From the sequence record OZ335960.1: a stretch of DNA of 64,000 nucleotides. One strand, written 5' to 3'. Each line of letters begins with the position of its first letter. Positions within the stretch are counted from its first letter, which is position 1. The DNA comes from a phage. The position numbers and the translations under genes were made by a program. The notes under the pieces are model-generated. The model ran no database searches and was not told the DNA's origin. It worked only from the letters and a program-made list of their open reading frames with translations. Positions 1 to 64,000 of this stretch are shown here, piece after piece.

Positions 1-1836
<1,836 letters not shown>

Positions 1837-1864
1837 TATTAAAGCATATTAAAGAGGATTAAAA

Positions 1865-3844
1865 ATGACTTTATTATCTCCGGGCATTGAGCTCAAAGAA
1901 ACTACGGTTCAAAGCACCGTGGTTAATAACTCTACTGGTACAGCAGCTTTGGCCGGTAAATTCCAGTGGGGTCCTGCTTTTCAAATTAAACAGGTTACAA
2001 ATGAAGTAGATTTAGTTAATACTTTTGGTCAACCTACAGCTGAAACTGCTGACTATTTTATGTCTGCAATGAATTTCTTACAATACGGAAATGATTTGCG
2101 AGTTGTGCGTGCTGTCGATAGAGATACCGCTAAAAACTCATCTCCGATTGCCGGTAATATTGAATACACTATTTCTACCCCAGGTAGTAACTACGCGGTT
2201 GGAGATAAAATCACGGTTAAGTATGTTTCAGAAGATGTTGAAACAGAATGTAAAGTTACCGAAGTAGATGCTGATGGAAAAATTAAGAAAATTAATATTC
2301 CTACCGCAAAAATTATCGCTAAAGCGAAAGAAGTAGGCGAATATCCAGCATTAGGTTCTAACTGGACCGCGGAAATTTCTTCGTCTTCCTCTGGTTTAGC
2401 TGCAGTAATAACTCTTGGAAAAATTATTACTGATTCTGGTATTTTATTAGCTGAAATTGAAAATGCTGAAGCTGCTATGACAGCTATTGACTTTCAAGCA
2501 AATCTCGAAAAATATGGAATTCCAGGAGTAGTAGCTCTTTATCCAGGCGAGTTGGGCGATAAAATCGAAATTGAAATCGTATCTAAAGCTGACTACGCAA
2601 AAGGTGCTTCTGCATTACTTCCAATTTATCCAGGTGGCGGAACACGCGCATCTACTGCCAAAGCAGTGTTTGGATATGGACCACAAACTGATTCACAATA
2701 CGCTATTATAGTTCGTCGCAACGATGCTATTGTTCAAAGCGTTGTTCTTTCAACAAAGCGTGGTGAAAAAGATATTTACGATAGTAACATCTATATTGAT
2801 GACTTTTTCGCAAAAGGTGGTTCAGAATATATTTTCGCAACTGCACAAAACTGGCCAGAAGGCTTCTCTGGAATTTTAACTCTGTCCGGTGGATTATCAT
2901 CAAATGCTGAAGTAACAGCAGGAGATTTGATGGAAGCTTGGGATTTCTTTGCTGACCGCGAATCTGTTGATGTTCAGTTGTTTATTGCGGGTTCTTGTGC
3001 CGGTGAATCTTTAGAAACAGCATCTACTGTCCAAAAACACGTCGTTTCAATTGGGGATGCTCGCCAAGATTGCTTAGTACTGTGCTCACCACCGCGTGAA
3101 ACTGTCGTTGGAATTCCTGTAACTCGTGCTGTTGATAACTTAGTCAATTGGAGAACCGCAGCAGGTTCATACACTGATAATAACTTTAATATCAGTTCAA
3201 CCTATGCAGCAATTGATGGTAACTACAAGTATCAGTATGACAAATATAATGATGTGAATCGTTGGGTTCCATTAGCAGCTGATATTGCTGGTTTATGCGC
3301 AAGAACAGATAACATTTCTCAGACTTGGATGTCTCCAGCTGGTTATAATCGTGGCCAGATTCTTAACGTTATTAAACTTGCTATTGAAACTCGCCAGGCG
3401 CAGCGTGACCGTTTATATCAAGAAGCTATCAACCCAGTAACTGGTACAGGTGGTGATGGTTACGTATTGTATGGTGATAAAACAGCTACTTCTGTTCCTT
3501 CTCCATTTGATCGTATTAACGTTCGTCGTCTGTTTAATATGTTGAAAACGAATATCGGACGTAGTTCAAAATATCGTTTGTTCGAATTAAACAACGCGTT
3601 TACTCGTTCATCGTTCCGCACAGAAACTTCCCAGTACTTACAGGGAATTAAAGCTCTCGGTGGAATTTATGAATATCGTGTAGTTTGCGATACAACAAAT
3701 AACACTCCGTCAGTAATTGATAGAAATGAGTTTGTTGCAACATTCTACATCCAACCGGCTAGAAGCATTAACTACATTACCTTAAACTTCGTAGCAACTG
3801 CTACTGGTGCAGATTTCGATGAGTTAACTGGTCTTGCAGGTTAA
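1865..3844 (+). CDS. 18: Tail sheath protein gp18
   Basis: 659-aa ORF, same length as T4 gp18; conserved position 17-18-19. Confidence 0.95.
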   Translation: MTLLSPGIELKETTVQSTVVNNSTGTAALAGKFQWGPAFQIKQVTNEVDLVNTFGQPTAETADYFMSAMNFLQYGNDLRVVRAVDRDTAKNSSPIAGNIEYTISTPGSNYAVGDKITVKYVSEDVETECKVTEVDADGKIKKINIPTAKIIAKAKEVGEYPALGSNWTAEISSSSSGLAAVITLGKIITDSGILLAEIENAEAAMTAIDFQANLEKYGIPGVVALYPGELGDKIEIEIVSKADYAKGASALLPIYPGGGTRASTAKAVFGYGPQTDSQYAIIVRRNDAIVQSVVLSTKRGEKDIYDSNIYIDDFFAKGGSEYIFATAQNWPEGFSGILTLSGGLSSNAEVTAGDLMEAWDFFADRESVDVQLFIAGSCAGESLETASTVQKHVVSIGDARQDCLVLCSPPRETVVGIPVTRAVDNLVNWRTAAGSYTDNNFNISSTYAAIDGNYKYQYDKYNDVNRWVPLAADIAGLCARTDNISQTWMSPAGYNRGQILNVIKLAIETRQAQRDRLYQEAINPVTGTGGDGYVLYGDKTATSVPSPFDRINVRRLFNMLKTNIGRSSKYRLFELNNAFTRSSFRTETSQYLQGIKALGGIYEYRVVCDTTNNTPSVIDRNEFVATFYIQPARSINYITLNFVATATGADFDELTGLAG

Positions 3845-3860
3845 TACGGTGCATTCTAAA

Positions 3861-3878
3861 GGCCTGTTTCGGCAGGCC
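3861..3878 (+). terminator. Hairpin GGCCTG-TTTCGG-CAGGCC after gene 18
   Basis: 6-bp GC-rich stem; no T-tract, so it may act as attenuator or RNA-stability element. Confidence 0.4.
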
Positions 3879-3879
3879 A

Positions 3880-3887
3880 TATAAATA
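3880..3887 (+). promoter_or_regulatory. Late promoter box TATAAATA (gene 19 upstream, distal)
   Basis: Exact TATAAATA right after the post-gene-18 hairpin. Confidence 0.45.
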
Positions 3888-3948
3888 CACTATATCCTTA
3901 ATTCTTTAATTCTATATGCCCTAGGTTAAACATAGGGATATAAATACT

Positions 3949-3956
3949 ACAGAGGC
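3949..3956 (+). promoter_or_regulatory. Late promoter box TATAAATA (gene 19)
   Basis: Exact TATAAATA 5 bp upstream of the gene 19 ATG region. Confidence 0.5.
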
Positions 3957-3960
3957 TAAT

Positions 3961-4452
3961 ATGTTTGTAGATGATGTAACACGAGCGTTTGAATCTGGTG
4001 ATTTTGCTCGACCTAACTTATTCCAAGTAGAAATTTCTTATCTTGGACAAAATTTTACGTTTCAATGTAAAGCCACTGCTTTACCAGCTGGTATTGTAGA
4101 AAAAATTCCAGTCGGTTTTATGAACCGTAAAATTAACGTAGCAGGCGATCGTACATTCGATGACTGGACTGTTACAGTAATGAACGATGAGGCACATGAT
4201 GCTCGCCAGAAGTTTGTTGATTGGCAAAGCATTGCCGCCGGGCAGGGGAACGAAATTACTGGTGGAAAACCAGCAGAGTATAAAAAGAGCGCTGTTGTTC
4301 GCCAATATGCTCGTGACGCTAAAACTGTAACAAAAGAAGTCGAAATTAAAGGCCTGTGGCCTACTAACGTGGGTGAACTTCAGTTAGATTGGGATTCAAA
4401 CAATGAAATCCAAACCTTTGAAGTAACTCTTGCTCTCGATTATTGGGAATAA
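3961..4452 (+). CDS. 19: Tail tube protein gp19
   Basis: 163-aa ORF, T4 gp19 length and synteny. Confidence 0.93.
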   Translation: MFVDDVTRAFESGDFARPNLFQVEISYLGQNFTFQCKATALPAGIVEKIPVGFMNRKINVAGDRTFDDWTVTVMNDEAHDARQKFVDWQSIAAGQGNEITGGKPAEYKKSAVVRQYARDAKTVTKEVEIKGLWPTNVGELQLDWDSNNEIQTFEVTLALDYWE

Positions 4453-4484
4453 AATGAATGGGGAGAAATCCCCATCCTGCTTAA

Positions 4485-6109
<1,625 letters not shown>

Positions 6110-6110
<1 letters not shown>

Positions 6111-6367
6111 TGGAAGGTTTAATTGAAGCTATTAAATCAAACGACCTCGTAGCCGCTCGTAAATTCTTTGCTGAAGCCATGGCTGCAAGAACGATTGATT
6201 TAATTAAAGAAGAAAAAATCGCTATCGCTCGTAATTTCTTAATCGAAGGTGAAGAACCTGATGATGAGGATGACGAAGACGAGGATGATGACGAAGATAG
6301 CGATGATAAAGACGACAAAAAAGACAAAGACTCTGACGAAGATGACGAAGACGAGGATGATGAATAA
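6110..6367 (+). CDS. 67: Prohead core protein gp67 (acidic C-terminal tail)
   Basis: 85-aa ORF with poly-D/E tail, between 20 and 68 as in T4. Confidence 0.8.
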
Positions 6368-6792
6368 TGCTTCTGATCCCTGAAACTCATGAATTAGTTC
6401 TCGAGAATGTCGAAGCACTTATTCCTGAAGCACAGGGTCGCTTTGACGAATTGTCTTCTGCTTTAAATAAAGACGATATAAATACAATTGTCGAGAATAT
6501 GCTTGATGATGAAACTGATTTAGCGATTGCATTAGCTTCTATTAATGAAGATATGCCGCTAAATGAATTCATCGTTAAACATGTTTCTGCTCGTGGTGAA
6601 ATTACACGTACCAAAGACCGTAAAACGCGTGAACGTAATGCATTTCAAACCACCGGGCTGTCTAAAGCAAAACGTAGACAAATTGCTCGCAAAGCTACCA
6701 AAACGAAGATTGCCAATCCAGCAGGTCAATCTCGTGCTCAGCGTAAGCGTAAAAAAGCTCTTAAACGCCGTAAAGCATTAGGATTAAGCTAA
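6367..6792 (+). CDS. 68: Prohead core protein gp68
   Basis: 141-aa ORF, position between 67 and 21; basic C-terminus. Confidence 0.8.
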
Positions 6793-7430
6793 TGAATGAA
6801 CCCCAATTACTAATTGAAACTTGGGGTCAACCTGGCGAAATTATTGATGGCGTGCCAATGCTTGAATCTCATGATGGAAAAGACCTAGGTTTAAAACCTG
6901 GTTTATACATCGAAGGAATATTCATGCAAGCGGAAGTCGTCAATAGAAATAAACGTCTTTATCCAAAACGCATATTAGAAAAAGCGGTAAAAGACTATAT
7001 CAATGAGCAAGTTTTAACTAAACAAGCTCTCGGAGAATTAAATCATCCTCCACGCGCTAATGTTGACCCGATGCAAGCCGCTATCATTATAGAAGATATG
7101 TGGTGGAAAGGAAATGACGTATACGGACGAGCTCGTGTTATTGAAGGTGACCATGGTCCTGGAGATAAATTAGCAGCTAATATTCGTGCCGGATGGATTC
7201 CAGGAGTTTCTTCTCGTGGATTAGGTTCATTGACTGACACAAATAAAGGTTATCGTATCGTAAACGAAGGATTCAAATTAACTGTAGGTGTTGATGCAGT
7301 ATGGGGTCCAAGTGCTCCAGATGCATGGGTAACTCCTAAGGAAATTACCGAATCACAGACGGCGGAAGCCGATACAAGTGCCGATGACGCCTATATGGCT
7401 CTCGCAGAGGCCATGAAAAAAGCGTTATAA
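6792..7430 (+). CDS. 21: Prohead core protease gp21
   Basis: 212-aa ORF, T4 gp21 length and position. Confidence 0.9.
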   Translation: MNEPQLLIETWGQPGEIIDGVPMLESHDGKDLGLKPGLYIEGIFMQAEVVNRNKRLYPKRILEKAVKDYINEQVLTKQALGELNHPPRANVDPMQAAIIIEDMWWKGNDVYGRARVIEGDHGPGDKLAANIRAGWIPGVSSRGLGSLTDTNKGYRIVNEGFKLTVGVDAVWGPSAPDAWVTPKEITESQTAEADTSADDAYMALAEAMKKAL

Positions 7431-7433
7431 ATA
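7426..7433 (+). promoter_or_regulatory. Late promoter box TATAAATA (gene 22)
   Basis: Exact match overlapping the gene 21 stop, ~30 bp upstream of gene 22. Confidence 0.55.
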
Positions 7434-7460
7434 TTATTATCTAAACAACAGGACTACAAA

Positions 7461-8270
7461 ATGCTTAAAGAACAACTGATTGCTGAAGCGCAAAAAATTG
7501 ATGCTTCCGTTGCTCTTGATAGTATTTTCGAATCAGTTAATATTTCTCCGGAAGCAAAAGAAACTTTCGGCACTGTATTCGAAGCTACCGTCAAGCAGCA
7601 CGCCGTTAAATTAGCTGAATCTCATATCGCTAAAATTGCTGAAAAAGCAGAAGAAGAAGTAGAAAAAAATAAAGAAGAAGCCGAAGAAAAAGCTGAGAAG
7701 AAAATCGCTGAGCAAGCTTCTAAATTCATCGACCATCTTGCGAAAGAATGGCTCGCTGAAAATAAATTAGCAGTTGATAAAGGCATCAAAGCCGAACTGT
7801 TTGAATCCATGCTTGGTGGATTAAAAGAGCTCTTTGTTGAACACAACGTTGTTGTTCCAGAAGAATCAGTTGATGTTGTAGCTGAAATGGAAGAAGAGCT
7901 GCAAGAACATAAAGAAGAATCAGCTCGTCTGTTCGAAGAACTCAATAAGCGTGACGCATATATCAATTATGTGCAGCGTGAAGTGGCATTGAGCGAAAGT
8001 ACTAAAGATCTGACTGAGTCTCAAAAAGAAAAAGTCTCTGCTCTGGTCGAAGGTATGGATTATTCAGATGCATTCTCAAGTAAATTGAGTGCCATCGTAG
8101 AAATGGTGAAGAAGTCTAATAAAGATGAAAGCACTATTACTGAGGGTATAAATACTCCTGATACTGAAGCAGCCGGACTGAATTTCGTCACTGAAGCTGT
8201 AGAAGATAAAGCTGCACCTGGTGCAGAAGATATTGTAAGTGTATATGCGAAAGTCGCATCTCGTTTCTAA
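7461..8270 (+). CDS. 22: Prohead core scaffold protein gp22
   Basis: 269-aa highly charged coiled-coil-like protein immediately upstream of major capsid gene. Confidence 0.9.
   Translation: MLKEQLIAEAQKIDASVALDSIFESVNISPEAKETFGTVFEATVKQHAVKLAESHIAKIAEKAEEEVEKNKEEAEEKAEKKIAEQASKFIDHLAKEWLAENKLAVDKGIKAELFESMLGGLKELFVEHNVVVPEESVDVVAEMEEELQEHKEESARLFEELNKRDAYINYVQREVALSESTKDLTESQKEKVSALVEGMDYSDAFSSKLSAIVEMVKKSNKDESTITEGINTPDTEAAGLNFVTEAVEDKAAPGAEDIVSVYAKVASRF
8147..8154 (+). promoter_or_regulatory. Late promoter box TATAAATA (gene 23 promoter inside gene 22)
   Basis: GGGTATAAATACTCCTGATACTG inside the 3' end of gene 22, where I recall the T4 P23 late promoter. Confidence 0.6.
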
Positions 8271-8288
8271 TTTTAAAGGTTAACACAA

Positions 8289-9854
8289 ATGACTATCAAA
8301 ACTAAAGCTGAACTTTTGAACAAATGGAAGCCATTACTGGAAGGTGAAGGTTTACCGGAAATTGCTAATAGCAAACAAGCGATTATCGCTAAAATCTTTG
8401 AAAACCAGGAAAAAGATTTCCAGACAGCTCCAGAATATAAAGACGAAAAAATCGCTCAGGCGTTCGGTTCTTTCTTAACAGAAGCTGAAATCGGTGGTGA
8501 CCACGGTTACAACGCTACTAACATCGCTGCTGGTCAGACTTCTGGCGCAGTAACTCAGATTGGCCCAGCTGTTATGGGTATGGTACGTCGTGCTATTCCT
8601 AACCTGATTGCTTTCGATATTTGTGGTGTTCAGCCGATGAACAGCCCGACTGGCCAGGTATTCGCACTGCGCGCAGTATATGGTAAAGACCCAATCGCTT
8701 CCGGTGCTAAAGAAGCATTCCATCCAATGTATGGTCCAGATGCAATGTTCTCCGGTCAGGGTGCTGCTAAGAAATTCCCAGCTCTGGCTGCTAGCACAGA
8801 AACCGTTGTAGGTGACATCTATACTCACTTCTTCCAGGAAACTGGTACTGTGTATCTGCAAGCTTCTGCTCAAGTAACAATTAGTGCAAGCGCAACTGAC
8901 GCTGCTAAATTAGATGCTGAAATTAAGAAACAAATGGAAGCTGGTGTACTGGTAGAAATCGCTGAAGGTATGGCTACTTCTATCGCTGAACTTCAGGAAG
9001 GTTTCAACGGTTCTACCGATAACCCATGGAATGAAATGGGCTTCCGTATCGATAAACAAGTTATCGAAGCTAAATCTCGTCAGCTGAAAGCTGCTTACTC
9101 TATCGAATTAGCACAAGACCTCCGCGCTGTTCACGGTATGGATGCTGATGCTGAACTGTCTGGTATTCTGGCTACCGAAATCATGCTGGAAATCAACCGT
9201 GAAGTTGTTGATTGGATTAACTACTCAGCTCAGGTTGGTAAATCTGGTATGACCCTAACTCCGGGTTCTAAAGCTGGTGTGTTTGACTTCCAGGATCCGA
9301 TTGATATTCGTGGCGCTCGCTGGGCGGGTGAATCCTTTAAAGCTCTGTTGTTCCAGATTGACAAAGAAGCAGTTGAAATTGCTCGTCAGACCGGTCGTGG
9401 TGAAGGTAACTTCATTATCGCTTCCCGTAACGTAGTTAACGTTCTGGCTTCAGTTGATACCGGCATTTCTTATGCTGCACAGGGTCTGGCTACCGGCTTT
9501 AACACTGATACTACCAAGTCAGTATTTGCTGGTGTTCTGGGTGGTAAATACCGTGTATATATCGACCAGTATGCTAAACAGGATTATTTCACTGTAGGTT
9601 ATAAAGGTCCGAACGAAATGGATGCTGGTATTTACTACGCCCCATATGTAGCTCTGACTCCGCTGCGTGGTTCCGATCCGAAGAACTTCCAACCGGTAAT
9701 GGGATTCAAAACTCGTTACGGTATCGGTATCAACCCATTTGCAGAATCCGCTGCTCAGGCTCCGGCTTCTCGCATCCAGAGCGGTATGCCTTCTATTCTG
9801 AATAGCCTTGGTAAAAACGCTTACTTCCGCCGTGTATATGTTAAAGGTATCTAA
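8289..9854 (+). CDS. 23: Major capsid protein gp23
   Basis: 521-aa ORF, T4 gp23 length; strong codon bias; followed by strong terminator. Confidence 0.97.
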   Translation: MTIKTKAELLNKWKPLLEGEGLPEIANSKQAIIAKIFENQEKDFQTAPEYKDEKIAQAFGSFLTEAEIGGDHGYNATNIAAGQTSGAVTQIGPAVMGMVRRAIPNLIAFDICGVQPMNSPTGQVFALRAVYGKDPIASGAKEAFHPMYGPDAMFSGQGAAKKFPALAASTETVVGDIYTHFFQETGTVYLQASAQVTISASATDAAKLDAEIKKQMEAGVLVEIAEGMATSIAELQEGFNGSTDNPWNEMGFRIDKQVIEAKSRQLKAAYSIELAQDLRAVHGMDADAELSGILATEIMLEINREVVDWINYSAQVGKSGMTLTPGSKAGVFDFQDPIDIRGARWAGESFKALLFQIDKEAVEIARQTGRGEGNFIIASRNVVNVLASVDTGISYAAQGLATGFNTDTTKSVFAGVLGGKYRVYIDQYAKQDYFTVGYKGPNEMDAGIYYAPYVALTPLRGSDPKNFQPVMGFKTRYGIGINPFAESAAQAPASRIQSGMPSILNSLGKNAYFRRVYVKGI

Positions 9855-9868
9855 TCTTTGACGATTTA

Positions 9869-9899
9869 AGGGACCTTCGGGTCCCTTTAGTTGTTTTTA
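9869..9899 (+). terminator. Rho-independent terminator after gene 23
   Basis: AGGGACC-TTCG-GGTCCCT followed by TTAGTTGTTTTT. Confidence 0.8.
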
Positions 9900-9902
9900 T
9901 GG

Positions 9903-9910
9903 TATAAATA
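9903..9910 (+). promoter_or_regulatory. Late promoter box TATAAATA (gene 24)
   Basis: Exact match between the gene 23 terminator and gene 24 start. Confidence 0.6.
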
Positions 9911-9937
9911 AATCATATAAACCAAAAGGAAAGCGCA

Positions 9938-11221
9938 ATGGCTAAAATCAACGAACTTCTGCGCGAATCAACCACAACGAATAGCAACTCAATCGGTCGC
10001 CCAAATCTCGTTGCTTTGACTCGCGCTACCACTAAATTAATATATTCTGACATTGTAGCAACGCAAAGAACTAATCAACCTGTTGCTGCTTTTTATGGTA
10101 TCAAATACCTTAACCCAGATAACGAATTTACATTTAAAACTGGTGCTACTTACGCTGGTGAAGCTGGGTATGTAGACCGAGAACAAATCACAGAATTAAC
10201 AGAAGAGTCTAAATTAACTCTCAATAAAGGCGATTTATTCAAATATAATAATATCGTTTATAAAGTATTAGAAGATACACCATTTGCTGATATTGAAGAA
10301 AGCGATTTAGAATTAGCTCTTCAGATTGCAATCGTTCTTTTAAAGGTTCGTCTATTTTCTGATGCTGCAGTAACAAGCAAATTTGAAAGCTCTGATAGTG
10401 AAATTGCGGATGCTAGATTCCAGATTAATAAATGGCAAACCGCAGTTAAATCTCGTAAACTTAAAACTGGCATCACAGTTGAATTAGCACAAGATTTAGA
10501 AGCAAATGGATTCGATGCTCCTAATTTCTTGGAAGATTTGCTTGCAACTGAAATGGCGGATGAAATCAATAAAGATATTCTACAGTCTCTGATTACAGTA
10601 TCAAAACGCTATAAAGTTACAGGAATTACTGATACTGGATTCATTGATTTGAGTTATGCATCTGCACCTGAAGCTGGTCGTTCATTATACCGAATGGTGT
10701 GTGAAATGGTTTCACATATCCAGAAAGAATCAACTTATACAGCAACGTTCTGTGTTGCTTCAGCTCGTGCCGCTGCGATTCTTGCTGCATCAGGCTGGTT
10801 AAAACATAAACCAGAAGATGATAAATATCTTTCACAAAATGCCTATGGGTTCTTAGCTAATGGTTTACCGCTTTATTGCGATACCAACAGCCCATTAGAT
10901 TATGTAATCGTGGGTGTAGTAGAAAATATAGGTGAAAAAGAAATTGTTGGATCAATTTTCTATGCTCCGTATACAGAAGGCCTTGACTTAGATGACCCTG
11001 AACATGTAGGTGCATTTAAAGTTGTAGTTGATCCAGAAAGTTTGCAGCCATCTATCGGTTTATTAGTTAGATATGCTTTATCTGCAAATCCTTACACTGT
11101 AGCAAAAGATGAAAAAGAAGCAAGAGTAATTGACGGTGGAGACATGGATAAAATGGCGGGTCGTTCAGATTTGTCTGTTTTATTAGGTGTTAAGCTACCA
11201 AAAATTATCATTGATGAATAA
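9938..11221 (+). CDS. 24: Capsid vertex protein gp24
   Basis: 427-aa ORF, gp23 paralog position/length as in T4. Confidence 0.93.
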   Translation: MAKINELLRESTTTNSNSIGRPNLVALTRATTKLIYSDIVATQRTNQPVAAFYGIKYLNPDNEFTFKTGATYAGEAGYVDREQITELTEESKLTLNKGDLFKYNNIVYKVLEDTPFADIEESDLELALQIAIVLLKVRLFSDAAVTSKFESSDSEIADARFQINKWQTAVKSRKLKTGITVELAQDLEANGFDAPNFLEDLLATEMADEINKDILQSLITVSKRYKVTGITDTGFIDLSYASAPEAGRSLYRMVCEMVSHIQKESTYTATFCVASARAAAILAASGWLKHKPEDDKYLSQNAYGFLANGLPLYCDTNSPLDYVIVGVVENIGEKEIVGSIFYAPYTEGLDLDDPEHVGAFKVVVDPESLQPSIGLLVRYALSANPYTVAKDEKEARVIDGGDMDKMAGRSDLSVLLGVKLPKIIIDE

Positions 11222-11224
11222 AAC

Positions 11225-11246
11225 AAAGGGACCGAAAGGTCCCTTT
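11225..11246. terminator. Bidirectional hairpin terminator between gene 24 and rnlB
   Basis: AAAGGGACC-GAAA-GGTCCCTTT with T-runs on both sides; convergent genes. Confidence 0.7.
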
Positions 11247-11250
11247 TTAT

Positions 11251-12255
11251 TTAACTTACCAATTCAATCCAAGCCGGACGAAGTACATCTTGTACCATTT
11301 TAACTAATTCCTTTTTAACCAAAGAAGGACTATCCGCTTGAGTTAGAGTAATACCTTCACGAGAAGTTTCTTCCAAAATATCTTGAACAGTTAGTCCCAT
11401 TACCTTTCCAAAATCTTTTGGACCAATTTCGCCAATTTTAGAAATAACGTTATTTACTCGGTTCAGTGTAACGTAACAAGCTAAAATTCCAACCAATTTG
11501 TTATCAGCTTCTGACAGTTCAACTTTAGCTTTAATAGGCTTATCAGACTTTTTCTTTTCACTAAATTTAGAGTTCTTGCATTTGATGGCTACACGATTGC
11601 GATTAGGCAGCCAAGAAGGATAACAAGGTTTCAATACATATCCTTCAGCGGTAAATACTTCGCCTTTTGCTTCGGCATTCCAAACGCATTTATTTGCATC
11701 AACTAATCCAGCGTGGTCTGCTGCAAAATTATAATCTTGGACGACAGAGTCTAAATCATTTGGCAATTTAATAAGTTCTTCAAATTTACCGCGACCTAAA
11801 AGTGGAGCCATTTTAAATTTAAATGTATTACAGAATGATTCCATCATATAATCATCGACATAAGTCACATCACCACTTTCTGTAGTAACAATAATGTCAA
11901 ATACATAAAAATCTTTATCGCCATAATCGACATTCTTCTGAATGCCAGGTCCGGCGAATTCGCCAAAAACTTGATAAGATACAACCGCTGAAGTTTCCAT
12001 AATATCTTGTACTGCTTTAATGGAATCAGCGTAATTCTTTAAAACAATTTCATACCCAAAGAAATCTTCAGCAGGAAGAATAGGACCAGTGCGTTTAGCA
12101 CAAGTTACTTTATCACGCTCAATAATCAACGAGAAATTTGTGCCATGAATCTTTTCACGAGCTACCCATTCGCCGCCAGTCAATCCTAAACTGTAAAGTT
12201 TTTCAATGAATTTAGAATTGTAATGATTTTCAAGACTGCTATACTTTTTAAACAT
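11251..12255 (-). CDS. rnlB: RNA ligase 2 (Rnl2)
   Basis: 334-aa ORF; nucleotidyltransferase motif KIHGTN (lysine adenylation motif I); same length as T4 Rnl2. Confidence 0.93.
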
Positions 12256-12264
12256 AATTAATCC

Positions 12265-12543
12265 TCAAAATGTAATTTCTAACCAATCACCATCACGCTG
12301 ATCACTATTGACTTTAAAGCTAAATCCTTCTTTTCTCAGCCAATCACCAATTTCTTCAGTAATCAATTTATCGCGAGCAGTACAATAATAACTAAAATAT
12401 GTTTTACCTTGCTCAGCTGCTTTATTAGCAAGTTCCGAAAAATCTTTAATAAAACACTCTAGCTTAAACTGTTTACTTTTAAGTGCTTTTTCGCGTAATC
12501 GATTAGCAAAAGATTCATTTTCATAAAGATCATACTGTTCCAT
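12265..12543 (-). CDS. Hypothetical protein (T4 24.2 position)
   Basis: 92-aa ORF between rnlB and hoc; positional inference only. Confidence 0.6.
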   Translation of the reverse strand: MEQYDLYENESFANRLREKALKSKQFKLECFIKDFSELANKAAEQGKTYFSYYCTARDKLITEEIGDWLRKEGFSFKVNSDQRDGDWLEITF

Positions 12544-12745
12544 TTTTCACCTTTTTATTAATATGTCTTTTTCTATAGACAACTTTTTCTCGAGTTTCAA
12601 ATTTATTCTTAGCAGTCATAGCTCGAGCCCATAATACAGCCACTTCTTTTGCCTGTAAGTTCAATTCACGAGCAATTTCAATGAATGACTTTCCAGACTC
12701 ATGAAGAGTAAACACCACAACCTCAGTTCTCATAATCAATCTCAT
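12530..12745 (-). CDS. Hypothetical protein (T4 24.3 position)
   Basis: 71-aa ORF; positional inference only. Confidence 0.55.
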   Translation of the reverse strand: MRLIMRTEVVVFTLHESGKSFIEIARELNLQAKEVAVLWARAMTAKNKFETREKVVYRKRHINKKVKNGTV

Positions 12746-12813
12746 GTTATTGAGTTGGTGCCATTATATACATCATTTTATGAGTGTGTTTTGTGTGCTT
12801 TCAAAATGAAGAA

Positions 12814-12829
12814 AGGGGCAGAAGCCCCT
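12814..12829 (-). terminator. Terminator hairpin after hoc (minus strand)
   Basis: AGGGGC-AGAA-GCCCCT; T-rich on the minus strand downstream. Confidence 0.6.
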
Positions 12830-12834
12830 TATGA

Positions 12835-14253
12835 TTATGGATAGGTATAGATGATACCAGTTTCTAAAGCAGTTTTATGAATGATGTATCCATTACGTGA
12901 TTCTTGAACATCAACTTCTGGATAGTCTTTCATCATCTTCTGAAGAGTGTAACGATGCAGGTAGTATTTACTATCTGGATCTTCAGTTTTCCAATCTTTA
13001 CCTTCTTCGGTCATTTTTTGGATTTCATCCATAACCCACCAACCGCACCAGATATAAGCTGAAGTACGATGTGGAAGAGGATGAACATAAGGCAATTCAC
13101 CTTCTGGTTCCGGAGCAACTTTATCAGTTACCTGAACTTGGCCTGTTGCTTTAACTGTTTTACTATCATAGTCGGTTGCTGTAACGACAGCAGTAACTTC
13201 AATAGTTTGACTTCCAATAGATGAGGTGTCAACGGTGTATACGTTAGTTGACACTTCTACAGGAGAAGAATCTTTCTTCCATGAATAAGTAATTTGTGCT
13301 GCTTCAGGTGCTCCAGTAACATTAGCCGTAAATGTAGCCGAAGCATCTTGCTGAACGTTAATAGAAGGAGGAGTCAATGTAACCTGTGGATTCATTGTTT
13401 TCTTATTAACTGTCAATGATACTTCATTAGAAGTAACTTCCTTTTCATTGTAATTTTCTGCGGTTACTTGCGCTACACATTTAATTCTTTTTACTCCACT
13501 TGTAGTTGGAGTATAGTTAAATGTAGAGTTAGTTTCTCCACCAATTTGAGAATCATCTACATACCATTTATATGTAGCAGCCGCTCCATCAGGTTGAGAA
13601 GCTAAGGCAGCAGTAAATTGAACTGGGGTTCCAATTACTCCAGCTGAAGGACTATTAGGAGTTACAGCTAAGGTAGTTGTCTGCGTCTTTTTATTAACTG
13701 TCAGTGACACTTCATTAGAAGTAACGCTCAGTGCATCATAATCTGTCGCAGTTACTTGAGCTATGCACTTGATTTTTTTAACTCCACTTGTGGTAGGAGT
13801 GTAATTGAATGTAGCAGAAGTTGCTTCGCTTACAGGAGAACCGTCAACGTGCCATTGATACGTGGCAGTTGCGCCCGATGGCTGTGAAGCTAAGGCAGCA
13901 GTAAATTGGACAGCTGTTCCGATTACTCCAGCTGGAGGACTAGCAGGAGTTACTGCCAAGGTAGTTGTTTGTGTTTTATTTTTAACTGTGATAGTTGTAC
14001 TAATTTCTGCTGTTTCAGGTTCAGATTCTGCAACTTGATTGGTTGCAACTACTTTAATAGTCTTTTGACCGGCAGGTCCTTTTAGTACATAACTAAAAGT
14101 TGCTGACGTTTCTTCCTGTGGAGCGTCGTCTACAGTCCAAGCATATGTAATAGGTCCATCTCCAGTTTGACCACTGGGTGTAGCAGTAAACTGCTGAGTC
14201 TGATCTATAACTCCAGTAGGTGTTTTAGGAGTTATATCAACTGTAAAAGCCAT
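12835..14253 (-). CDS. hoc: Hoc, highly immunogenic outer capsid protein, with one extra Ig-like domain
   Basis: 472-aa ORF; N-terminal MAFTVDITPKTPTGVIDQ and C-terminal capsid-binding region (WCGWWVMDEIQK) as in T4 Hoc (376 aa as I recall); contains two consecutive ~96-aa near-identical Ig-like units. Confidence 0.92.
   Translation of the reverse strand: MAFTVDITPKTPTGVIDQTQQFTATPSGQTGDGPITYAWTVDDAPQEETSATFSYVLKGPAGQKTIKVVATNQVAESEPETAEISTTITVKNKTQTTTLAVTPASPPAGVIGTAVQFTAALASQPSGATATYQWHVDGSPVSEATSATFNYTPTTSGVKKIKCIAQVTATDYDALSVTSNEVSLTVNKKTQTTTLAVTPNSPSAGVIGTPVQFTAALASQPDGAAATYKWYVDDSQIGGETNSTFNYTPTTSGVKRIKCVAQVTAENYNEKEVTSNEVSLTVNKKTMNPQVTLTPPSINVQQDASATFTANVTGAPEAAQITYSWKKDSSPVEVSTNVYTVDTSSIGSQTIEVTAVVTATDYDSKTVKATGQVQVTDKVAPEPEGELPYVHPLPHRTSAYIWCGWWVMDEIQKMTEEGKDWKTEDPDSKYYLHRYTLQKMMKDYPEVDVQESRNGYIIHKTALETGIIYTYP
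13402..13977 (-). repeat. Tandem direct repeat of ~288 bp (2 copies) encoding duplicated Hoc Ig-like domain
   Basis: Hoc residues ~93-188 and ~189-284 are near-identical (KTQTTTLAVTP...NEVSLTVNK twice); the DNA is visibly similar between the two copies. Confidence 0.85.
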
Positions 14254-14262
14254 AAGTTATCC

Positions 14263-14943
14263 TTATTTTAATGTTACGAAAGAAGAATTACGTGTTTCAC
14301 GAATTAGAACTGATCCGTCGCGATTAATGTAATAAATTAAGCTAAATAAAGTTTGGTGCGCCGCCGCGTGTTCAAAACTAGTTGGGTGAGATTTCCAATC
14401 CGGAGTTTCAGCAATCCACTGGTAAATCCACCAAGGAACGGTACAGAATCCTGGATTTTTTCCAATCAGCTGAAGATTCGGACTAAAGTTTTCCGGAAGA
14501 GTAAATACAGACGGCTTTTCAGATTCAATAATCTCAGCTACAGCCTGCTCGAATTTTTCTTCAACAAAAGGAGTATCTTCAATCAAAACATCGGTATTTT
14601 CAGGAATTTTATCCGTTTCTACTACTTCAATTTTAATGTCAGATTTAACCGGAGAATCAATCAGAAGTGCTGCCTCTGGATTGACTTCTTCATCGTCATA
14701 TTTTAATCCGTCTGCGGCATCAGCAGCATCAATTAAGTCTTTAATAGATAACCCATCAGTCTCTGGCATAGGTTCACTAGCGAGCTTCTGGAGGGCTTCT
14801 TCAATATCATTAACGATATTATCAAAAGATTTATTCTTTTTGACTTTTATACCAAACTGTTCAGCATATTCAGCTAATTTAGCTTTAGCTTCTTTATTAT
14901 CATCAAGAGCCTTCAGCTCTGCAATATAATCTTTATCTATCAT
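14263..14943 (-). CDS. inh: Inh, inhibitor of prohead protease
   Basis: 226-aa ORF immediately upstream (transcriptionally) of hoc, as in T4. Confidence 0.85.
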   Translation of the reverse strand: MIDKDYIAELKALDDNKEAKAKLAEYAEQFGIKVKKNKSFDNIVNDIEEALQKLASEPMPETDGLSIKDLIDAADAADGLKYDDEEVNPEAALLIDSPVKSDIKIEVVETDKIPENTDVLIEDTPFVEEKFEQAVAEIIESEKPSVFTLPENFSPNLQLIGKNPGFCTVPWWIYQWIAETPDWKSHPTSFEHAAAHQTLFSLIYYINRDGSVLIRETRNSSFVTLK

Positions 14944-14956
14944 AATATTTCCTCAG

Positions 14957-14964
14957 TATAAATA
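14957..14964 (+). promoter_or_regulatory. Late promoter box TATAAATA (uvsW)
   Basis: Exact match ~30 bp upstream of uvsW. Confidence 0.55.
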
Positions 14965-14993
14965 TAGATATATTTATTACATGGTATTTAGAC

Positions 14994-16505
14994 ATGACTG
15001 ACATTAAAGTACATTTTTATGATTTTAGTCACGTGAGAATTGATTGTGAAGAAAGTACATTTCATGAACTCCGTGATTTCTTTAGCTTTGAAGCCGATGG
15101 GTATCGTTTTAATCCAAAGTACAAATATGGTCACTGGGATGGACGAATCCGTCTTTTAGATTATAATCGTCTTCTTCCATTCGGCTTAGTCGGGCAAATT
15201 AAAAAGTTCTGCGATAACTTTGGCTATAAAGCCTGGATTGACCCACAGATTAACGAAAAAGAAGAATTATCAAGAAAAGATTTTGATGAATGGCTTTCTA
15301 AATTAGAAATCTATTCAGGAAATAAAAGAATTGAACCACACTGGTATCAAAAAGATGCAGTGTTCGAAGGATTAGTTAATCGTCGTAGAATTCTTAATCT
15401 TCCAACATCCGCAGGTAAATCTTTAATTCAAGCTTTGCTTGCTCGATATTATTTGGAAAATTATGAAGGCAAAATTCTTATCATTGTTCCAACAACTGCT
15501 CTGACAACTCAGATGGCTGATGACTTTGTTGACTATCGTTTATTCAGTCATGCAATGATAAAGAAAATCGGCGGTGGAGCATCAAAAGATGATAAATATA
15601 AAAATGATGCACCAGTCGTTGTTGGTACATGGCAAACTGTAGTAAAACAACCAAAAGAATGGTTCTCACAGTTTGGAATGATGATGAATGATGAATGTCA
15701 TCTTGCTACAGGAAAAAGTATTTCATCTATCATATCAGGTTTAAATAACTGCATGTTCAAATTTGGTTTGTCTGGTTCATTACGTGATGGCAAAGCTAAT
15801 ATCATGCAGTATGTTGGAATGTTTGGTGAAATATTTAAGCCAGTAACGACTTCTAAATTAATGGAAGATGGACAAGTAACCGAGTTAAAAATTAATAGTA
15901 TTTTTCTTCGCTATCCCGATGAGTTCACTACTAAATTAAAGGGAAAAACTTACCAAGAAGAAATAAAAATTATTACTGGGCTCAGTAAAAGAAATAAATG
16001 GATCGCTAAATTAGCTATTAAGCTTGCACAAAAAGATGAAAACGCTTTTGTCATGTTTAAGCATGTATCACATGGTAAAGCTATTTTCGATTTAATTAAA
16101 AATGAATACGATAAAGTTTATTACGTATCAGGGGAAGTTGATACCGAAACCCGCAATATAATGAAAACCTTAGCTGAAAACGGTAAAGGAATAATTATAG
16201 TAGCTAGTTATGGTGTATTTTCTACCGGTATTTCAGTTAAAAATCTGCATCACGTTGTTTTAGCACACGGTGTTAAATCTAAAATTATTGTATTGCAAAC
16301 AATAGGTCGCGTATTACGTAAGCATGGTTCCAAAACAATCGCAACAGTCTGGGACCTCATCGATGATTGTGGTGTTAAGCCAAAATCTGCTAATACGAAA
16401 AAGAAATATGTTCATTTGAACTATCTTTTAAAACACGGCATTGATCGTATTCAGCGCTACGCAGATGAAAAATTTAATTACGTAATGAAAACAGTTAATT
16501 TATAA
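14994..16505 (+). CDS. uvsW: UvsW DNA/RNA helicase
   Basis: 503-aa ORF with helicase motifs (LPTSAGKS Walker A, DECH box). Confidence 0.93.
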   Translation: MTDIKVHFYDFSHVRIDCEESTFHELRDFFSFEADGYRFNPKYKYGHWDGRIRLLDYNRLLPFGLVGQIKKFCDNFGYKAWIDPQINEKEELSRKDFDEWLSKLEIYSGNKRIEPHWYQKDAVFEGLVNRRRILNLPTSAGKSLIQALLARYYLENYEGKILIIVPTTALTTQMADDFVDYRLFSHAMIKKIGGGASKDDKYKNDAPVVVGTWQTVVKQPKEWFSQFGMMMNDECHLATGKSISSIISGLNNCMFKFGLSGSLRDGKANIMQYVGMFGEIFKPVTTSKLMEDGQVTELKINSIFLRYPDEFTTKLKGKTYQEEIKIITGLSKRNKWIAKLAIKLAQKDENAFVMFKHVSHGKAIFDLIKNEYDKVYYVSGEVDTETRNIMKTLAENGKGIIIVASYGVFSTGISVKNLHHVVLAHGVKSKIIVLQTIGRVLRKHGSKTIATVWDLIDDCGVKPKSANTKKKYVHLNYLLKHGIDRIQRYADEKFNYVMKTVNL

Positions 16506-16530
16506 GGGCTTCGGCCCTTTGGAGAAAAAG

Positions 16531-16761
16531 ATGTTACTAGAATTTAAACAATTTCTTTATGAAGCTTCTATTGATGAATTTATGGGTAAAATTGCCTCTT
16601 GTCAAACAATAGAAGGTCTAGAAGAACTTGAAGCTTATTATAAGAAAAGAGTTAAAGAAACTGAATTAAAAGATACTGATGACATCTCAGTCAGAGATGC
16701 TTTGGCAGGAAAAAGAGCTGAATTAGAAGATTCAGACGATGAAGTAGAAGAAAGCTTTTAA
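16531..16761 (+). CDS. uvsW.1: UvsW.1 small acidic protein
   Basis: ORF track start 16519 is TTG; ATG at 16531 preceded by GGAG gives 76 aa; directly downstream of uvsW. Confidence 0.7.
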   Translation: MLLEFKQFLYEASIDEFMGKIASCQTIEGLEELEAYYKKRVKETELKDTDDISVRDALAGKRAELEDSDDEVEESF

Positions 16762-16770
16762 ATTAAAAAA

Positions 16771-16792
16771 GGCCCAACCAAAAGGAAGGGCC
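16771..16792 (-). terminator. Terminator hairpin after uvsY.-2 (minus strand)
   Basis: Minus strand reads GGCCC-12 nt-GGGCC followed by TTTTTT. Confidence 0.55.
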
Positions 16793-16815
16793 AAAACTAT
16801 AGACTAAAGGTCACA

Positions 16816-16983
16816 CTATAGCAAAAGTTGTGTTTCATTTAATTGTTCTTCCGAACTTTCTGAAACTGGTAGTTCTTTAATGTAATTATAACAAGGCCCA
16901 GGATGTACAGGACCTTTGTCTGTTTCAACAACCAATGCAGAATCGATTGGAGTTTTACAGACAACACAAATCTTATCTGACAT
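16816..16983 (-). CDS. Small Cys-containing protein (T4 uvsY.-2 position)
   Basis: 55-codon minus-strand ORF found by hand (MSDKICVVCKTPIDS...), below the ORF-track size cutoff; followed by a minus-strand hairpin plus T-tract. Confidence 0.5.
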   Translation of the reverse strand: MSDKICVVCKTPIDSALVVETDKGPVHPGPCYNYIKELPVSESSEEQLNETQLLL

Positions 16984-17011
16984 GATTGTCTCCTCTAAAT
17001 TATATATCTAT

Positions 17012-17236
17012 TTATATAACTCTCATATGCATATCAATGCCCATATCTTTAGAATAAAAATATTCATCAAGATATCCAGCAAATTTTCCTTTAACATAAA
17101 GTACATCTTCACCGCATGGGTGGTCGGCCAGGATACGAATATCCTGACGCTTGAGATTATACTTTTTCATTAAGAATTGAATTTCCGTTTCGAATTCTTC
17201 TTCATAATTAAAAGCATCATCAATGCTATATTTCAT
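17012..17236 (-). CDS. Hypothetical protein (T4 uvsY.-1 position)
   Basis: 74-aa ORF abutting the uvsY stop. Confidence 0.65.
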   Translation of the reverse strand: MKYSIDDAFNYEEEFETEIQFLMKKYNLKRQDIRILADHPCGEDVLYVKGKFAGYLDEYFYSKDMGIDMHMRVI

Positions 17237-17649
17237 TATTTTCCAGCCTCAAATGCTCGCATGTCTTGAATGTGCTTAATAGCAAATCCGCGTGATTTAA
17301 TAGCATCAAGAGCTCCGCTACAGAAATCCAATAAAATTCCCCAATATTGTAATGAAGTATCAACTTTTAAAACATCCTTATCAGCTGATAGAACTGTCTT
17401 CATTTCTGATTTCTCATAACGGTCCATACTAAATTCATCACCATCTCCTCGTCCCGAGTAGTAGTCTAATTTAGCTTTAAGAGCAACTTTTTTCTGTGCT
17501 TCAATTCTAAGCATTTCCTTTTTAATACTTGAATGCTTATTAAGCCATTTACTATATAACATCACATTATTAGCTGCTTCATACTGTAATTTAGTCGAAT
17601 CTATAAACACATCTTTCTTCAATTCTTCTTGAAGATCTTCTAATTTCAT
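17236..17649 (-). CDS. uvsY: UvsY recombination mediator protein
   Basis: 137-aa ORF, T4 UvsY length and sequence character. Confidence 0.93.
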   Translation of the reverse strand: MKLEDLQEELKKDVFIDSTKLQYEAANNVMLYSKWLNKHSSIKKEMLRIEAQKKVALKAKLDYYSGRGDGDEFSMDRYEKSEMKTVLSADKDVLKVDTSLQYWGILLDFCSGALDAIKSRGFAIKHIQDMRAFEAGK

Positions 17650-17715
17650 ATTGTTCTCTATTCAATTGTTATTGGATGGACTTAGATTCATTATACCACG
17701 TTTATACGTGAAGCA

Positions 17716-18114
17716 TTATACTCTGTTACTTGAAGCCAGTTGTAGTTTTATCTGCTCAATATCATCAGGGTTATCGATGACTGAAAAGCGTATTTCTACT
17801 ATTAGAGTATAATCATCATAAACTGGTATTACATTAACTGCTAATTTATCAATACGTGGCTCGTAGTTTCTTACTGCGCTTTCAATGTTACGCTCAACAG
17901 TATCAGCAGTAAGAGGAGTCATATTCTCAAAAAGCTGATCAGATAAATCGCATCCAAATTCTGGGTCAAATGGCCTTGACCCTTTCCTGGTTGTAATAAT
18001 TCCTAAAAGGCTATTTTTAATTGACCTTAATCCAAGGGATCTTGAAACATCTTTGTCCCAATCCATTTTCATTTCTGGGTCAATGTCAGAATAAAGCTTA
18101 TTAATATTTGCCAT
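17716..18114 (-). CDS. 25: Baseplate wedge protein gp25
   Basis: 132-aa ORF (T4 gp25 length), gpW/lysozyme-like baseplate family position. Confidence 0.92.
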   Translation of the reverse strand: MANINKLYSDIDPEMKMDWDKDVSRSLGLRSIKNSLLGIITTRKGSRPFDPEFGCDLSDQLFENMTPLTADTVERNIESAVRNYEPRIDKLAVNVIPVYDDYTLIVEIRFSVIDNPDDIEQIKLQLASSNRV

Positions 18115-18740
18115 TATAATAGCTCAAAGAATTCTTTGAGTCCTCTTATTACATGAGCGTGAGTTTTTCCACACTCTGGACACTTAATTGGAACAGCCAA
18201 ATAAACAGTAGGCTTTAAAAGCATATCTTTTATAGCTACAATATCTGACTCTGTGATGATAGAGTATAAATCTTCCAGTTCTTTTTCATTTAAGTCTTCA
18301 ACTGGAATGCTTTCACCATTAGCATGAATCGTTTCTATGCATGATACTATCATGTGGGCTATATTTTTATCATCAAAAATTTTAGGGTAATGGAACTTAA
18401 TTTTAATGTCACCCAGTGTATACCAGAGGTCTTCTGGCGCATCTATTTGTGTATGTAATAGATTTATATGGGTTGGTATTTCAGTTCCACAGGTGCACTT
18501 CCAGGAGTTTTCGTGATTAACTTCTCCAAGAGAATGCGCCCATAAATGAATCAATAATAGTTCTGATTCTTGGCGGTTTAAATCTTTTGCATTTGTACAG
18601 TCTTTAATTAGCTTTTTAACGATCTCTTCTACTGAACCGTTCTTTTTAGCAGTAATAAGTTCTAGATATTCTTTAAGAGTAAATGTGCGACAGTTGATTA
18701 TTTTAGAACCAACTTTCACATCAAATTTGTATTCATACAT
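18114..18740 (-). CDS. 26: Baseplate hub protein gp26
   Basis: 208-aa ORF divergent from gene 51. Confidence 0.88.
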
Positions 18741-18762
18741 ATTTAGCTCCTTTATTTATCAT

Positions 18763-18770
18763 ATTTATAA
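18763..18770 (-). promoter_or_regulatory. Late promoter box TATAAATA (gene 26, minus strand)
   Basis: Forward TATTTATA = reverse TATAAATA, overlapping the divergent gene 51 box. Confidence 0.5.
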
Positions 18771-18773
18771 ATA
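18766..18773 (+). promoter_or_regulatory. Late promoter box TATAAATA (gene 51)
   Basis: Exact match ~20 bp upstream of gene 51. Confidence 0.55.
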
Positions 18774-18790
18774 GAATAAAAGGAGCATCT

Positions 18791-19540
18791 ATGGCAAACA
18801 TTATTCGTTGTAAATTACCAGATGGTGTTCATCGTTTTAAACCATTTACGGTAGAAGATTATCGAGATTTTTTGTTAGTTCGAAACGATATAGAACATCG
18901 GTCACCACAAGAACAAAAAGAAATAATTGCTGATTTAATTGCTGATTATTTTGGAGACTATCCGAAGACTTGGCAACCATTTATATTTTTACAGGTATTT
19001 GTAGGGTCAATAGGCAAAACTAAAGTACCAGTCACATTTGTATGCCCAAAATGTAAAAAAGAAAAGACAGTTCCATTTGAAATATATCAAAAAGAATTAA
19101 AGGAACCTATTTTTGACGTAGCTAATGTTAGAATTAAATTAAAGTTTCCTTCTGAGTTTTATGAAAATAAAGCAAAGATGATTACTGAAAATATTCATTC
19201 TGTCCAAGTAGATGAAATGTGGTATGATTGGAAGGAAATTAGCGAATCGAGTCAAATAGAACTTGTTGATGCCATCGAGATAGAAACATTAGAAAAAATT
19301 CTTGATGCAATGAATCCTATTAATTTAACATTGCATATGTCATGTTGTAATAAGTATGTAAAAAAATACACTGATATAGTAGATGTGTTTAAGCTATTAG
19401 TTAATCCAGATGAGATATTTACTTTTTATCAAATTAATCACACACTTGTAAAAAGTAATTATAGCTTAAATTCAATAATGAAAATGATTCCTGCTGAGCG
19501 CGGATTCGTATTAAAACTGATTGAGAAGGATAAACAATAA
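18791..19540 (+). CDS. 51: Baseplate hub assembly protein gp51
   Basis: 249-aa ORF, position 26/51/27 as in T4. Confidence 0.88.
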
Positions 19541-20715
19541 TGAGTATGTTGCAACGCCCCGGATATCCAAATCTCAGCGTTAAATTATTTGAGAGTTATG
19601 ACGCTTGGAGTAATAATAGATTTGTTGAATTAGCTGCTACTATTACCACATTAACTATGCGGGATTCTCTTTATGGTCGAAATGAAGGAATGCTGCAGTT
19701 TTATGATTCTAAAAATATCCATACAAAAATGGATGGAAATGAAATAATTCAGATTTCTGTAGCTAATGCAAACGATATTAATAATGTTAAAACAAGAATT
19801 TATGGATGTAAGCATTTTTCAGTGTCAGTAGATTCAAAGGGTGATAACATCATTGCTATTGAATTGGGAACTATTCATTCCATAGAAAATCTTAAATTTG
19901 GCAGACCGTTTTTCTCTGATGTAGGTGAATCTATAAAAGAAATGCTTGGCGTCATTTACCAGGATCGCACATTATTAACTCCAGCAATAAATGCTATAAA
20001 TGCATATGTTCCTGATATTCCATGGACTAGCACATTTGAAAACTATTTGTCATATGTCAGAGAAGTTGCTCTAGCTGTAGGAAGTGACAAATTTGTATTT
20101 GTATGGCAAGACATCATGGGAGTTAACATGATGGACTATGATATGATGATAAATCAAGAACCATATCCAATGATTGTCGGTGAGCCATCTTTAATAGGTC
20201 AATTCATCCAAGAATTAAAATATCCATTAGCATATGATTTCGTTTGGTTGACTAAATCGAATCCTCACAAACGTGACCCAATGAAAAATGCTACTATCTA
20301 TGCTCATTCATTTTTAGATTCTTCATTGCCAATGATTACTACAGGAAAGGGCGAAAACTCTATTGTAGTATCAAGGTCAGGTGCTTATTCTGAAATGACT
20401 TATAGGAATGGCTATGAAGAAGCTATTCGTCTTCAAACTATGGCACAATACGATGGCTATGCTAAATGTTCTACTGTCGGTAATTTTAACTTGACTCCTG
20501 GCGTTAAAATTATTTTTAATGATAGTAAAAACCAATTTAAAACAGAATTTTACGTTGATGAAGTTATCCATGAATTATCCAATAATAATTCAGTAACTCA
20601 TCTATATATGTTCACTAATGCAACGAAACTGGAAACAATAGACCCAGTTAAGGTTAAAAATGAATTTAAATCTGATACTACCACTGAAGAAAGTAGTTCT
20701 TCCAATAAGCAATAA
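19540..20715 (+). CDS. 27: Baseplate hub protein gp27
   Basis: 391-aa ORF (T4 gp27 length). Confidence 0.92.
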
Positions 20716-21193
20716 AGAAGTTTCTATTCCTAAAATGGGTCTTAAACATTATAACATTTTAAAAGATGTTAAAGGTCCTGATGAAAATTTAAAACTTCTT
20801 ATTGATTCTATTTGTCCGAATTTATCACCGGCAGAAGTTGATTTCGTTTCCATTCATTTATTGGAATTTAATGGAAAGATTAAATCCCGTAAAGAAATAG
20901 ATGGTTATACTTATGACATTAATGATGTTTATGTGTGCCAAAGATTAGAATTTCAATACCAAGGAAATACATTTTATTTTAGACCTCCTGGAAAATTTGA
21001 GCAATTTTTGACAGTAAGCGATATGTTATCTAAATGCTTGTTTAAGGTCAATGATGAAGTTAAAGAAATTAATTTTCTTGAGATGCCAGCATTTGTATTA
21101 AAATGGGCAAATGATATTTCTACAACTTTAGCAATTCCTGGCCCTAATGGTCCAATAACTGGAATTGGCAATATTATTGGATTATTTGAATGA
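20660..21193 (+). CDS. 28: Baseplate hub distal subunit gp28
   Basis: 177-aa ORF starting at ATG 20660, overlapping the gp27 3' end in another frame. Confidence 0.85.
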
Positions 21194-22962
21194 AAAAGCC
21201 ACAAGAAATGCAAACGATGCGTAGAAAAGTTATTTCAGATAATAAACCAACACAGGAAGCGGCTAAATCCGCTTCTAATACTTTATCTGGACTTAACGAT
21301 ATATCTACGAAATTGGATGATGCTCAAGCTGCTTCTGAATTAATTGCTCAAACTGTCGAAGAAAAATCGAATGAAATAATTGGAGCAATTGACAATGTAG
21401 AAAGCGCAGTGGGTGATACTACTGCTGGTTCTGAGTTAATTGCTGAAACTGTTGAAATTGGCAATAATATTAATAAAGAAATCGGCGAATCGCTCGGGAG
21501 CAAATTAGATAAATTAACAAGTTTACTAGAGCAAAAAATTCAGACAGCTGGAATTCAACAGACTGGAACTAGTTTAGCCACGGTTGAAAGCGCTATTCCT
21601 GTTAAAGTTGTTGAGGACGATACAGCTGAATCTGTGGGTCCTTTATTACCGGCTCCTGAAGCAGTTAATAATGATCCTGATGCTGATTTTTTCCCTACCC
21701 CTCAGCCAGTTGAACCCAAACAAGAATCGCCAGAAGAAAAACAGAAAAAAGAAGCATTTAATTTAAAATTATCTCAAGCTTTAGATAAATTAACAAAGAC
21801 TGTTGATTTTGGATTTAAAAAATCCATTTCAATTACTGATAAAATATCAAGCATGCTATTTAAGTATACTGTCAGTGCTGCTATTGAAGCTGCTAAAATG
21901 GTTGCATTAATAATGGCTGTTGTTATTGGAATAGACCTACTGATGGTTCATTTTAAATATTGGTCAGATAAATTTTCAAAAGCCTGGGATTTGTTTAGCA
22001 CTGATTTTAAAACTTTTTCAAGCGAAACCGGAACTTGGGGTCCTTTATTACATAGCATCTTTGAATCTATTGATGAAATTAAAAAGTTCTGGGAAGCTGG
22101 AGACTGGGGTGGATTGACAGTAGCTATTGTGGAAGGACTTGGAAGTGTTCTTTATAATTTAGGAGAACTTATTCAACTTGGAATGGCTAAATTATCAGCA
22201 GCAATTCTTCGAGTTATTCCTGGTATGAAGGATACCGCTGATGAAGTAGAAGGAAGAGCATTAGAAAATTTCCAAAATTCTACTGGAGCATCTCTCAATA
22301 AAGAAGACCAAGAAAAAGTAGCAAATTATCAAGATAAACGAATGAATGACGATCTTGGTCCAATAGCAAAAGGATTAGATAAAATTGCTAATTGGAAAAC
22401 CCGTGCATCTAACTGGATTCGTGGTGTTGATAATAAAGAAGCATTAACAACTGATGAAGAACGCGCAGCAGAAGAAGAAAAATTAAAGCAACTTTCACCA
22501 GAAGAAAGAAAAAACGCTTTAATGAAGGCTAATGAAGCTCGTGCTGCGATGATTCGTTTTGAAAAATATGCCGATTCAGCTGATATGAGTAAAGACTCAA
22601 CAGTTAAATCAATTGAAGCCGCTCATGAAGACCTTAAAAAACGGATGAATGACCCGGATTTAAATAATTCACCTGCAGTTAAAAAGGAGCTTGCTTCTAG
22701 ATTTGCTAAAATTGATGCTACTTATCAAGAGCTTAAGAAAAATCAACCTGAGGCCAAACCTGAAACTTCTGCTAAATCGCCAGAAGCAAAACAAGTCCAG
22801 GTAATAGAAAAGAACAAAGCGCAACAAGCTCCTGTTCAACAAACATCTCCTTCAATCAATAATACTAATAATGTTATTAAGAAAAATACTGTCGTTCATA
22901 ATATGACACCTGTTACGAGTACAACTGCTCCTGGTGTATTTGGCGCGACTGGAGTTAATTAA
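21190..22962 (+). CDS. 29: Baseplate hub / tail length determinator gp29
   Basis: 590-aa ORF (T4 gp29 length). Confidence 0.9.
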   Translation: MKKPQEMQTMRRKVISDNKPTQEAAKSASNTLSGLNDISTKLDDAQAASELIAQTVEEKSNEIIGAIDNVESAVGDTTAGSELIAETVEIGNNINKEIGESLGSKLDKLTSLLEQKIQTAGIQQTGTSLATVESAIPVKVVEDDTAESVGPLLPAPEAVNNDPDADFFPTPQPVEPKQESPEEKQKKEAFNLKLSQALDKLTKTVDFGFKKSISITDKISSMLFKYTVSAAIEAAKMVALIMAVVIGIDLLMVHFKYWSDKFSKAWDLFSTDFKTFSSETGTWGPLLHSIFESIDEIKKFWEAGDWGGLTVAIVEGLGSVLYNLGELIQLGMAKLSAAILRVIPGMKDTADEVEGRALENFQNSTGASLNKEDQEKVANYQDKRMNDDLGPIAKGLDKIANWKTRASNWIRGVDNKEALTTDEERAAEEEKLKQLSPEERKNALMKANEARAAMIRFEKYADSADMSKDSTVKSIEAAHEDLKKRMNDPDLNNSPAVKKELASRFAKIDATYQELKKNQPEAKPETSAKSPEAKQVQVIEKNKAQQAPVQQTSPSINNTNNVIKKNTVVHNMTPVTSTTAPGVFGATGVN

Positions 22963-22970
22963 GGAATAAT

Positions 22971-24065
22971 ATGGCAATTGTTAAAGAAATAACTGCTGAT
23001 TTAATTAAAAAGTCTGGCGAGACAATTTCAGCTGGACAGAGTACTAAATCAGAAGTAGGAACTAAAACATACACAGCCCAGTTTCCAACTGGGCGTGCTA
23101 GTGGAAATGACACTACAGGGGACTTCCAGGTAACAGATCTATATAAGAATGGATTATTATTTACTGCATACAATATGTCATCTAGGGATTCTGGAAGTCT
23201 CAGAACGATGAGATCTAACTACTCTTCTTCATCTTCTAGTATTTTACGTACAGCCAGAAACACTATCAGTAATACAGTATCAAAACTGTCAAATGGATTA
23301 ATATCAGATAATAATTCAGGAACAATAAGTAAAGTTCCTGTTGCAAATATTCTTTTACCGAGATCTAAATCCGATGTTGATACATCATCACATAGATTTA
23401 ACGATGTTCAAGATAGTCTTATTACAAAAGGTGGAGGTACTGCTACTGGCGTGTTAAGCAATATGGCTTCAACTGCAGTATTTGGAGCACTGGAAAGTAT
23501 AACACAAGGTATAATGGCTGATAATAATGAACAGATTTATACGACAGCCAGAAGTATGTATGGTGGTGCTGAGAATAGAACTAAAGTGTTCACTTGGGAT
23601 TTGACTCCGCGTTCCACGGAAGATTTAATGGCTATTATTAATATCTATCAATATTTTAACTATTTTTCTTATGGTGAAACGGGTAAATCTCAATATGCTG
23701 CTGAAATAAAAGGATATCTAGATGAGTGGTATCGCTCTACTTTTATTGAGCCATTAACTCCAGAAGATGCAGTTAAAAATAAGACGTTATTTGAGAAAAT
23801 GACATCGAGTTTAACTAACGTTCTTGTAGTTTCAAACCCGACAATTTGGATGGTTAAAAACTTTGGCGCAACTTCTAAATTTGACGGAAAAACAGAAGTG
23901 TTTGGACCGTGTCAAATTCAAAGTATTAGATTTGATAAAACTCCGAATGGTAATTTTAACGGATTAGCTATTGCTCCTAACCTTCCAAGTTCTTTTACAC
24001 TCGAGATTACTATGAGAGAGATTATCACGTTAAACCGTGCTTCTTTATATACGGGGACTTTCTAA
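22971..24065 (+). CDS. 48: Baseplate tail-tube junction protein gp48
   Basis: 364-aa ORF, synteny 29-48-54. Confidence 0.9.
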   Translation: MAIVKEITADLIKKSGETISAGQSTKSEVGTKTYTAQFPTGRASGNDTTGDFQVTDLYKNGLLFTAYNMSSRDSGSLRTMRSNYSSSSSSILRTARNTISNTVSKLSNGLISDNNSGTISKVPVANILLPRSKSDVDTSSHRFNDVQDSLITKGGGTATGVLSNMASTAVFGALESITQGIMADNNEQIYTTARSMYGGAENRTKVFTWDLTPRSTEDLMAIINIYQYFNYFSYGETGKSQYAAEIKGYLDEWYRSTFIEPLTPEDAVKNKTLFEKMTSSLTNVLVVSNPTIWMVKNFGATSKFDGKTEVFGPCQIQSIRFDKTPNGNFNGLAIAPNLPSSFTLEITMREIITLNRASLYTGTF

Positions 24066-25030
24066 TGTATTCTTTAGAGGAATTTAATAACCAAGCAATA
24101 AACGCAGACTTCCAACGTAATAATATGTTTAGCTGCGTTTTTGCCACTACTCCATCAACTAAAAGCTCATCATTAATAAGCTCAATTAGTAACTTTGCTT
24201 ATAACAACTTGGGGCTAAATTCAGACTGGTTAGGATTGACTCAAGGCGATATTAATCAGGGAATTACCACGCTAATTACTGCTGGCACACAAAAACTGAT
24301 AAGAAAATCAGGGGTTAGTAAATATCTTATTGGTGCAATGAGTCAACGCACAGTTCAAAGTTTATTAGGTTCATTTACAGTTGGTACATATTTAATTGAC
24401 TTCTTTAACATGGCATATAACTCATCTGGATTGATGATATATTCTGTAAAAATGCCAGAGAATAGATTATCCTATGAAACTGACTGGAACTATAACTCTC
24501 CTAATATTCGTATAACTGGGAGAGAATTAGACCCTTTGGTTATTTCATTTAGAATGGATTCAGAAGCTTGTAACTATCGTGCAATGCAAGACTGGGTTAA
24601 CGCTGTTCAAGACCCAGTAACTGGACTGCGTGCTTTGCCGCAAGATGTCGAGGCAGATATTCAGGTTAATCTTCATGCTCGTAATGGATTACCTCATACT
24701 GCAGTGATGTTCACCGGATGCATTCCAATGTCAGTGAGCGCTCCTGAGTTATCATATGATGGAGATAACCAAATAACTACGTTTGATGTTACTTTTGCGT
24801 ATAGAGTCATGCAGGCTGGAGCAGTTGATAGACAAGCTGCCCTTGAATGGCTTGAATCTGCTGCTATAAACGGTATTCAAAGCGTTCTCGGAAATAGTGG
24901 AGGCGTTACTGGATTATCTAATTCGCTTTCACGACTTAGTAGATTAGGGGGAACTGCTGGAAGCATTTCAAACATTAATACTATGACAGGAATTGTCAAT
25001 TCGCAAAGTAAAATATTAGGAGCAATATAA
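24065..25030 (+). CDS. 54: Baseplate tail-tube initiator gp54
   Basis: 321-aa ORF, synteny; followed by strong terminator hairpin. Confidence 0.9.
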   Translation: MYSLEEFNNQAINADFQRNNMFSCVFATTPSTKSSSLISSISNFAYNNLGLNSDWLGLTQGDINQGITTLITAGTQKLIRKSGVSKYLIGAMSQRTVQSLLGSFTVGTYLIDFFNMAYNSSGLMIYSVKMPENRLSYETDWNYNSPNIRITGRELDPLVISFRMDSEACNYRAMQDWVNAVQDPVTGLRALPQDVEADIQVNLHARNGLPHTAVMFTGCIPMSVSAPELSYDGDNQITTFDVTFAYRVMQAGAVDRQAALEWLESAAINGIQSVLGNSGGVTGLSNSLSRLSRLGGTAGSISNINTMTGIVNSQSKILGAI

Positions 25031-25033
25031 CAA

Positions 25034-25064
25034 TGGGGACCGAAAGGTCCCCATATTTTTATTT
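25034..25064 (+). terminator. Rho-independent terminator after gene 54
   Basis: TGGGGACC-GAAA-GGTCCCCA followed by TATTTTTATTT. Confidence 0.8.
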
Positions 25065-25349
25065 ACGGAATGAAATGAAAGCAGCAACTGAAGCAACTAA
25101 ACTGTCTTCAATATAAACTTCAATTTTTACCGGAGCTTCTGACTCAAATTTACCTGTTACTACACCTTGGAAAATGCTTTCAGTCTGCTCTGGCTTTGAA
25201 AAATTTTCAGAAGGAAAAATTCCGAACTTTTTATCTGTTCCAAAAATTTTGATAAATTCATCGTAAACTGCTTCATTAAAAGCGTTATCAGCAGGAATAA
25301 CGCCTTCAACTACAAGTTCTTGACCTAAAAAGCGTAAAGAAGATTTCAT
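25059..25349 (-). CDS. Hypothetical protein (alt-downstream small ORF)
   Basis: 96-aa ORF with its own early promoter and SD (GAGGA) upstream. Confidence 0.6.
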   Translation of the reverse strand: MKSSLRFLGQELVVEGVIPADNAFNEAVYDEFIKIFGTDKKFGIFPSENFSKPEQTESIFQGVVTGKFESEAPVKIEVYIEDSLVASVAAFISFRK

Positions 25350-25380
25350 TTTGTGTTCCTCATGTTATGTCAGTAAGATT

Positions 25381-25410
25381 ATTATAACACAACACGAGGG
25401 ACTTGTAAAC
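25381..25410 (-). promoter_or_regulatory. T4-type early promoter (GTTTAC - 17 bp - TTATAAT)
   Basis: Minus-strand GTTTACAAGTCCCTCGTGTTGTGTTATAAT followed by SD GAGGA and the ATG of the 96-aa ORF. Confidence 0.75.
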
Positions 25411-27467
25411 TACATCTTGAACTTTTTAGACATTCCGTTGATGTTAACCAAAGAAGCCAAGATTTGAGAAACTTCGTTTTCCTCTTCTTTTGATTCTTCT
25501 ACAAGGAATTGATTAAACCCAGCCATTGGACGAACTTCACCAGTTTCCATTAGATGATCGCCATCATATACCGATTCTTCTAATTGTTCAGAAGGAGGAA
25601 CGATTGTGCCTTCGATTAGATACTTGTTATAAGCAGTTTCTTTCATCATGTACGTGCTTACTTTATTAATCTTCAACAAAATTCCGCGCGGTAGAATAAC
25701 TTCAGCTTCTGATGGAAATCCTGATAAATGACCTGGAACGATAACTTTGATTCGCTCAGCCCCTTTAATTACCATACCTACACTAGTTTCAGAATCTTCA
25801 TTAGCATATGCAGAATGACTACCCATATGCATTAAATCTTCGGCATCAACGGAACCTTCTCCTTCACCAGAAAATACTGCACCGGAATCATCTAGAGCCA
25901 TATAGTTTTTACCATGCTCACCGAAGATATTTGGTTTAAGCGATGTTGATACGAAGTTCTTGAAATAGAACATTTTATTTTCAATATTATGACGTAAAGT
26001 TTTAAAAGTAACTTCTTGTCCACGATAAAGCGTAGTTCCTGGAGGAAGAACTGAACCTTTGGCAAAGGCAGAATCCAACGTCTCGATGTGTTTAATAGCT
26101 CGTTCCATATATTCTTCACGAGTAGAATCCGGTTTACCTAAAAGGAACGAGTTCATTTCAACATATGAATCTGCGCAATAATCTTCAATTACATCAGACT
26201 CAGCCTGAGTTAATCCTTTTGGAGTTACTTCGGTGCTTGCGTATTCATATGCCTGAGCAGCAGATTCATTAATCAATTTATAAATGCCATTCATGACAAA
26301 TTGAATAATAGCTACCTTTTCGTCTGGTGTGGCTTTAGAACCTTTAACTAAATCATTGATAATTTTCTTAATAACATCAAAGCTATTAGAAATATTAATG
26401 TCAGCGAGATCGCTCAAAATTTTATCGGTTTTATAATCAAAAAATTCTTTATTCTTTAAATATTCTTGAGAACCTTGATGTGTTATATCGCTCTGCAGTC
26501 TGATAGACGGATCACGTAAACGCACATGGGCCAATGCAATATGATTTCGGAAGCTTTCTAGTTCATAATCGCTAGATTTAAAACGAGAAGCACTTCTCAT
26601 ACCACCGATAGCTCCTTTGCCGAAGTTTGAACCAATCTGAATAACGCCAGAGTTCATTGGTCCTTCTGCTTTATATACCGGAACTTTAGATTCAAACTCT
26701 TGATATTTCTTAGCGGCGAAGCTATCACCCTGAAGTGAAGCATCAACAGTAGAATATTGAGCTTGTGCTGCTAATCGACGACTAATTTTAGTTTTCTGAA
26801 TAACAGCTTGATCCGTGCGCTTATCATTTTCTAAAGCAATAGAAGCAGCAACAGCAACAGCTTTAGGAACAGCATTACCTGTTTTAACATCTACATAAAC
26901 ATCACCAACCTTTGATTCAACTTTTGTGAATAACTCAGTTGAAATAGGAGGTACACCTGGAATGTCTTCTAAATTGGCATTTTTACGGTAAACCATAATA
27001 TATGCATACTTTTTATCGTAATCCCAGATTTCCTTTAAAAGAACATATCGACCTGCTCCTTTAGTACGTACTAAACGGTCAGCAATAACTTGCATTTGAC
27101 GAGCAGCGCCATTTGTTTTACTTTTTAGTACGCGGAATAAGCATGCATCAATTTTATACTGTTTCATTGTTTGAAGAGCAGTATCAAAAACCGCATTAAT
27201 GACACCAATTGGATTTCCACCCAAGTTTTTAAGTTTAACTAATGATAGTTTCTCATTGACACCTATCATTACGATATGCATCATTTTATCCCCTGGCTTA
27301 ACGTTTTTATTTGTATCACCGCCAGAGGTGTATGTACAAAATCTAAATCCAGGAAGCACGCTTTCTTCACCGGCTTGAATAGCAAAAATTTGAGGTATTT
27401 TATGCTTAGGATTTAAGTTAACAACCGGCGCCGAAGCGCCGTCAAATAATTCTGTAATAAGTTCCAT
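25410..27467 (-). CDS. Alt-family ADP-ribosyltransferase paralog
   Basis: 685-aa ORF; N-terminus MELITELFD almost identical to the adjacent Alt; C-terminal ART motifs: YRG (Arg), FVSTSL (STS), SEAEVILPRG (E-x-E). Confidence 0.8.
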   Translation of the reverse strand: MELITELFDGASAPVVNLNPKHKIPQIFAIQAGEESVLPGFRFCTYTSGGDTNKNVKPGDKMMHIVMIGVNEKLSLVKLKNLGGNPIGVINAVFDTALQTMKQYKIDACLFRVLKSKTNGAARQMQVIADRLVRTKGAGRYVLLKEIWDYDKKYAYIMVYRKNANLEDIPGVPPISTELFTKVESKVGDVYVDVKTGNAVPKAVAVAASIALENDKRTDQAVIQKTKISRRLAAQAQYSTVDASLQGDSFAAKKYQEFESKVPVYKAEGPMNSGVIQIGSNFGKGAIGGMRSASRFKSSDYELESFRNHIALAHVRLRDPSIRLQSDITHQGSQEYLKNKEFFDYKTDKILSDLADINISNSFDVIKKIINDLVKGSKATPDEKVAIIQFVMNGIYKLINESAAQAYEYASTEVTPKGLTQAESDVIEDYCADSYVEMNSFLLGKPDSTREEYMERAIKHIETLDSAFAKGSVLPPGTTLYRGQEVTFKTLRHNIENKMFYFKNFVSTSLKPNIFGEHGKNYMALDDSGAVFSGEGEGSVDAEDLMHMGSHSAYANEDSETSVGMVIKGAERIKVIVPGHLSGFPSEAEVILPRGILLKINKVSTYMMKETAYNKYLIEGTIVPPSEQLEESVYDGDHLMETGEVRPMAGFNQFLVEESKEEENEVSQILASLVNINGMSKKFKM

Positions 27468-27470
27468 GAT

Positions 27471-29567
27471 TTATCCTTGAACGAACTTGTAAGGCATGTT
27501 TGCAATATCTATGCAAGACGCAATAATTCCAAGAGATGATTCGACTTTCTGTTTAACATTTGATGAAACAAATGATGCAAAATCAACTCTGTCTTCTATT
27601 TCAATATCACCTGTCATTGCAACTACTTCACCAGTTTCCATTAGACGGTCACCGTCATAAATTACTGATTCGGTGAGTTCTTCCGTAGTCATAACTTCAG
27701 CTTGAATGAGTTTTGTATTATTAGATGTTGTTCCGTCATTATTAGAAGCATCAGTTATTTTATTAACTTTGACCATCAATCCGCGTGGTAGAATAACTTC
27801 AGCTTCTGTTGCTATTCCGAGACTTCCTGGATATACAACATTAACTTTATGAGCTCCATCAATTGCCCATCCTATTTGAACTTTAACGTATTCAGGATTT
27901 TCTTTATACGCTCTTATTTCATTTGGATTAATAGTTATTCCTTCTTCATTTTTATCAACTGTCAATTCATTACGAGCTTCTGGTTCTAAAAGACCAATAC
28001 CAGCATGTGTAATTCCAAAACGTCCAAAAATGATAGGAGTTAAAGAAGTAGATACAAAATTTCTGAAATAGAACACTTTATTTTTAACTAGTGCTTCGTA
28101 TATAGGAGCAGTCATACTTTGAGCACGATAAACTGTAATGCCTTCTGGTATACGGTCACCATTTTCAAAAGCTGAATCTAAGTTATTTATAGCAGATTCA
28201 ATTTCTTTTTCACTCATTACATCATATCGTTCTGGATTGTAGCGTCCTAAAAGAAGATTATTGATGTCAGTATATCCTGAACCGCAATACTCTCTAATGC
28301 CGCGCTTTTGTGATGGAGTATATTTAGAACCATCACGGGCAATAGTAATATCAATCATTGGACCTGCACCAATTCCAGAAAAGCTATAAATCATTCGTTT
28401 GAGGAATTTAGTTTTTGCTGCGTTCCAGGAATTTTTAGTTATTTCTTCCCAGACTTCATCTGGCTGTCCTTTACGGGTTTTATTATGTTTATCAAGCCAA
28501 TTATCTTTATATTCTTCAAAGAGTTGATTAACAGCTGCTGCGTATTTCTCCAAACATTTTATTGAAGTAGTTGGTTCATTTTTAATCGCATTAAGAATTA
28601 CATCTTTAATCTTTTCAGAAACTTCATCAACCTCACTTTTTGAAAAGAATTTATAATCATAGTGAAGTTCATCTGCAGTTCCTTCGGCAATGATTTTTGC
28701 TGCCTTAGTTTTAGAAGCTAGTGAATTAATTCCAAGTTTCATTTCTTCCGCTTCGGGAATTAAAGGAGCGGTAGCAGGTTTATTGAAATTAGCTGCGGTA
28801 GATTCATACTTCTGGAATAATTCACTTTCAAATCTAGAAGATTCCAATGACTGACTTTGCGCAATTGCTCTACGGGAAATTTTAACTTTAACTATTACAG
28901 CTTGATCAGAACGTTTATCGTTTTCTTGCGCAATAGATGCTGCAATTGCCTCATTTTTAGTTACTTGAGCTCCAGTATCTTTATTGATATAAACATCACC
29001 GACCTTCGATTCAACTTTAGTAAAGAGCTCGGTACTAATTTCAGGAACTCCTGGAATGTCTTCTAATGATACATTTTTGCGATGTATAAGAATATATGCA
29101 TACTTTTTATCGTAATCCCAGAGTTCCTTAAGAAGGACGTATCTGCCACCTGAACGACTACGGATAAGTCTATCAGCAATAAGTTGAATTTGACGAGCTT
29201 GACCAGCAGTTTTAGACTTAAGAATACGGAGCATGCAGGCATCAATTTTATACTGACGCATCGTCTGCATCGCAACAGTAAAAACTGAATTGATGTAATT
29301 AATTGGGCTTGGACCGAGACCTTTTAATTTAGCAATTGAACCTTTGGCAGTTAATGTAAAAGGAACAATATGCATCATTTTATCGCCCATTTTTAAATCG
29401 CGATTAGTATCACCTCCAGATGTATAGGTACATAAACGAAAGCCTGGTTGTTCAATTGCGTCATCAACATGAACTGAAAAAATTTGCGGTATTTTCTTCT
29501 TTGGATTTAAGTTTGTAATCGGAAGAGTAGTATCTTCGTCAAATAATTCTGTAATGAGTTCCATCAT
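27471..29567 (-). CDS. alt: Alt, NAD-protein ADP-ribosyltransferase (head-packaged)
   Basis: 698-aa ORF; ART motifs VYRAQ, FVSTSL, ATEAEVILPRG; located next to DNA ligase gene 30 as in T4; TATAAATA late-promoter box directly upstream. Confidence 0.85.
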   Translation of the reverse strand: MMELITELFDEDTTLPITNLNPKKKIPQIFSVHVDDAIEQPGFRLCTYTSGGDTNRDLKMGDKMMHIVPFTLTAKGSIAKLKGLGPSPINYINSVFTVAMQTMRQYKIDACMLRILKSKTAGQARQIQLIADRLIRSRSGGRYVLLKELWDYDKKYAYILIHRKNVSLEDIPGVPEISTELFTKVESKVGDVYINKDTGAQVTKNEAIAASIAQENDKRSDQAVIVKVKISRRAIAQSQSLESSRFESELFQKYESTAANFNKPATAPLIPEAEEMKLGINSLASKTKAAKIIAEGTADELHYDYKFFSKSEVDEVSEKIKDVILNAIKNEPTTSIKCLEKYAAAVNQLFEEYKDNWLDKHNKTRKGQPDEVWEEITKNSWNAAKTKFLKRMIYSFSGIGAGPMIDITIARDGSKYTPSQKRGIREYCGSGYTDINNLLLGRYNPERYDVMSEKEIESAINNLDSAFENGDRIPEGITVYRAQSMTAPIYEALVKNKVFYFRNFVSTSLTPIIFGRFGITHAGIGLLEPEARNELTVDKNEEGITINPNEIRAYKENPEYVKVQIGWAIDGAHKVNVVYPGSLGIATEAEVILPRGLMVKVNKITDASNNDGTTSNNTKLIQAEVMTTEELTESVIYDGDRLMETGEVVAMTGDIEIEDRVDFASFVSSNVKQKVESSLGIIASCIDIANMPYKFVQG

Positions 29568-29587
29568 ATCCTCTCTAGTGTTTATTC

Positions 29588-29595
29588 TATTTATA
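29588..29595 (-). promoter_or_regulatory. Late promoter box TATAAATA (alt, minus strand)
   Basis: Forward TATTTATA ~25 bp upstream of the alt start on the minus strand. Confidence 0.55.
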
Positions 29596-29600
29596 AAATT

Positions 29601-29618
29601 AAAGGCCCGAAGGCCTTT
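29601..29618 (-). terminator. Hairpin AAAGGCC-CGAA-GGCCTTT between the 62-aa ORF and alt
   Basis: Perfect 7-bp stem with tetraloop; A/T-rich flanks. Confidence 0.55.
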
Positions 29619-29805
29619 AATAATCTATTGGTAAGAGAGTACGATATATTTCAAACTTTGGGCCTTTTTCATAGGTATCAAATGTTTCTGTGAATTTATT
29701 ATAAGCATATGCATCTATAAATTCAATCATAATTTGTGACACAGAAGTAGAAACATCTCCACCTTCTTTTTGAGCCACGACAATTGTTTCTAAGTAAGCT
29801 TTCAT
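29617..29805 (-). CDS. Hypothetical small protein between gene 30 and alt
   Basis: 62-aa ORF overlapping gene 30 stop by 4 bp. Confidence 0.5.
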   Translation of the reverse strand: MKAYLETIVVAQKEGGDVSTSVSQIMIEFIDAYAYNKFTETFDTYEKGPKFEIYRTLLPIDY

Positions 29806-31262
29806 AGACCAGTTACCTCATGAAAATCACCAAATACATCCTCGAATGTATTAGCTTTAGTTTTATCTTCACGTAAACGAATCGCAATCGGAAGAAATAA
29901 TTTAACGTAATCAGTGCGGCCATCAGATTTTAACCAACCGTTGCATTCGCACTCTAGAATTTTTCCAATATAATAATTTTGGTTTTCCATAATGCGAGTA
30001 CGGTCAAGTTCATGCGATTTTACACCGGCTTTATCTTTTAAGCCTGAACCAGCATTTACTTTAATTTTTCCACACTCTGATTCAAGAATAAATCCACCTG
30101 CTTTAGTAGGGTCTTTACGGTGAGGATAAATTCCTACAATTTTTAAATCAACATCAATTACTTCTTTAAATTTATAAAGATTTTTTGAACGAGCATTTTC
30201 CCACAATCCATCGGTATTTTTGAGAATAATACCTTCGAGACCTTGGTCAATATACTTTTTATAAATTACCTTAGCTTCATCTAGGTTATTTACTACTTGG
30301 TTTTCAATTAAAATTACTTTATCATATCCTGATGTCATTTGTTCTAGTTTAGAAAACCGTACATCATATTTTAAACGAAACGCCGGAAGACCGTATATTT
30401 CTACTAACGGGACATAATCCCAGACCTGAAACTTCATGCATTGAGCTTCTTTTTCTGAAATAGTTCCCTTTAAAGATTTATTGGCAATTCCATTAGAAGC
30501 AGTACGAGATTCAGCTACTTCGGCAAACTCTTTAGCTTTACTGATTTCAGGAGCATCAAAAAGAAAATCTAGACCTTCTGGCTCTTTTTCAACTTGCTCA
30601 TGGTATACCAATTCGCCATCGATTAACACGCCTTCTGGATGAATCTGGCGGGCTTCAACAGTCATTTTGATTAACTCTTCCTTAAGAAGATCTAATCCTA
30701 GATATTCATTACCAGCTCGTGATAAAAGACGAACATCATCTAATTCATCGCCTCGGACTTCAGCAAAACACCGAGCTCCATCTGCTTTTAACTGTGCAAA
30801 GGCTGGAAATTTGATATTCTTATTAATGCCCTTTTCATCATAAGAACTTGCCAGCATTTGAGGTTGTTCAGGAATTAAACCTGGCCAAACTTTATTTGCA
30901 ATAGATACTGAAGCACCACATTCAAGATCTCGCATCATAACTCGACGCAAAACTTCAACATCATCCTTTTTACCATCAGTGATATATCCAGTTAATTCCT
31001 CAATTGCAGCATTTCCAGTCAATTTCCGAGTAGCTAACGTGAATTCAATGAAGTCAAGCATATCGGTAATAGTCAGCATTCCAAAACTCTGGGTAGCAAT
31101 ACCAGGTTTAGGCCATTTCTTGATATAATACTGTAACCCACGAGAATAAGTCAGACGATATACTCGTTTAAGCAATTCATTATCTTTATTCTTTTCAAGA
31201 ATTGCTTGCTTCTGCTTAGTTGATCCAATAGATGCTATTTCATTCAGAATTTTAAGAATCAT
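29802..31262 (-). CDS. 30: ATP-dependent DNA ligase gp30
   Basis: 486-aa ORF; adenylation motif KADGAR; T4 ligase is 487 aa as I recall. Confidence 0.95.
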   Translation of the reverse strand: MILKILNEIASIGSTKQKQAILEKNKDNELLKRVYRLTYSRGLQYYIKKWPKPGIATQSFGMLTITDMLDFIEFTLATRKLTGNAAIEELTGYITDGKKDDVEVLRRVMMRDLECGASVSIANKVWPGLIPEQPQMLASSYDEKGINKNIKFPAFAQLKADGARCFAEVRGDELDDVRLLSRAGNEYLGLDLLKEELIKMTVEARQIHPEGVLIDGELVYHEQVEKEPEGLDFLFDAPEISKAKEFAEVAESRTASNGIANKSLKGTISEKEAQCMKFQVWDYVPLVEIYGLPAFRLKYDVRFSKLEQMTSGYDKVILIENQVVNNLDEAKVIYKKYIDQGLEGIILKNTDGLWENARSKNLYKFKEVIDVDLKIVGIYPHRKDPTKAGGFILESECGKIKVNAGSGLKDKAGVKSHELDRTRIMENQNYYIGKILECECNGWLKSDGRTDYVKLFLPIAIRLREDKTKANTFEDVFGDFHEVTGL

Positions 31263-31528
31263 TGCTCATCCTTCAAGGTTTGGTTTACAGCTCTATTATA
31301 AATCAATTCATCATTAAGCTCAGGCAAAGACCTATGATATGTAGTTCTAACTTTATTTCCTTGCATCCAGTGCTTGACGTAAATGAAACCTTGCTCTACA
31401 CATTTTTTAAAAATTCGTTCGTCTTTTTGAGCTCGGAATTCCGGATTGCATCTAAAAAATTGATTTACGTGACCATAATCACGTGTAGTATTACCTTCAT
31501 TTTCATAAATAGTGTGAACGACAAACAT
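31259..31528 (-). CDS. Hypothetical protein (T4 30.1 position)
   Basis: 89-aa ORF, translationally coupled to neighbours. Confidence 0.6.
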   Translation of the reverse strand: MFVVHTIYENEGNTTRDYGHVNQFFRCNPEFRAQKDERIFKKCVEQGFIYVKHWMQGNKVRTTYHRSLPELNDELIYNRAVNQTLKDEQ

Positions 31529-32367
31529 TAGAATGCTCCTTGGAAAATATTATCACCGCTAGTAGGTCTATTATACAAATACTCTATGCCACCAGGTTTA
31601 ATGTAGTTCCATGTCTGAAACGGATGTGTCTGATATGGATGATATAGATGATTATAAGGATTAAATCCAGGCGTTCTCCAGGTAGTGTTCCAAGGAAAAG
31701 AATCGTTTTTAACCATCTTCTCAATTAAATCTTTTATAGCTTTTTCACTATCAAAATTTTCTTTATTTTCCTTCGGTGAAAAAAGCTTATTTTCTACATC
31801 ATTCCATGTATAAACTCGCTGAGCAGTTTTTGGAATATTGTCACGCTCTCCTCGAGCCATCCAATAAACCGGAACATTTAATATTTCACTCGCGTGGTCG
31901 CAGTGGTGAGCGAGATCGTCAATATAACAAATTACGTTATATTTCTCTTTTGCCTTTTTGAATAACTCTTCTTTTGAAGAATCATGGCCACACATCATTA
32001 CTTCTGAGAAGGCACCAGGAAAAAGAGCATTCAAATTAAATTGACGATTCAGCAGAGCGTCAATAGAATCACCCAATGCTGTAACAGCTACAAAATTATA
32101 ATCTTCTTTTAATTTGTTAATTACACACAGGGCATCTTTATACGGAGACAAGTAACGAATAAAATCTGAACGATTGTATTTTTCAATTAGCTTGACACCG
32201 AGTTCTTCATCACAATTAAAGAGTTTACCCGGAGAAATAAATTTCTCATCTTGGATCATTTTTAAAATATGTTCTAACGGAAGATTATATTTCTGAGCAA
32301 AATAAGGAAGTCCTGATTGCCAGCTTAAACATACTCCATCAATATCAGTTAAAATAGTAGGCTTCAT
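31528..32367 (-). CDS. HAD-superfamily phosphatase-like protein (T4 30.2 position)
   Basis: 279-aa ORF; N-terminal HAD motif I ILTDIDGV (DxDG). Confidence 0.7.
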   Translation of the reverse strand: MKPTILTDIDGVCLSWQSGLPYFAQKYNLPLEHILKMIQDEKFISPGKLFNCDEELGVKLIEKYNRSDFIRYLSPYKDALCVINKLKEDYNFVAVTALGDSIDALLNRQFNLNALFPGAFSEVMMCGHDSSKEELFKKAKEKYNVICYIDDLAHHCDHASEILNVPVYWMARGERDNIPKTAQRVYTWNDVENKLFSPKENKENFDSEKAIKDLIEKMVKNDSFPWNTTWRTPGFNPYNHLYHPYQTHPFQTWNYIKPGGIEYLYNRPTSGDNIFQGAF

Positions 32368-32828
32368 AGAGAGTCTCTTAATAGGTTTAACACATCAATA
32401 AATTCAGCTTCGGTTAGTATTGTATCATCTTTTGTTAGACCACTAGCCATGCTGTGCTTCAAAACTTTTCCTTTCGAGGCTTGTAATGCATCACGAAAGC
32501 CCTTGTTTTGGAACGCTGCTTCAAAATATGCATTTGTGTATAATTCTTTCCACGCCGGAGAGTATCTTGAAAACGGAACTCCAAGCCAAAAGAGGGTCCC
32601 ACGGTCCTGAGCTCTAGCACAAGACCTTCCAGCTTGTTGGGCGGCAAGCCCGGATAACCCAAATATACGACGTTGCTGTTCAACATTTTTCACCTTGCAT
32701 CCTTGGAGGAATCCTTCGAGACCTCCAAATTGAATACCATCCATAACGAAAGGCCATTGGGCGAAATTACTTAATGCGCATGATGGCCATTTAAAATTGC
32801 TTCTTATCTCTAGCTCAGACATTTTCAA
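32364..32828 (-). CDS. NADAR/YbiA-like (DUF1768) protein (T4 30.3 position)
   Basis: 154-aa ORF; LSNFAQWPF...DGIQFGGLEGFLQGCK resembles the YbiA/NADAR signature (E. coli YbiA FSNFAAWP...DG..W...EHYFQAQK, from memory). Confidence 0.6.
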   Translation of the reverse strand: MKMSELEIRSNFKWPSCALSNFAQWPFVMDGIQFGGLEGFLQGCKVKNVEQQRRIFGLSGLAAQQAGRSCARAQDRGTLFWLGVPFSRYSPAWKELYTNAYFEAAFQNKGFRDALQASKGKVLKHSMASGLTKDDTILTEAEFIDVLNLLRDSL

Positions 32829-33021
32829 TACTTATAATTTCAACATCAGCCCAATGACCATAGCAAGGAAGACGAAATTCAACTGGCCAGTTAGGGTCCT
32901 TTTCTAATATAATAGACTCAACTCGTGGTTCTTCATGTTCATCAGTATATGGATTTTTATCTGTTACTTTATATGTGACCTTAATGTACTGAATTCCAAA
33001 AATCTTATTAATTATATTCAT
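32815..33021 (-). CDS. Hypothetical protein
   Basis: 68-aa ORF in 30.x cluster. Confidence 0.5.
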   Translation of the reverse strand: MNIINKIFGIQYIKVTYKVTDKNPYTDEHEEPRVESIILEKDPNWPVEFRLPCYGHWADVEIISIENV

Positions 33022-33215
33022 ACTAATTCCTTTAATCCGTAAATAGGAGATAATTCATCGCCCATACGAAGGTCTTCATTTCCATCTACCCAGGAAACAA
33101 TATAAGCCTCTTTTATTTGAATACCACTCCATTTAAATGGAGGTAGAACCTTAGAAATTAATCCAGGTATACCAACTCCCTTTAATTCAACAGTTTGACC
33201 TAAAAAGAATTTCAT
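33018..33215 (-). CDS. Hypothetical protein
   Basis: 65-aa ORF in 30.x cluster. Confidence 0.5.
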   Translation of the reverse strand: MKFFLGQTVELKGVGIPGLISKVLPPFKWSGIQIKEAYIVSWVDGNEDLRMGDELSPIYGLKELV

Positions 33216-33502
33216 TAGAACCTCATCTGAAAACCGTGCGATTTAACATTACCGCCGCCAATATCAGAAATGTTAATTTCACGCGCAATTGAAGGGTCAA
33301 TGTCAATTTCACGATTGAGTTTAGTGATAGCTAAAGTATCGCGCCCATTTACAGTACGGAATTCTAAAGGACATACTACATTAACGTAGTTTTTAATCGA
33401 TTCGCTAGTAGGTTGCAAATGAGCAGGAAGGTCTTTAGGCGCCTTAGAGAAAACTACTTCGCAGAAGTTTTTACGAGTATCAAAATAAGTAGTCATAAAC
33501 AT
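33215..33502 (-). CDS. Hypothetical protein
   Basis: 95-aa ORF in 30.x cluster. Confidence 0.55.
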   Translation of the reverse strand: MFMTTYFDTRKNFCEVVFSKAPKDLPAHLQPTSESIKNYVNVVCPLEFRTVNGRDTLAITKLNREIDIDPSIAREINISDIGGGNVKSHGFQMRF

Positions 33503-33517
33503 AGTATTTTCCTCAGT

Positions 33518-33545
33518 AAGGGGCCGAAGCCCCTTATTTTATTTT
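33518..33545. terminator. Hairpin AAGGGGC-CGAA-GCCCCTT with T-tract on the plus strand
   Basis: Sits between minus-strand ORFs; T-tract orientation suggests it stops plus-strand (antisense/late) read-through. Confidence 0.5.
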
Positions 33546-33909
33546 AAATATCAAATTCGTTAAGAACTACATCAAAGATTGCTTCAAGATGCTCAGGTTT
33601 AGCTTTGTTACTCAGAATATGACGAATCCAAGTTTTAACCAGAAGTTTACGATTGACGCCATTCCAGCAAGGATGAGTCCCTAAATCACGTTGACGGAAA
33701 TCATCATCCAGAGCGATTTTAAAAGAAGAACCTTCTTTCGTGATTGAAACCGTGATGCCATTTTCAAATCGCATATAAACGTAGTTAGGAGTCATATACT
33801 GTTCAATTTCGCATACTGATCCATTTTGATGTTTCCAAAGGCAGATAGTATCAATAGAACCTGCAATACCATTAGAAACATATTTACGTTCAAAGTTGAT
33901 GTAGTTCAT
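33544..33909 (-). CDS. Hypothetical protein
   Basis: 121-aa ORF with own early promoter upstream. Confidence 0.6.
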   Translation of the reverse strand: MNYINFERKYVSNGIAGSIDTICLWKHQNGSVCEIEQYMTPNYVYMRFENGITVSITKEGSSFKIALDDDFRQRDLGTHPCWNGVNRKLLVKTWIRHILSNKAKPEHLEAIFDVVLNEFDI

Positions 33910-33946
33910 TTTTATTCTCCGAGATGTTTAATTGCGGTACAGGTAT

Positions 33947-33975
33947 ATAATATCATATCCTGTACCAAAGTAAAC
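33947..33975 (-). promoter_or_regulatory. T4-type early promoter (GTTTAC - 17 bp - TATTAT)
   Basis: Minus-strand -35 GTTTAC and -10 TATTAT upstream of ORF 33544..33909. Confidence 0.65.
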
Positions 33976-33977
33976 AA

Positions 33978-34310
33978 TTATTTTACTACTTTCCAGTGCT
34001 GCATGTCAAGTTTACCAACTTTTTTCATCTTCTCAATTAAGCGTTCGGCACGTTGGCGAGCTGTAACATAATACCATTCACCCAATTCATTTTGTTCAAT
34101 TTTTCCAACGATTACTGTATTCAATTCATAAATCCAACCAGTAAAGAAATTATGAACTTGAATTGTAAAGGTGAAATCTGTTCCCATACCTTCTGTTGTT
34201 TCTACTTCAATAATATCACCTTCAACTGCCATTAAGAACCACATAGTTTCATCATATTTACCATTGAAGCATTTAGTTTTAACTGTAGCGTTCAGATTAA
34301 TCGTTTTCAT
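33978..34310 (-). CDS. Hypothetical protein
   Basis: 110-aa ORF; early promoter and AAGGAG SD upstream. Confidence 0.6.
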   Translation of the reverse strand: MKTINLNATVKTKCFNGKYDETMWFLMAVEGDIIEVETTEGMGTDFTFTIQVHNFFTGWIYELNTVIVGKIEQNELGEWYYVTARQRAERLIEKMKKVGKLDMQHWKVVK

Positions 34311-34337
34311 TTTATTCTCCTTTGTTTGTGTAAGATA

Positions 34338-34367
34338 ATACTATCACAAAGGAACCATACTGTAAAC
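34338..34367 (-). promoter_or_regulatory. T4-type early promoter (GTTTAC - 18 bp - TAGTAT)
   Basis: Minus-strand AAAGTTGTTTAC...TAGTATTAT then AAGGAG SD and ATG of ORF 33978..34310. Confidence 0.7.
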
Positions 34368-34383
34368 AACTTTGTGCAATCTT

Positions 34384-34410
34384 TGGAAAATAAAAAAGGA
34401 CTCCCGAAGG
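34384..34410 (-). terminator. Terminator after the 30.9-position ORF (minus strand)
   Basis: Minus strand AGGACTCC-TTCG-GGAGTCCT followed by TTTTTTAT. Confidence 0.7.
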
Positions 34411-34420
34411 AGTCCTCAAC

Positions 34421-34639
34421 TTATGCTTTCTGCTTACCAAAACGAGAAGCATCATCTCGAAGAACCGCACGTGCTCGGCGCATGATCTTCTCAACAGTTT
34501 GATTGATACGAGAGTTCGACCCACGCTTGTAGCCAGCGCGTTTAGAATCACCAACTTTCTTTTCAACTGCTTTCTTTGCTTTAGCTTGTTTTGCCATTAT
34601 AAATTCTCTTTTAAATGAAAATGCAGGACTTATTGGCAT
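34421..34639 (-). CDS. Small basic protein (T4 30.9 position); true start probably internal ATG giving MAKQAKAKK...
   Basis: 72-aa ORF as tracked; Lys/Arg-rich; followed by hairpin plus T-tract terminator on minus strand. Confidence 0.5.
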   Translation of the reverse strand: MPISPAFSFKREFIMAKQAKAKKAVEKKVGDSKRAGYKRGSNSRINQTVEKIMRRARAVLRDDASRFGKQKA

Positions 34640-34992
34640 TGCCTGCGCAAGCCCTCAAGGGGAACATAGGTTTTGTATATTTACCGACAGGATAACCATA
34701 AACCCGTCAACATACCTTATAGCTCTTATCTGTTGCACACCGTTAGCTTAAAGGTTCCGGGTTCGATTTCTCGAGGATAAGATATATACTGATGGATATA
34801 TAGGCCTTGAGGCGTACTCCCGATTAGCCATCACCTCGGGGTAGCATGCACTTGCCGCTATAAAATAACATTCAAGAGGTACACCGTAAAACTGCCGGGG
34901 TCTTAAAACTATAATGATTCGCAAATCATTAATCAGACAGTTCGACGGCTCCTCGTTTTAACTTCACACTAAGGCAGTGACTCTCCAATAAA
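34640..34992. other. 352-bp ORF-free, GC-elevated, inverted-repeat-rich segment between rIII and the 30.9-position ORF; candidate structured RNA or gene remnant
   Basis: No ORF above ~25 codons on either strand; stops in all frames; ~44% GC by hand count against visibly AT-rich flanking DNA; several local and long-range inverted repeats. Confidence 0.5.
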
Positions 34993-35241
34993 TTACTTCA
35001 GTGTTACCACAAAGTGACGAACTGCTTTTCGTGCAGCAGAAGCCAGTGGCTTAGCATATTTAAGTTCATCTTTTTCCTGAAGCTCAGCAGCTAATGCAGT
35101 TTGAGCAGGATTCAGATGTTTGAAATAACGCAGGATTTCAAGAGCTTCGGCTTCAACATCAATAGATGCGCCATAGTTTTCGTGACCATTATTCCATGCG
35201 TTTCGTTGCAGTTCAAGAGCGTGTTGTAATTGTTTAATCAT
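34993..35241 (-). CDS. rIII: rIII lysis-inhibition accessory protein (putative)
   Basis: 82-aa ORF immediately downstream of gene 31 on minus strand, the T4 rIII position and length as I recall. Confidence 0.6.
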   Translation of the reverse strand: MIKQLQHALELQRNAWNNGHENYGASIDVEAEALEILRYFKHLNPAQTALAAELQEKDELKYAKPLASAARKAVRHFVVTLK

Positions 35242-35380
35242 TTAAAAATTCTCGTTAGAGATTAAAACTCGGTAGTCACGTTCTTCTGAATTTCATCTTC
35301 TTTCGACAGATCTCTCAGTTGTAGACTACCACATAGAATTGTTCGGTTAACTTATTATTCCGACACCCAATTCATATTAT

Positions 35381-35388
35381 TATTTATA
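35381..35388 (-). promoter_or_regulatory. Late promoter box TATAAATA (rIII upstream, minus strand)
   Basis: Forward TATTTATA just after the gene 31 stop, ~140 bp upstream of rIII. Confidence 0.4.
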
Positions 35389-35724
35389 TCACTTATAAAG
35401 ACACGGAATAGCTTTATAGTGACAGGTAACGAATTTTTGTTTAATTTCTTTTGGCTGCTTAAGACCCAGAGCTACAAAAGGATGCGGAACGTTTCGAATT
35501 TGACCAACTGGAAGAGAAGTCAAATCACCAACTTCGCAGAAACCTTCAGGAACATCAGGACCAACGGAGTGAACTACACACAGTTCAGGAACTTCACCTT
35601 GAACACGTTTACCGATAATAAGTCCTGATTCTGTAACTTCTTCATCACCGGCTTGTGCAGGTTCAGAAACTAAAATAACATATTCACCGACAGCACGAAT
35701 TGGTAGCTGTTGTACTTCAGACAT
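35389..35724 (-). CDS. 31: gp31 co-chaperonin (GroES-like)
   Basis: 111-aa ORF (T4 gp31 length); mobile-loop-like region. Confidence 0.9.
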
Positions 35725-35780
35725 CGTTTTTCCTTTTTGTTAACAGATGAATTAATAATAACAAATAATTCTTAAAGCAT

Positions 35781-36089
35781 TTATTTACCAATAAATTGAA
35801 GCAAATGCTCAACTTTCATACCATTAACGGAAATCAATTTGTCAATAGAAAAACCTCGCCATGCACCGAGTTCAACATCAAATACTGGAATCATATCAGT
35901 AGATTCTTTCCGAGCAGATTCAGTCAATTTACCAGTTTGCATGGTTGGCATAAAGTCTGCATCGCGAGTACCTTTCATAGTACGAATAGTACCATCAGAC
36001 TTTTCAAAAACTACATTTGAAATACCCATGGACAATTTAGTTTTCAAAATTTCACGAATTGCTACTTTTTGTTCAGTCGTCAGTTTCAT
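35781..36089 (-). CDS. Hypothetical protein (31.1 position)
   Basis: 102-aa ORF. Confidence 0.6.
   Translation of the reverse strand: MKLTTEQKVAIREILKTKLSMGISNVVFEKSDGTIRTMKGTRDADFMPTMQTGKLTESARKESTDMIPVFDVELGAWRGFSIDKLISVNGMKVEHLLQFIGK
35797..35804 (-). promoter_or_regulatory. Candidate MotA box (TTGCTTCA) of a middle promoter upstream of gene 31
   Basis: Minus-strand TTGCTTCA about 70 bp upstream of gene 31 ATG; a -10-like element follows; weak, motif-only. Confidence 0.3.
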
Positions 36090-36326
36090 TTATTTACCTA
36101 TTACAGTTTTATGATAAATTGTTCCACGTTCTTTAAGAGTGGAAAGTAATTTTTGATATTTTTCTAAATCAGATTTCCAACTATGCGGTCTATCAATACA
36201 AACCCAGTTTGATTTATAATACTGTTTCCACCTAGAGAAAAAATATTTCTTATACTCTACAGCAAATGAAATGTTCTCGGTAGAATAAGAACTAATTGCT
36301 GTGAGCTGTACCAAACGAAATTTCAT
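36090..36326 (-). CDS. Hypothetical protein (31.2 position)
   Basis: 78-aa ORF. Confidence 0.55.
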   Translation of the reverse strand: MKFRLVQLTAISSYSTENISFAVEYKKYFFSRWKQYYKSNWVCIDRPHSWKSDLEKYQKLLSTLKERGTIYHKTVIGK

Positions 36327-36907
36327 TATTCACCACAGAATTCGTTGATATTTTCCCAGTTTAACTTATTCAAGTTTTTCTTAGGAACATTAAACACTTC
36401 AATACCTGCATTTCGCAGAATATCATCCCAGCCAGGTTTATTTTTATCGTATGTTTCGCAATAAACCAGCTTTTTAATACCAGATTGAGCTATCGCTTTT
36501 GCGCAATCTGGGCAAGGAGAAAGTGTTACATACATAGTAGCACCTTCAATTGAAGAACCGTTTCGTGCAGCAAACAAAATCGCATTTAGTTCAGCATGAA
36601 TTTCATTTTTAGACGACCATTCAGAGTGAGCGCTACGGTGTTCTTTCGCCAAGACAAAACGATCAGTTGAACCAAACGATACACATTCAGGCTTATGACC
36701 TTGAATGATAGTATGTTTAGGCTTATTCAGCAACCAACCTTGCTCGGCAGCATAATCACAACAATTCACACCACCAGCAGGTGAACCATTATATCCGGTA
36801 GAAATAATACGCCCATTCTTTTCAATTACTGCTCCTACCTTCCAGGAGCAGCATTTTGATTCTTGTGATACTAAATATGCAATTTGAAGTACTGTACTCG
36901 CTTTCAT
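36326..36907 (-). CDS. cd: dCMP deaminase
   Basis: 193-aa ORF; zinc-binding deaminase motifs HAELNAI and PCPDCA. Confidence 0.92.
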   Translation of the reverse strand: MKASTVLQIAYLVSQESKCCSWKVGAVIEKNGRIISTGYNGSPAGGVNCCDYAAEQGWLLNKPKHTIIQGHKPECVSFGSTDRFVLAKEHRSAHSEWSSKNEIHAELNAILFAARNGSSIEGATMYVTLSPCPDCAKAIAQSGIKKLVYCETYDKNKPGWDDILRNAGIEVFNVPKKNLNKLNWENINEFCGE

Positions 36908-37242
36908 TTCATAATCACCAGATAAGCAGATTTAGCAGTTTCAACACGATAAATTTCGTGACGAAGTTTAGTTATACTTTTAATAACAGAACTAATTATA
37001 TTCTGCCCATCTTTAAAGCGGTTTTTCTTATCAATAAAAATTGCGCCAACCATCTTTTTGTGAAGCTCAACTGGATACTTCGTCACAATAATAGCATCAT
37101 ACACAGAAGGATGAATACTATTCACTAAAGTATCATTCATTAAAGTTATTCTAATGAACTGTGCTGTTTCAGAATCAAGCGCTCTATGATCGCCAGTATC
37201 ATTTTCAAGACAATTATCAATTATATCAGTTAAATTCATCAT
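36904..37242 (-). CDS. Hypothetical protein (cd-pseT cluster)
   Basis: 112-aa ORF. Confidence 0.55.
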   Translation of the reverse strand: MMNLTDIIDNCLENDTGDHRALDSETAQFIRITLMNDTLVNSIHPSVYDAIIVTKYPVELHKKMVGAIFIDKKNRFKDGQNIISSVIKSITKLRHEIYRVETAKSAYLVIMK

Positions 37243-37475
37243 AGTACGCCATACACCCTTTGTGCTTCAACTAATCCATCAAAATCCAATTTGAGATGTG
37301 TTATTTGGTCACCATCACCTGGATTCACAATTACTAATACTGAACGAGGAGTTTCGGTAATAACGCGAACCGATGTTTCTGGAAATCGTTCAGAAACCTT
37401 ATTTACCAATTCCTGAGCAAATAGTTTAACTTTTTCTTGGAATTCTTTAACAGTAATTGGTTTTTCACTTAGCAT
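37239..37475 (-). CDS. Hypothetical protein (cd-pseT cluster)
   Basis: 78-aa ORF. Confidence 0.55.
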   Translation of the reverse strand: MLSEKPITVKEFQEKVKLFAQELVNKVSERFPETSVRVITETPRSVLVIVNPGDGDQITHLKLDFDGLVEAQRVYGVL

Positions 37476-37996
37476 GTTGATCCTAGCTCCTTACTTTCAA
37501 CGTTTTTAACTAATTTGACAGAAACTAATTCGGCATCTTGGGTAATCATTACCGGGCCTTCTTTATACTCTTCAAGATATTCTAGAGCTTTCTTTTTAGC
37601 TTCTTCCTTCGTATCAGTTTGAGCATAGATATAAAACATACAACCAGTAATACCTACTACTTTCCACTTAATTTCTTTATCAGTTTTAATTTCAAATTTA
37701 CTGACAGAATCATCTTTTTGAACTTCTTCGAAAAAAGAATATTCTAACATATAAGCAATTGAAAATAACGGGCTAACTTTATAGGATTCGCCCATTACAT
37801 CAACAGCTTTATACCAACAGTCATCAATTTCGCGTTTAATGCTAATAACATTTTTCGCAGGATCTATTTTTACTTTAAATGAATTTTCTCCAATAAACTG
37901 AGCAATTCGTTTATTAGCCCCGCAAGTTTCATTAAAAATATCTTTATATCCAGCTTTAAAGCGATAAACCTTATCTTCTTCAAACCATTCGCTCAT
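37469..37996 (-). CDS. Hypothetical protein (cd-pseT cluster)
   Basis: 175-aa ORF with early promoter and SD upstream. Confidence 0.6.
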   Translation of the reverse strand: MSEWFEEDKVYRFKAGYKDIFNETCGANKRIAQFIGENSFKVKIDPAKNVISIKREIDDCWYKAVDVMGESYKVSPLFSIAYMLEYSFFEEVQKDDSVSKFEIKTDKEIKWKVVGITGCMFYIYAQTDTKEEAKKKALEYLEEYKEGPVMITQDAELVSVKLVKNVESKELGSTC

Positions 37997-38026
37997 TTCA
38001 ATTTCCTCATTTGTTTTGGTAGAGCT

Positions 38027-38056
38027 ATAATATCACAACTCTACCATAAAGTAAAC
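38027..38056 (-). promoter_or_regulatory. T4-type early promoter (GTTTAC - 18 bp - TATTAT)
   Basis: Minus-strand -35/-10 upstream of ORF 37469..37996. Confidence 0.7.
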
Positions 38057-38058
38057 CA

Positions 38059-38340
38059 TTAAATTGCTTTGAATTCTGATGTCTGTGATTCAAAGCGAAT
38101 ATCGCCTTTGATGACTAGCTCAGCATCAAGACCAAATACGACAATGATATGCGCGAAACCCGGATACAGCGTAATTGCAATAGAATCCACCTGGTCTGGA
38201 AGCAAAGTGTTCAATACATGAGTCACTTGAGCATGAATTCGAAGCTCGGCTGCGTTATCAAGCTTTTCAAACATATTATTAGCGATAATTTGACTAAACA
38301 CTACTTCTACGATTTTAGAATAAGTCGGAAACATATTCAC
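38059..38340 (-). CDS. Hypothetical protein (cd-pseT cluster)
   Basis: 93-aa ORF. Confidence 0.55.
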   Translation of the reverse strand: MNMFPTYSKIVEVVFSQIIANNMFEKLDNAAELRIHAQVTHVLNTLLPDQVDSIAITLYPGFAHIIVVFGLDAELVIKGDIRFESQTSEFKAI

Positions 38341-38537
38341 CCCACATAATTTTCTTCAAGCCAATTAATAACATCCAACGCATTATCAAAAGTTGAACCA
38401 TCTACTATGTCTTCTGTTTCATAATCAAGAATATCTAAGTCTATTCTTCCATCAACAATAGGCCATAAACAAAATAGATATTTCTTTTCTTTTTCAATTT
38501 TATCACAAAGTCGATAAATCTTTTCTATGTTATTCAT
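38337..38537 (-). CDS. Hypothetical protein (cd-pseT cluster)
   Basis: 66-aa ORF. Confidence 0.5.
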   Translation of the reverse strand: MNNIEKIYRLCDKIEKEKKYLFCLWPIVDGRIDLDILDYETEDIVDGSTFDNALDVINWLEENYVG

Positions 38538-38726
38538 AAGTTTTCCATGGTAAAGGCAGTTTAGTTTTCTTTACTGTTAGTTCAACATCAGGATTCTTTT
38601 CCCTTAATTTAAGACATTCCTCCCAAGCTCTGTTTTCACTAGTGAAAACACAAAATTGCCCATTACTAGTACCAACTAAACCGCTATTTACAATAACAAT
38701 AGCCCAAGTTTCATGATGCAAAGCCA

Positions 38727-38727
<1 letters not shown>
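38530..38727 (-). CDS. Hypothetical protein (cd-pseT cluster)
   Basis: 65-aa ORF. Confidence 0.5.
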
Positions 38728-39948
<1,221 letters not shown>

Positions 39949-39952
<4 letters not shown>

Positions 39953-40185
39953 CTATTTTCCTCAACCAATGATTGAATATAATCATGCAAGTCTTTAGAT
40001 GCTTTACCCCACTTATTTTGGTATTCATTTTTAAGATTAGCACGAGATTGAGCTAATAAAACATCATTAGTTGGAGGTAAAGATTCTAACCGCTGAATCT
40101 GGCGTCCGTAAATCATTGCAGCCATCTCGGATTCATAAATCAATCCTTTGAGATGTTCAAATTGATGCCATGAAATCATTTGCAT
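39949..40185 (-). CDS. Hypothetical protein (pseT-upstream)
   Basis: 78-aa ORF. Confidence 0.5.
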
Positions 40186-40475
40186 TTATCCTCTTTTAAC
40201 TCTTGGCGATAATAACATATCATAGTTTTCTGATCATGTACATATCGTTTTACATCATTAAGCCAAATACGAAATTCCTGGGAATCTTCGAATGGCATAC
40301 CGACCCAAGCTTTACCATCAATAACTTTAACTTGCCAGGATAGTTTAGCTTCATCATATGACTTTATTTGTACAGGCCAATTAGGATGAACTGTTTCTTT
40401 CTTTACTTCTAGAGGCTTTGTCGAACAACCAACTAGAAGACCAATAGATAATATTACTGCTGATAGTTTAATCAT
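40176..40475 (-). CDS. Outer-membrane spanin lipoprotein (o-spanin) candidate
   Basis: 99-aa ORF; signal peptide with lipobox LLVGCS; overlaps the upstream i-spanin candidate. Confidence 0.7.
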   Translation of the reverse strand: MIKLSAVILSIGLLVGCSTKPLEVKKETVHPNWPVQIKSYDEAKLSWQVKVIDGKAWVGMPFEDSQEFRIWLNDVKRYVHDQKTMICYYRQELKEDKCK

Positions 40476-40825
40476 TTAGAAAGGTCCTGGATGTCTTCTG
40501 CGAACTTGTTGAAGGAGTTATTGATTTGTTTTTCAACCAATCCTGGCTTATGAGCCACCACATCCGCCTTCTTTGCGTCTTTGCGCAGTTTTTCATTTTC
40601 ACGCTCAATAGCAGCAATTGCCTCACGATTTTTATTATTCATCGCATCAATATAATTATACTGAATTCGCAAATTATTTAATGCTAAAGCGTTTTCATTG
40701 GCCGTTTTTGTAATTTCTACAACAGACGTTTCTAATCTTTCAATTTTATTTTTTAAAATTAAAGAAGTTCCGCCCAATGCAATTACAATTAATAGCAAGC
40801 CTGTTGTCGTATTACTTAATTGCAT
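40472..40825 (-). CDS. Inner-membrane spanin (i-spanin) candidate
   Basis: 117-aa ORF; N-terminal TM helix (GLLLIVIALGGTSLIL) followed by predicted coiled coil. Confidence 0.7.
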   Translation of the reverse strand: MQLSNTTTGLLLIVIALGGTSLILKNKIERLETSVVEITKTANENALALNNLRIQYNYIDAMNNKNREAIAAIERENEKLRKDAKKADVVAHKPGLVEKQINNSFNKFAEDIQDLSK

Positions 40826-41322
40826 AAAGTTTTAATAACCTCTATAATATCGTCTTGAGAAAGACCGTTAATTAAAATATGATGTTCAGCAGGAGATTTA
40901 GAAATTTTAAAGCATGCCTCAACATCTTCTGCCATATCCGATGCGCTGCGATTTGGATTACTAATTCCAAGACGATGTTTTCCCGTTAAAGGATTAACGA
41001 TGATATAGCATTTACAGTTGTTGATATGAACATTAGGTTGAGTCTGATTAATGAACACATCACAATCATATTTCGCAAGCTGATTTTCTAAAAAGACTTT
41101 CATCTCCTCAACCGCATCAGGAAGCATATCACGGGCTTGCTCAAGACGACGATTTCGATATTCTTTAATGGTCGTTTTCCGCTTGACTTGCTTAGCTAAA
41201 TCTTTCTTAAGATCGGTGATATATCCAACTCGACGATTTCCTTTAAATACAGAAATCCCATCTGTAGTATCACCGTATGCTTCAACGACCATCTCAGTAG
41301 TAATAAGCTGTAAATCCATCAT
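40816..41322 (-). CDS. alc: Alc, inhibitor of host transcription
   Basis: 168-aa ORF at the T4 alc position (between pseT cluster and rnlA); early promoter upstream. Confidence 0.85.
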   Translation of the reverse strand: MMDLQLITTEMVVEAYGDTTDGISVFKGNRRVGYITDLKKDLAKQVKRKTTIKEYRNRRLEQARDMLPDAVEEMKVFLENQLAKYDCDVFINQTQPNVHINNCKCYIIVNPLTGKHRLGISNPNRSASDMAEDVEACFKISKSPAEHHILINGLSQDDIIEVIKTLCN

Positions 41323-41350
41323 AAAGTCCTCATGTTATGTCAGTAAGACT

Positions 41351-41380
41351 ACTATAACACAACACGAGGGACTTGTAAAC
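41351..41380 (-). promoter_or_regulatory. T4-type early promoter for alc (GTTTAC - 17 bp - TTATAGT)
   Basis: Near-identical to the promoter/leader at 25361..25410. Confidence 0.75.
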
Positions 41381-41383
41381 AGC

Positions 41384-42971
<1,588 letters not shown>

Positions 42972-42978
42972 AATAAAA

Positions 42979-42994
42979 TGGGCCTTACGGCCCA
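42979..42994 (-). terminator. Hairpin TGGGCC-TTAC-GGCCCA between nrdB and denA
   Basis: On the minus strand followed by TTTTATT and then the denA ATG. Confidence 0.5.
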
Positions 42995-42998
42995 CTCC

Positions 42999-44168
42999 TT
43001 AAAAATATTTTTTAAAACTCATCATAACTTTATCATCAACATCATTATCAATCTGTGCTACAAGGTAAGATGAAAGTTCTACTTCTTGTGGCGCGGATTG
43101 AACATTATCAGAATTAAGATATTCACGAATCCAAGGATACGGATGTTTAACCGGAGCATCAGTAATTGGGCATGGAAGACCACACTGTTTCATACGAGAT
43201 ACAGTTAAGTAATCAATAAAGCTCCACATGCTATTTGTATTTAATCCAGGAACATCACCATCTTTAAATAAATGAACTGCCCAGTCTTTTTCTTGGCGGT
43301 TAACTTCCATGAAAATATCAACTGCTTCTTGTTCACACTCTTGGGCGATTTTAACCCATTCATCACCATCAGTGCCAAGTTGAAGTTGACGAATAATATA
43401 TTGGGTGCCTTTAAGGTGAAGCTGCTCATCACGTGCAATGAACTTCATAATCTTGGCATTACCTTCCATGATTTCCATGTTTTTATGGAAGTTAAAGGTA
43501 CACGCGAAAGATACATAAAAACGAATAGCTTCCAATGCGTTGATTACATGAAGGCAAAGATAAAGAGATTTCATTAGTGCTCGTTTAGTACATTCAACAA
43601 CTTTGCCTAACTCTTCTTTGCGAAATCCTTCTGATAAAATTCCTTCATAATCTTCAACCGCATTCTGATATTCACGAGTCTTAACTAGAACATCATCGTA
43701 ATAGCGACCAATAGATTCAGCACGTTTCATAATAGCTTTATCTAATACAATCTCATCAAACACTTTTGACGGATCAGTATAAAGATTTCGCATAATATGA
43801 GTGTATGAACGGCTGTGAATAGTTTCACTAAAAGTCCATGTAGCAACCCATGTATCAAGACTTGGGTCTGAAATTAACGACATAAGTACAGCAGACGGTG
43901 CACGACCCTGAATGCTATCTAGAAGTGATTGATACTTCAGGTTATTAGTAAAAATATCTTGCTGATACTGAGGAAGCTTGTTAAATTGTGCAGCATCCAT
44001 CATCAAGTTTACTTCTTCAGGACGCCAGAAAAATGACAATTGCTTTTCGGTTAAATCTTCAAAAACTTTATGACGTTGAATATCATAACGCGCAATACCA
44101 AGACCTGAACCGAAGAACATAGGTTCTTTTAAAACATCAACTGGATTTGTATTAAAAACTGTGCTCAT
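42999..44168 (-). CDS. nrdB: Ribonucleotide reductase small subunit, uninterrupted
   Basis: 389-aa continuous ORF with diiron ligand character; no intron. Confidence 0.93.
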   Translation of the reverse strand: MSTVFNTNPVDVLKEPMFFGSGLGIARYDIQRHKVFEDLTEKQLSFFWRPEEVNLMMDAAQFNKLPQYQQDIFTNNLKYQSLLDSIQGRAPSAVLMSLISDPSLDTWVATWTFSETIHSRSYTHIMRNLYTDPSKVFDEIVLDKAIMKRAESIGRYYDDVLVKTREYQNAVEDYEGILSEGFRKEELGKVVECTKRALMKSLYLCLHVINALEAIRFYVSFACTFNFHKNMEIMEGNAKIMKFIARDEQLHLKGTQYIIRQLQLGTDGDEWVKIAQECEQEAVDIFMEVNRQEKDWAVHLFKDGDVPGLNTNSMWSFIDYLTVSRMKQCGLPCPITDAPVKHPYPWIREYLNSDNVQSAPQEVELSSYLVAQIDNDVDDKVMMSFKKYF

Positions 44169-44219
44169 AAATTTTCCGCTTAGTTAATAGATAGTGACTC
44201 GTCCGTGAGTCAAATTATA

Positions 44220-46484
44220 TCATAATTTACAGGATGAACAATCTTCAGCTTTTGGAGTTTCTATTTCATAATCATCAGTACCAGAACCGTCACGGGTATT
44301 ATGATAATAGAAATTTTTTCCGCCAAAATACCAAAAATACAAAAGGTCATCAATCATTATTGACATTGGAACCTTTCCTTTTGGAAAAATCTGCGGGTCA
44401 TAATATGTATTCGCTGAAGCTGATTGACACACCCATTTCAGCATAATAGCTACTTGCGTAAGATAAGGTTTATTGCCTTTCTTAGCTAATTTCCATGTAT
44501 AATCATAGAGGTCTATGTTGTGCTCAATATTGGGCACGACTTGATTAAAGGAGCCCTCTTTTGATTCTTTAACAGAGACTGGTCCACGTGGAGGCTCGAT
44601 ACCGTTTGTACTGTTAGAAACTTGGGAAGATGACTCACATGGCATAAGTGCTGATAATGTGCTATTACGGATGCCAAAGAGCTTAAGGTCTTCCCGCAGC
44701 GACGACCAGTCACAAACGTATTTTGGAGCTGCGATTTGGTCAATCTTTTTATTGTACCAGTCGATAGGTAATTCGCCTCGAGACCAACGAGTGTCTGAAT
44801 AATATTCGCAAGGTCCTTTTTCTTTGGCGAGCTTAATGGATGCTTTAATGAGTCCATACTGTAATCTCTCAAATAGTTCATGTGTTAAATCGTTAGCATC
44901 TTCATAAGAAGCAAAATTACTTGCTAGCCAAGCTGCATAGTTAGTAACACCTACGCCAAGGTTTCGACGTTTTTTAGCTTTTTCTGCTTCAGGAACTGGA
45001 TATCCTTGGTAATCCAAAAGATTATCAAGAGCACGAACTTGGACTTCTGCCAATTCATTAATTTTATCTTGGTCTTGCCAATCGAAGTTATCTAACACAA
45101 ATGCAGATAACGTACACAATCCAATTTCAGCATCAGGACTATTCACATCATTTGTTGGAATAGCAATTTCACAACACAAGTTGCTCTGACGAATAGGTGC
45201 CTTTTCACGAATAAATGGCGTATAGTTATTCGTATTATCAATGAACTGCACATAAATCCTTGCTGTTCCTGAGCGTTCAGTCATGAGCAATTCAAACAGT
45301 TCACGGGCTTTAATACGCTTTTTACGAATATTAGGGTCTTTTTCTGCAGCTTCGTATAATTCACGGAAACGGTCTTGGTCTTTAAAATAAGAATAATAAA
45401 GTTCGCCACCCATTTCATGCGGACTGAACAAAGTAATGTAATCATTCTTTCCGAATCGTTCCATCATTAGGTCATTCAGTTGAACGCCATAATCCATATG
45501 ACGGATACGGTTTTCTTCTACACCTTTGTTATTTTTCAAAACGAGAAGATTTTCAACTTCCAAATGCCAAATAGGATAATAAGCAGTAGCAGCGCCGCCA
45601 CGAATTCCACCCTGTGAACATGATTTAACTGCAGTCTGAAAATGTTTCCAAAAAGGAATAACACCAGTATGACGCACTTCACCCATTCCAATCTTAGAAC
45701 CTTCGGCACGAATCATACCAACGTTAATACCAATTCCAGCGCGTTTGGAGATATATTCAACAATTGAAGCAGAAGCCTTATTGATAGACTTTAATGAATC
45801 ACCTGCCTCAATAACAACGCATGAACTAAACTGCCGAGTTGGAGTACGGCAACCAGCCATAATAGGGGTTGGCAGTGAAATCTGTCGAGTAGATACTGCT
45901 TCATAAAAACGAATAACATGTTTTAATCTATCAACAGGTTCATCTTGATGCAATGCCATTCCAATAGTCATAAATGCAAACTGTGGAGTTTCATAAATTT
46001 GACCAGTGGTTTTATCTTTAACTAGATATTTTTCTTTTAATTGCATCGCCCCGGAATAAGTAAATTCCATATCCCGCTCGTGCTTAATTTTTGATTCTAA
46101 AAATGTAATTTCTTCTGCTGAATATTTTGACAACAATTCAGGGTCGTATTTACCTTCATTTACACAGTAAGAAATATGGTCAATAAATGAACGGGGCTCA
46201 TACTGCCCGTAAACATGCTTACGAAGAGCGAACATTAAACACCGTGCAGCTACATATTGATAATCAGGCTCTTCAACTGAAATAGAATTCGCAGCAGCCT
46301 TAATGACAATAGTCTGAATGTCATCAGTTGTCATTCCATCACGGAGATATGATTTAATATTTTCATATAATTCATAAGGATCTACAGATGTTCCTTCAGC
46401 TGCCCAAGATAAAACTTTAATAATTTTTTGCGGGTCAAAGCTCTGAGAAACACCACTACTTTTGATAACATTAATTAATTGCAT
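44220..46484 (-). CDS. nrdA: Ribonucleotide reductase large subunit
   Basis: 754-aa ORF (T4 NrdA length); C-terminal CSSCKL-type tail. Confidence 0.95.
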   Translation of the reverse strand: MQLINVIKSSGVSQSFDPQKIIKVLSWAAEGTSVDPYELYENIKSYLRDGMTTDDIQTIVIKAAANSISVEEPDYQYVAARCLMFALRKHVYGQYEPRSFIDHISYCVNEGKYDPELLSKYSAEEITFLESKIKHERDMEFTYSGAMQLKEKYLVKDKTTGQIYETPQFAFMTIGMALHQDEPVDRLKHVIRFYEAVSTRQISLPTPIMAGCRTPTRQFSSCVVIEAGDSLKSINKASASIVEYISKRAGIGINVGMIRAEGSKIGMGEVRHTGVIPFWKHFQTAVKSCSQGGIRGGAATAYYPIWHLEVENLLVLKNNKGVEENRIRHMDYGVQLNDLMMERFGKNDYITLFSPHEMGGELYYSYFKDQDRFRELYEAAEKDPNIRKKRIKARELFELLMTERSGTARIYVQFIDNTNNYTPFIREKAPIRQSNLCCEIAIPTNDVNSPDAEIGLCTLSAFVLDNFDWQDQDKINELAEVQVRALDNLLDYQGYPVPEAEKAKKRRNLGVGVTNYAAWLASNFASYEDANDLTHELFERLQYGLIKASIKLAKEKGPCEYYSDTRWSRGELPIDWYNKKIDQIAAPKYVCDWSSLREDLKLFGIRNSTLSALMPCESSSQVSNSTNGIEPPRGPVSVKESKEGSFNQVVPNIEHNIDLYDYTWKLAKKGNKPYLTQVAIMLKWVCQSASANTYYDPQIFPKGKVPMSIMIDDLLYFWYFGGKNFYYHNTRDGSGTDDYEIETPKAEDCSSCKL

Positions 46485-46801
46485 AAGTCCTCAACTTGAA
46501 AATCGTCTTTAAACAATCGGTTAACTATATGAGCTATTATATCACCATGACACGGCTTTGGTTTACATGTGCATCCTAGCCTCATTCCACGTAAAGGCTC
46601 TAAATGTGCTTTAGTTATTTCTCCGGATTTAATTCGACGTATAAAATCTTTTTTGAATAATTCAATGGCAGCCTCCCGGCTGCCAGCATCTTTACCGACG
46701 TAATTTCCCCAAAATGTACCACGGTGAATATTAACATCAAAGTCGGATTTATATTTATTCACTACCTGGCATAGACGGCCCGCGCGGTGATAATTCGTCA
46801 T
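46475..46801 (-). CDS. Hypothetical protein (nrdA.1 position)
   Basis: 108-aa ORF with CxxC...CHGD motifs. Confidence 0.6.
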
Positions 46802-47030
46802 ATTGTTTTTCCGTTAAAACAGTAATATCATAGTAACAATCAGAAGAAGTTTTAACTGTGGAAATTTTATTATCAAAATACTCACGAGTCATTTTATGAG
46901 TATAATACTTTTTACCATAAATGATAATAGGTTGTTCTGGTCCTGGAACTTCTAACTCGCTTGGATTAGGAAGTGTAAAAAGAACGATACCAGAAGTATC
47001 CTTAAATCGTAAAATCATATATCCTCTCAA
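46755..47030 (-). CDS. Hypothetical protein (nrdA.2 position)
   Basis: 91-aa ORF. Confidence 0.55.
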
Positions 47031-47041
47031 TTAAATTAAAA

Positions 47042-47902
47042 TTACACCGCCATCTTTCCTTTCAAAACACCGTGGGACTGATAATCTTTGAGAACGAAAT
47101 CCCGTGCTGTCATATATTCAGTTAACCAATACATTTGAGTTTCAGTATCGCATTGACTGAATCCATTAGGCCAATTAATACTGAGTTTGCATAGATCCAT
47201 AGGAGTTCTATTTAATATCTCTTTGCATTGCTCAATATGGTTAGAATAAATGTGTGTATTACCACCAGAGAATACCAAATCGCCCGGAACTAGTTCACAC
47301 ATGTCAGCAACAATATGTAAAAGAGCAGCATAACTCGCGATGTTAAATGGAAGACCGAGGAAAACATCTACCGAACGTTGATACCATTGGAGGTCAAGGT
47401 ATCCGTTACGCACATTAAACTGATAGAACATATGACAAGGTGGTAATGCCATCTGCTTGAGTTCAGCTGGATTCCATGCCGACACAATTTGACGTCTATC
47501 ATTGGGAAATGTTTTAATACGATTAACAACTTCTACAATTTGATCTACACCACCAAAATCACGCCATTGTTTTCCGTAAATTGGACCAAGTTCACCGCTA
47601 TGATAACCTAGGTCTTTGGCCTGGTTTTCGTAGTTTTCATCCCAAATTGTTTTTCCTGCAATTAAAGATCCATGAGTACGTTGACGTAAATCATTTACGT
47701 TAGTACTTCCTGATAAGAACCACAATAACTCAGAAATACATGCATTCCAGGCGAGCTTCTTAGTTGTTACTGCAGGAAAACCTTTAGTTAAATCCCAGCG
47801 TAATTTAGTACCGAACAAAGCAATTGTTCCTGTGCCTGTTCGGTCATCGGTTTCATAGCCGTTTTCAAAAATGTCTTTAATTAAATCTTGGTATTGTTTC
47901 AT
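47042..47902 (-). CDS. td: Thymidylate synthase, uninterrupted (no group I intron)
   Basis: 286-aa continuous ORF (T4 Td is 286 aa after splicing); catalytic region ALPPCHMFYQFNV intact. Confidence 0.95.
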   Translation of the reverse strand: MKQYQDLIKDIFENGYETDDRTGTGTIALFGTKLRWDLTKGFPAVTTKKLAWNACISELLWFLSGSTNVNDLRQRTHGSLIAGKTIWDENYENQAKDLGYHSGELGPIYGKQWRDFGGVDQIVEVVNRIKTFPNDRRQIVSAWNPAELKQMALPPCHMFYQFNVRNGYLDLQWYQRSVDVFLGLPFNIASYAALLHIVADMCELVPGDLVFSGGNTHIYSNHIEQCKEILNRTPMDLCKLSINWPNGFSQCDTETQMYWLTEYMTARDFVLKDYQSHGVLKGKMAV

Positions 47903-47946
47903 TTAGTACCTTATATAAATTATAATACATTTTATGAAGCTAATAA

Positions 47947-48306
47947 TCAATACGGTTTAGCATCAAATTTTCTTTCAATTTCAGGCGTAAAATATAATTC
48001 TTTACCACGCTTGGAAAAGCGACCAATAATATGATAATTATTCTCATCAAACGTGATATTGCCGATATCCATAGCTTTCAACCAAATATCGATATTTCTG
48101 TCAAGCTTTATATCAAAATTCCAATACGGAGAATTATTACCAAAAATACTACAAGCGGATTCAGTGAAACAACTGCTATAAATTTTGTCTTTAGGAACTA
48201 CTAATTGATAGACTCCTTTAATAAACTGAGGACCTTGCCATTTTGGTTGTTTCGCGTCTTTTTCTAATAGAATAGGATAATAATTAAAATTCATATTTTC
48301 CGCCAC
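47947..48306 (-). CDS. Hypothetical protein inserted between frd and td
   Basis: 119 codons as tracked (GTG start) or 115 from ATG at 48294; no recognisable motif; occupies a ~410-bp gap where I recall T4 frd and td overlapping. Confidence 0.55.
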   Translation of the reverse strand: MAENMNFNYYPILLEKDAKQPKWQGPQFIKGVYQLVVPKDKIYSSCFTESACSIFGNNSPYWNFDIKLDRNIDIWLKAMDIGNITFDENNYHIIGRFSKRGKELYFTPEIERKFDAKPY

Positions 48307-48314
48307 GTGTTATT

Positions 48315-49141
<827 letters not shown>

Positions 49142-49149
49142 TTTATCTC

Positions 49150-49485
49150 CTAATATAAAGGATCGGGAACATATCCACTAGCTTTAATCATTTTAATTAA
49201 TGTTAACATTCCTTTATTAACTGCTAGTGAAATTTCATCAAAAACTTCATCACTAAAAAGTTCTAACACGCCCTTCTGAACTTTTAGTTTACAGCCAACA
49301 ATTTCGTCATCGCCTATAGTAAATTCGTTTCCGCCAATTCCACCGAAAAACTTAATTACGCCAGTTAACTGTCTTCCACGAGAATATGGGTCGTGCGATA
49401 AAGTAATATGAGTCACCCCAGGTACAGTTTTAAATTGGCAGCGGATGTTTACTTGAGCAATTCCAGTTACATGAATGTCAGACAT
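49150..49485 (-). CDS. Hypothetical protein (frd-32 cluster)
   Basis: 111-aa ORF. Confidence 0.55.
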   Translation of the reverse strand: MSDIHVTGIAQVNIRCQFKTVPGVTHITLSHDPYSRGRQLTGVIKFFGGIGGNEFTIGDDEIVGCKLKVQKGVLELFSDEVFDEISLAVNKGMLTLIKMIKASGYVPDPLY

Positions 49486-49495
49486 AATATTTTCC

Positions 49496-49738
49496 TCAAA
49501 CAGTCTTTTTCACAATTTTCCAATCAGCTTTAAACTGTTCAACATCAGAATGGTAAATCCAGAATCCTGCGCTTTCTCCATCCTCGTAAAGAGGGCATCC
49601 ATCACATTCATCTTCCCATCCCATGTCACGCAAAAGATGTTCAGCTTTTTCAACAAGTTCAGAATCTTTACCGATGATATTAAAATACCATTTACCTCTA
49701 ACTTCTGAATCTTTAATACTCTGGCGTTGTAATCTCAT
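49496..49738 (-). CDS. Hypothetical protein (frd-32 cluster)
   Basis: 80-aa ORF with AAGGAG SD. Confidence 0.55.
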   Translation of the reverse strand: MRLQRQSIKDSEVRGKWYFNIIGKDSELVEKAEHLLRDMGWEDECDGCPLYEDGESAGFWIYHSDVEQFKADWKIVKKTV

Positions 49739-49847
49739 TTTATTCTCCTTAGCAAGCTTTAATCAAAAGATATAAACAGACCAACATAACTATTGCCATA
49801 ATATAAGGTGCGAACATTTTCTTTTCTCCATTAGTTTTGATAGGGTA

Positions 49848-49877
49848 ATAGTATCACACTACTACCCTTTTGTAAAC
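49848..49877 (-). promoter_or_regulatory. T4-type early promoter (GTTTAC - 18 bp - TACTAT)
   Basis: Minus-strand match upstream of ORF 49496..49738. Confidence 0.65.
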
Positions 49878-50263
49878 TACTTTTTGAAAGTTTTTCGCAA
49901 AAGTTCAATGATTTCATCTACATTGTTTTCGTCAACAATGCAGTGAATTTTTGTCACGCCAGAAACTATACCTTCATTAGCGGATTGAGGCTTTTCTAAA
50001 GTTACCTCAGTAAAGTATTTGAATTCTTCAGAGTAAATCTCAAAATACGTCTCAAGTGGGCCACCCGCCATGTATTCAGTGCCATCTTCCATAGTTACAC
50101 GTACCACACATTCACCAGCACAATCATCACTTTCCATTTCATCTACAACAAAACTAGGCCCGTGCTTCTCTATTAAATTTAGCATCATTACATTGCAACG
50201 GCACTCGTTAGCAAAGTCATTTTTAAATAAAGGGTTAATGATATAAGTTTTTCCAACTTCCAT
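49877..50263 (-). CDS. Hypothetical protein (frd-32 cluster)
   Basis: 128-aa ORF. Confidence 0.55.
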   Translation of the reverse strand: MEVGKTYIINPLFKNDFANECRCNVMMLNLIEKHGPSFVVDEMESDDCAGECVVRVTMEDGTEYMAGGPLETYFEIYSEEFKYFTEVTLEKPQSANEGIVSGVTKIHCIVDENNVDEIIELLRKTFKK

Positions 50264-50283
50264 TTTGATTTCCTCATTTTAAT

Positions 50284-50301
50284 AGGGGCTTGATAGCCCC
50301 T
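50284..50301 (-). terminator. Hairpin AGGGGC-TTGATA-GCCCCT in the frd-32 cluster
   Basis: Perfect 6-bp GC-rich stem between two minus-strand ORFs. Confidence 0.45.
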
Positions 50302-50307
50302 TGATAA

Positions 50308-50535
50308 TTATTGTTCAATTAATCCCATGTAAAATTCTGTGTCTTCAGAATCCATACCATCACAATATTCATTAGCCATAAAGCGGGTGAGGTCTTCAAG
50401 AGGACCTTCAATAACGATTTGAATACTCCAAAACTTAGAATCTTGCACGCTTGTGATACTAAGTTCAGGATAACGATTACGAATAATTTCTTCGATATAT
50501 TCAAAATCAACGATGTCAATATCAACTTTAGCCAT
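50308..50535 (-). CDS. Hypothetical protein (frd-32 cluster)
   Basis: 75 aa from ATG at 50535 (MAKVDIDIV...) with AAAGAGGAAAA SD; ORF track extends it to 100 aa through the promoter. Confidence 0.5.
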
Positions 50536-50578
50536 ATTATTTTCCTCTTTAATCATCAGCAGTATTGCCGATAGTCGT

Positions 50579-50608
50579 ATAGTACCACAGTTCTTATAGT
50601 ATGTAAAC
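50579..50608 (-). promoter_or_regulatory. T4-type early promoter (GTTTAC - 18 bp - TACTAT)
   Basis: Minus-strand CACAAAGTTGTTTAC...TACTATAC upstream of the 75-aa ORF. Confidence 0.7.
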
Positions 50609-50639
50609 AACTTTGTGAAAAAATTTTTGAAATAAAAAA

Positions 50640-50658
50640 GGGGACCTCTAGGGTCCCC
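50640..50658 (-). terminator. Rho-independent terminator after gene 32 (minus strand)
   Basis: Minus strand GGGGACC-CTAGAG-GGTCCCC followed by TTTTTTATTTC. Confidence 0.75.
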
Positions 50659-50680
50659 AATTAATTAGTAATATAATCTA

Positions 50681-51589
50681 TTAAAGGTCATTCAAAAGAT
50701 CATCCAGGTCCGTGTCATCAGCACTAGATGAACTGCCAGAGCTTGAGCTCATAAAATCATCTTCAGTTTTTGTATTGAAGTCGTCAACATTGAATGCATC
50801 CAAATCATCAGCAACTTTATCAGCTTTCTTAGCGGCAGTCGCTGCGGCACCACCCATAGCAGCAGTTCCCATAACTTGACTGAATTTAGTGCTCAGTTCT
50901 TCAAACGATTTGAATTTATCTTTAGAAGTCATTTCAGAAAGGTCAACCATTTGTTCGAACAGTTCTTTCTGGAAAGATTCATCATCAATGTTTGGAATCG
51001 CAGATTGATTCAGGAATTTAGATTCGTCGTAGTTACTAAAACCAGAAACTTGTTTAACTTTCAGTACAAAGTTAGCACCTTCCCACGGACAAGTTACATC
51101 AACCGGAGTTTCACCCATTTCAACATCAACTGCAATCATTGCATTGATTTTATCCCAGATTTTCTTACCGAAGCGGTATTTAAATACTTTACCTTCATTT
51201 TCTGGAGCAGCCGGGTCTTTTACTACAAGAATGTTAGCCCAGTAAGAAGTTTTACGTTTAACAAGACCGTACTCTTTATTGTCAGTGTTATACAAATCAT
51301 TTTTACTGATGTACTGACATACTGGACAAGAATCGTAATCACCGTGGGTAGATGAACAGTTTTCAATATACCATTTACCATTTTTCTTGAAACCGTGATT
51401 TACAAGAATTGCAAATGGTGCTTGTTCATCATTTTTAGACGGAAGAAAACGAATTACTGCTTGACCGTTACCCGCATTATCGAGTTTCAGTTTCCACTCG
51501 CCTTTATCTTCAGAAGAAAAACCACCTTTATTTCCAGCCAGTTTAGCCATTTGTGCAGCGAGTTCAGCAGTAGATTTACGTTTAAACAT
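50681..51589 (-). CDS. 32: Single-stranded DNA-binding protein gp32
   Basis: 302-aa ORF; acidic Ser-rich C-terminal tail; leader contains the gene 32 operator. Confidence 0.95.
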
Positions 51590-51660
51590 TTTTATTTCCT
51601 TTTTAATTTAATTAACAGTTGGTGCTATGACGATGTATGACCTCATAGCTGGTCAGTGAG
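51590..51660 (-). promoter_or_regulatory. Gene 32 translational operator: unstructured A/U-rich tract plus upstream RNA pseudoknot
   Basis: mRNA sense reads UGACCAGCUAUGAGGUCAUACAUCGUCAUAGCACC...UUAAUUAAAUUAAAAAGGAAAUAAAAAUG, matching the T4 gene 32 autoregulatory leader as I recall it. Confidence 0.75.
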
Positions 51661-51688
51661 ATAATTATAATCTATTTATAATAAGCAA

Positions 51689-52342
51689 TTAATACTTGCA
51701 AGATTTCACAGTTTCAATGAAAACACTTTTAGCTTTCTGCGAATCAATATTTAAAATTTTTCTATAAGCCTTTAACTTTATAGAATAATTATTCCAGACT
51801 AAATTATCAGTCTGTTCATCATGTTTATCAATTATATTTAAAAACGAATCAAGCAAGATAAACGTCTCAAACGAAATTATATTCGATTGAAGTAGTTTAA
51901 AAATATAACTTGATTGAACTTTTGGATTATAATCAAAGATTTCTTTAAAAGCAGAAACTTCAACTTTTTTACTAAAATAATAAATGTTGCGAATATCTTC
52001 TTCAAACTTAAATTTAATTTGCTTTAAGCGTCCGATATATTCACGATAAAACACAAGTGCATCAGCGTCAGAGATGTCACCAATCCAAGCATCTTGGTTA
52101 GCAACAAGATTGCTTATAAAGATTAAAGCAAGTTCCTTTAATTTATATTTTTCTGATAACTTCTGGAAAAAATACTTATCCCTTCGCTTTTGATAAGCGG
52201 CATCAGACACCCGCATGCACCAATTATACTTAATTACATCATACTTTCCATTCATATGTTGTTTTATCATTAAGTATAATTTATAAACTGATTTACCATC
52301 GATGTATCTTTCACCACCAGCAGGCATGCGGAGTTTAATCAT
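51689..52342 (-). CDS. 59: Helicase loader gp59
   Basis: 217-aa ORF (T4 gp59 length). Confidence 0.92.
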   Translation of the reverse strand: MIKLRMPAGGERYIDGKSVYKLYLMIKQHMNGKYDVIKYNWCMRVSDAAYQKRRDKYFFQKLSEKYKLKELALIFISNLVANQDAWIGDISDADALVFYREYIGRLKQIKFKFEEDIRNIYYFSKKVEVSAFKEIFDYNPKVQSSYIFKLLQSNIISFETFILLDSFLNIIDKHDEQTDNLVWNNYSIKLKAYRKILNIDSQKAKSVFIETVKSCKY

Positions 52343-52677
52343 AGTAGAAAATCTAATGTATTAGTTTTTTCACAACGAACAACAGAAGGACGTAAAAGAT
52401 TTTCGTCAATAGCTTCTGACTGAATTTTTTCAATTATACCCGAAGGAATAAATTTAGCAAATTGAGTTTCAGGAATAGAATTTTCTTCTAAGAATGCTGT
52501 TGTAGCTTCAAGATAACTCATTCCAAACTCTTCTACCATTTTTTCAATAATAAATCCATTTTCTTGGCGGTCAAGAAGCTTTGCAATTTCATCCTTTTCT
52601 TTCTTAATTGAAAGTTCTTTTTCTGAAAGACCGGTCTCATCGACCGGACGAATATCATTTAGAGAAAACTGTGTCAT
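52339..52677 (-). CDS. 33: Late transcription co-activator gp33
   Basis: 112 aa from ATG at 52677 (MTQFSLNDIRP...); track start 3 codons earlier. Confidence 0.85.
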   Translation of the reverse strand: MTQFSLNDIRPVDETGLSEKELSIKKEKDEIAKLLDRQENGFIIEKMVEEFGMSYLEATTAFLEENSIPETQFAKFIPSGIIEKIQSEAIDENLLRPSVVRCEKTNTLDFLL

Positions 52678-52924
52678 AAAGTTCAACTACCTCTTCAGTT
52701 TCAGCTTCAAACACATCGCGGTTATCTTTATGATACAAAGCTAACAGACGATTAAACATCTTACCATCAACGCCAAGTTCATCTTTGGCGCGAATTCGAA
52801 TATCTTTAATCAATTCATTATAGCCAGAAATTTTCAGTTTATGATCAGATGCTTCTTTAATAAATTTAGCCAAATCTTCGCCATGGATGGCTTCATCAAA
52901 TTCAACCATTTCTTTTTTAGCCAT
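52655..52924 (-). CDS. dsbA: dsDNA-binding protein DsbA
   Basis: 89-aa ORF between rnh and 33. Confidence 0.8.
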   Translation of the reverse strand: MAKKEMVEFDEAIHGEDLAKFIKEASDHKLKISGYNELIKDIRIRAKDELGVDGKMFNRLLALYHKDNRDVFEAETEEVVELYDTVFSK

Positions 52925-52932
52925 TATTCACC

Positions 52933-53850
52933 TCAAAATTCATTAATGCTATTAGTTAATTTAGAAAGACCCGCTTTTACAAAATATGAATAAATTTTGC
53001 CACGCGGTGGTAATTTATATGAATTATAGTAATTCACAATGTTTGAAGCAATATTATCAGGAATATAATCAAAATCAATTAGAACTAAATTTTCTTTATA
53101 ACGATTATATTCAGATTCTGTGAGAAGCACCTTAGCTTGATCACGGTCATTAGCAATAGCTTCGACAATAGATGTTTTCATTGAAGGAGTTCGTTCACCT
53201 TCAACTCTGGTAAACCAAAAGTCAGATCGTACTTTAACTGAAGCAACGTTATCCTTTTTGTCACCTTTAAGGATTTTAGTCATACAGTCAATTTCAGCAG
53301 AACCGCTTTTAATTTTAACCCATTTCTTGTGCATCGGTGACCATTGCTTAACATTTGGGTATTTATGAAGTTGAGTAAAGTCACCATCCGATGAAATGAT
53401 TAAAATCTTATGTCCTTCTAAAGAGAACTTTTTAACAAGAACAGCAATATGGTCATCTGCTTCATACTTATCAATATCCATAACGATGTATGGCATATAA
53501 GCTTTCAATTCATCTATAACTTTATGACTGGATTCAAAATAACCTTCCCAGTCCCAAGTAGATTCTTCTCGTGCTTTTCCACGGTTTTTCTTATAATAAT
53601 AAGCAAAATCACGACGCCAGTATCCAGATTTCGCGTTATCAATACACAGTACAATTTTAGTGTATCCAAGAGTTTTTGCTTTTTTGACATTAAACTTAAT
53701 TGAGTTCAATATCAAATGACGAACCATTGATAAATTAATTTTTTCTTTATCTGGAAAGTTTACCAAAGCAGTTGAAAGCGCAATTTGACTAAAGTCAATT
53801 AAGCAGATTCCTTCTTTGTAATCTTCATCCAGCATCATTTCTAAATCCAT
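52933..53850 (-). CDS. rnh: RNase H (5'-3' exonuclease, FEN-family)
   Basis: 305 aa from ATG at 53850 (MDLEMMLDEDYKEG...); track start extended by 5 codons. Confidence 0.92.
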   Translation of the reverse strand: MDLEMMLDEDYKEGICLIDFSQIALSTALVNFPDKEKINLSMVRHLILNSIKFNVKKAKTLGYTKIVLCIDNAKSGYWRRDFAYYYKKNRGKAREESTWDWEGYFESSHKVIDELKAYMPYIVMDIDKYEADDHIAVLVKKFSLEGHKILIISSDGDFTQLHKYPNVKQWSPMHKKWVKIKSGSAEIDCMTKILKGDKKDNVASVKVRSDFWFTRVEGERTPSMKTSIVEAIANDRDQAKVLLTESEYNRYKENLVLIDFDYIPDNIASNIVNYYNSYKLPPRGKIYSYFVKAGLSKLTNSINEF

Positions 53851-53911
53851 ATGAACCTCGTTCAATTAGTGAGATTTCTATTATATACTATCCAAATCTT
53901 AAAGTAAACAA

Positions 53912-53919
53912 GTATAAAT
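53912..53919 (+). promoter_or_regulatory. Late promoter box TATAAATA (gene 34)
   Basis: Exact match ~35 bp upstream of gene 34. Confidence 0.6.
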
Positions 53920-53954
53920 ACTTATTATTGAAAACACAATAGGAGCCCGGGAGA

Positions 53955-56900
53955 ATGGCCGAGATTAAAAGAAAGTTCAGAGCAGAAGATGGTCTGGACG
54001 CAGGTGGCGATAAAATAATCAACGTAGCTTTAGCTGATCGTGCCGTAGGAACTGACGGTGTTAACGTTGATTACCTAATTCAAGAAAACACAGTTCAACA
54101 ATACGATCCAACTCGTGGATATTTAAAAGATTTTGTAATCATTTATGATAACCGCTTTTGGGCTGCTATAAATGATATTCCAAAACCAGCGGGAGCTTTT
54201 AATAGCGTACGTTGGAGAGCATTACGTACTGATGCAAACTGGACAACTGTTTCGTCAGGACCTTATCAATTAAAGTCAGGTGAATCAATTTCAGTTAATA
54301 CTGCAGCAGGAAATGATATCACATTTACTTTGCCAACTTCTCCAATTGATGGAGATACTATCGTTCTTCAAGATATTGGTGGAAAACCTGGAGTTAACCA
54401 AGTTTTAATTACCGCTCCAGTGCAAAGCATTGTAAATTTTAGAGGTCAGCAAGTACGATCAGTATTAATGACCCATCCAAAATCACAGATAGTTTTAATT
54501 TTTAGTAATCGTCTGTGGCAAATGTATGTTGCTGATTATAGCAGAGAAGCTGTAATTGTGACGCCAGCAAGTCTCTATCAGGCGCAGTCAAACGATTTTA
54601 TCGTACGCAGATTTACTTCTGCTGCTGCAATTAATATTAAACTTCCTAGATTTGCTAATCATGGCGATATTATTAATTTCGTTGATTTAGATAAATTAAA
54701 TCCTCTTTATCATACAATTGTCACGACATATGATGAAACAACTTCAGTACAAGAAGTTGGAACTCATTCTATTGAAGGTCGTACATCGATTGATGGTTTC
54801 TTGATGTATGATGATAATGAGAAATTATGGAGATTATTTGACGGGGATAGTAAAGCACGTTTACGCGTTATAACAACTAATTCTAATATTCGTCCAAACG
54901 AAGAAGTTATGGTATTTGGTGCGAATAATGGAACAACTCAAACAATTGAACTTCAGCTTCCGACCGATATTTCCATTGGCGATACTGTTAAAATTTCCAT
55001 GAATTACATGAGAAAAGGCCAAACAGTTAAAATAAAAGCTGCCGGTGAAGATAAAATTGCTTCTTCAGTTCAATTGCTGCAATTCCCAAAACGTTCAGAA
55101 TATCCACCTGAAGCTGAATGGGTGACTGTTCAAGAATTAGTTTTTAACGGTGAAACTAATTATGTTCCAGTTTTACAACTTGCTTATATCGAAGATTCTG
55201 ACGGAAAATACTGGGTTGTACAGCAAAACGTTCCAACTGTAGAAAGAGTTGATTCTTTAAATGATTCTACTAGAGCAAGATTAGGCGTGATTGCTTTAGC
55301 TACACAAGCTCAAGCTAACGTCGATTTAGAAAATTCTCCACAAAAAGAATTAGCAATTACTCCAGAAACATTAGCTAACCGTACTGCTACAGAAACTCGT
55401 AGAGGTATCGCAAGAATAGCAACCACTGCTCAAGTGAACCAGGACACTACATTCTCTTTTGCTGATGATATTATCATCACTCCTAAAAAGCTGAATGAAA
55501 GAACTGCTACAGAAACTCGTAGAGGTGTTGCTGAAATTGCTACGCAACAAGAAACTAATACAGGTACTGATGATACTACAATCATCACTCCTAAAAAGCT
55601 TCAAGCTCGACAAGGTTCTGAATCATTATCGGGTATTGTAACCTTTGTATCTACCGCGGGAGCTACTCCAGCTTCTAGTCGTGAATTAAATGGTACAAAT
55701 GTTTACAATAAAAACACTAATAATTTAGTTGTTTCGCCTAAAGCTCTGGATCAGTATAAAGCTACTCCAACACAGCAAGGCGCAGTAATTTTAGCAGTTG
55801 AAAGTGAAGTAATTGCTGGACAGAGTCAAGAAGGATGGGCAAATGCGGTTGTAACGCCAGAAACGTTACATAAAAAGACATCAACTGATGGAAGAATTGG
55901 TTTAATTGAAATTGCTACGCAAAGTGAAGTTAATACAGGAACTGATTATACTCGTGCAGTCACTCCTAAAACTTTAAATGACCGTAAAGCAACTGAAAGT
56001 TTAAGTGGTATAGCTGAAATTGCTACGCAAGTTGAATTCGACGCAGGCGTCGACGATACTCGTATCTCTACACCATTAAAAATTAAAACCAGATTTAATA
56101 GTACTGATCGTACTTCTGTTGTTGCTCTATCTGGATTAGTTGAATCAGGAACTCTCTGGGACCATTATACCCTTAATATTCTTGAAGCAAATGAGACACA
56201 GCGTGGTACACTTCGTGTAGCTACACAAGTTGAAGCTGCTGCAGGGACATTAGATAATGTTCTAATAACTCCTAAAAAGCTTTTAGGTACTAAATCTACT
56301 GAAGCGCAAGAAGGCGTTATTAAAGTTGCAACTCAAGTTGAAACTGTAGCTGGAACGTCAGCAAATACTGCTGTATCTCCAAAAAATTTAAAATGGATTG
56401 TACAGAGTGAACCTACTTGGGCAGCAACTACTTTGATAAGAGGTTTTGTTAAAACTTCATCTGGTTCAATTACATTCGTCGGTAATGATACCGTTGGTTC
56501 AACACAGTCATTAGAATTATACGAGAAAAATAGCTATGCAGTATCTCCATATGAATTAAACCGTGTATTAGCAAATTATTTGCCGTTAAAGGCAAAAGCT
56601 GCTGACACGAATTTATTGGATGGTCTAGATTCATCCCAGTTCATTCGTAGGGATATTGCGCAGACGGTTAATGGTTCACTAACCTTAACTCAACAAACGA
56701 ATCTGAGTGCCCCTCTTGTATCATCTAGTACTGCTACGTTTGGTGGATCAGTTTCGGCAAATAGTACACTAACTATTTCTAATACTGGAACAGCAACTAA
56801 ATTGATTTTTGAGAAAGGACCTCAAACTGGAACGAACCCAGCGCAGACGATGACTGTCAAAGTGTGGGGAAATCAATTTAGTGGGGAATCAGATACAACA

Positions 56901-57824
56901 CGTTCTACTGTATTTGAAGTTAGTGATGAAACGTCTAGTCATTTTTATTCTCAGCGCAATAAAGCTGGTAATATAACATTTAATATCAACGGTACAGTAA
57001 CTCCGATAAATGTTAATGCTTCAGGAACATTGAATGCAAATGGTGTAGCAACATTTGGTAATTCAGTCACTGCAAGTGGTGAAATTATTTCTCGAAGCGC
57101 AAATGCTTTCCGTGCTATTAACGGAAATTATGGTTTTATTGTTCGCAATGACGGGTCAGTAACGAATTTTATGCTTACTGCATCGGGCGATCAGACTGGT
57201 GGATTTAATGGATTACGTCCATTAACTATTAATAATGCATCTGGTCAAGTAACGATTGGTGAAAGCTTAATCATTGCCAAAGGTGCTACTATAAATTCAG
57301 GTGGTTTAACTGTTAACTCGAGAATTCGTTCTCAGGGTACTAAAACATCTGATTTATATACCCGTGCGCCAACATCTGATACTGTAGGATTCTGGTCAAT
57401 CGATATTAATGATTCAGCTACTTATAACCAGTTCCCAGGTTATTTTAAAATGGTTGAAAAAACTAATGAAGTGACTGGACTTCCATACTTAGAACGTGGC
57501 GAAGAAGTTAAATCTCCTGGTACATTGACTCAGTTTGGTAACACACTCGATTCGCTTTACCAAGATTGGATTACTTATCCAACGACTCCAGAAGCACGTA
57601 CCACTCGCTGGACACGTACATGGCAGAAAACCAAAAACTCTTGGTCAAGTTTTGTTCAGGTATTTGATGGAGGTAACCCTCCTCAACCGTCTGATATCGG
57701 TGCTTTACCATCTGATAATGCTACAATGGGGAATCTTACTATTCGTGATTTCTTACGAATTGGTAATGTTCGCATTATTCCTGACCCAGTGAATAAAACG
57801 GTTAAATTTGAATGGGTTGAATAA
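53955..57824 (+). CDS. 34: Long tail fibre proximal subunit gp34
   Basis: 1289-aa ORF (T4 gp34 length); internal degenerate repeats (ITPKKL...ATE..RG.A.IAT). Confidence 0.93.
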   Translation: MAEIKRKFRAEDGLDAGGDKIINVALADRAVGTDGVNVDYLIQENTVQQYDPTRGYLKDFVIIYDNRFWAAINDIPKPAGAFNSVRWRALRTDANWTTVSSGPYQLKSGESISVNTAAGNDITFTLPTSPIDGDTIVLQDIGGKPGVNQVLITAPVQSIVNFRGQQVRSVLMTHPKSQIVLIFSNRLWQMYVADYSREAVIVTPASLYQAQSNDFIVRRFTSAAAINIKLPRFANHGDIINFVDLDKLNPLYHTIVTTYDETTSVQEVGTHSIEGRTSIDGFLMYDDNEKLWRLFDGDSKARLRVITTNSNIRPNEEVMVFGANNGTTQTIELQLPTDISIGDTVKISMNYMRKGQTVKIKAAGEDKIASSVQLLQFPKRSEYPPEAEWVTVQELVFNGETNYVPVLQLAYIEDSDGKYWVVQQNVPTVERVDSLNDSTRARLGVIALATQAQANVDLENSPQKELAITPETLANRTATETRRGIARIATTAQVNQDTTFSFADDIIITPKKLNERTATETRRGVAEIATQQETNTGTDDTTIITPKKLQARQGSESLSGIVTFVSTAGATPASSRELNGTNVYNKNTNNLVVSPKALDQYKATPTQQGAVILAVESEVIAGQSQEGWANAVVTPETLHKKTSTDGRIGLIEIATQSEVNTGTDYTRAVTPKTLNDRKATESLSGIAEIATQVEFDAGVDDTRISTPLKIKTRFNSTDRTSVVALSGLVESGTLWDHYTLNILEANETQRGTLRVATQVEAAAGTLDNVLITPKKLLGTKSTEAQEGVIKVATQVETVAGTSANTAVSPKNLKWIVQSEPTWAATTLIRGFVKTSSGSITFVGNDTVGSTQSLELYEKNSYAVSPYELNRVLANYLPLKAKAADTNLLDGLDSSQFIRRDIAQTVNGSLTLTQQTNLSAPLVSSSTATFGGSVSANSTLTISNTGTATKLIFEKGPQTGTNPAQTMTVKVWGNQFSGESDTTRSTVFEVSDETSSHFYSQRNKAGNITFNINGTVTPINVNASGTLNANGVATFGNSVTASGEIISRSANAFRAINGNYGFIVRNDGSVTNFMLTASGDQTGGFNGLRPLTINNASGQVTIGESLIIAKGATINSGGLTVNSRIRSQGTKTSDLYTRAPTSDTVGFWSIDINDSATYNQFPGYFKMVEKTNEVTGLPYLERGEEVKSPGTLTQFGNTLDSLYQDWITYPTTPEARTTRWTRTWQKTKNSWSSFVQVFDGGNPPQPSDIGALPSDNATMGNLTIRDFLRIGNVRIIPDPVNKTVKFEWVE

Positions 57825-57832
57825 GAGGTATT

Positions 57833-58948
57833 ATGGAAAAATTTATGGCAGAGTTTGGACAAGGATATGTCCAAACGCCATTTTTATCGGAAAGTAATTC
57901 AGTAAGATATAAAATAAGTATAGCGGGTTCTTGCCCGCTTTCTACGGCAGGACCATATGTTAAATTTCAGGATAATCTTGTCGGAAGTCAAACATTTAGC
58001 GCAGGTCTTCATTTAAGAGTTTTTGATCCTTCCACCGGAGCATTAGTTGACAGTAAGTCATATGCTTTTTCGACTTCAAATGATACTACATCAGCTGCTT
58101 TTGTTAGTTTCATGAATTCTTTTTCAAACAACAGACTTGTTGCTATATTAACTAATGGAAAGGTTAATTTTCCTCCTGAGGTAGTATCTTGGCTAAGAGC
58201 TGCAGGAACGTCTGCTTTTCCATCTGATTCTATATTGTCAAGATTTGACGTATCATATGCTGCCTTTTATACTTCTTCCAAAAGAGCTATTGCATTAGAA
58301 CACGTTAAACTAAGTAATAGAAAAAGCACAGATGACTATCAAACTATTTTAGATGTTGTATTTGACAGTTTAGAAGACGTTGGAGCTACAGGATTTCCTA
58401 AAAGAACATACGAAAGCGTTGAGCAATTTATGTCAGCAGTCGGTGGAACTAATAACGAAATTGCACGTTTACCAACTTCATCTGCGATAAGTAAACTCTC
58501 TGATTATAATTTAATTCCTGGCGATGTTCTTTATCTTAAAGCGCAGTTATATGCTGACGCAGATTTACTTGCGCTTGGAACTACAAATGTATCAATCCGT
58601 TTTTATGATGAATCGAATGGATATATTTCTTCAACACATGCCGAGTTTACTGGACAAGCTGGGTCATGGGAATTAAAGGAAGATTATGTAGTTATTCCAG
58701 AAAATGCAGTAGGATTTACGATATATGCACAAAGAACTGCACAAGCAGGTCAAGGCGGCATGAGAAATTTAAGCTTTTCTGAAGTATCAAGAAATGGTGG
58801 AATTTCAAAACCTGCTGAATTTGGCGTCAATGGTATTCGAGTTAATTATGTCTGTGAATCTGCTTCACCTCCGGATATAATGGTACTTCCTACGCAAGCA
58901 TCGTCTAAAACTGGTAAAGTGTTTGGACAAGAATTTAGAGAAGTTTAA
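57833..58948 (+). CDS. 35: Long tail fibre hinge protein gp35
   Basis: 371-aa ORF, synteny. Confidence 0.9.
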   Translation: MEKFMAEFGQGYVQTPFLSESNSVRYKISIAGSCPLSTAGPYVKFQDNLVGSQTFSAGLHLRVFDPSTGALVDSKSYAFSTSNDTTSAAFVSFMNSFSNNRLVAILTNGKVNFPPEVVSWLRAAGTSAFPSDSILSRFDVSYAAFYTSSKRAIALEHVKLSNRKSTDDYQTILDVVFDSLEDVGATGFPKRTYESVEQFMSAVGGTNNEIARLPTSSAISKLSDYNLIPGDVLYLKAQLYADADLLALGTTNVSIRFYDESNGYISSTHAEFTGQAGSWELKEDYVVIPENAVGFTIYAQRTAQAGQGGMRNLSFSEVSRNGGISKPAEFGVNGIRVNYVCESASPPDIMVLPTQASSKTGKVFGQEFREV

Positions 58949-58953
58949 ATTGA

Positions 58954-58980
58954 GGGAGCCTTCGGGTTCCCTTTTTCTTT
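58954..58980 (+). terminator. Rho-independent terminator after gene 35
   Basis: GGGAGCC-TTCG-GGTTCCC (one G-U pair) followed by TTTTTCTTT. Confidence 0.7.
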
Positions 58981-58987
58981 ATAAATA
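58980..58987 (+). promoter_or_regulatory. Late promoter box TATAAATA (gene 36)
   Basis: Exact match between the gene 35 terminator and gene 36 start. Confidence 0.55.
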
Positions 58988-59010
58988 CTATTAAAATAAA
59001 GGGGCATACA

Positions 59011-59667
59011 ATGGCTGATTTAAAAGTAGGTTCAACAACTGGAGGCTCTGTCATTTGGCATCAAGGAAATTTTCCATTGAATCCAGCCGGTGACGATGTA
59101 CTCTATAAATCATTTAAAATATATTCAGAATATAATAAACCACAAGCTGCTGATAACGATTTCGTTTCTAAAGCTAATGGTGGTACGTATTTAAATAAAG
59201 TAATTTTTAATAAAGGAATGACTGTTCCTGGTGCAGGGTCAGGTGACAATGGTATTTTTGCTGGTCCTGGTGATAATGCCACGTATGATACTACAAATAT
59301 GGATATTGTTTCATGGTATGGTATTGGTTTTAAATCATCGCAGGGTTCAGCAGGTAGAACTGTAGTAATTAACACACGAAATGGAGATATTAGCTCAAAG
59401 GGTGTAATTGAAGCATCACAAATACGCGCAACTTCATTATCTCCAGTAAATAATTATGACCTTACGCGGAAAGATTATGTCGATGGAGCAATAAATATTG
59501 TTACAGCAAACGCAAACTCTAGGGTATTACGCTCTGGAGACACTATGACAGGTAACTTAACCGCGCCAAACCTTTTTTCACAGAATCCTGCATCTCAACC
59601 CTCACATGTTCCACGATTTGATCAAATTGTTATTAAGGATTCTGTTCAAGATTTCGGCTATTATTAA
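59011..59667 (+). CDS. 36: Long tail fibre distal connector gp36
   Basis: 218-aa ORF, synteny. Confidence 0.88.
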   Translation: MADLKVGSTTGGSVIWHQGNFPLNPAGDDVLYKSFKIYSEYNKPQAADNDFVSKANGGTYLNKVIFNKGMTVPGAGSGDNGIFAGPGDNATYDTTNMDIVSWYGIGFKSSQGSAGRTVVINTRNGDISSKGVIEASQIRATSLSPVNNYDLTRKDYVDGAINIVTANANSRVLRSGDTMTGNLTAPNLFSQNPASQPSHVPRFDQIVIKDSVQDFGYY

Positions 59668-59675
59668 GAGGACTT

Positions 59676-61125
59676 ATGGCTACTTTAAAACAAATACAAT
59701 TTAAAAGAAGCAAAACCGCAGGAGCACGTCCTGCCGCTTCAGTATTAGCCGAAGGTGAATTGGCTATAAACTTAAAAGACCGCGTACTTTTTACTAAAGA
59801 CGACCAAGGAAATATCATTGATCTTGGTTTTGCTAAGGGCGGTAGTATTGACGGGAATGTTATTCATATAGGAAACTATAATCAAACTGGTGATTATACT
59901 TTAAATGGCACCTTCACTCAGACGGGTAATTTTAATTTAATCGGTATTGCTCGAGTAACTCGCGATATTATTGCCGCCGGGCAGATTATGACCGAAGGCG
60001 GAGAACTTATTACAAAAAGTTCAGGTACATCACATGTTCGTTTTTTCGATAGCAATAGCCGCGAGCGCGGAATCATTTATTCTCCTGCTAATGATGGATT
60101 AACTACACAAGTACTTAATATCAGGGTTCAAGACTACGCCGCTGGTAGCGAAAGCACCTATGCATTTTCAGGCAATGGCCTATTTACTTCACCTGAAGTA
60201 TCAGCATGGAAATCTATGTCAACTCCTCAGATTTTGACCGATAAAGTTATTACAGATGGGAAGAAGACAGGCGATTATGACATCTATTCATTAGCAAATA
60301 ACACTCCATTGGCAGAAAGCGAAACGGCTATTAACCACCTCCGTGTTATGCGAAATGCCGTAGGATCTGGTATATTCCATGAAGTTAAAGATAACGACGG
60401 GATAACCTGGTACGCCGGTGACGGATTAGATGCCTATCTTTGGTCGTTTACCTGGTCCGGTGGATTGAAAGCAGGCCATTCTATTTCTATAGGTCTTCCG
60501 GGCGGCTCTAAAGGATATTCTGAATTAGGGACTGCTTCGATTGCTCTTGGTGATAATGATACTTGGTGATAATGATACTGGTTTAGTCCATGGCGGTGAT
60601 GGCCGAATCAATATGGTTGCCAATGGTATACATATTGCAAACTGGGGCGCAGGCTATCAATCTCATCCTGGGCTTTGGGATTCAACCGGTGCTTTTTGGA
60701 CAGAAGTTGGAAGAGCTATCGTTTCTCATGGGCATCTCGTTCAGGCAAATGATAGTTATTCAACGTTTGTCCGTGATGTTTATGTCCGTTCTGATATTCG
60801 CGTTAAAAAAGACCTCGTTAAATTTGAAAATGCTTCTCAGAAGCTTTCTAAAATTAACGGTTACACTTATATGCAGAAGCGAGGCCTAGATGGAGAAGGT
60901 AATCAGAAATGGGAACCTAACGCTGGTTTAATTGCTCAAGAAGTTCAAGCTATTTTACCAGAATTAGTTGAAGGCGACCCTGATGGCGAAGCTTTACTTC
61001 GTTTGAACTATAACGGTGTAATTGGTTTAAATACAGCTGCAATCAATGAGCATACCGCAGAAATTGCAGAACTTAAATCAGAAATCGAAGAACTTAAAGC
61101 ATTAGTTAAATCGTTGTTAAAATAA
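59676..61125 (+). pseudogene. 37: Long tail fibre distal subunit gene 37, frameshifted by a 16-bp tandem duplication; C-terminal intramolecular-chaperone-like domain
   Basis: N-terminus MATLKQIQFKRSK...AINLKDR...DLGFAKGG is gp37-like; reading frame stops at 60567-60569 just after the duplicated ttggtgataatgatac; the +1 frame continues without stop to 61125 and ends ...SDIRVKKDL...GLIAQEVQAILPELV...[19 protein letters not shown], a motif I associate with tail-fibre intramolecular chaperones. Confidence 0.8.
60547..60578 (+). repeat. Perfect 16-bp tandem duplication (ttggtgataatgatac x2) inside gene 37
   Basis: Read directly from sequence; 16 is not a multiple of 3, so the second copy shifts the frame. 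Confidence 0.95.
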
Positions 61126-61144
61126 TAAGAGGGGCTTCGGTCCC

Positions 61145-61951
61145 TTGGAGGTTTATATGGCAGTTGAAGGACCGTGGGTAGGATGGTCTGCAGTAGTTAA
61201 TACAGGACAAAATTGGATGGGTGGTGCGGCCCAACGATTAAGAATGGGCATTCCGTTCTGGATGAGTAATATGATAGGTCGATCCGTTGAAGTAATTCAC
61301 ACACTTGGAGCAGACCATAACTTCAATGGTCAATGGTTCCGAGATAGATGTTTTGAGGCAGGTAGTGCACCCATAGTGTTTAATATCACAGGAAATTTGG
61401 TATCATATTCTAGAGATGTTCCTTTATTCTTCATGTATGGAGATACACCAAATGAATATGTTCAGTTGAATATTAGCGGTGGAGCTCATATGTGGGGCAG
61501 AGGTGGACAAGGTGGGTGGACTCATTCTGGTGGAGATGGTAATGGTCAACAGGGTGGACATTGTATTCAAAATGACATTGGTGGTCGATTAAGAATTAAT
61601 AATGGTGGAGTAATTTGTGGCGGCGGTGGCGGCGGTGGCGGCATCGCTTATCGTCCTCACTCTGGTGCAAACTGGCAAGATATTGGTGGCGGTGGAGGAA
61701 GACCATTTGGCCCAGGAGGTGGCGGTGGTTATTCAGGAGGTGCTGCTTCTTATGACGGTCCAGGAGGCGGTTATAATTATGGTAATGCTCACTCTGGACA
61801 GGGTGGTGATGCTGGCGGAAATGGACAAAATGCCTGGTATGATGGTGGTAAAGTTCTAAAAGTTGGCGCTGGCGGGGCTGCAGGTTATGCTGTAATAGGG
61901 TCTGCTCCAACATGGCAAAATGTTGGAATAATATATGGTCCAAGAGTATAA
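61145..61951 (+). CDS. 38: T2-type receptor-recognising adhesin gp38 (glycine-rich motifs)
   Basis: 268-aa ORF; [25 protein letters not shown] and poly-Gly motifs ([19 protein letters not shown]) as I recall for T2/K3-type gp38; true start may be ATG at 61157. Confidence 0.85.
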
Positions 61952-61982
61952 TTTTGAATAAATATCCTTAAAAGGAGGGTCT

Positions 61983-62639
61983 ATGGCAGCACCTAGAATA
62001 TCATTTTCGCCCTCTGATATTCTGTTTGGTGTTCTAGATCGCTTGTTCAAAGATAACGCTACCGGGAAAGTTCTTGCTTCCCGGGTAGCTGTCGTAATTC
62101 TTTTGTTTATAATGGCGATTGTTTGGTATAGGGGAGATAGTTTCTTTGAGTACTATAAGCAATCAAAGTATGAAACATACAGTGAAATTATTGAAAAGGA
62201 AAGAAATGCACGCTTTGAATCTGTCGCCCTGGAACAACTCCAGATAGTTCATATATCATCTGAGGCAGACTTTAGTGCGGTGTATTCTTTCCGCCCTAAA
62301 AACTTAAACTATTTTGTTGATATTATAGCATATGAAGGAAAATTACCTTCAACAATAAGTGAAAAATCACTTGGAGGATATCCTGTTGATAAAACTATGG
62401 ATGAATATGCAGTTCATTTAAATGGACGTCATTATTATTCCAACTCAAAATTTGCTTTTTTACCAACCAAAAAGCCTACTCCCGAAATAAATTACATGTA
62501 CAGTTGTCCATATTTCAATTTGGATAATATCTATGCTGGAACAATAACCATGTACTGGTATAGAAATGATCATATAAGTAATGACCGCCTTGAATCAATA
62601 TGTGCTCAGGCGGCCAGAATATTAGGAAGGGCTAAATAA
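61983..62639 (+). CDS. t: Holin T
   Basis: 218-aa ORF (T4 holin length); single N-terminal TM segment (VAVVILLFIMAIVWY) and large periplasmic domain. Confidence 0.93.
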   Translation: MAAPRISFSPSDILFGVLDRLFKDNATGKVLASRVAVVILLFIMAIVWYRGDSFFEYYKQSKYETYSEIIEKERNARFESVALEQLQIVHISSEADFSAVYSFRPKNLNYFVDIIAYEGKLPSTISEKSLGGYPVDKTMDEYAVHLNGRHYYSNSKFAFLPTKKPTPEINYMYSCPYFNLDNIYAGTITMYWYRNDHISNDRLESICAQAARILGRAK

Positions 62640-62912
62640 TTATTTGTTCGTATACATCTCTAGATATCGATATACACCCTCAAAACCCTCGTTGAATTCG
62701 TCGATGAGGGTTTTCTTATCTTCTTGAGTTAATTCAGAAACAATTTTACGGAATGAATTCTGATTTAACTTTCTACCTTCATGCGTTACTCCAATCTCAT
62801 TCAGAAATGCAATAAAATTAGCGCGATTCTCAACAATATCTTCTCTGGAAAATTTAATCAAAATAGACGCAACAGTAATAATTTCACGAACTGTATCAAT
62901 ATTTTTATTCAT
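62640..62912 (-). CDS. asiA: AsiA anti-sigma70 factor
   Basis: 90-aa ORF starting MNKNIDTVREIITVASILIKF, matching T4 AsiA as I recall. Confidence 0.93.
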   Translation of the reverse strand: MNKNIDTVREIITVASILIKFSREDIVENRANFIAFLNEIGVTHEGRKLNQNSFRKIVSELTQEDKKTLIDEFNEGFEGVYRYLEMYTNK

Positions 62913-62924
62913 TAACTATACCAC

Positions 62925-63077
62925 TCAATTAGTTGACTTTGTTATAATATCATCAGACGCTTGATTTGTAAACTGGTCTGTGGTATTTTCTTCAAAAATT
63001 TTTTCTACGAATTCCTTGAACGACTTACGTTCCTGAGCTACATTATGCTCGATTACTTTTTCAAGATTATGACTCAT
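62925..63077 (-). CDS. Small ORF between arn and asiA (asiA.1-like)
   Basis: 50-codon ORF found by hand (MSHNLEKVIEHNVAQERKSF...); ATG overlaps arn stop (ATGA); asiA early promoter lies within its 3' end. Confidence 0.45.
   Translation of the reverse strand: MSHNLEKVIEHNVAQERKSFKEFVEKIFEENTTDQFTNQASDDIITKSTN
62944..62973 (-). promoter_or_regulatory. T4-type early promoter for asiA (GTTTAC - 18 bp - TATTAT)
   Basis: Minus-strand -35/-10 ~35 bp upstream of asiA ATG. Confidence 0.7.
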
Positions 63078-63352
63078 TCGAAATAATCTTCAATTTCATA
63101 ATCAAGGACATAAATCATTATAGTTTTTAATACATCATCAATACTTTTTCCTGGAGCTGGAATTACGTAAAAATATCCTGCTTTTGAGAGGTCTTTATAA
63201 GTTCCAACCAAGAAATCATTATTCTCGAGATGTAGTTCTTCAACTAATTCATTAACAATTGAGTTGTATAAATTTGGTAGAAACTTATATAGCTTTTCTA
63301 GAATATCAATTTTGATTGTGTATTGAACCACAGATTGAGAATCAATAATCAT
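63074..63352 (-). CDS. arn: Arn, anti-restriction nuclease (McrBC inhibitor)
   Basis: 92-aa ORF at the T4 arn position and length. Confidence 0.88.
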   Translation of the reverse strand: MIIDSQSVVQYTIKIDILEKLYKFLPNLYNSIVNELVEELHLENNDFLVGTYKDLSKAGYFYVIPAPGKSIDDVLKTIMIYVLDYEIEDYFE

Positions 63353-63435
63353 AGACCTTCCCCTTATGTTTCTGTTTGCGATTAGATTCTTTAAACGCTT
63401 TCTTCTTATCTTTATGGACAGAAGCTTTATTAAAA

Positions 63436-63654
63436 TTATGTTTTGCGACTAAATTGTTCATAGTGCTGAATTACCTCTCTCAAACATTTGCATGTGAATG
63501 AAAACTTTTTAGCTACACCACATTCAAATATATGTTCTCTTAAATCACGTGTGTCAGTATATCCCATCTCAACAATAAAATGCCGTATTAGATTTTTATC
63601 TTTATCATTGAGAGAATTAAAATAATCGGATTTTGAATTAATTTCCCTGGCCAA
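63436..63654 (-). CDS. Hypothetical protein (arn-upstream)
   Basis: 72-aa ORF with Cys pairs (CGVAKKFSFTCKC). Confidence 0.5.
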   Translation of the reverse strand: MAREINSKSDYFNSLNDKDKNLIRHFIVEMGYTDTRDLREHIFECGVAKKFSFTCKCLREVIQHYEQFSRKT

Positions 63655-63934
63655 ATTGAATCACCTTCAGTTGACGTTTTAGTTCTTTTATCATCTCTTC
63701 GTTCATCGCAATATAAAGATCGCGTAAAGCAGGTTTTAGCATTCCATTTACTGGAGAACTAAATGGACATACATAATCTTTTCCTACGAGCTTTTTAGTG
63801 AATTCCATGTCACAGAACTGAAATGCCGGTTCATTGGCATAAATTCCCCAATTAGTTGACATCATTTTATTGGCATATTCCAACGCCTGGATTTGATTCA
63901 TAATTCCGTCAATTTGAAACTTTTTAATATTCAT
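63638..63934 (-). CDS. Hypothetical protein (arn-upstream)
   Basis: 98-aa ORF. Confidence 0.5.
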   Translation of the reverse strand: MNIKKFQIDGIMNQIQALEYANKMMSTNWGIYANEPAFQFCDMEFTKKLVGKDYVCPFSSPVNGMLKPALRDLYIAMNEEMIKELKRQLKVIQFGQGN

Positions 63935-64000
63935 TAGTAAAGGTCCTCAGAGTAAAGTTCTTTTTCACTACCACCGCGTTCAATACGTACTTGTCCAGCA
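63934..64000 (-). CDS. 3' end of a minus-strand ORF truncated by the window edge
   Basis: Open frame to window end terminating with TAA that overlaps the next ATG (TAATG); C-terminal peptide ...RIERGGSEKELYSEDLY. Confidence 0.35.
   Translation of the reverse strand, partial: AGQVRIERGGSEKELYSEDLY

Follow-up and report, generated by a model that had tools for sequence, protein, structure and literature searches.

The hoc gene of the phage DNA analysed here (a 64,000-nucleotide stretch of record OZ335960.1, hereafter the window) encodes a Hoc protein of five domains, and it is very probably the AB variant in an old polymorphism of T4-like phages, in which hoc alleles differ in the number and kind of their cassettes. 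According to this model, the middle of the Hoc fibre consists of one to three 96-residue units, drawn from three related types and arranged in the order A, B, C; the window has AB and T4 only B. The A/B split is an old duplication, both copies of which have been retained by purifying selection, and alleles would be reshuffled between phages and between units by gene conversion and homologous recombination, with the conserved heads and tails of the units as plausible substrates. The protein would be incorporated into the virion at each gp23 hexamer centre as in T4, with a longer fibre and possibly a changed adhesion.

Domain organization of the Hoc protein

The coding sequence and its domains are arranged as follows, in order from the N-terminus.

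12835..14253, minus strand: hoc coding sequence, 472 amino acids plus stop; four Ig-like domains, then a C-terminal capsid-binding domain
13978..14253, minus strand: Ig-like domain 1 (D1, residues 1-92), orthologue of T4 domain 1 by alignment; all-beta in the AlphaFold2 model, pLDDT about 90
13690..13977, minus strand: unit A, Ig-like/PKD (residues 93-188), not in T4; Pfam PKD / Ig_2 / BiPBP_C
13402..13689, minus strand: unit B, Ig-like/PKD (residues 189-284), orthologous to T4 Hoc domain 2 and clustering with T4's unit
13126..13401, minus strand: Ig-like domain 4 (D4, residues 285-376), orthologue of T4 domain 3 by alignment; Pfam Ig_3 / I-set, 289-374
12838..13125, minus strand: C-terminal capsid-binding domain (residues 377-472), nearly invariant among 41 Hocs compared

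T4 hoc has 1131 nucleotides and encodes 376 amino acids, against 472 for the product of the window. A preliminary description had given these two lengths correctly, and had attributed the excess to one 96-residue unit present twice in tandem, at residues 93-188 and 189-284. Tandem Repeats Finder, self-comparison and BLASTP all bear this out, and the coordinates it had assigned to the pair (13402-13977) correspond exactly to residues 93-284. Tandem Repeats Finder reports a single array at 13403-13989, with a period of 288 nucleotides, 2.0 copies, 77% matches and a score of 687. The optimum register of the repeat is 93-95. Units A and B are identical at 73/96 amino acids and 218/288 nucleotides (76% in both), and BLASTP aligns them without gaps at 76% identity (E=4e-52). 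The repeat thus exists where it had been placed, keeps the reading frame and is far too strong to be due to chance.

Alignment to T4 Hoc, which the preliminary description had proposed as a check, places exactly one 96-residue unit fewer in T4. MAFFT aligns the two proteins at 88% identity with a single 96-residue gap in T4. A phmmer search matches the T4 Hoc chain 5vf3_Z with E=1e-215, T4 residues 1-113 corresponding to query residues 1-113 and T4 residues 94-376 to query residues 190-472. The single unit of T4 is 88.5% identical in nucleotides to B and 79.5% to A; because it is closer to B, the unit missing from T4 is A (13690-13977).

Four Pfam families, PKD, PKD_4, Ig_2 and BiPBP_C, cover units A and B, and in the window Hoc each of PKD, Ig_2, Ig_3 and I-set passes its Pfam gathering cutoff. 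PKD (PF00801) reaches 43.8 bits for the whole protein (cutoff 23.5) in two stretches, one in each unit, the better of which spans residues 195-267 in unit B. An AlphaFold2 model was built from a 40-sequence alignment without a row for T4 Hoc. It contains four all-beta domains in residues 1-376 (pLDDT about 90), while the C-terminal domain is modelled poorly (pLDDT 35-66) and the inter-domain geometry of the model is unreliable. In a Foldseek search of the PDB with this model, the top matches are strings of four Ig domains (Dscam1 Ig1-4, ICAM-5 D1-D4 and an ice adhesin with Ig-like repeats), and the crystal structure of RB49 Hoc (3shs) is matched with E=3e-10. Unit A also aligns with D1 (43% over 69 amino acids, E=9e-12) and with D4 (44% over 63 amino acids, E=3e-11). 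D1 and D4 are therefore more distant relatives of the units, and the whole fibre is a product of serial duplication, in which A and B are the youngest pair.

The hoc locus

In T4, the genes at this locus follow the order g23, g24, rnlB, 24.2, 24.3, hoc, inh, uvsW. Gene order and strands around hoc in the window are those of T4, except that segD and segE are missing. The neighbouring genes and the putative signals flanking hoc are the following.

8289-9854, plus strand: g23
9938-11221, plus strand: g24
11251-12255, minus strand: rnlB
12803..12830, minus strand: terminator-like hairpin AAGGGGC-TTCT-GCCCCTT with a T-rich tail, beginning 5 nt past the hoc stop
14260..14264, minus strand: Shine-Dalgarno-like AAGGA, 6 nt upstream of the hoc ATG and overlapping the inh stop codon; read from the sequence
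14263-14943, minus strand: inh
14994-16505, plus strand: uvsW

The missing genes, segD and segE, are GIY-YIG homing-endonuclease genes of T4. In T4, segD lies between g23 and g24 and segE between inh and uvsW, whereas in the window these places are occupied only by gaps of 83 nt (9855-9937) and 50 nt (14944-14993), respectively. The rnlB-24.2-24.3-hoc-inh-uvsW synteny, together with the 88%-identical alignment, upholds the earlier identification of the protein as Hoc. Its C-terminal domain is homologous to T4 residues 281-376, a string of Ig-like domains precedes it, and the gene lies between inh and 24.3 near g23 and g24. The open reading frame at the position of gene 24.3 (12530-12745, minus strand) comes to 71 amino acids by the first-start rule; it has 67 in the ECp13 annotation and 56 in T4.

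A 'terminator' is annotated in phage NBG2 at the place that matches the hairpin downstream of hoc. No minus-strand copy of the T4 late promoter TATAAATA was found in 14944-15000, directly upstream of inh-hoc. On that strand the closest copy is 17009-17016; another, at 14957-14964, belongs to the plus strand and points towards uvsW. In the whole window the motif occurs 19 times against 8.5 expected, a count reached in none of 100 shuffles.

For the region from 8000 to 20000 of the window, the best whole-region match is Escherichia phage ECp13 (97.8% identity), classified in its record as Tequatrovirus (Straboviridae, Tevenvirinae); the 14 other records listed reach 97.2-97.5%.

Unit types and their distribution among phages

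Clustering at 16% amino acid distance of 171 units, cut from 122 Hoc proteins, sorts them into three types (A, B and C) that are specific to position. Type A is the first unit in 29/30 Hocs of 472 amino acids and in 8/8 of 568/570 amino acids, and it also occurs in 11 single-unit forms. Type B is the second unit in 25 of the 30 Hocs of 472 amino acids; it is also the only unit in 60 Hocs, T4 Hoc among them. Type C is found as the third unit in most 568-residue Hocs, as the second in four 472-residue Hocs, and in 10 single-unit forms. By architecture the proteins divide into A (11), B (60), C (10), AB (26), AC (3), BC (1), ABC (6), ABB (2), Ax (1) and Axx (1), frequencies that are biased since the clustered proteins were ranked by similarity to the window Hoc. 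A reversed unit order was found in none of the 122 proteins. The boundaries between types are fuzzy: identity within a type averages 88% and between A and B 81%, and some A-B pairs reach 95%. Such fuzziness fits conversion between units, whose tracts blur the classification.

Among the 120 matches listed from a search of 5.8 billion protein clusters, 78 Hocs have 376 amino acids, 29 have 472 and nine have 567-570; the few that remain are one to five residues longer or shorter than these main length classes. The phage records that match hoc number 681, of which 60 were sampled at even steps along the ranking. A two-unit hoc is present in 25 of the 60 (about 40%), including RB27, wV7, PP01, pSs-1, ECO4 and PhiZZ30, and a single-unit hoc in 28, including T4, T2 and HY01; the other seven have a partial or divergent hoc. 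The 568-residue class makes up 9/122 of the clustered proteins and 0/60 of the evenly sampled records. The four-Ig Hoc is thus a common, long-deposited and ordinary allele.

Age and origin of the A/B pair

By the Nei-Gojobori method, A and B differ by dS=0.98 and dN=0.157 (dN/dS=0.16), values that point to purifying selection on both units. The same method gives the following dS values between the window and T4: inh 0.12, Hoc C-terminal domain 0.20, rnlB 0.23, unit B 0.27, D1 0.32 and D3 (D4 of the window) 0.51. Synonymous divergence between A and B, which is near saturation, is thus 2-8 times that of the segments orthologous between the window and T4 (0.12-0.51), and the A/B split is several times as old as the divergence of this phage from T4.

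These values bear directly on the possibility that a T4-type domain 2 was duplicated recently, in tandem and in frame, in the lineage of this phage. The preliminary description had called the duplication fairly recent, and this part of it did not hold. It is true that the two units stand next to each other in the same reading frame, have the same length, and resemble each other more than any other two of the four Ig domains do. Copies made recently would nevertheless be closest to each other and would show low synonymous divergence, and what is found is the opposite on both counts: A and B match units of other phages at up to 95/96 amino acids, compared with 73/96 mutually, and their dS far exceeds that between the window and T4. 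Moreover, each unit is common to dozens of phages in the same position, and the AB arrangement occurs in dozens of distinct clusters as well as in about four in ten of the sampled records. A recent duplication is therefore highly improbable. A mis-assembled repeat or an annotation error that created a spurious extra unit deserves still less credence. Tandem repeats are generally prone to mis-assembly, but these copies differ at 70/288 nucleotides (24%) and cannot be confused by an assembler, the reading frame is intact, and the identical architecture recurs in many independently sequenced genomes. On account of the 24% divergence we rejected this explanation.

The direction of change is a closer question. 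The AB or ABC array may be ancestral, so that the 376-residue Hoc of T4 would be a deletion derivative, a proposal that we regard as quite plausible though slightly short of probable. Single-unit Hocs exist of each type, A, B and C, and the two-unit forms AB, AC and BC are collinear, as would result from deletions in ABC. The T4 unit itself carries a possible trace of such a history: around its nucleotides 229-252 (TDYDALS) identity is 96% with A but 46% with B, while the rest is B-like. This patch of about 25 nt suggests that T4 was once in contact with an A unit, now lost, which donated it by gene conversion. On the other hand, insertion of a cassette by recombination between phages could give an equal pattern in this unrooted comparison, and the 568-residue forms are rare, as the counts above indicate. 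Against the preferred model, the longest exact in-register matches between A and B span only 13-23 nt, which is little for homologous recombination to work efficiently inside a single gene. A further proposal, which we hold to be rather unlikely, is that recombination together with diversifying or balancing selection maintains the combinations of a collinear A-B-C array, tuning fibre length and glycan or surface specificity combinatorially. If true, array combinations would match the fibre to different mucosal or bacterial surfaces.

A mosaic allele

Consistent with a polymorphism that is reshuffled between phages, as the preferred model proposes, the window Hoc resembles different proteins in different domains. 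The exact protein is absent from a collection of 15 billion sequences; the best full-length match is 95%. Its DNA is 95.8% identical to hoc of ECp13, compared with 97.8% for the surrounding 12 kb, and the difference is unevenly distributed: unit A and the C-terminal domain are 99.3% identical, unit B and D4 96.5-97.1%, and D1 86.6%. A sharp recombination boundary lies at the D1/A junction, setting off the segment 13978-14253 of the window from ECp13. The low identity of D1 indicates an allele swap, and at least two allelic types of D1 exist among the 472-residue Hocs. The best match of each domain comes from a different protein: P0015 for D1 (91/92), P0010 for A and B (95/96), and P0023 and others for D4 (91/92). 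Judged from these domain-by-domain comparisons, the window Hoc is a recombinant that joins known domain alleles in a new way.

Capsid binding and the likely fibre

All 16 residues of the T4 capsid-binding domain named in PMC10385173 are present in the window Hoc, at the T4 numbering plus 96: Y293, H295, H299, R300, Y304, W306, W309, W310, D313, Q354 and E355-S-R-N-G359-Y360. In that study each of them counts as a gp23 contact or as a conserved structural residue. Residues 320-350 of gp23, which include the docking region 326-344, are identical to those of T4. Since both the capsid-binding domain and the docking loop of gp23 are as in T4, seating at the hexamer centre is expected; by analogy, the window Hoc would be made late, with one molecule per gp23 hexamer centre. 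The calculated pI is 4.81 for the window Hoc and 4.74 for T4 Hoc, so that the acidic character discussed in PMC10385173 is retained.

T4 Hoc forms a fibre of ~180 A with four domains (PMC10385173). By simple scaling, the fibre of the window Hoc is likely to be about one Ig domain longer, that is, by roughly 45 A, to give about 225 A. It is reasonable to suppose that a longer fibre may alter adherence or display.

Relation to known Hoc proteins

T4 Hoc (NP_049793; PDB 5vf3, 8t1x, 8t9r) and the window Hoc are alike in locus, synteny, D1, D2 (unit B), D3 and the capsid-binding domain. They differ in that T4 has one middle unit, of type B with the A-like patch, whereas the window adds a type A unit between D1 and B. 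The closest relatives are the 472-residue Hocs (ECp13, RB27, wV7, PP01, pSs-1, ECO4, G4507 and others), which share the AB architecture and the length at 88-95% amino acid identity and are labelled 'Hoc-like head decoration' or 'PKD domain protein' in GenBank; compared with them, the window has a D1 allele like that of P0015/P0013 and units A and B like those of P0010/ECp13. In the Escherichia phages UGKSEcP1 and UGKSEcP2 (P0001, P0008), Hoc has 568/570 amino acids and its first two units are likewise A and B, but a third unit (C or a second B) follows, which makes five Ig-like domains against four in the window.

Variability of this kind has been described before. Fokine, Rao and colleagues compared 650 Hoc homologues and described variable strings of up to 10 Ig-like domains, with "great variability" even among close relatives of T4 (PMC10385173). 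The Hoc homologue of Serratia phage Muldoon, for example, has 1174 amino acids and 10 Ig-like domains (PMC10385173). Like the window Hoc, those of Muldoon and RB49 (3shs) combine a conserved capsid anchor at the C-terminus with Ig-like domains in a row, but their sequences are far more divergent and their domain counts differ. In Klebsiella phage PMBT63 the Hoc-like protein comprises four Ig-like domains, one of them formed by an insertion (Lys109-Glu209) that T4 Hoc lacks, and mucin retention has been demonstrated experimentally (PMC13435897). Its likeness to the window Hoc is drawn from the published description; it is 46% identical to T4 Hoc and belongs to another phage and host.

A variable number of Ig-like domains in Hoc, including the four-Ig form, is therefore already known from the literature. 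Our literature search returned no study devoted to the two-unit Hoc allele found in close relatives of T4, and none in which their A/B/C cassette pattern is set out. The pattern is a modest refinement and no new kind of thing; its value as a discovery is small and its use chiefly practical. T4 is unrepresentative for Hoc length, about four in ten of its sequenced relatives having a four-Ig Hoc, and the hoc allele is worth checking wherever non-T4 relatives are used in phage-display or vaccine designs or in studies of mucus adherence (BAM model). Natural alleles of one, two and three units on genomes that are ~97% identical also offer a ready series for work on mucin binding, aggregation and immunogenicity.

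Irregular database records

Several records that surfaced in these comparisons carry unexpected names or lengths. In the T2 record NC_054931.1, the hoc region (105474-106590) spans 1117 nt, not 1131, and bears two 'Hoc-like head decoration' coding sequences; T2 hoc may be disrupted in this record. Many Hoc clusters are named 'PKD domain-containing protein [Escherichia coli]', and one cluster of 472-residue Hocs is named 'endonuclease [Shigella sonnei]' (the clusters include P0035, P0003 and P0017). Such clusters represent phage sequences contained in bacterial assemblies, with a wrong product name in at least one case. Finally, the 32-kb record MG010123.1, 'Staphylococcus phage SAJK-IND', is 97.3% identical to the T4-like region over 12 kb and is probably mislabelled or a contaminant.

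Follow-up and report, generated by a model that had tools for sequence, protein, structure and literature searches.

The alt region of the T4-like phage studied here represents the complete two-gene form of this locus, that is, alt followed by a full-length paralog, alt2. In our most likely reading, to which as a whole we assign a probability of roughly 0.7, alt2 would encode a second late-made, head-packaged and injected arginine ADP-ribosyltransferase, with targets that differ from those of Alt. The tandem pair is real yet already catalogued, under the names "alt.-2", "Alt2" or "alt_1/alt_2", in the annotation of hundreds of genomes.

Organization and expression of the alt region

The DNA analyzed, hereafter the window, is a stretch of 64,000 nucleotides (record OZ335960.1) from a Tequatrovirus, with the gene order 48-54-alt.-3-alt2-alt-alt.1-30. 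The slot for Alt-family genes, between gene 54/alt.-3 and alt.1/gene 30, follows the same order in T4, T2, RB32 and other phages, and alt itself is syntenic with T4 alt, located between alt.1 and alt.-1. Two adjacent large open reading frames (ORFs), which a preliminary description of this DNA had placed at 25410-29567, were found in the ORF list with exactly these coordinates. Both lie on the minus strand, a detail left unstated in that description. The second was said to start 3 bp past the end of the first, and this is what the sequence contains: alt ends with TAA at 27473-27471 and alt2 begins with ATG at 27467-27465, leaving 3 nt between them (Table 1). Orthologs of alt2 are named alt.-2 in RB32 and ime09, and Alt2 in Bas45.

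The alt ORF opens with ATGATG, and its GAGAGG ribosome-binding site leaves a spacing of 2 nt to the first of these ATGs and 5 nt to the second. T4 alt shares the ATGATG, and there the second codon is the annotated start. Because of the GAGAGG spacing and of this annotation, the start of Alt is most likely the second ATG, at 29564, which gives a protein of 697 aa beginning with MELITE. The 698 aa initially reported are thus correct for the ORF as read from its first ATG, but not for the probable protein.

The view of the pair as late and co-transcribed, advanced in the preliminary description together with a late box upstream of the first gene, fits the sequence, namely, the late box itself, the 3-nt gap, alt2's own AAGGA and the lack of an intervening terminator. 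The TATAAATA pattern occurs more often in the window than expected (19 times versus 8.5), T4 alt has a late box upstream in the same arrangement, and T4 alt is a late gene at both the RNA and the protein level (PMC9697503). Immediately ahead of the late box, overlapping with the stop codon of alt.1, is a terminator-like hairpin whose counterpart in phage fPS-65 carries a terminator annotation; this hairpin is predicted to set the alt unit apart from early upstream transcription. At the opposite end, a strong early-type promoter that serves alt.-3 begins directly past the alt2 stop codon, where the presumably late pair of coding sequences ends. In fPS-65 the annotation lists its counterpart as a predicted early promoter, and the promoter is also kept in T4, beside the deletion junction described below. 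Reading on from alt and alt2, the nearest terminator is the bidirectional hairpin between gene 54 and alt.-3, and none was seen in the sequence between the two genes, or anywhere before 25054. An internal copy of TATAAATA is present within alt, at 28184-28191. Given this copy and the downstream early-type promoter, transcription could be more complex than a single late mRNA.

Table 1. Features of the alt region, in coordinates of the window.
Feature	Position	Strand	Basis
alt, Alt-family ADP-ribosyltransferase	27471..29567	-	ORF of 698 aa (MMELITELFD...); PF03496; phrog_802
T4-type late promoter box TATAAATA	29588..29595	-	20 nt upstream of first alt ATG; consensus match
Terminator-like hairpin AAAGGCC-TTCG-GGCCTTT, then AATTTT	29601..29618	-	RNA fold -14.5 kcal/mol, z -4.25
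Ribosome-binding site GAGAGG of alt	29570..29575	-	5 nt from second ATG
Alt N-terminal propeptide MELITE, predicted gp21 site ITE-6	29547..29564	-	ITE-6 cleavage mapped in T4 Alt
Alt catalytic residues	27798..28127	-	R480 28125-28127; S505-T-S507 28044-28052; E587-A-E589 27798-27806
Alt predicted C-terminal propeptide, aa 633-697 after LTE-632	27474..27668	-	context identical to T4 LTE-619
Ribosome-binding site AAGGA of alt2	27474..27478	-	within last alt codons, 6 nt ahead of alt2 ATG
alt2, full-length Alt paralog, 685 aa (MELITELFD...)	25410..27467	-	ORF; PF03496; phrog_802; 41% to alt
Alt2 N-terminal propeptide MELITE, predicted gp21 site ITE-6	27450..27467	-	identical to T4 Alt propeptide
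Alt2 N-terminal alpha/beta domain, aa 7-238	26754..27449	-	67% identity between paralogs
Alt2 central all-helical region, aa 239-415	26223..26753	-	most diverged part, 14% to Alt
Alt2 ADP-ribosyltransferase domain, aa 416-631	25575..26222	-	R482 26022-26024; S507-T508-S509 25941-25949; E587-A-E589 25701-25709
Alt2 predicted C-terminal propeptide, aa 632-685 after LEE-631	25413..25574	-	aligns with T4 Alt LTE-619
Early-type sigma-70 promoter, strong (TTTACA, 17 nt, TG-TATAAT)	25381..25409	-	11/12 matches, with TG
Bidirectional terminator hairpin, gene 54 (+) / alt.-3 (-)	25033..25054	.	both-strand terminator annotation in fPS-65

Catalytic motifs, fold and divergence of the paralogs

By computation, both genes were shown to be intact and to encode predicted R-S-E mono-ADP-ribosyltransferases (ARTs) of the Alt family. 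This identity, as originally proposed, is borne out by Pfam, PHROG, the catalytic residues and the predicted fold of Alt2. With a cut-off of 23.4 bits, PF03496 (ADPrib_exo_Tox) matches Alt with 130 bits (7.5e-38) and Alt2 with 72 bits (4e-20). Both proteins match PHROG 802 (Alt-like) over the full length of this family profile, covering positions 2-674 of 674 (3.5e-272 for Alt and 9.1e-256 for Alt2). The Arg of strand 1, the S-T-S and the E-x-E of the ARTT loop are likewise intact in both, as seen in the sequence (TVYRAQ, with R480, in Alt; TLYRGQ, with R482, in Alt2; and FVSTSL and EAEVILPRG in common), in the alignment with CDTa, and in their invariance among homologs. The Arg and the E-x-E of Alt align with the catalytic Arg and the EYE of CDTa, its best hit, and iota-type toxins were also matched; residues R482, S507, S509, E587 and E589 of Alt2 are invariant in 20 homologs, T4 Alt included. 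In T4 Alt the second Glu of the E-x-E is E577, numbering from the first ATG, and the E577A mutant is catalytically dead (PMC11404850). Since the motif has the E-x-E form, arginine is the predicted acceptor.

The AlphaFold model of Alt2 consists of three domains, with a mean pLDDT of 72, an ART core mostly at 75-90, and disorder at residues 1-11 and 629-685. A single-sequence search of the PDB with Alt2 gave no match. Foldseek retrieved Vis, C3bot, VIP2, CDTa and iota with the model (E from 1e-6 to 1e-4, probability 1.00), with a TM of about 0.6 for the predicted ART core against Vis, C3bot, VIP2 and CDTa. The region from S-T-S to E-x-E has a low-confidence model (pLDDT 55-65), and therefore the model is silent on the substrate loops. 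The N-terminal domain (pLDDT 84.7, pTM 0.83), in which G83, P86, R112, G120 and R131 are invariant among 17 diverse homologs, is possibly a head-core association module. PF26846 (Alt N-terminal domain) is precomputed on the cluster representative of Alt2, P0001, a protein with 99% identity to it that represents 772 sequences.

Pairwise alignment of the two proteins, a check proposed in the preliminary description, gave 41% identity over the full length (BLASTP, E 2e-156), far beyond chance, with the catalytic residues kept in both. The N-terminus had been called almost identical, and indeed the first 9 residues are identical (9/9) and the N-terminal domain, residues 1-238, reaches 67%. That the central regions differ also holds, since regional alignment gave 14% identity for the helical part; the corresponding figures are 37-40% for the ART core, 11% for the insert from S-T-S to E-x-E, and 36% for the C-terminal tail.

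T4 Alt is cleaved at ITE-6 and loses 63 C-terminal residues at LTE-619, as determined by mass spectrometry (PMC5694885), in agreement with the initial description of the shared N-terminus as the protease-cleaved region of Alt. Predicted gp21 motifs are found at both ends of Alt and Alt2, namely, ITE-6 and an L-x-E about 55-65 residues from the C-terminus. The hexapeptide MELITE is identical in Alt, Alt2 and T4 Alt, LEE-631 of Alt2 aligns with LTE-619 of T4 Alt, and both E6 and E631 of Alt2 are invariant in 20 homologs.

Conservation of alt2 and its remnant in T4

Our computations show alt2 as a gene under strong purifying selection, conserved and, to judge from its sequence, functional. All nine copies (the one in the window and eight fetched orthologs) encode an intact protein of 685 aa, and the comparison of these nine phages yields a dN/dS of 0.042 (mean dS, 0.17). 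By region, dN/dS is among the lowest in the ART domain (0.029) and highest in the central region (0.083). At least 80% of the segment missing from T4 is held by 402 phage records, T2 and RB32 included, and 403 records, T6 included, encode a protein at least 90% identical to Alt2. Most T4 relatives have alt2, which is absent from T4 and from roughly a fifth of them; thus, there are at least some settings in which alt2 can be dispensed with. The alt gene of the window, in turn, is of the T2/RB32 type (72% identity to T4 Alt), an allele commoner than the T4 type and present in 340 records.

The suggestion that T4 may carry the same paralog did not hold, as a full alt2 is absent from T4 and only the remnant alt.-1/alt.-2 is found. 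A deletion of 1,699 bp, between two CTAAAAAGT repeats (a 9-bp direct repeat), spans codons ~118 to ~684 and takes away the whole catalytic domain; the stump also has a 1-bp deletion, a frameshift that splits the remnant into alt.-1 and alt.-2. The families of these remnants, phrog_23015 and phrog_15247, match Alt2 better than Alt. Computational comparison of the sequences thereby shows the alt.-1 and alt.-2 ORFs of T4 to be a deletion remnant of alt2.

Two earlier accounts of these ORFs differ from ours. The RB32 record describes an 'apparent insertion in alt.-2' versus T4, and our analysis of the junction gives the reverse polarity, a deletion in T4. The T4 record derives alt.-1/alt.-2 from alt, by an old duplication of its first part, and not from alt2.

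Proposed role of Alt2 and comparison with known systems

In the mechanism that we propose, gp55-directed RNA polymerase would start late at TATAAATA, producing one mRNA for alt and alt2, each of which would be translated from its own ribosome-binding site. Both proteins would be taken into the prohead core, where the gp21 protease would cut each of them twice: behind ITE-6, with the loss of six N-terminal residues, and near the other end (behind LTE-632 for Alt, LEE-631 for Alt2), with the loss of about 54-65 C-terminal residues. Mature Alt and Alt2, of about 70 kDa each, would remain in the head and be injected with the DNA, and would then use host NAD+ to put ADP-ribose on arginines of host proteins. 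The targets of T4 Alt include, beyond RNA polymerase alpha, a set of other proteins such as MazF. The set of host targets of Alt2 would differ from that of Alt: Alt2 probably recognizes different ones because the helical region before the core and the loop-rich insert between S-T-S and E-x-E differ almost completely. A more specific version, in which the injected Alt2 would act as an additional effector on host targets of its own, such as a translation factor, a toxin or a defence protein, in place of RNA polymerase alpha, is offered only tentatively.

T4 Alt targets Arg265 of RNA polymerase alpha in an NAD-dependent manner (PMC2988021, PMC11404850), and Alt and Alt2 might be redundant duplicates that both mainly modify this residue, with the second copy serving as dose or backup. 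The two proteins share their family, the E-x-E arginine-type motif, the propeptides and an N-domain that is 67% identical; moreover, T4-type phages live without alt2, and T4 Alt and ModA already overlap on Arg265 (PMC2988021). We nevertheless consider redundancy unlikely, since the central region and the catalytic-domain insert have just 11-14% identity, strong purifying selection preserves each paralog in its separate form (dN/dS 0.04), and the alt position has two diverged alleles, T4-type and T2-type, each found with the same alt2. Divergence combined with purifying selection is the pattern expected of two distinct maintained functions, and not of a drifting spare copy.

Somewhat less probable still is that Alt2 is an active transferase that acts late in the producing cell, being unpackaged, or too poorly packaged for a role upon injection. 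T4 heads hold only about 40 copies of Alt, such that capacity may be limited (PMC9958956), and we found in the literature no demonstration of Alt2 packaging, nor virion proteomics or biochemistry of this paralog. Yet its hexapeptide is identical to that of Alt, its C-terminal L-x-E is aligned and then followed by a conserved SV(I)YDGDxLMETGE, and there is no obvious reason for a conserved N-domain and disordered termini without contact with the prohead protease. It seems very improbable that Alt2 is mainly a structural or scaffolding part of the head core, that is, a pseudo-enzyme with a vestigial catalytic domain. Although a role of Alt as a core protein, separate from catalysis, has been discussed (PMC11404850), and the Pfam score of Alt2 is below that of Alt, every catalytic residue of Alt2 is invariant, the low dN/dS of alt2 extends to its ART domain, and the predicted fold retains an intact ART core.

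If Alt2 is a second injected transferase with targets of its own, the 1.7-kb deletion of alt2 in T4 would imply that studies with this phage overlooked one protein that most T-even phages deliver at infection. The presence or absence of alt2 could then account for some of the cases in which T4 and T2/T6 are not equally sensitive to bacterial defence systems.

Among known systems, T4 Alt (NP_049811, 682 aa), a head-packaged and injected NAD:arginine mono-ADP-ribosyltransferase, occupies the same slot, from alt.1/gene 30 to gene 54. Its gene shares with the alt of the window the late box, the terminator hairpin and the ATGATG start, and the proteins agree in the context of the ITE-6 and LTE cleavage sites and in the R / S-T-S / E-x-E residues, with 99% and 92% identity in the N-domain and the C-terminal propeptide, respectively. 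However, they are different alleles: identity drops to 71-78% over the ART core, to 32% over the central region and to 30% over the insert, and this diverged stretch gave no nucleotide-level match. Between T4 Alt and Alt2, overall identity is just 41-42%. The orthologs of alt2 match it in length and position, at 94-99% identity, and show no substantial difference from it; they comprise alt.-2 of RB32 and ime09, 'Alt2' of Bas45 (PaulHMueller), gp47 of Sf24, and a second Alt-like gene in both T2 and T6. In T4, codons 1 to ~118 of alt2 survive, with high nucleotide identity, as alt.-1 (61 aa) and alt.-2 (67 aa), and the downstream early promoter is shared as well.

ModA and ModB of T4 are also phage ADP-ribosyltransferases of the R-S-E clade that act on host proteins (PMC5512222, PMC10468400), and ModB transfers NAD-capped RNA as well (PMC10468400). 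Unlike Alt, they are small, early, made after infection and unpackaged, and have neither the Alt N-terminal domain nor the propeptides. The bacterial toxins C3, VIP2, iota toxin Ia, CDTa and Vis match the Alt proteins in catalytic fold and motif geometry, including the E-x-E of the arginine-specific members, but they have only 14-20% identity and no phage head-targeting parts. Alt proteins have about 75-80 residues between S-T-S and E-x-E, which would be roughly twice the spacing in the iota and CDTa toxins.

The alt locus and its gene pair

By megablast against 50,697 phage records, the window belongs to Tequatrovirus; its best match is 98.6% across the 4.9-kb locus and does not exceed 97% across 24 kb. 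The gene order, namely, 48, 54, alt.-3, the 685-aa ORF, the 698-aa ORF, alt.1 and 30 (DNA ligase), matches that of T4, and thus this is the T4 alt locus, in which the upstream gene encodes Alt, an allelic variant of the T4 ADP-ribosyltransferase. We refer to the downstream gene, a full-length paralog of alt, as alt2. The two adjacent large ORFs of the preliminary description were recovered at exactly the positions it had given, both on the minus strand, together with the claimed late promoter box upstream of alt and the 3-nt gap between the genes (see table). The relationship of the two proteins held in a pairwise BLASTP comparison, which aligned them over their whole length at 41% identity (E 2e-156). 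The alt ORF opens with ATGATG, and the distance from its GAGAGG ribosome-binding site is 2 nt for the first ATG and 5 nt for the second. ATGATG also opens T4 alt, where the annotated start is the second ATG, and the Alt of this phage is most likely 697 aa long.

Features of the alt locus (nucleotide positions in the window) and of the predicted structure of Alt2 (residues)
Feature	Position	Strand	Description
alt	27471..29567	minus	ORF list for 23000-32000; 698 aa, MMELITELFD...
alt2	25410..27467	minus	ORF list for 23000-32000; 685 aa, MELITELFD...
Late box TATAAATA	29588-29595	minus	20 nt before first ATG of alt
Second exact TATAAATA	28184-28191	minus	inside alt coding region, ~720 nt upstream of alt2
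alt stop codon	27473-27471	minus	3 nt before alt2 ATG
alt2 ATG	27467-27465	minus
Dimorphic segment of alt	27700-28860		central and catalytic parts
alt.1	29617-29805	minus	62 aa; Pfam PF24647 'Phage blade protein', 5e-29
alt.-3	25059-25349	minus	96 aa, Pfam DUF5498; directly downstream of alt2
alt.-3 promoter	25381-25409	minus	strong early-type: TTTACA, 17 nt, TG-TATAAT
Bidirectional hairpin	25033-25054		first terminator-like structure downstream of alt2, past alt.-3
Alt2 N-terminal alpha/beta domain	about residues 15-215		predicted structure
Alt2 long helical region	residues 250-470		predicted structure
Alt2 ADP-ribosyltransferase core	residues 480-622		predicted structure
Alt2 disordered ends	residues 1-11, 629-685		predicted structure

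The existence of the pair is not new and will not surprise a specialist. Paralogs adjoining alt were published for T4 (alt.-1, alt.-2), RB49 and 44RR (Nolan et al. 2006; PMC1524935), and the pair is annotated in hundreds of genomes, so it has to be taken as a known feature. The alt2 ortholog is named alt.-2 in RB32, ime09 and RB5, and Alt2 in Bas45; other records use alt_1/alt_2, or simply a second "Alt-like RNA polymerase ADP-ribosyltransferase", and that of Sf24 labels it "distinct from Sf24gp48 and T4 Alt". The protein encoded here is orthologous to RB32 alt.-2 and Bas45 Alt2, at 94-99% identity, and belongs to a cluster of 772 sequences.

Catalytic features, divergence and selection

All membership features that can be read from sequence are present. 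Each protein scores above the cut-off of Pfam PF03496 (130 bits for Alt and 72 bits for Alt2, against 23.4) and matches PHROG 802 end to end. The motifs named beforehand are there, with TVYRAQ in Alt, TLYRGQ in Alt2, and FVSTSL and EAEVILPRG in both, and the claim that both Arg / Ser-Thr-Ser / Glu-x-Glu (R-S-E) sets are intact withstood alignment: R482, Q484, S507, S509, E587 and E589 (Alt2 numbering) are invariant among 20 homologs that cover Alt2 orthologs, JS10-type Alt, T4 Alt and the Alt of this phage. In T4 Alt, the residue replaced in the catalytically dead E577A mutant (PMC11404850) is, once the extra Met is counted, the second Glu of E-x-E. As both proteins have E-x-E and not Q-x-E, arginine is the predicted acceptor.

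Searches of PDB sequences gave only weak matches for Alt, within the CDTa/iota toxin group (E 5e-4 to 9e-3), and none for Alt2 as a single sequence; no structure of the Alt family was found in them. In the best of the 15 CDTa/iota-type matches, HMMER aligned TVYRAQ of Alt with the catalytic TVYRRS of CDTa, and EAEVILPRG with EYEVLLNHG. The predicted structure of Alt2 (mean pLDDT 72), compared with the PDB by Foldseek, matched Vis, CDTa, Certhrax, C3bot, VIP2 and iota-like toxins (E 1e-6 to 1e-4).

The central regions had been described as different, and indeed identity between Alt and Alt2, which is 67% in the N-terminal domain, 37-40% in the catalytic core and 36% in the C-terminal tail, drops to 14% in the helical region before the core and to 11% in the insert between S-T-S and E-x-E. 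In R-S-E transferases of the C3/VIP2 family, substrate choice depends in part on the N-terminal helices and on the loops surrounding E-x-E. Given such low identity in regions of this kind, it is plausible that Alt and Alt2 have different sets of targets.

Despite this divergence from alt, alt2 is intact at 685 codons in nine of nine phages, that is, this one and ime09, T2, RB32, SH7, fPS-65, Sf24, Bas45 and RB5. Its Nei-Gojobori dN/dS over these phages is 0.042 (mean dS 0.17), with values of 0.026 for the N-domain, 0.083 for the central region, 0.029 for the ADP-ribosyltransferase domain and 0.012 for the tail. These ratios indicate a strongly constrained protein-coding gene and no decaying copy.

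The alt position itself is dimorphic. Over the central and catalytic parts of the gene, two sharply different alleles exist within Tequatrovirus, one shared by this phage, T2 and RB32 (340 records), and the other common to T4, SH7 and fPS-65 (the Alt proteins of SH7 and T4 being 96% identical), with a dN of 0.2 between the classes. The alleles are near-identical over their first 240 residues and their last 90, and 30-78% identical in between, with 32% in the central helical region and 71-78% in the core, which looks like a swapped cassette; both are found alongside the same conserved alt2. In addition, the 707-aa Alt proteins of JS10 and KM16 (P0012, P0014) are 47-48% identical to Alt2, compared with 41% for the neighbouring Alt. 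Since JS10-type Alt is nearer to Alt2 than this neighbour is, the split between alt and alt2 may be older than the genus, or else genera may have exchanged alt2.

Predicted expression and processing, and the N-terminal domain

Upstream of alt, a stable hairpin (-14.5 kcal/mol, z -4.25) overlaps the stop codon of alt.1, and the late box comes next. This terminator hairpin was not picked up by a simple terminator scan but is supported by direct RNA folding. The same arrangement precedes T4 alt, which is late at both RNA and protein level (PMC9697503). The junction between alt and alt2 carries the ribosome-binding site AAGGA, and no terminator was found between the two genes. The second exact TATAAATA, within alt, may have occurred by chance or may act as an internal late promoter for alt2. 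Beyond alt2, alt.-3 has an early-type promoter of its own, which would place an early gene at the end of a predicted late transcription unit; in T4, mutations that extend the C-terminus of alt.-3 allow escape from the CmdTAC defence system (PMC11618068).

Aligned cleavage sites provide the best argument at present that Alt2 would pass through the prohead. Mass spectrometry showed that gp21, the prohead protease, cuts T4 Alt at ITE-6 and LTE-619, removing 6 and 63 residues (PMC5694885), and our coordinates recover both sites. The predicted sites are ITE-6 and LTE-632 in the Alt of this phage, and ITE-6 and LEE-631 in Alt2. LEE-631 falls in the column aligned with T4 LTE-619, and SV(I)YDGDxLMETGE comes after the site in each of the three proteins. 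None of the 20 homologs differs at E6 or E631, and modelled disorder in Alt2 starts at residue 629. Literature searches found no report of virion proteomics or biochemistry of Alt2.

Modelled alone, the N-domain of Alt2 is predicted with confidence (pLDDT 84.7, pTM 0.83), and G83, P86, R112, G120 and R131 are invariant. It had no Pfam family in the local library at E up to 10, and a profile of 17 diverse N-domains gave nothing meaningful against PDB sequences. An acetyltransferase reading was rejected as unsupported, the GNAT-like CoA-binding K-x-x-G-x-A being conserved only at the glycine. Among viral models, Foldseek found the fold in other Alt proteins and, weakly, in large uncharacterised phage proteins, some of which have zeta-toxin, deaminase or ParB domains. 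A word-indexed homolog search was uninformative, with only six proteins, and an exhaustive HMMER search of 1.84 billion representatives retrieved only 69 relatives, mostly of 600-710 aa; of ten sampled from these, including the six most distant, seven have a C-terminal PF03496 and three no Pfam match. The idea of the N-domain as a carrier joined to a variety of effectors was neither confirmed nor excluded, and a role in head-core attachment is a guess.

The alt2 remnant of T4 and the spread of the full-length gene

The suggestion that T4 may carry the same paralog did not hold. In T4, alt (682 aa) is followed by the small ORFs alt.-1 (61 aa) and alt.-2 (67 aa), which the T4 record attributes to an old duplication involving the first part of alt; in the RB32 record, the full gene is described as an insertion. 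The junction, compared between 25350-27480 of the window and 5030-5470 of T4 NC_000866, shows instead that it is T4 that has a deletion. Relative to alt2, the T4 stump has lost 1 bp from an A-run, a change that splits the reading frame, and has a clean 1,699-bp deletion with both ends in copies of a 9-bp repeat, CTAAAAAGT, one of which lies at codon ~117 of alt2 and the other 10 nt before its stop codon. Moreover, the PHROG families derived from the T4 stumps score much better against Alt2 (2e-40 and 3e-38) than against Alt (1e-21 and 2e-19). Junction and match together identify the T4 ORFs as the remnant of a full-length alt2, lost by deletion between short repeats.

At least 80% of the segment missing from T4 is present in 402 phage records, T2 and RB32 among them, and a protein at least 90% identical is encoded in 403, including T6. 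The T4-type junction occurs in one piece in roughly one fifth of the matching records, an estimate based on hits taken at even intervals from the list; natural isolates such as vB_Eco_F25, G8 and Lutter are among them. The two-gene form is therefore the majority state in the genus of T4.

What our analysis adds to the known pair is this majority state, the purifying selection on alt2 and the reduction of the gene to a stump in T4. Alt2, widespread, under strong purifying selection and with every catalytic and processing feature intact, is a putative second host-modifying ADP-ribosyltransferase and is probably injected. The interpretation as a tandem Alt-family pair is supported, corrected in that T4 has a deletion remnant only. 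Nearly all knowledge of injected phage ADP-ribosyltransferases comes from T4, and the biology of Alt2 escaped study because T4 lacks the full gene; in T2, T6 or any RB phage, it is open to direct study with existing tools.

Follow-up and report, generated by a model that had tools for sequence, protein, structure and literature searches.

The closest described counterpart of the locus analyzed here is gene 30.3 of phage T4, which was renamed adfN, for anti-DarT factor NADAR, by Johannesman et al. (Nat Commun 2025, PMC11825919). T4 and T2 phages deleted for adfN form no plaques on DarTG1 hosts, and ectopic adfN rescues RB69, in which the native gene carries a frameshift and the encoded protein is missing the last helix (PMC11825919). 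Purified T4 AdfN strips ADP-ribose from DarT1-modified DNA, and the E36A and K43A variants are impaired in this reaction (PMC11825919). In an independent demonstration, the T4 protein hydrolyzed guanine-ADP-ribose but not thymine-ADP-ribose in vitro (PMC11125620), and hydrolysis of guanine-ADPr in vitro was demonstrated again in 2026 (PMC12945103). In a T4 transposon screen, 30.3 was dispensable on E. coli K-12, while insertions in the gene were lost on DarTG1 (bioRxiv 10.1101/2025.11.20.689424). A preliminary description of the DNA analyzed here had proposed that a NADAR enzyme could protect the phage against DarT-type toxins; such protection is published for T4 AdfN, with deletion phages failing on DarTG1 and the transposon screen in agreement. 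That a deletion phage would be restricted by DarTG hosts holds for DarTG1 but not for DarTG2, because AdfN is effective against DarTG1 only (PMC11825919). By contrast, the suggestion that expression of the protein might rescue DarT toxicity is contradicted by the T4 data: AdfN fails to neutralize DarT1 when cells are uninfected, and its rescue of phages outside the T-even group is weak (PMC11825919, PMC11125620). Thus, the simple picture of a free-standing glycohydrolase is incomplete. AdfN of T4 is fully effective only during T-even infection, and a missing phage factor has been proposed by the authors (PMC11825919).

Two bacterial NADARs provide further points of comparison, i.e., DarG1, the antitoxin of DarTG1 (e.g., the Geobacter lovleyi NADAR, 8bat), and E. 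coli YbiA (2b3w; PF08719), which has been linked to hydrolysis of riboflavin intermediates and to swarming and does not counteract DarT1 in vivo (PMC11125620). Here, we compare these proteins with the 30.3 protein of a T4-like phage and analyze the HAD-motif protein encoded by the overlapping gene 30.2. Very probably, 30.3 of this phage is the ortholog of T4 AdfN and an anti-DarTG1 NADAR, and 30.2 encodes an unrelated, NT5C-like HAD phosphohydrolase that is not functionally paired with it. The present analysis establishes, for gp30.2 and gp30.3 alike, protein identity, fold, motifs and genomic context; the anti-DarT function of 30.3 was already published (2024-2025).

Gene order and junctions around gene 30

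The window, i.e., the whole 64,000-nt stretch of DNA analyzed (record OZ335960.1), derives from a Tequatrovirus and shares ∼97% nucleotide identity with many T4-like phages by megablast. A megablast search with positions 31200-33100 returned 655 phage records, the best 97.5% identical, almost all of them from T4-like phages that infect Escherichia, Shigella or Yersinia. The T4 reference has the same gene order, i.e., alt, alt.1, 30 (DNA ligase), 30.1, 30.2, 30.3 and 30.4 onward. The region consists of closely packed minus-strand ORFs, transcribed in the order 30.4, 30.3, 30.2, 30.1, 30, alt.1 and alt. Because transcription follows the minus strand, 30.3 and 30.2 lie upstream of the ligase gene; their placement downstream of DNA ligase in the preliminary description is true only in plus-strand coordinates. 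Both ORFs exist on the minus strand at the coordinates given in that description, and the NADAR-like signature and the DIDGV motif that it quoted are present. It was also right that the phage encodes an ADP-ribosyltransferase, which is the product of alt (27471-29567, minus strand).

Around the two genes of interest, gene 30 (29802..31262, minus strand) encodes an ATP-dependent DNA ligase according to the ORF list and the T4 annotation. Gene 30.1 (31259..31528, minus strand), between 30.2 and the ligase gene, encodes a DUF3045 protein of 89 aa (Pfam PF11243, 1.6e-63, and T4 annotation). Directly upstream of 30.3, gene 30.4 (32815..33021, minus strand) encodes a protein of 68 aa and was assigned from the T4 annotation, the junction sequence and a match to phrog_2042. 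Direct reading of the sequence shows that the 30.3 stop and the 30.2 start share the four letters ATGA (32364..32367, minus strand), a geometry of translational coupling, and an AAGAG Shine-Dalgarno-like element is located 7 nt upstream. At the 30.2/30.1 junction, the overlap is 1 nt (TAATG) and is preceded by AAGGAG. The start codon of 30.3 lies in an 8-nt overlap with the end of 30.4 (ATGTCTGA) and lacks a good Shine-Dalgarno sequence. This overlap together with the poor Shine-Dalgarno sequence makes translational coupling of 30.3 to 30.4 likely. A scan of positions 29500-35500 for promoters and terminators was no different from shuffled sequence (22 promoter-like sites versus 22.3 expected), and no terminator was seen within the run from 30.7 to 30; because the scan matches shuffled sequence, it is uninformative on regulation. 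Very probably, the region encodes two unrelated enzymes whose genes are packed into an early transcription unit of compact, T4-like design.

Gene 30.3 and its relation to known NADARs

Gene 30.3, i.e., adfN (32364..32822, minus strand), is predicted to encode a phage-type NADAR ADP-ribosylglycohydrolase of 152 aa. The ORF 32364..32828 of the preliminary description exists; however, it is a mechanical ORF starting at a TTG, and in the T4 annotation the gene starts with the ATG at 32822. The assignment of 30.3 as a NADAR in that description is supported by the following comparisons. First, the protein is identical to T4 gp30.3 at 148 of 152 residues (97%) and shares with T4 AdfN the position between 30.4 and 30.2, the length of 152 aa, the residues E36, K43 and H123, and a complete C-terminal helix. 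The two proteins differ by four substitutions (K11 for R, C68 for Y, F104 for I and M125 for I), none of which is catalytic, and the codons for E36 (32715-32717), K43 (32694-32696) and H123 (32454-32456) are present in the sequence. The C-terminal helix is intact: the protein is not truncated, the final 27 residues match those of T4, and the helix is modeled at residues 138-151. Second, the protein contains the NADAR signature ALSNFAQWPFVMDGIQFGGLEGFLQGCK, and in an alignment of 44 30.3 homologs, no substitution is seen at E36, K43, H123 or in the ALSNF motif. The profile of the 30.3 family matched YbiA (2b3w) in the PDB with E = 0.003, with the alignment spanning the motif in which the catalytic residues lie, and YbiA was the sole sequence-profile match in the PDB. 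Third, the AlphaFold (AF2) model of 30.3 has a pLDDT of 94.6 and a pTM of 0.88, and the top three Foldseek matches in the PDB are the NADAR structures 2b3w (6e-5, TM 0.67), 8bau, a Phytophthora NADAR, and 8bat, the Geobacter DarG1-type NADAR; all other matches had E > 1.

Among curated families, the protein matched Pfam PF08010 (Phage_30_3) with E = 6.9e-69; its score of 230 bits exceeds the cut-off of 36, and the match spans the whole model. Membership of the NADAR/DUF1768 family, which the preliminary description had expected, is not direct: a search of PF08719 with the window protein gave no match at E ≤ 1, while five of the 44 30.3-family homologs matched PF08719, the best at 1.5e-7. Searches of NCBIfam and PADLOC returned no match for gp30.2 or gp30.3, and single-sequence searches of the two proteins against PDB sequences returned only noise. 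These results support a placement of 30.3 in a separate phage family, PF08010, for which profile and model comparisons indicate a link to NADARs at the level of family profile and fold only. In line with this, YbiA is the best structural match of 30.3 and shares the SNFA...E..FQ..K motif; however, the two proteins are only 18% identical.

The comparison with DarG1 is instructive in other respects. DarG1 and 30.3 have in common the NADAR fold and the Glu/Lys catalytic pair, and specificity for guanine-ADP-ribose is common to DarG1 and the phage NADAR as determined for the T4 protein. The third catalytic position, by contrast, is His in phage 30.3 (H123), Asp in DarG1-type NADARs and Glu in YbiA-type NADARs. 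Moreover, phage 30.3 is a bare core that lacks the N-terminal extension of DarG1, and unlike DarG1, the T4 protein gives uninfected cells no protection from DarT1. Finally, whereas DarG1 is part of a toxin-antitoxin system, no DarT toxin gene adjoins 30.3, the neighbors being 30.4 and 30.2, and PADLOC returned no match. The lack of an adjoining DarT gene makes 30.3 an antitoxin-like orphan, in keeping with what is published for T4.

Activity and phenotype are experimental for the T4 ortholog and are transferred to this phage through the identity of 97%. We suggest a model in which the host toxin DarT1 would ADP-ribosylate guanines in replicating phage DNA and in which 30.3, as a minimal NADAR-fold N-glycohydrolase, would cut the guanine-ADP-ribose bond, thereby restoring the base and allowing replication to proceed. 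E36, K43 and H123 would serve as catalytic residues, full activity would require the C-terminal helix, and 30.3 would function as a phage-borne orphan antitoxin. Alternatively, this NADAR might serve mainly to hydrolyze immune signals or soluble derivatives of ADP-ribose, or to reverse ADP-ribosylation by the phage enzymes Alt, ModA and ModB, rather than to repair DNA. The alt gene is located 3 kb from 30.3 and is transcribed in the same direction, and guanine-ADPr on RNA is likewise a substrate of NADARs in vitro (PMC12945103). Nevertheless, we regard this alternative as very unlikely, given that direct genetics and biochemistry tie T4 gp30.3 to DarT1-modified DNA and that T4 transposon data show 30.3 to be nonessential without DarTG1. 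The supplementary sheet of the transposon study that was taken as the DarTG1 comparison, because it follows the RnlAB sheet and because of its 30.3 value, gives a log2FC of −7.25 for 30.3 (bioRxiv 10.1101/2025.11.20.689424), and alt insertions have no DarTG1 phenotype in it. Activity of AdfN on protein-linked ADP-ribose is not reported in the AdfN/NADAR literature consulted.

Gene 30.3 also contains an out-of-frame internal ORF, 30.3'. Most close T-even relatives keep this ORF open at 74-75 aa, some have a shortened version, and distant relatives lack it; its sequence is poorly conserved, and its status as a real gene is unsupported.

Gene 30.2 and the HAD superfamily

The ORF 31528..32367 (minus strand) is T4 gene 30.2 and encodes a protein of 279 aa that is 97% identical to T4 gp30.2. 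Its N-terminus is MKPTILTDIDGVCL, in which the DIDGV motif occupies residues 8-12. The preliminary description had recognized a HAD-motif protein in this motif, and all four catalytic motifs of the superfamily are in place, i.e., D8-x-D10-G-V12 (motif I), T96 (motif II), K132 (motif III) and D150-D151 (motif IV). Among 38 gp30.2 homologs, no variation occurs at D8, D10 and K132, and conservation is at least 90% at T96, D150 and D151. Comparison of the same 38 homologs separates a conserved core of approximately residues 1-195 from the remaining ∼80 residues, which vary and are missing in many homologs. The AlphaFold model is consistent with this division: the core (residues 1 to ∼195; 31783..32367, minus strand) is confident and is modeled with a C1-type helical cap, and the C-terminal tail (residues ∼196-279 plus the stop codon; 31528..31782, minus strand) is predicted to be disordered, with pLDDT < 50 at residues 225-235 and 239-279. 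The tail nevertheless holds a semi-conserved GGIEYLYNRPT, and a G-I-E-Y-L-x-x-Q-P-T-A motif recurs in homologs.

The window protein itself had no match in Pfam or NCBIfam, including PF00702 and PF13419, and its sole family assignment is phrog_420, which has no annotated function. Sub-threshold matches to PF00702 were detected in 10 of the 38 homologs, the best at 3.5e-4. Foldseek with the gp30.2 model gave 128 matches at E ≤ 1e-3, and the best 50 of these 128 all belong to the HAD superfamily; the top match is mouse cytosolic 5'(3')-deoxyribonucleotidase, cdN (2jao, 3e-8), and a deoxyribonucleotidase-like protein of S. epidermidis (3bwv) is also among the leading ones. Based on motifs and modeled fold, gp30.2 is firmly predicted to be an enzyme of the Rossmannoid HAD fold.

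The profile of the gp30.2 family also had cdN as its best match in the PDB, although this match is weak (E = 0.1). The profile alignment pairs DvDGvlvkWqSgL with cdN NMDGVLADFESGL, following the pattern D-x-D-G-V...W-x-S-G-L to N-M-D-G-V...F-E-S-G-L. The aromatic residue aligned between gp30.2 and cdN/mdN is one that we take to be the base-stacking residue in cdN/mdN. At E ≤ 1e-3, the gp30.2 family comprises 1334 representatives, of which a distant member (P0349) passes the cut-off of Pfam NT5C (PF06941) with 26.4 bits versus 24.8 and another (P0340) matches the PHROG family "5'-3' deoxyribonucleotidase". Compared to the NT5C family (cdN/mdN 2jao, 2i7d and 1q92; S. epidermidis 3bwv; PF06941), gp30.2 has an identity of 14-21%, falls under every curated threshold and possesses the extra disordered tail of ∼80 aa. 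An affinity of gp30.2 to NT5C 5'(3')-deoxyribonucleotidases is likely on the basis of these profile and fold comparisons. Because its nearest relatives are 5'(3')-deoxyribonucleotidases, dephosphorylation of a mononucleotide or small phosphoester is the most likely chemistry of gp30.2. Most likely, the protein would function as a Mg-dependent HAD phosphohydrolase with a C1 cap, and its putative substrate would be a (deoxy)nucleoside monophosphate or another small phosphoester of this kind. Our literature search found no paper naming gp30.2, and a search of the literature on phage deoxyribonucleotidases found nothing on gene 30.2. T4 transposon data show that insertions were tolerated at 72 of 72 sites in 30.2 (bioRxiv 10.1101/2025.11.20.689424), and the log2FC of this gene in the sheet taken as the DarTG1 comparison is −0.12 (p = 0.61; same source). 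The gene can be dispensed with in the laboratory and, judging by this sheet, is unneeded against DarTG1.

Neighbors of gene 30.2 and the dependence of AdfN on T-even infection

Gene neighborhoods were compared in 77 viral loci with a 30.2 homolog and 80 loci with a gp30.3-family NADAR, in which six-frame ORFs were scanned with profiles of the 30.2 and 30.3 families and with the neighboring proteins of the window; with the T4 reference, the 30.2 set is counted as 78 loci. Starting from 30.2 homologs, the ligase gene is adjoining in 72 of the 78 loci. This arrangement would fit a gp30.2 that acts as a DNA-end 3'-phosphatase, in the manner of PNKP or the phosphatase domain of T4 Pnk, and readies nicks for the adjoining ligase. 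However, adjacency that is conserved inside one virus family is weak evidence for a shared function of gp30.2 and ligase. In addition, gp30.2 is modeled with a helical C1 cap, and such a cap in HAD enzymes usually limits access to small substrates. The best sequence and fold matches are also capped deoxyribonucleotidases and not the capless Pnk domain (1ltq, 5uj0). We therefore consider a DNA-end phosphatase unlikely and favor a small-substrate phosphohydrolase related to NT5C.

The neighborhoods also bear on the idea that HAD protein and NADAR form a two-enzyme module, in which gp30.2 would be the T-even factor for AdfN or would process the ADP-ribose that AdfN releases. The ATGA overlap, the need of T4 AdfN for T-even infection with the missing factor proposed for it (PMC11825919), and the proximity of the two genes in several Straboviridae lineages, with a NADAR within 6 kb of 30.2 in 38 of the 78 loci, all speak for such a module. 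However, from the side of the NADARs, just 22 of the 80 loci have a 30.2 homolog within 6 kb, and in seven genomes the 30.2-ligase pair is kept while the NADAR lies ∼50-70 kb away on the same contig (e.g., L022/L144 and L018/L147). Moreover, in the sheet taken as the DarTG1 comparison, 30.2 insertions are not depleted under conditions in which 30.3 insertions are lost, and the AdfN reaction does not require a phosphatase step. The neutral 30.2 insertions together with the co-occurrence counts indicate that the HAD protein is not the "additional T-even protein" of AdfN, and on these two grounds we rejected gp30.2 as its missing partner; a two-enzyme module in either form is extremely improbable. 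The translational coupling to the HAD gene noted in the preliminary description is, thus, borne out as sequence geometry but not as function: 30.2 and 30.3 overlap by ATGA, yet they are not a functional pair.

Instead, the genes that 30.2 accompanies are those of ligase and replication, not the NADAR gene. More distant 30.2-like genes are likewise found among replication genes: Pfam scans around three of them detected a clamp-loader-like ATPase, a DNA polymerase III alpha-like fragment and an exonuclease in two of the three loci; in this small sample, the scan of the genes surrounding the third gave nothing. One 30.2 homolog is fused to a DNA-polymerase-like domain.

A second neighbor, 30.4, has a measurable signal. 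In the sheet taken as the DarTG1 comparison, its log2FC is −1.79 with an adjusted p of 0.014, and among the inspected rows of this sheet it is the only gene besides 30.3 that is significant (bioRxiv 10.1101/2025.11.20.689424). The text of that paper does not comment on this depletion. The 30.4 product could be the cofactor that explains the dependence of AdfN on T-even infection, but we give this possibility little credence. Most simply, the depletion reflects lowered expression of 30.3 from insertions in 30.4.

For annotation, these findings mean that the coupled HAD phosphatase 30.2 should not be described as anti-DarT. Rather, gp30.2 represents a widespread, near-core and uncharacterized NT5C-like phosphatase of T4-like phages that is encoded beside DNA ligase, which makes it a target for enzymology of modest interest. 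With respect to NADAR enzymes, the locus adds nothing new, and its significance lies in the phage carrying an intact copy of a characterized counter-defense gene. We predict that this phage should form plaques on DarTG1 hosts, unlike RB69-type phages with a truncated copy.

Gene 30.4 and the DarTG1 transposon signal

Gene 30.4 (32815-33021, minus strand) is the upstream neighbor of 30.3, the adfN ortholog. In the sheet of the T4 transposon screen that we take as the DarTG1 comparison from its position after the RnlAB sheet and its value for 30.3, insertions in 30.4 were significantly depleted (log2FC −1.79, adjusted p 0.014), 30.5 had a log2FC of −3.0 that was not significant, and 30.6 and 30.7 were neutral (bioRxiv 10.1101/2025.11.20.689424). 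The running text of that paper does not mention 30.4. In the window, the end of 30.4 and the start codon of 30.3 lie in an 8-nt overlap, and the junction sequence has no clear Shine-Dalgarno sequence at the 30.3 start. Because of this arrangement, the depletion in 30.4 is likely a polar or translational-coupling effect. Less probably, the 30.4 product could act as a cofactor.

Two further features lie nearby. First, a 75-aa ORF in another frame within 30.3 (32459-32686, minus strand) is the annotated 30.3' of T4. Most close relatives among the T-even phages keep this frame open over 74-75 aa, and in some it is shortened to 53 aa; distant NADAR genes do not have it, and its amino-acid conservation is poor. 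Second, the interval between 30.6 and 30.7 contains a GC-rich hairpin, AGTAAGGGGCCGAAGCCCCTTATT, with a T-run after it (33515-33538). The terminator scan called it terminator-like on the plus strand, i.e., antisense to 30.6 and 30.7.

The gp30.2 tail and distant 30.2-like genes

The disordered tail of gp30.2, the HAD-fold protein, contains the motif GGIEYLYNRPT (residues about 259-269; about 31561-31593, minus strand), which many homologs repeat in the alignment as G-I-E-Y-L-x-x-Q-P-T-A. Its pattern of hydrophobic, acidic, aromatic, Leu and aromatic residues resembles SLDFLF and SLDFLY, the sliding-clamp-binding motifs at the C-terminal ends of T4 DNA polymerase and gp55. Because many homologs lack the final aromatic residue, the tail as a candidate sliding-clamp-binding motif is only a lead.

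Among distant homologs, P0258 (591 aa) combines a 30.2-like HAD domain with an N-terminal region that is DNA-polymerase-like (phrog_24943, 1.7e-34). Others adjoin genes for an AAA ATPase resembling clamp loaders, a DNA polymerase III alpha-like fragment and a 3'-5' exonuclease (viral loci L077, 4142-5071; L078, 4019-4582 and 6788-8238). This fusion and these replication-type neighbors point to a role in DNA replication or nucleotide supply.

Broken and relocated NADAR genes in T4-like phages

The 30.3 copy of the window is intact. Among the gp30.3 relatives that databases list for T4-like phages, many are truncated or carry fused parts of other T4 small genes matching Pfam PF06919, PF11097 and PF06019 (P0107, P0113-P0117, P0156 and P0199; locus L013, 5636-6001). 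This suggests frequent breakage or recombination of the gene in nature, as in RB69. In several other T4-like genomes, a gp30.3-family NADAR lies about 50-70 kb from the conserved 30.2-ligase pair (same-contig locus pairs L022/L144, L018/L147, L030/L152, L035/L142, L073/L134, L042/L114 and L067/L109). Thus, the NADAR has moved, or has been separately acquired, within the T4-like family.

Follow-up and report, generated by a model that had tools for sequence, protein, structure and literature searches.

Mobile regulatory cassettes, reportedly described by Arbiol et al. in 2010, are said to shuffle modules in the genomes of T4-type phages. No lytic phages have been studied better than the T4-like ones, which are also leading candidates for therapy. 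H-type mRNA pseudoknots include the operator pseudoknot of T4 gene 32 and the preQ1-I aptamer. A pseudo-ToxI locus is carried by Pectobacterium phage PhiTE (Blower et al. 2012, summarised in PMC5449768 and PMC5086642), and wild-type PhiTE, with 1.5 ToxI units, is still sensitive to ToxIN (PMC5449768, PMC5086642). In the searchable literature a pseudo-ToxI is described only for this phage. Plasmid-borne toxIN restricts T4, which overcomes it through the protein TifA (PMC9391042); the T4 dmd-tifA-adfA segment is known as an 'anti-TA island', and the same T4/toxIN study makes no mention of a ToxI-like unit in T4 (PMC9391042).

Here we describe the spacer between rIII and 30.9 in a T4-like phage, as found in a stretch of 64,000 nucleotides from sequence record OZ335960.1 (hereafter the window; all positions are counted from its first letter). 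This spacer does not form one structure: it strings together at least six RNA modules that fold separately. One of them, module A, represents a well-supported family of structured RNAs found neither in Rfam 15 nor in the searchable literature.

Locus, extent and coding status of the spacer

The source phage is T4-like (Tequatrovirus), and Shigella phage pSs-1 is 99.5% identical to it at this locus. On the minus strand the genes run in the order cd, 31.2, 31.1, gp31, rIII, the gap and 30.9, and a terminator scan placed a strong terminator behind 30.9 at 34396-34417. The upstream neighbour, rIII (34993-35241, minus strand), was assigned from its open reading frame and the annotation of relatives; the downstream neighbour, 30.9 (34421-34597, minus strand), encodes a very basic, Lys/Arg-rich protein of 58 aa belonging to PHROG 1427, a family of unknown function. 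The island was originally delimited as 34640-34992 (353 nt), and it does lie in a gap between minus-strand genes, but its size has to be revised: the T4 annotation gives 30.9 a length of 58 aa, which sets the true start at the ATG at 34597 and extends the spacer to 34598-34992, or 395 nt.

The stretch 34640-34992 holds no open reading frame longer than 58 aa, and it is, much as had been reported, the biggest gap among minus-strand neighbours, here in 33000-36800. The 58-aa frame at 34748-34924 had no PHROG match. Stop codons in all six frames, likewise noted from the window, recur in the homologous core of every one of 22 distinct homologues, and neither a coding frame conserved among homologues nor protein-family similarity was found over module A (22 sequences, PHROG). 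Several GenBank records wrongly place hypothetical proteins over module A, on strands and in frames that differ by record. The island is GC-richer than its surroundings (43.6% against 36.3% for the whole window), as the original prediction held, although this is a weak signal because rIII and 30.9 are likewise GC-rich. A promoter scan found no sigma-70-like promoter within the island, which is presumably transcribed as a 3′ extension of rIII.

Folding of the single sequence gave an unexceptional energy (MFE z-scores of -0.78 for the minus and +0.50 for the plus strand), and the reality of the structures described below is established by comparison with relatives and not by the window sequence alone.

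Structure and covariation of module A

Covariation defines module A (34711-34870, minus strand) as an RNA of 150-160 nt with six helices. The module is closed by helix P1 (34857-34864 with 34716-34723), within which lie a long three-part hairpin, P2 (34833-34845 with 34812-34828), and a second hairpin, P3 (34797-34802 with 34783-34788), together with P5 (34776-34782 with 34724-34730), which encloses the P4 hairpin (34771-34774 with 34763-34766), and P6 (34758-34762 with 34737-34742). Pairs were counted on an alignment of 22 distinct sequences, including the diverged copies from mtp5, JC221 and IMG/VR, and the controls were alignments in which the 3′ partners had been slid by 1-3 columns, together with 500 shuffles. 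Standard pairs occupied 93.6% of cells in the 22 sequences against 28-44% in the slid controls, 27 of the 43 pairs had changed on both sides (8-13 in the slid controls), and the covariation score was 0.40 as opposed to at most 0.078. For four of the five measures none of the 500 shuffles matched the observed value; a single shuffle did so for the fifth, further standard pair types. RNAalifold independently recovered most of the helices. There were 46 G.U cells and only 8 A.C cells, an excess that identifies the minus strand, the strand of the neighbouring genes, as the RNA strand.

Some 50 positions never vary, mostly in junctions and loops, and the invariant motifs comprise GGCAAG-GCAUG, GGCCUAU, ACC-GGA-CC and GCUAAC-GUGUGCAAC. 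The P4 loops are mostly GNRA tetraloops, a feature lost in the Slopekvirus-type copies. Module A is under strong structural and sequence constraint, and the structured non-coding RNA that headed the candidates in the original prediction is strongly supported by this covariation.

Two of the sequence features first noticed in the window belong to module A. The inverted repeat of CCCGA (34819-34823) and TCGGG (34836-34840) stands exactly where it was placed and is a real helix, P2b. The T-loop-like GGTTCGATTTC (34760-34770) was rightly judged not to form a tRNA T-arm, and is in fact the antisense of the covarying P4, a UCGA-GAAA-UCGA hairpin of which it represents the opposite strand. A third feature, the long-range pairing proposed between CCTCAAGG and CCTTGAGG, has been rejected. 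CCTCAAGG lies at 34653-34660 as given and CCTTGAGG at 34805-34812, one base from the position first assigned to it, but the two segments show no covariation; 34648-34665 instead forms a local hairpin with a variable loop, and this hairpin is kept in T4, which has no CCTTGAGG partner.

Distribution of module A

Parts of the island region recur in about 1013 phage records, of which 412 carry module A, always between rIII and 30.9. Together with some 20 Slopekvirus-type copies, these main-type records bring the total to about 430 T4-like phage genomes. The hosts are diverse: module A occurs at 84-95% identity in phages of Klebsiella (Jiaodavirus), Enterobacter (Karamvirus) and Citrobacter (Moonvirus), in Serratia phage PS2 and in Erwinia phage COW86c. 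Several IMG/VR contigs have diverged copies, as do the Slopekvirus mtp5 of Klebsiella and Yersinia phage JC221. Carriers also include pSs-1, JS10 and the BASEL phages Paracelsus and AlbertHofmann. Between genera module A is 81-93% identical, above the 61-74% of the flanking gp31 and rIII. The comparison with T-even relatives that the original prediction had proposed showed the covarying structure to be kept in relatives and the module A slot to be empty in T4, which matches only the two ends of the island and lacks exactly 34714-34865/7. A covariance model of module A (R1) found exactly one copy in the window, at 183.8 bits, and no second or diverged copy in the window or in T4 100-150 kb, the rest of T4 having been covered by blastn only.

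Outside the T4-like phages module A left no convincing trace. Scanned against 185,579 species genomes of bacteria and archaea, its pattern gave no match; pattern scans of metagenomes and IMG/VR recovered it only in T4-like contigs, and blastn against plasmids and E. coli genomes returned a few short matches with E of about 5, which we take as chance. Rfam 15, searched at E up to 10 with the window and four diverged homologues, gave scattered hits below threshold and no consistent match to module A. The sole Rfam row overlapping it, snoZ242 in KpV477 (16 bits, E 3.6), is attributed to chance, and the only hit on the island of the window, mir-1275 (17.6 bits, E 1.6), is at chance level. Hits to Atu_C8 and Phe_leader proved to be only the terminator behind 30.9. 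Homology to T4 rnaC/rnaD was considered and discarded, R1 having found nothing in the T4 region that holds rnaC, rnaD and the tRNAs. A resemblance of GGGAGUACG-CC-CAAGG to helix 27 of 16S rRNA raised the possibility of rRNA mimicry, and this too was rejected, as the best local alignments of module A to 16S, 23S and 5S rRNA were equalled by 10, 22 and 193 of 200 shuffles, respectively. Neither its diagnostic sequences nor any RNA in the rIII-30.9 spacer appear in the searchable literature. That T4 so cleanly lacks module A may explain its absence from both Rfam 15 and that literature.

A ToxI-like unit downstream of rIII

The first module behind rIII, M0a (34955-34986, minus strand), begins 7 nt past the rIII stop codon and spans 32 of the 395 nt as the RNA GGAGAGUCACUGCCUUAGUGUGAAGUUAAAAC, flanked on its 5′ side, after the rIII stop, by UAAUUUAUU and on its 3′ side by GUUAAAAC. 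It resembles the 36-nt ToxI repeat, and its homology to ToxI was tested. M0a is identical, save for two 1-nt indels, to the 38-nt repeat GGAGAGTCACTGCCGTTAAGTGTGAAGTTAAAAAAATC, which forms an array of 5.8 copies directly upstream of a ToxN/AbiQ coding sequence on a Pantoea agglomerans plasmid, the Pantoea ToxN having the accession WP_061704446.1; the same array is found in Idiomarina. In Jiaodavirus the corresponding unit shares 93.8% identity with ToxI from E. coli plasmids and has matches of 90-94% identity in 66 small enterobacterial toxIN plasmids, each plasmid being hit several times. One of these plasmids was seen to carry an array of 5.6 x 36 nt immediately before its ToxN/AbiQ toxin gene. 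The internal helix of ToxI covaries among these types, reading UUGC/GCAG in the E. coli type, UCGC/GCGG in phage relative L040 and Pantoea b, and UCAC/GUGA in the window, T4 and Pantoea a. Judged by its sequence, M0a represents one unit of a type III antitoxin RNA of the ToxI type.

T4 has a ToxI-like copy of its own at 130757-130778, seven bases past its rIII stop, and 215 phage records from several unrelated families contain such units; on one metagenomic contig a ToxI-like unit directly follows tRNA genes. No tandem array was found, only one unit each in the window and in T4 100-150 kb, and M0a is therefore filed as pseudo-ToxI-like and not as a ToxI locus. Arrays of the Pantoea type were absent from complete E. 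coli genomes. A genuine ToxI array run against Rfam 15 produced no ToxI hit, which means that Rfam 15 has no ToxI model and that its silence on M0a is uninformative.

Modules M0b, B, C and D

M0b (34873-34955, minus strand) is a long imperfect hairpin with modest covariation; from 10 variants RNAalifold predicted 25 pairs, and 5 of these show compensatory changes. Its apex (34913-34930) is the inverted repeat AATGATT-cgca-AATCATT, which had been correctly picked out, one base away from its actual position. T4 and the Tequatrovirus/Mosigvirus-type relatives have M0b, one relative (L059) has it in shortened form, and other genera lack it.

Module B (34666-34708, minus strand) is an H-type pseudoknot, and 16 variants show covariation in each of its two helices. 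Stem 1 is formed by GACGGG/CCUGUC, and the loop GGUU(A) pairs with a downstream AACC(U) across an A-rich linker, GGUAAAUAUACAA. Variants of stem 1 include GGC-AGG/CCUGCC, GUGGA/UCCAC and GUC-UAG/CUAGAC, and those of stem 2 include UUGUGAG/CUCACAA, UUGGUAGU/ACUACUAA and CGUUGUUGGUU/AACCAACGGUG; the two interleaved helices by which an H-type pseudoknot is recognised thus each show compensatory changes. T4 carries module B, which lies downstream of A here and upstream of A in Jiaodavirus and PS2. A blastn search of module B against plasmids and E. coli genomes found nothing.

Module C (34648-34665, minus strand) consists of a short G-C hairpin with CUUG behind it (GUUCCCCUUGAGGGCUUG). It is kept across genera with a varying loop (UUGA, UAU, GAAA or UUU) and at differing places in the island, and it comes after A at the uvsY-uvsW locus of mtp5 and JC221. 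Module D (34598-34646, minus strand), as read from the window, comprises a hairpin GCAGG...CCUGC (34623-34646) and then the 30.9 leader, which at 34595-34610 is U/A-rich and includes the Shine-Dalgarno sequence and the ATG. At the place of module D other genera have a long hairpin, GGGAGC...GCUCCC, and a hairpin that sequesters the Shine-Dalgarno sequence (D′).

Cassette behaviour across phages

A survey of the rIII-to-30.9 spacers of 40 IMG/VR relatives showed that the modules behave as cassettes, their order differing between phage genera and individual modules being shuffled, swapped or missing in relatives. Downstream of A the arrangement is B-C-D-30.9 in the window and C-D′-30.9 in Jiaodavirus; no 30.9 follows in mtp5 or JC221, which carry A and C, together with a ToxI-like unit in JC221 only, between uvsY.-2 and uvsW.1 and have no 30.9 homologue there. 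The slot of module A, empty in T4, is filled in other close relatives by a different hairpin cassette of 50 nt (E), A and E being exchanged between the shared flanks GAAUGU...UAUUUUAUA and GGUAUGAUGAC. On the contigs of two relatives a cluster of 12 tRNAs adjoins a truncated rIII, and the first tRNA of the cluster begins with GGAGAU, as does the ToxI-like unit. Where the original prediction saw one structure, the island is made up of several independent modules, one of them the ToxI antitoxin unit.

Interpretation of the island

The reading that we tentatively favour is that the rIII-30.9 island is a set of independent, probably trans-acting decoy RNAs that aid the phage on particular hosts. 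Our confidence in the structure is high, and in the function low to moderate. For the ToxI unit the decoy reading has a basis in homology; for module A it is suggested only by the company the module keeps and by its being accessory yet constrained. As no promoter was found within it, the island would be made by read-through from the promoters serving rIII, and transcription would end at the terminator behind 30.9. The modules would then act independently, mostly in trans, as protein-binding decoys. By analogy with the pseudo-ToxI of PhiTE, the ToxI unit may bind and neutralise its cognate ToxN endoribonuclease, and module A may sequester or inhibit a host or phage RNA-binding protein, the whole forming an RNA counterpart of an anti-defence island. 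The independence of the modules from 30.9 is argued by their permuted order, by the second locus without 30.9 and by T4, which has 30.9 without A. The dozens of invariant nucleotides in module A, taken with its strong covariation, make it very likely that it binds something specific, and the binding partner could reveal a new phage-host conflict or RNA activity. It is possible, though we lean against it, that module A is the founding member of a new class of structured phage RNA that inhibits a defence or RNA-metabolism protein, or is a new ribozyme, in which case the spacer would be an 'RNA anti-defence island'.

Several considerations weigh against the decoy reading. Functional ToxI is a tandem array, whereas the phage unit is single, and even with 1.5 units wild-type PhiTE was sensitive to ToxIN. 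The single unit, the absence of the Pantoea-type array from complete E. coli and the restriction of T4 by toxIN together speak against a working anti-ToxIN function. Moreover, a cis role is plausible for C, D and perhaps B, since the 5′ untranslated region of 30.9 takes in the entire island in most genera.

The main rival to the decoy reading holds that the whole island is a cis-acting leader, a 5′ untranslated region that controls translation of 30.9 or shields the mRNA from RNases, perhaps bound by the very basic 30.9 protein itself in the manner of gp32 autoregulation through the T4 gene 32 pseudoknot. We consider this unlikely. Such a leader would account for an island that lies directly upstream of 30.9 in all main-group genera and has no promoter of its own, for the hairpins found beside the Shine-Dalgarno sequence in both D and D′, and for the Lys/Arg-rich composition of the 58-aa product. 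It does not account for A and C (and in JC221 also the ToxI-like unit) in mtp5 and JC221, where no 30.9 lies downstream, for the occurrence of 30.9 without A in T4, or for a module homologous to a trans-acting antitoxin; and because the modules stand in a different order from genus to genus, neither their distance from the 30.9 start nor their context there is constant. The long regulatory leader offered in the original prediction survives as a rival only for the part nearest 30.9.

Decidedly less likely is that module A is a riboswitch aptamer of a new class, or a self-cleaving or otherwise catalytic RNA, that processes or regulates the early polycistronic transcript. The closing P1, the covarying helices and the concentration of some 50 invariant nucleotides in junctions and loops are what such an RNA would present, and the mostly GNRA loops of P4 suggest tertiary docking, although GNRA is lost in the Slopekvirus-type copies. 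Against it, the downstream gene is inconsistent, no expression platform is recognisable, the Rfam searches of the window and four diverged homologues (E up to 10) matched no known riboswitch or ribozyme family, and presence or absence among near-identical phages, such as T4 and the source phage, would be unusual for a core processing signal.

It is very unlikely that the modules are selfish or neutral cassettes, a recombination-prone filler spread horizontally in which high identity reflects recent transfer and not function. The precise indel relative to T4, the exchange of A with cassette E between shared flanks and the greater likeness of A than of its flanking genes (61-74%) between genera all agree with such filler. 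However, mtp5, JC221, L018, L021, COW86c and PS2 keep every helix and the invariant junctions of module A, and helices kept through many compensatory changes beside invariant junctions imply long-term selection on the folded RNA; the G.U wobbles, in addition, point to RNA rather than DNA.

A decayed protein gene, intron or tRNA remnant, among the candidates first put forward and seemingly favoured by the hypothetical proteins annotated over module A in some GenBank records and by the tRNA cluster that adjoins rIII in some relatives, with its first tRNA sharing GGAGAU with the ToxI-like unit, is so improbable that it may be set aside: the annotated reading frames differ in strand and frame by record, all frames are stopped and none is conserved in the 22 homologues, PHROG, Rfam (intron and tRNA families) and ARAGORN (over the 64 kb) returned no match, and the helices covary as those of a functional fold do.

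Comparison with known systems

Module A is like riboswitches and small ribozymes in having a multi-helix junction closed by P1, invariant junction nucleotides and covarying stems. It resembles a conserved aptamer, but differs from riboswitches in that it matches no family, does not stand at a fixed place before a single class of regulated gene and has no recognisable expression platform. T4 rnaC and rnaD (species 1 and 2) offer a second parallel, being structured non-coding phage RNAs of 120-140 nt, of unknown function and of early/middle transcription; module A has no similarity to them in sequence or structure and lacks a tRNA-like 3′ end. Phage tRNA clusters are comparable in position, one of them occupying the place beside rIII in some relatives. 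Module B recalls the gene 32 operator pseudoknot and the preQ1-I aptamer in its two covarying stems, its A-rich third loop and its location in a leader region, but it has no sequence relation to them and no Rfam hit, and its position relative to the start codon varies.

M0a has its counterparts in ToxI and in the pseudo-ToxI of PhiTE. Both its sequence and its internal helix show homology to the ToxI repeat units directly upstream of ToxN/AbiQ, and like the PhiTE locus it is a short phage-borne copy unlinked to a toxin gene. It differs from ToxI in being a single unit, in lying in the 3′ region of rIII and in being of the Pantoea/Idiomarina/Vibrio type and not the E. coli type. With a ToxI-type unit behind rIII in these phages, T4 included, RNA antitoxin mimicry would extend from one Pectobacterium phage to a large family, and a pseudo-ToxI in T4 bears directly on the published T4/toxIN experiments.

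As a whole, the spacer resembles anti-CRISPR loci, the T4 anti-TA island and mobile regulatory cassettes, with which it shares an accessory cassette content between conserved genes and, in one module, a relative of an antitoxin. It is unlike the anti-defence gene islands in that the cassettes between rIII and 30.9 are RNAs and not proteins, with a putative decoy role. If the decoy reading is true, antitoxin mimics, tRNAs and novel decoy RNAs would be exchanged as cassettes at this locus in the way that anti-CRISPR protein genes are.

Annotation of the rIII-30.9 spacer

A mechanically called ORF of 72 aa (window 34421-34639), listed as 'ORF 31.-2' in the 1990 record M37882, extends 14 codons upstream of the true start of gene 30.9 (58 aa) and reaches into module D, the hairpin and Shine-Dalgarno leader that precedes the 30.9 start; because of this overrun, the gap between rIII and 30.9 appeared 42 nt shorter than it truly is. 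In the genera of phages KpV477, Moon, PS2 and PG7, the approximately 90 nt leading up to the 30.9 start contain, instead of module D, a shared long hairpin, GGGAGC...GCUCCC, which carries three GAAAGAA-like repeats. Next comes a second hairpin, UCUCC-AAAAU-GGAAGA, whose formation would make the 30.9 Shine-Dalgarno sequence inaccessible.

We also noted three GenBank 'hypothetical proteins' annotated over module A, the six-helix RNA of the spacer: JB75_0063A (L001 1846-2040), kpv477_220 in KpV477 (L003 1415-1558) and COW86c_228 (L006 1204-1338). Their strands and frames differ from one another, and all three are almost certainly spurious calls on top of an RNA gene. Downstream of module A in phages mtp5 and JC221, a stretch of approximately 230 nt is conserved between the two genomes and ends at a terminator (L008 960-1190 and L009 960-1190, respectively, minus strand). 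Within it we found a second ToxI-resembling segment, GGUGAUUGAU...ACCUUCGA...AAGG, and what may be a short reading frame (..LLRRPxEFTFGxVIDxIPSxKG), where five of nine differences are synonymous; the conserved stretch may act as an RNA or may encode a peptide.

ToxI-like units in T4 and elsewhere

T4 has its own copies of two spacer modules, a single ToxI-like unit, GGAGAUUCACUGCCUUAGUGUGAGCUAAAAUC, on the minus strand seven bases past the rIII stop (NC_000866 130757-130778; L084 30757-30778), and the module B pseudoknot (NC_000866 130623-130642), neither of which is annotated in the T4 record NC_000866. The T4 unit starts with GGAGAU, as does the first tRNA past a truncated rIII (residues 43-82 only) that lies within a cluster of 12 tRNA genes in IMG/VR contigs 3300045988_074297 and 2974717474_000001 (L068/L069, 1-2350), and this common start suggests a recombination junction at the site. 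Separately, a contig of 1245 bp assigned to a Phocaeicola MAG carries a ToxI-like unit of the T4 type (L089 340-380) behind a pair of tRNA-like genes; the contig probably derives from a phage and was placed in the bacterial bin by mistake.

In Vibrio vulnificus FORC_036 replicon NZ_CP015514, a solitary ToxI-like unit (L087 1195-1260) is flanked on one side by TTGACA...TAGAAT, which resembles a promoter, and on the other by a terminator hairpin; no ToxN toxin gene is annotated near it, and the unit may represent an antitoxin-like sRNA without a partner toxin. ToxI units of the E. coli type, almost perfect copies with identity as high as 98.6%, occur, one or two per phage, in unrelated phage families: Escherichia phage StefiGeyer_Bas88 (genome ~76 kb), Klebsiella phage pKMKP103 (~113 kb), Vibrio phage JSF12 (~112 kb) and Pectobacterium phage DU_PP_I (~145 kb). 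Judged by these sequence matches, phage-borne ToxI mimics seem far more widely spread than the lone PhiTE case in the searchable literature.

Follow-up and report, generated by a model that had tools for sequence, protein, structure and literature searches.

The question raised by this locus is whether the distal long tail fibre gene of a T4-like phage, written at positions 59676-61125 of the window (the whole stretch of DNA that was analysed, 64,000 nt in length), can really be as short and as broken as it appears there. The initial annotation had described this gene 37 as frameshifted and unusually short, and comparison with full-length relatives bears out both points: a 16-nt tandem duplication puts the 3' part of the gene in the +1 frame, and the gp38-adhesin phages ESh16, Sfk20 and KNP5 have a product of 1103 aa at this place. 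The present analysis goes beyond that description in two respects. The missing DNA extends from the first copy of an (L/I)GDNDTG motif to the second, and both motif copies, standing side by side, make up the 16-nt duplicate.

The tail-fibre module as written

The window covers structural and tail-fibre genes of a T4-like phage (Tequatrovirus) whose gp38 adhesin is of the T2 type. The best matches in the collections searched reach ~94% identity over 24 kb, so that the phage itself is absent from these collections. Position 1 of the window is the first base of gene 17 (terL), whose product (1-1830) is 100% identical to gp17 of phage wV7, and this start at terL suggests a processed, re-oriented genome record. 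The fibre genes are arranged as g34 (53955-57824), g35 (57833-58948), g36 (59011-59667, plus strand), g37 (59676-61125), g38 (61157-61951, plus strand), holin t (61983-62639) and then asiA (minus strand), which is the gene order of phages with a gp37 of the T2/T6/S16 type.

Both direct neighbours of gene 37 are intact. The 218-aa ORF of gene 36 encodes the hinge, or distal connector, that binds the gp37 N-terminus; it is 98.6% identical to wV7 gp36 over its full length, and the exact protein occurs in 43 blocks of a public collection, where the gene 37 frame beside it measures 900-1103 aa among the 10 places shown, except in KNP1 (L009). Gene 38 encodes a T2-type adhesin of 264 aa (Pfam GP38, E=8.8e-68; Gp38_N, E=6e-21) with 96-97% amino acid identity to gp38 of wV7 and Ec_MI-02. 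In an exact-protein look-up, the exact products of gene 34, gene 35, gene 38 and the first gene 37 frame (ORF1) were not on record.

ORF1 occupies 59676-60569 (plus strand) and ends after 297 codons with ...GDNDTW and the stop TGA (60567-60569), directly followed by a TAA; this is the same ORF and the same stop that had been noted initially. By itself it gives no Pfam match. It aligns with residues 1-277 of T4 gp37 at 41% identity (E=3e-50), which upholds the N-terminal alignment proposed for the first ~300 residues, and the 1026 aa given initially for T4 gp37 is the correct length. The second frame, +1 to the first, is open from 60529 to the TAA at 61123-61125, again as described, and its translation reads ...GDNDTGLVHGG...SDIRVKKDL...LIAQEVQAILPELV... 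to the C-terminal end. The chaperone-like signature that had been suspected in this C-terminus was checked with the Pfam profile Peptidase_S74 (PF13884, an intramolecular chaperone), which matches at 60790-60969 (plus strand) with E=3.6e-13 and 50 bits against a cut-off of 22, at residues 77-136 of the translation from 60562, beginning at the Ser of SDIRVKKDL. The tip on which the gp38 adhesin docks is, as written, not translated as part of the fibre, just as had been pointed out, and ORF1 contains neither the tip nor the chaperone domain.

In addition to gene 37, we have also checked the remainder of the window by comparing 96 wV7 proteins with it. Gene 37 was the sole conserved gene that is not full length in one frame; its lesion is thus not part of a general pattern of indel errors, and a generally error-ridden assembly is ruled out by the intact state of the other conserved genes in this comparison.

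As judged from its N-terminal block, synteny, tip and S74 domain, the locus can be assigned to the T2/S16-type gp37 family, in which the distal subunit carries a C-terminal Peptidase_S74 chaperone and is capped by a separate gp38 adhesin. The closest examples are the Shigella phages ESh16, Sfk20, pSs-1 and KNP5, each with 1103 aa. The window resembles them in its first 887 nt (97-98% identical), its last 563 nt (97% identical), its S74 domain and its gp38 family; the conserved N-terminal region lies directly downstream of gene 36, and the gp38-docking tip with Peptidase_S74 is present, though in the +1 frame with respect to the N-terminal block. Unlike these relatives, it is without the 1862-nt central cassette, carries 16 duplicated bases and is not one frame, so that neither the long central shaft (relatives with both blocks total ~670-1170 aa) nor a continuous frame from the N-terminus to the chaperone domain is found. 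T4 gp37 is a more distant case, with ~280 N-terminal residues homologous to the window and the same position after gene 36, but its C-terminal adhesin domain is unrelated to the tip and S74 domain of the window. In T4, gp38 is a chaperone and not an adhesin (PMC3157838; annotation).

Two homology blocks and the GDNDTG motif pair

Gene 37 measures 3312 nt in the close relatives ESh16, Sfk20 and KNP5, and 900-1114 aa in other relatives. The sequence (L/I)GDNDTG is present twice in the full-length gene of these close relatives, at residues ~292 and ~918, with a spacing of 1878 nt that keeps the frame. Nucleotides 1-887 of the window gene align with nucleotides 1-887 of ESh16, and nucleotides 888-1450 with nucleotides 2750-3312, both halves being ~97.2% identical to this one full-length gene. 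The 5' homology block (59676-60562, plus strand), which encodes the ~295 conserved residues at the N-terminus of the distal half-fibre, stops within motif 1 (...IALGDNDT) and shows 94-98% identity to gene 37 of ESh16, Sfk20, KNP5 and Ec_MI-02. The 3' homology block (60563-61125, plus strand) lies in the +1 frame, encodes the gp38-docking tip and the C-terminal intramolecular chaperone, and is 98.6% identical to Ec_YwIITB1. The 626 codons that separate the two GDNDTG motifs in ESh16, Sfk20 and KNP5 are absent from the window gene, in line with the initial impression that most of the shaft is missing, and the lost cassette was not found elsewhere in the window, where only a weak paralogy to gp34 was detected.

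In gene 37 of T2-type Tequatrovirus phages, a hypervariable cassette in the centre is flanked by two conserved blocks, the 3' one encoding the tip and the S74 chaperone. The 5' block has matches in hundreds of phage records, which stop at nucleotides 884-899 among the matches listed, and the 3' block has matches in 179 records, all of those listed starting at window position 60563; thus, the two motifs mark the borders of the hypervariable cassette across Tequatrovirus. From these borders, the GDNDTG motif pair looks like a pair of cassette-exchange joints. Exchange mediated by conserved motifs is established for T-even fibre genes (Tetart et al. 1998, as cited in PMC3157838), and the motif pair fits this picture. 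Our literature search found no papers on the GDNDTG motif itself.

At the junction, Tandem Repeats Finder identified the exact 16-nt unit CTTGGTGATAATGATA in 2.1 copies with 100% matches (60546-60579); no other exact tandem duplication in the 64-kb window has a period that is not a multiple of 3. The two full copies span 60546-60577. Motif 1, which lies where the 5' block ends, is represented by copy 1 (60546-60561, plus strand), whose upstream context GCTTCGATTGCT matches motif 1 of the relatives. Copy 2 (60562-60577, plus strand) represents motif 2 and lies where the 3' block begins, all alignments of this block starting at 60563; the context downstream of copy 2, CTGGTTTAGTCCATGGCGGTGATGGCC, is shared without change by motif 2 of Sfk20, Ec_MI-02 and KNP5. 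The 5' block runs up to ...GATAATGATAC of motif 1 and is directly adjoined by the 3' block, from TTGGTGATAATGATAC... of motif 2, with 1862 nt absent between them. Because the motif copies are unmerged and each block keeps its own, the 16 nt stand twice in tandem, the 3' block is shifted into the +1 frame and the first frame runs into the stop TGA TAA. Upon removal of one 16-nt copy, a continuous 1434-nt ORF of 477 aa is obtained, close to the ~480 codons estimated earlier for the joined gene. The shortness of gene 37 and its frameshift are, on this anatomy, a single lesion.

When the window gene was compared with six full-length relatives, the 5' alignment ended at gene nucleotide 887/888 (window 60562/3) and the 3' alignment began at nucleotide 888 (60563), so the blocks abut without overlap and two partial motif copies remain. 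The contexts of motif 1 and motif 2 are paralogous over ~33 residues (GDNDTG-x5-DG-x4-V-x-NG, BLASTP E=4e-6), and the exact run that they share in the relatives is at most 14 nt long, which offers little for homologous recombination to act on. If a join were made out of register by 16 nt inside this run, it would rest on ~1 nt of microhomology, as read from the sequence. Deletion by homologous recombination between direct repeats is expected to leave one repeat copy and overlapping blocks, and neither is seen in the window.

We have searched widely for a comparable gene. Matches were obtained in 629 phage records, and in none of them do the two blocks lie near each other. Among 1.84 billion representative proteins, searched exhaustively, both blocks did not occur together in any protein of ⩽500 aa, the shortest two-block relatives having ~670-750 aa. 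The junction scan pattern was validated on the window and on the metagenome sequence L013 described below; neither the duplicated nor the clean junction pattern matched in IMG/VR, JGI metagenomes or GTDB genomes. A literature search for a frameshifted or truncated gp37 gave nothing directly relevant. The initial annotation had suggested that a close relative with the same short architecture and normal infectivity would make the length natural. No isolate genome searched has such a gene 37; a clean 477-aa version (P0001) was found on a metagenome scaffold.

P0001 is encoded on the 165.6-kb scaffold CHIN23-1_SAMN13279041 scaffold_47 (L013 10001-11434) and is also present in a Logan assembly. It shares with the window the fusion of motif 1 to motif 2 (...IALGDNDTGLVHGGDG...), the repaired length and the gene neighbourhood, at 88% amino acid identity; unlike the window gene, it has a single motif copy and is in frame. 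Its homology blocks, 1-893 and 866-1434, overlap by ~28 nt, whereas those of the window abut, and single copy and overlap together are what a deletion between direct repeats predicts. At the DNA level, L013 is only 86-88% identical to the window and the junction-proximal bases differ, and thus its event is independent of that in the window. The authenticity of P0001 is uncertain, since the gp38 encoded just downstream (L013 11465-12184, 239 aa) is, compared with Sfk20 gp38, without exactly one hypervariable segment (~20 aa) between poly-glycine motifs, which resembles a motif-to-motif collapse in that assembly. With this second motif-to-motif loss, the scaffold may carry a natural adhesin module that has been shortened twice, or else its assembly may have collapsed here.

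Origin of the junction

Taken together, these features lead us to regard gene 37 in the record as probably a non-functional composite, in which the two blocks were joined end to end during assembly, scaffolding or consensus building. In such a mis-join, the 5' block up to motif 1 would have been attached to the 3' block from motif 2, with loss of the central cassette, and neither motif copy would have been merged at the join, which would leave the 16-nt tandem duplicate and the +1 shift behind. We infer an in silico origin for the join, as opposed to an event in the phage, and the actual phage most likely carries a normal gp37 of ~1100 aa, like that of ESh16 or pSs-1. The junction anatomy points to this origin rather than to phage biology, since a motif-paired deletion is expected to leave a single motif copy and overlapping blocks, whereas abutting blocks explain the deletion and the duplication together. 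A simple diagnostic can be drawn from this difference, namely that homology blocks abut in a mis-join and overlap in a true repeat-mediated deletion.

The location of the lesion is consistent with a mis-join as well, since gene 37 is a known assembly trouble spot, and it is in this most variable and repetitive gene that the lesion is found. In the public record of phage KNP1 (KX452694.1), the same region is an assembly gap, with a run of 510 N inside gene 37 (L009 10924-11433) that stops 18 nt short of motif 2. Truncated or partial gene 37 products have been deposited as well (P0002, P0005 and P0023). P0002, the 754-aa gp37 of Escherichia phage vB_EcoM_005, is truncated with a ~35-aa internal deletion and an out-of-frame tail (...STRCCDVQ), and P0023, from phage BYEP02, is truncated at 467 aa; disrupted gene 37 annotations are thus not rare in public phage genomes. 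Gene 37 is essential in T4, where particles without long tail fibres are essentially non-infectious, and therefore a plaque-forming isolate cannot hold the allele as written as its true consensus.

Several points count against a mis-join. We are unable to name a specific assembler or processing step that would give an untrimmed 16-nt overlap; an untrimmed De Bruijn overlap at k=17 (k-1 = 16) is an example of such a route, an unproven one. The clean, in-frame, motif-to-motif deletion in the independent 165.6-kb metagenome scaffold and the Logan contig means that deletions of this kind can form, or be produced by assembly, on more than one occasion. Among the spontaneous frameshift mutations of T4, moreover, short exact tandem duplications make up a classical class.

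Viable gene 37 deletions that evolve within a few laboratory passages also count against a mis-join. In PP01, a T-even phage with a gp38 adhesin, internal deletions of gene 37 appear in a few passages, and the shortened distal fibre is tolerated with better adsorption (PMC6027323). These viable deletions (579-686 bp, within nucleotides 1945-2650) are not bounded by GDNDTG motifs, whereas the window gene is missing 1862 nt and its frame is broken. Two of the gene 37 deletions in the viable evolved PP01 populations, of 620 and 686 bp, are not multiples of three, and the reading frame of the deletions is not discussed in PMC6027323.

A real but defective allele, with the 1.86-kb deletion and the 16-nt duplication both present in the sequenced DNA, appears less likely than a mis-join, and we would hold it to be doubtful. 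It could have arisen by a motif-to-motif deletion followed by a tandem-duplication frameshift, or by one illegitimate joining event, and wild-type phage could have complemented it as part of a mixed population in a high-multiplicity lysate. It could also come from non-viable DNA; in either case the assembler would have chosen that path. The rest of the window does resemble an accurate assembly, gene 37 deletions do appear quickly in culture (PMC6027323), and the motif-to-motif deletion is seen independently in L013. The first route, however, needs two rare events at exactly the same 16 nt, a deletion and then a lethal tandem duplication, and the second needs a join on ~1 nt of microhomology beside 14-22 nt of in-register homology. 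Such an allele would be lethal alone, and since headful packaging gives no benefit to a shorter genome, it should not dominate a stock; in addition, the exact ORF1 product was found nowhere else.

It is still less probable that the phage makes a real in-frame mini-gp37 of 477 aa, in which the N-terminal 291 residues are fused at the GDNDTG module to the gp38-docking tip, and that only the extra 16 nt are artefactual. Such a fibre is not absurd in the light of P0001, the paralogous motif contexts and the PP01 deletions. P0001, of 477 aa, is exactly such a protein (88% identity at 100% coverage); the two motif contexts share the ~33-residue paralogy described above, and adsorption can improve with shorter gene 37 alleles (PMC6027323). 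The tip of S16 gp37 has been crystallised as the construct 6F45_A, with which the repaired protein can be aligned over its residues 283-477 (E=8.8e-46), beginning about nine residues before motif 2 and reaching the C-terminus. This construct reportedly trimerises and binds gp38, which would make the fusion structurally plausible. A clean real junction, on the other hand, gives no reason for a 16-nt duplication error exactly there, while the abutting blocks account for the deletion and the duplication jointly. Among the records searched, the architecture occurs in no isolate, and no cultured phage has a short gp37 of this form; the L013 gp38 also lacks its hypervariable segment between poly-Gly motifs, suggesting a collapse there too.

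The genuine deletion that such a fibre implies would have been a recombination between the paralogous GDNDTG modules that excised the whole shaft and fused the gp36-attaching part to a self-sufficient gp38-docking tip. A 477-aa 'mini' distal half-fibre would then have arisen independently in two lineages, the window phage and L013, and the extra 16 nt would stem either from a secondary error or from a mutation that inactivated the gene very recently. We find this unlikely too, to a similar degree.

Products of the locus and its neighbourhood

If the record were taken as written, ORF1 would yield the N-terminal ~295 residues without the S74 intramolecular chaperone. Fibres that contain an S74 domain are not expected to trimerise without it, and trimerisation is thus not expected of the ORF1 product. 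The 3' frame has no convincing start codon, the ATG at 60556 having a GGTGA only 2 nt upstream; its product, if made, would be a near equivalent of the S16 gp37 tip construct, unconnected to the fibre. Programmed recoding could restore the frame either by a +1 shift or by a bypass of the T4 gene 60 kind, in which ribosomes would leave the ACT at 60561-60563, land 16 nt further on at its identical counterpart (60577-60579) and yield exactly the 477-aa product; we hold it to be extremely improbable. The duplication does provide matched take-off and landing codons 16 nt apart with a stop nearby, but the stop is not adjacent to the productive take-off codon, and inspection of the 41-nt overlap (60529-60569) revealed no slippery +1 site. 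Local RNA structure was weaker than in shuffled controls (z=+1.57), no known gene-60-type signals are present, and no relative in the phage records, IMG/VR, JGI metagenomes or GTDB genomes has the duplication. A programmed frameshift of the prfB type and a bypass of the T4 gene 60 type were accordingly rejected on slippery site, RNA structure and conservation alike.

The distinction between a mis-join and a real deletion matters for the use of the record. If the junction is an artefact, the main host-range determinant of the phage is given wrongly in the deposited genome, and the record should be corrected before it is used for host-range prediction, phage-therapy documentation or tail-fibre engineering. 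If the deletion is real, it would show that the two GDNDTG modules form a natural joint at which the entire gp37 shaft can be excised and exchanged, and that a T-even phage is able to work with a distal half-fibre of less than half the normal length; a working short fibre would also bear on how fibre length affects baseplate triggering.

Three further observations were made in the window. A mosaic boundary lies between gene 37 and gene 38 (60563-61951), the gene 37 blocks being ESh16/pSs-1-like (97%) and gp38 wV7/Ec_MI-02-like, with only ~73% identity between the window gp38 and that of Sfk20. Fragmentary matches to the 66-aa wV7 ORF F412_gp067 occur in three frames, with ~100 extra bases, at 34640-34990 (minus strand), a variable spacer between 30.9 and rIII that holds no clear ORF. 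Within hoc (minus strand), a 288-nt tandem repeat in 2 copies with 77% identity was detected at 13403-13989; it is taken to be the repeated Ig-like domains of this head decoration protein, and would then be ordinary.

Follow-up and report, generated by a model that had tools for sequence, protein, structure and literature searches.

A doubled 16-bp box in gene 37 of a T2/T6-type phage record appears to mark a missing fibre shaft and is most likely a finishing artefact

Gene 37 is split by a perfect tandem duplication of 16 bp in the stretch of phage DNA analysed here (64 kb, referred to below as the window), and the question raised by this locus is whether the doubled box belongs to the phage or was introduced when the record was made. 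The window is from a T2/T6-type Tequatrovirus and shares about 94% identity with numerous Escherichia and Shigella phages. The tail fibre genes are arranged in the order gene 34 (53955–57824), gene 35, gene 36, the split gene 37 and gene 38, followed by the holin gene t. The features referred to below are:

1..3, plus strand, start codon (ATG) of the terminase large subunit gene gp17, at the very first base of the window; positions 1–120 align with the annotated terL start of phage wV7
59011..59667, plus strand, gene 36 (hinge connector, distal), an intact ORF of 218 aa (Pfam PF03903)
59676..60569, plus strand, 5′ part of gene 37; codons 1–296 match the N-terminus of full-length gp37, and a frameshift TGA forms the end
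60547..60562, plus strand, copy 1 of the 16-mer, assigned to box A; the left context is the box A context of relatives
60563..60578, plus strand, copy 2 of the 16-mer, assigned to box B; the right context is the box B context, with the apparent seam at 60562/60563
60562..61125, plus strand, 3′ part of gene 37 in the +1 frame, with the gp38-binding tip and the C-terminal chaperone domain
60790..60969, plus strand, Peptidase_S74 intramolecular chaperone domain (Pfam PF13884, E = 2.2e-12), residues 367–426 of the reconstructed protein, starting SDIRVKKD
61157..61951, plus strand, gene 38 adhesin, intact and full length (Pfam Gp38_N and GP38)

The 16-mer TTGGTGATAATGATAC was found at 60547–60562, with the second copy back to back at 60563–60578. 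Tandem Repeats Finder reported a repeat at 60546–60579 (period 16, 2.1 copies, 100% match), and with up to one mismatch allowed the 16-mer was present at only these two sites within the 64-kb window. In 100 dinucleotide-preserving shuffles there were on average 0.01 matches, and two matches were seen in 0 of 100; the doubled 16-mer is far beyond chance. The first-pass annotation had reported perfect adjacent 16-bp copies at the LGDxxTG box, and the coordinates, the repeat finder and the shuffles all agree with it. Perfect tandem duplications with a unit of at least 10 nt were found at only two places in the 64 kb, here and at 18924–18947. The latter is a 12-bp repeat (two copies of TAATTGCTGATT) inside gp51 that is identical in wV7, and it is therefore a conserved in-frame feature and no artefact. 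The duplication at 60547–60578 is the sole non-conserved example. Two less exact repeats were also seen. An imperfect 21-bp tandem repeat (90%) at 61058–61098 encodes the heptad-like AEIAELKSEIEELK at the C-terminus of the gp37 chaperone domain, and a 288-bp unit is present twice with 77% identity at 13403–13989, which lies in hoc by collinearity with wV7. Repeats of Ig-like domains are expected in hoc.

The single uninterrupted reading frame expected of a T2/T6-type gp37 is absent. The first ORF (59676–60569) terminates in SIALGDNDTW followed by the TGA at 60567–60569, which is created by the frameshift, and a second ORF containing LGDNDTGLVHGGDGRINMV continues in the +1 frame up to 61125. 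That the repeat breaks the frame, and that deleting one copy mends it, had both been proposed earlier; both hold, and when one copy of the 16-mer was deleted in silico a continuous ORF of 477 codons was obtained. No other gene was found to be disrupted among the reference ORFs of at least 90 aa compared with wV7. A generally poor assembly was considered and rejected, as only gene 37 is broken relative to wV7. Most of the differences from relatives in the two gene 37 halves are synonymous (18 synonymous and 3 nonsynonymous in one example, 6 and 2 in another), and decay was not seen in gene 37 or gene 38. Two regions of the window, 37474–38002 and 48897–49884, align poorly or not at all with wV7 and are probably variable accessory-gene regions; the rest is collinear at 93–97% identity.

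If the sequence is taken as written, gene 37 might still be expressed across the break: ribosomes could shift into the +1 frame, or they could re-initiate at an ATG made by the duplication at 60556 (MILGDNDTG...). The two ORFs do overlap by 14–29 nt, and within the overlap this ATG is preceded by GGTGAT. However, neither a slippery sequence nor any other site known to be prone to shifting is present, the spacing of the Shine-Dalgarno-like sequence is only 1 nt, the N-terminal fragment would be made without the C-terminal chaperone domain, which acts in cis, and no relative shows such an arrangement. We regard expression by either route as having a negligible probability, and programmed frameshifting and re-initiation were rejected on sequence grounds.

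The comparison with relatives placed the two copies in a different light. A megablast search with the split gene 37 against 50,697 phage records matched 629 records, none of which covers at least 80% of the split gene in one place, and the two halves are adjacent in 0 of the 629. Matches to the 5′ part stop at 60562–60563 and those to the 3′ part begin at 60563, and in the relatives about 1.86 kb separates the two halves. In phage KNP5, for example, gp37 residues 1–296 match the 5′ part with 99.7% identity (tblastn), with gene 36 immediately upstream, and residues 914–1103 match the 3′ part. Identical gene 36 proteins are on record in many T-even genomes. The gp37 proteins of relatives are 900–1103 aa in length, so the ORF restored by removing one copy, though it is in frame as the first-pass annotation had predicted, is at 477 aa not a normal gp37; it joins the 296 N-terminal residues to the tip and the chaperone domain.

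Full-length gp37 was found to contain the LGDNDTG-type motif ([LI]GDNDTG) twice. Box A reads SIA[LI]GDNDTGFKWHQDG and is at about codon 291; box B reads C[LI]VIGDNDTGLVHGGDGRI and is at about codon 917, where the gp38-binding tip starts. In the 14 full-length relatives with both boxes the spacing is 1875–1896 nt, with one exception of 1269 nt, and it is always a multiple of three. The exception is Escherichia phage Ec_MI-02 (GenBank accession number OP856590.1), which has a natural gp37 of 900 aa with the boxes about 609 nt closer than usual. Two further records of relatives are of note for their annotation: gene 37 of Shigella phage sb4 (GenBank accession number PQ666542.1) is annotated as three separate CDS, and GCA_032868875.1 has an intact gene 37 ORF of 1080 aa yet no gene call on record in the gene index.

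Because the matches to relatives break exactly at 60562/60563, copy 1 corresponds to box A, copy 2 corresponds to box B and the shaft between them is missing. From the alignments, then, the repeat appears to be the seam of a gap of about 1.86 kb between two paralogous boxes. The copies are not, as the earlier description implied, a duplication of a single box in a gene 37 that is otherwise normal; they represent two different boxes that are about 1.88 kb apart in all of the full-length relatives examined, and about 1862 nt are absent. The missing segment is 16 nt short of 626 codons and so not divisible by three, and without it gene 37 lacks the central shaft, which accounts for about 400–620 residues between the boxes in relatives. 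The gp37 middle segment was found nowhere else in the 64-kb window, where the search returned only distant paralogy to gp34.

The extent of the repeated unit is also predicted by the relatives. The left flank of the box is closest to phage P8 (98.3%), while over 300 nt the right flank is closest to Ec_YwIITB1 (99.7%) and sb4 (99.0%). Phage P8 has the identical 16-mer at box A, flanked by c on both sides, and box B of Ec_YwIITB1 is flanked by a on the left and t on the right. These nearest relatives for each side predict a block common to box A and box B of exactly 16 nt, the same as the duplicated unit. In-register identity between the two boxes extends over only 11–17 nt in relatives. A codon typical of box B in copy 1 (GGT as against GGA) would favour a fusion followed by a duplication, but box A varies among relatives at this codon, and the 16-mer at box A of P8 is identical to that in the window.

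The end points of the missing segment are thus direct repeats (box A and box B) in relatives, and two complete copies are kept at the junction in the window. A single illegitimate deletion of 1862 nt would produce the same sequence if it happened to begin directly after box A and to stop directly before box B, and there is one base (T) of microhomology at the junction. Both limits would, however, have to coincide by chance with the edges of the one 16-mer that is repeated in gene 37, and there is no known mechanism by which the inner edges of a direct repeat would be preferred. A deletion of this kind is very improbable. Deletions bounded by a short direct repeat are known from T4, where they are formed by UvsX-dependent minihomology recombination, but after recombination of this kind only one of the two copies remains (PMC8262927), and the window has both. 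A single copy of the box was seen only in one metagenome scaffold with a different sequence background, considered below; in full-length relatives the copies are at different sites.

The explanation that we favour, at somewhat better than even odds, is that the seam is an untrimmed contig join made during genome finishing and that the phage itself lacks it. The window opens on the A of the terL ATG, which indicates that the record was cut, re-joined and re-oriented to terL. Re-circularising phage genomes to terL is common practice (PMC11601643). For the ends of the contig to have lain at the box, we infer, as the simplest origin, a sample containing both full-length genomes and a variant with a deletion between box A and box B, so that the assembly graph would branch at the box. 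From the way in which assemblers are expected to behave, such a mixture should give a de Bruijn branch flush with the common 16-mer at any k-mer size. The long contig would then begin with the box and the sequence to the right of box B, and finish with the sequence to the left of box A and the box, while the middle piece of about 1.9 kb would emerge as a separate small contig. If this long contig was then treated as the complete genome and re-oriented to terL, its ends may have been concatenated without removing the 16-nt overlap. Two complete copies would be kept because both ends finished in the common 16-mer, where recombination would have left one. A later independent duplication of 16 bp would need to have the length and position of the common block, which favours the join.

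A mixed lysate is plausible, as variants of phage PP01 with deletions in gene 37 appear within 2–3 passages (PMC6027323). The junction resembles an untrimmed terminal overlap in a rotated phage contig, in that the duplication is perfect, the unit is a sequence common to both ends and the record starts with terL. It differs from the usual untrimmed overlap in that the 16 nt correspond to the length of a paralogous motif and not to an assembler k-mer length, and in that the join hides a segment of about 1.86 kb rather than closing a complete circle. Several points count against a join. Many pipelines would merge a 16-nt overlap or insert Ns. If the record is straight de Bruijn output that was not joined manually, k-mers spanning the two boxes must exist in the reads. 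The join made on rotation could also lie in the approximately 100 kb outside the window. Lastly, real single-box deletions exist, and a real allele here is not far-fetched. A reference-guided consensus that dropped an uncovered region was also considered and rejected, as the sequence to the right of box A (GFKWHQDG) is conserved in relatives and coverage would not be expected to end flush with the box.

Evidence for a single-box allele came from a search with the reconstructed 477-aa protein, which found another gp37 (P0001) that is also 477 aa and is 88% identical over the full length. This protein is encoded on a metagenome scaffold of 165,631 bp (ERZ28583736, sample SAMN13279041) in a normal T-even context, and the gene 37 of the scaffold is uninterrupted and contains a single box. 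The same protein has a Logan entry as well, and to judge from the source list the second contig encoding it is presumably a Logan contig. Logan contigs hold only 31-mers found at least twice in reads (PMC12424806) and, with only 11–17 nt of identity between the boxes, the single-box junction was very probably present in real molecules. The deletion variant needed by the contig-join model does, therefore, exist. The metagenome allele has flanks most similar to those of OES_C-3 and P8, and the window has flanks most similar to those of P8 and Ec_YwIITB1; the two fusions therefore arose in different backgrounds. Minihomology recombination of the T4 type is a plausible origin for the fusion in the metagenome scaffold. 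A degenerate single-box fusion pattern recovered no further fusions in three contig collections, and the exact 32-mer containing both boxes had 0 matches in the viral, metagenome and genome contig collections. No recorded protein was identical to gp34, gp35, gp38 or either gene 37 fragment of the window, and E. coli genomes and plasmids likewise gave no match.

Alternatively, the sequence may be correct and represent a null allele made in two steps, namely an in-frame deletion of 1878 nt between box A and box B, followed by a 16-bp slippage duplication of the fused box. The first step, by minihomology recombination or slippage, would give a 477-codon allele like that of the metagenome scaffold, which is independent and appears to be supported by reads. 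T4-type phages form deletions between short repeats, deletions in gene 37 are readily selected, CT dinucleotides flank the 16-nt unit and would provide microhomology for slippage, and the rest of the window is clean. Such a phage would, however, have lost the tip of the long tail fibre. In established T4 biology a phage that is null for the long tail fibre, having no fibre tip, should not propagate, and the allele should not be the consensus of a propagated phage. The duplication, though independent, must also coincide in size and location with the 16 nt common to the two boxes, the lack of decay in gene 37 and gene 38 is not what is expected of a null allele, and the doubled box is absent from all of the public collections scanned. 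We consider this two-step history unlikely, at roughly a one-in-five level of belief. The first-pass annotation had offered a choice between a recent slippage mutation and an assembly error; the second is now favoured. Simple slippage also leaves the identity of the unit with the block common to both boxes unexplained.

It is less likely again that the phage truly has a single-box, in-frame gene 37 of 477 codons and a short distal half-fibre, the extra 16 nt being a local mistake of consensus calling or polishing that has nothing to do with contig ends. The same 477-aa architecture is present in an independent genome, and broken gene 37 genes do occur in the public records of viable phages, among them the three CDS of sb4. 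The structure of the S16 gp37 tip bound to gp38 (PDB 6F45) is also of interest here. The 3′ part of gene 37 matches it with E = 8.8e-46 and aligns with it from just before box B onward, and the construct starts ALGSASIAIGDNDTGL, an arrangement like the left context of box A fused to the right context of box B. With this construct start (ALGSASIAIGDNDTGLRWGGDG), the fused junction ELGTASIALGDNDTGLVHGGDG mimics a natural tip. The S16 gp37 is, however, a natural protein of about 750 aa, whereas the resemblance here comes from fusing two distant boxes. An exact 16-nt tandem insertion is untypical of read or polishing errors, a local error would leave unexplained why the inserted unit is the homology block, and no cultured relative has the short form, as is evident from the 629 matching phage records in which the halves are never adjacent.

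Loss of part of the shaft from a T2-type gp37 is known in PP01 and natural relatives; the PP01 variants arise quickly and can coexist with or replace full-length gene 37 (PMC6027323). The PP01 deletions are 579–686 bp and lie at 1945–2650 of the gene, a size similar to the natural shortening in Ec_MI-02. Here, 1862–1878 nt or about 57% of the protein is missing, the loss lies between the boxes and the frame is broken as written. By analogy with the Peptidase_S74 family, the short gp37 would cleave itself before SDIRVKKD, and the mature protein would then have about 366 residues. We tentatively suggest, as a possibility to which we give rather less than even weight, that box-to-box recombination recurrently gives viable T2-type phages with a mature gp37 of about 366 rather than about 990 residues and a distal half-fibre about one third of the normal length, and that a short-fibre variant was present in the population of this phage, as in the independent metagenome genome with its different background. 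Such a variant could perhaps be selected like the smaller deletions in gene 37 of PP01.

The doubled box is most likely a finishing artefact and not a real feature. If the seam is an artefact, the record is without about 1.9 kb of the main host-range gene and needs correction, and any comparison of tail fibres or prediction of host range based on it would be in error. As a diagnostic, a tandem repeat with a unit equal to a paralogous motif, in a genome that has been rotated, marks a dropped segment. Loss of the gp37 shaft by box-to-box recombination is an event of a known type, and the biological residue of this locus is modest but real. Recombination at the two LGDNDTG boxes can excise the entire gp37 shaft in frame, for which there is one independent example, and this is relevant to how far the fibres of T-even phages can be shortened.
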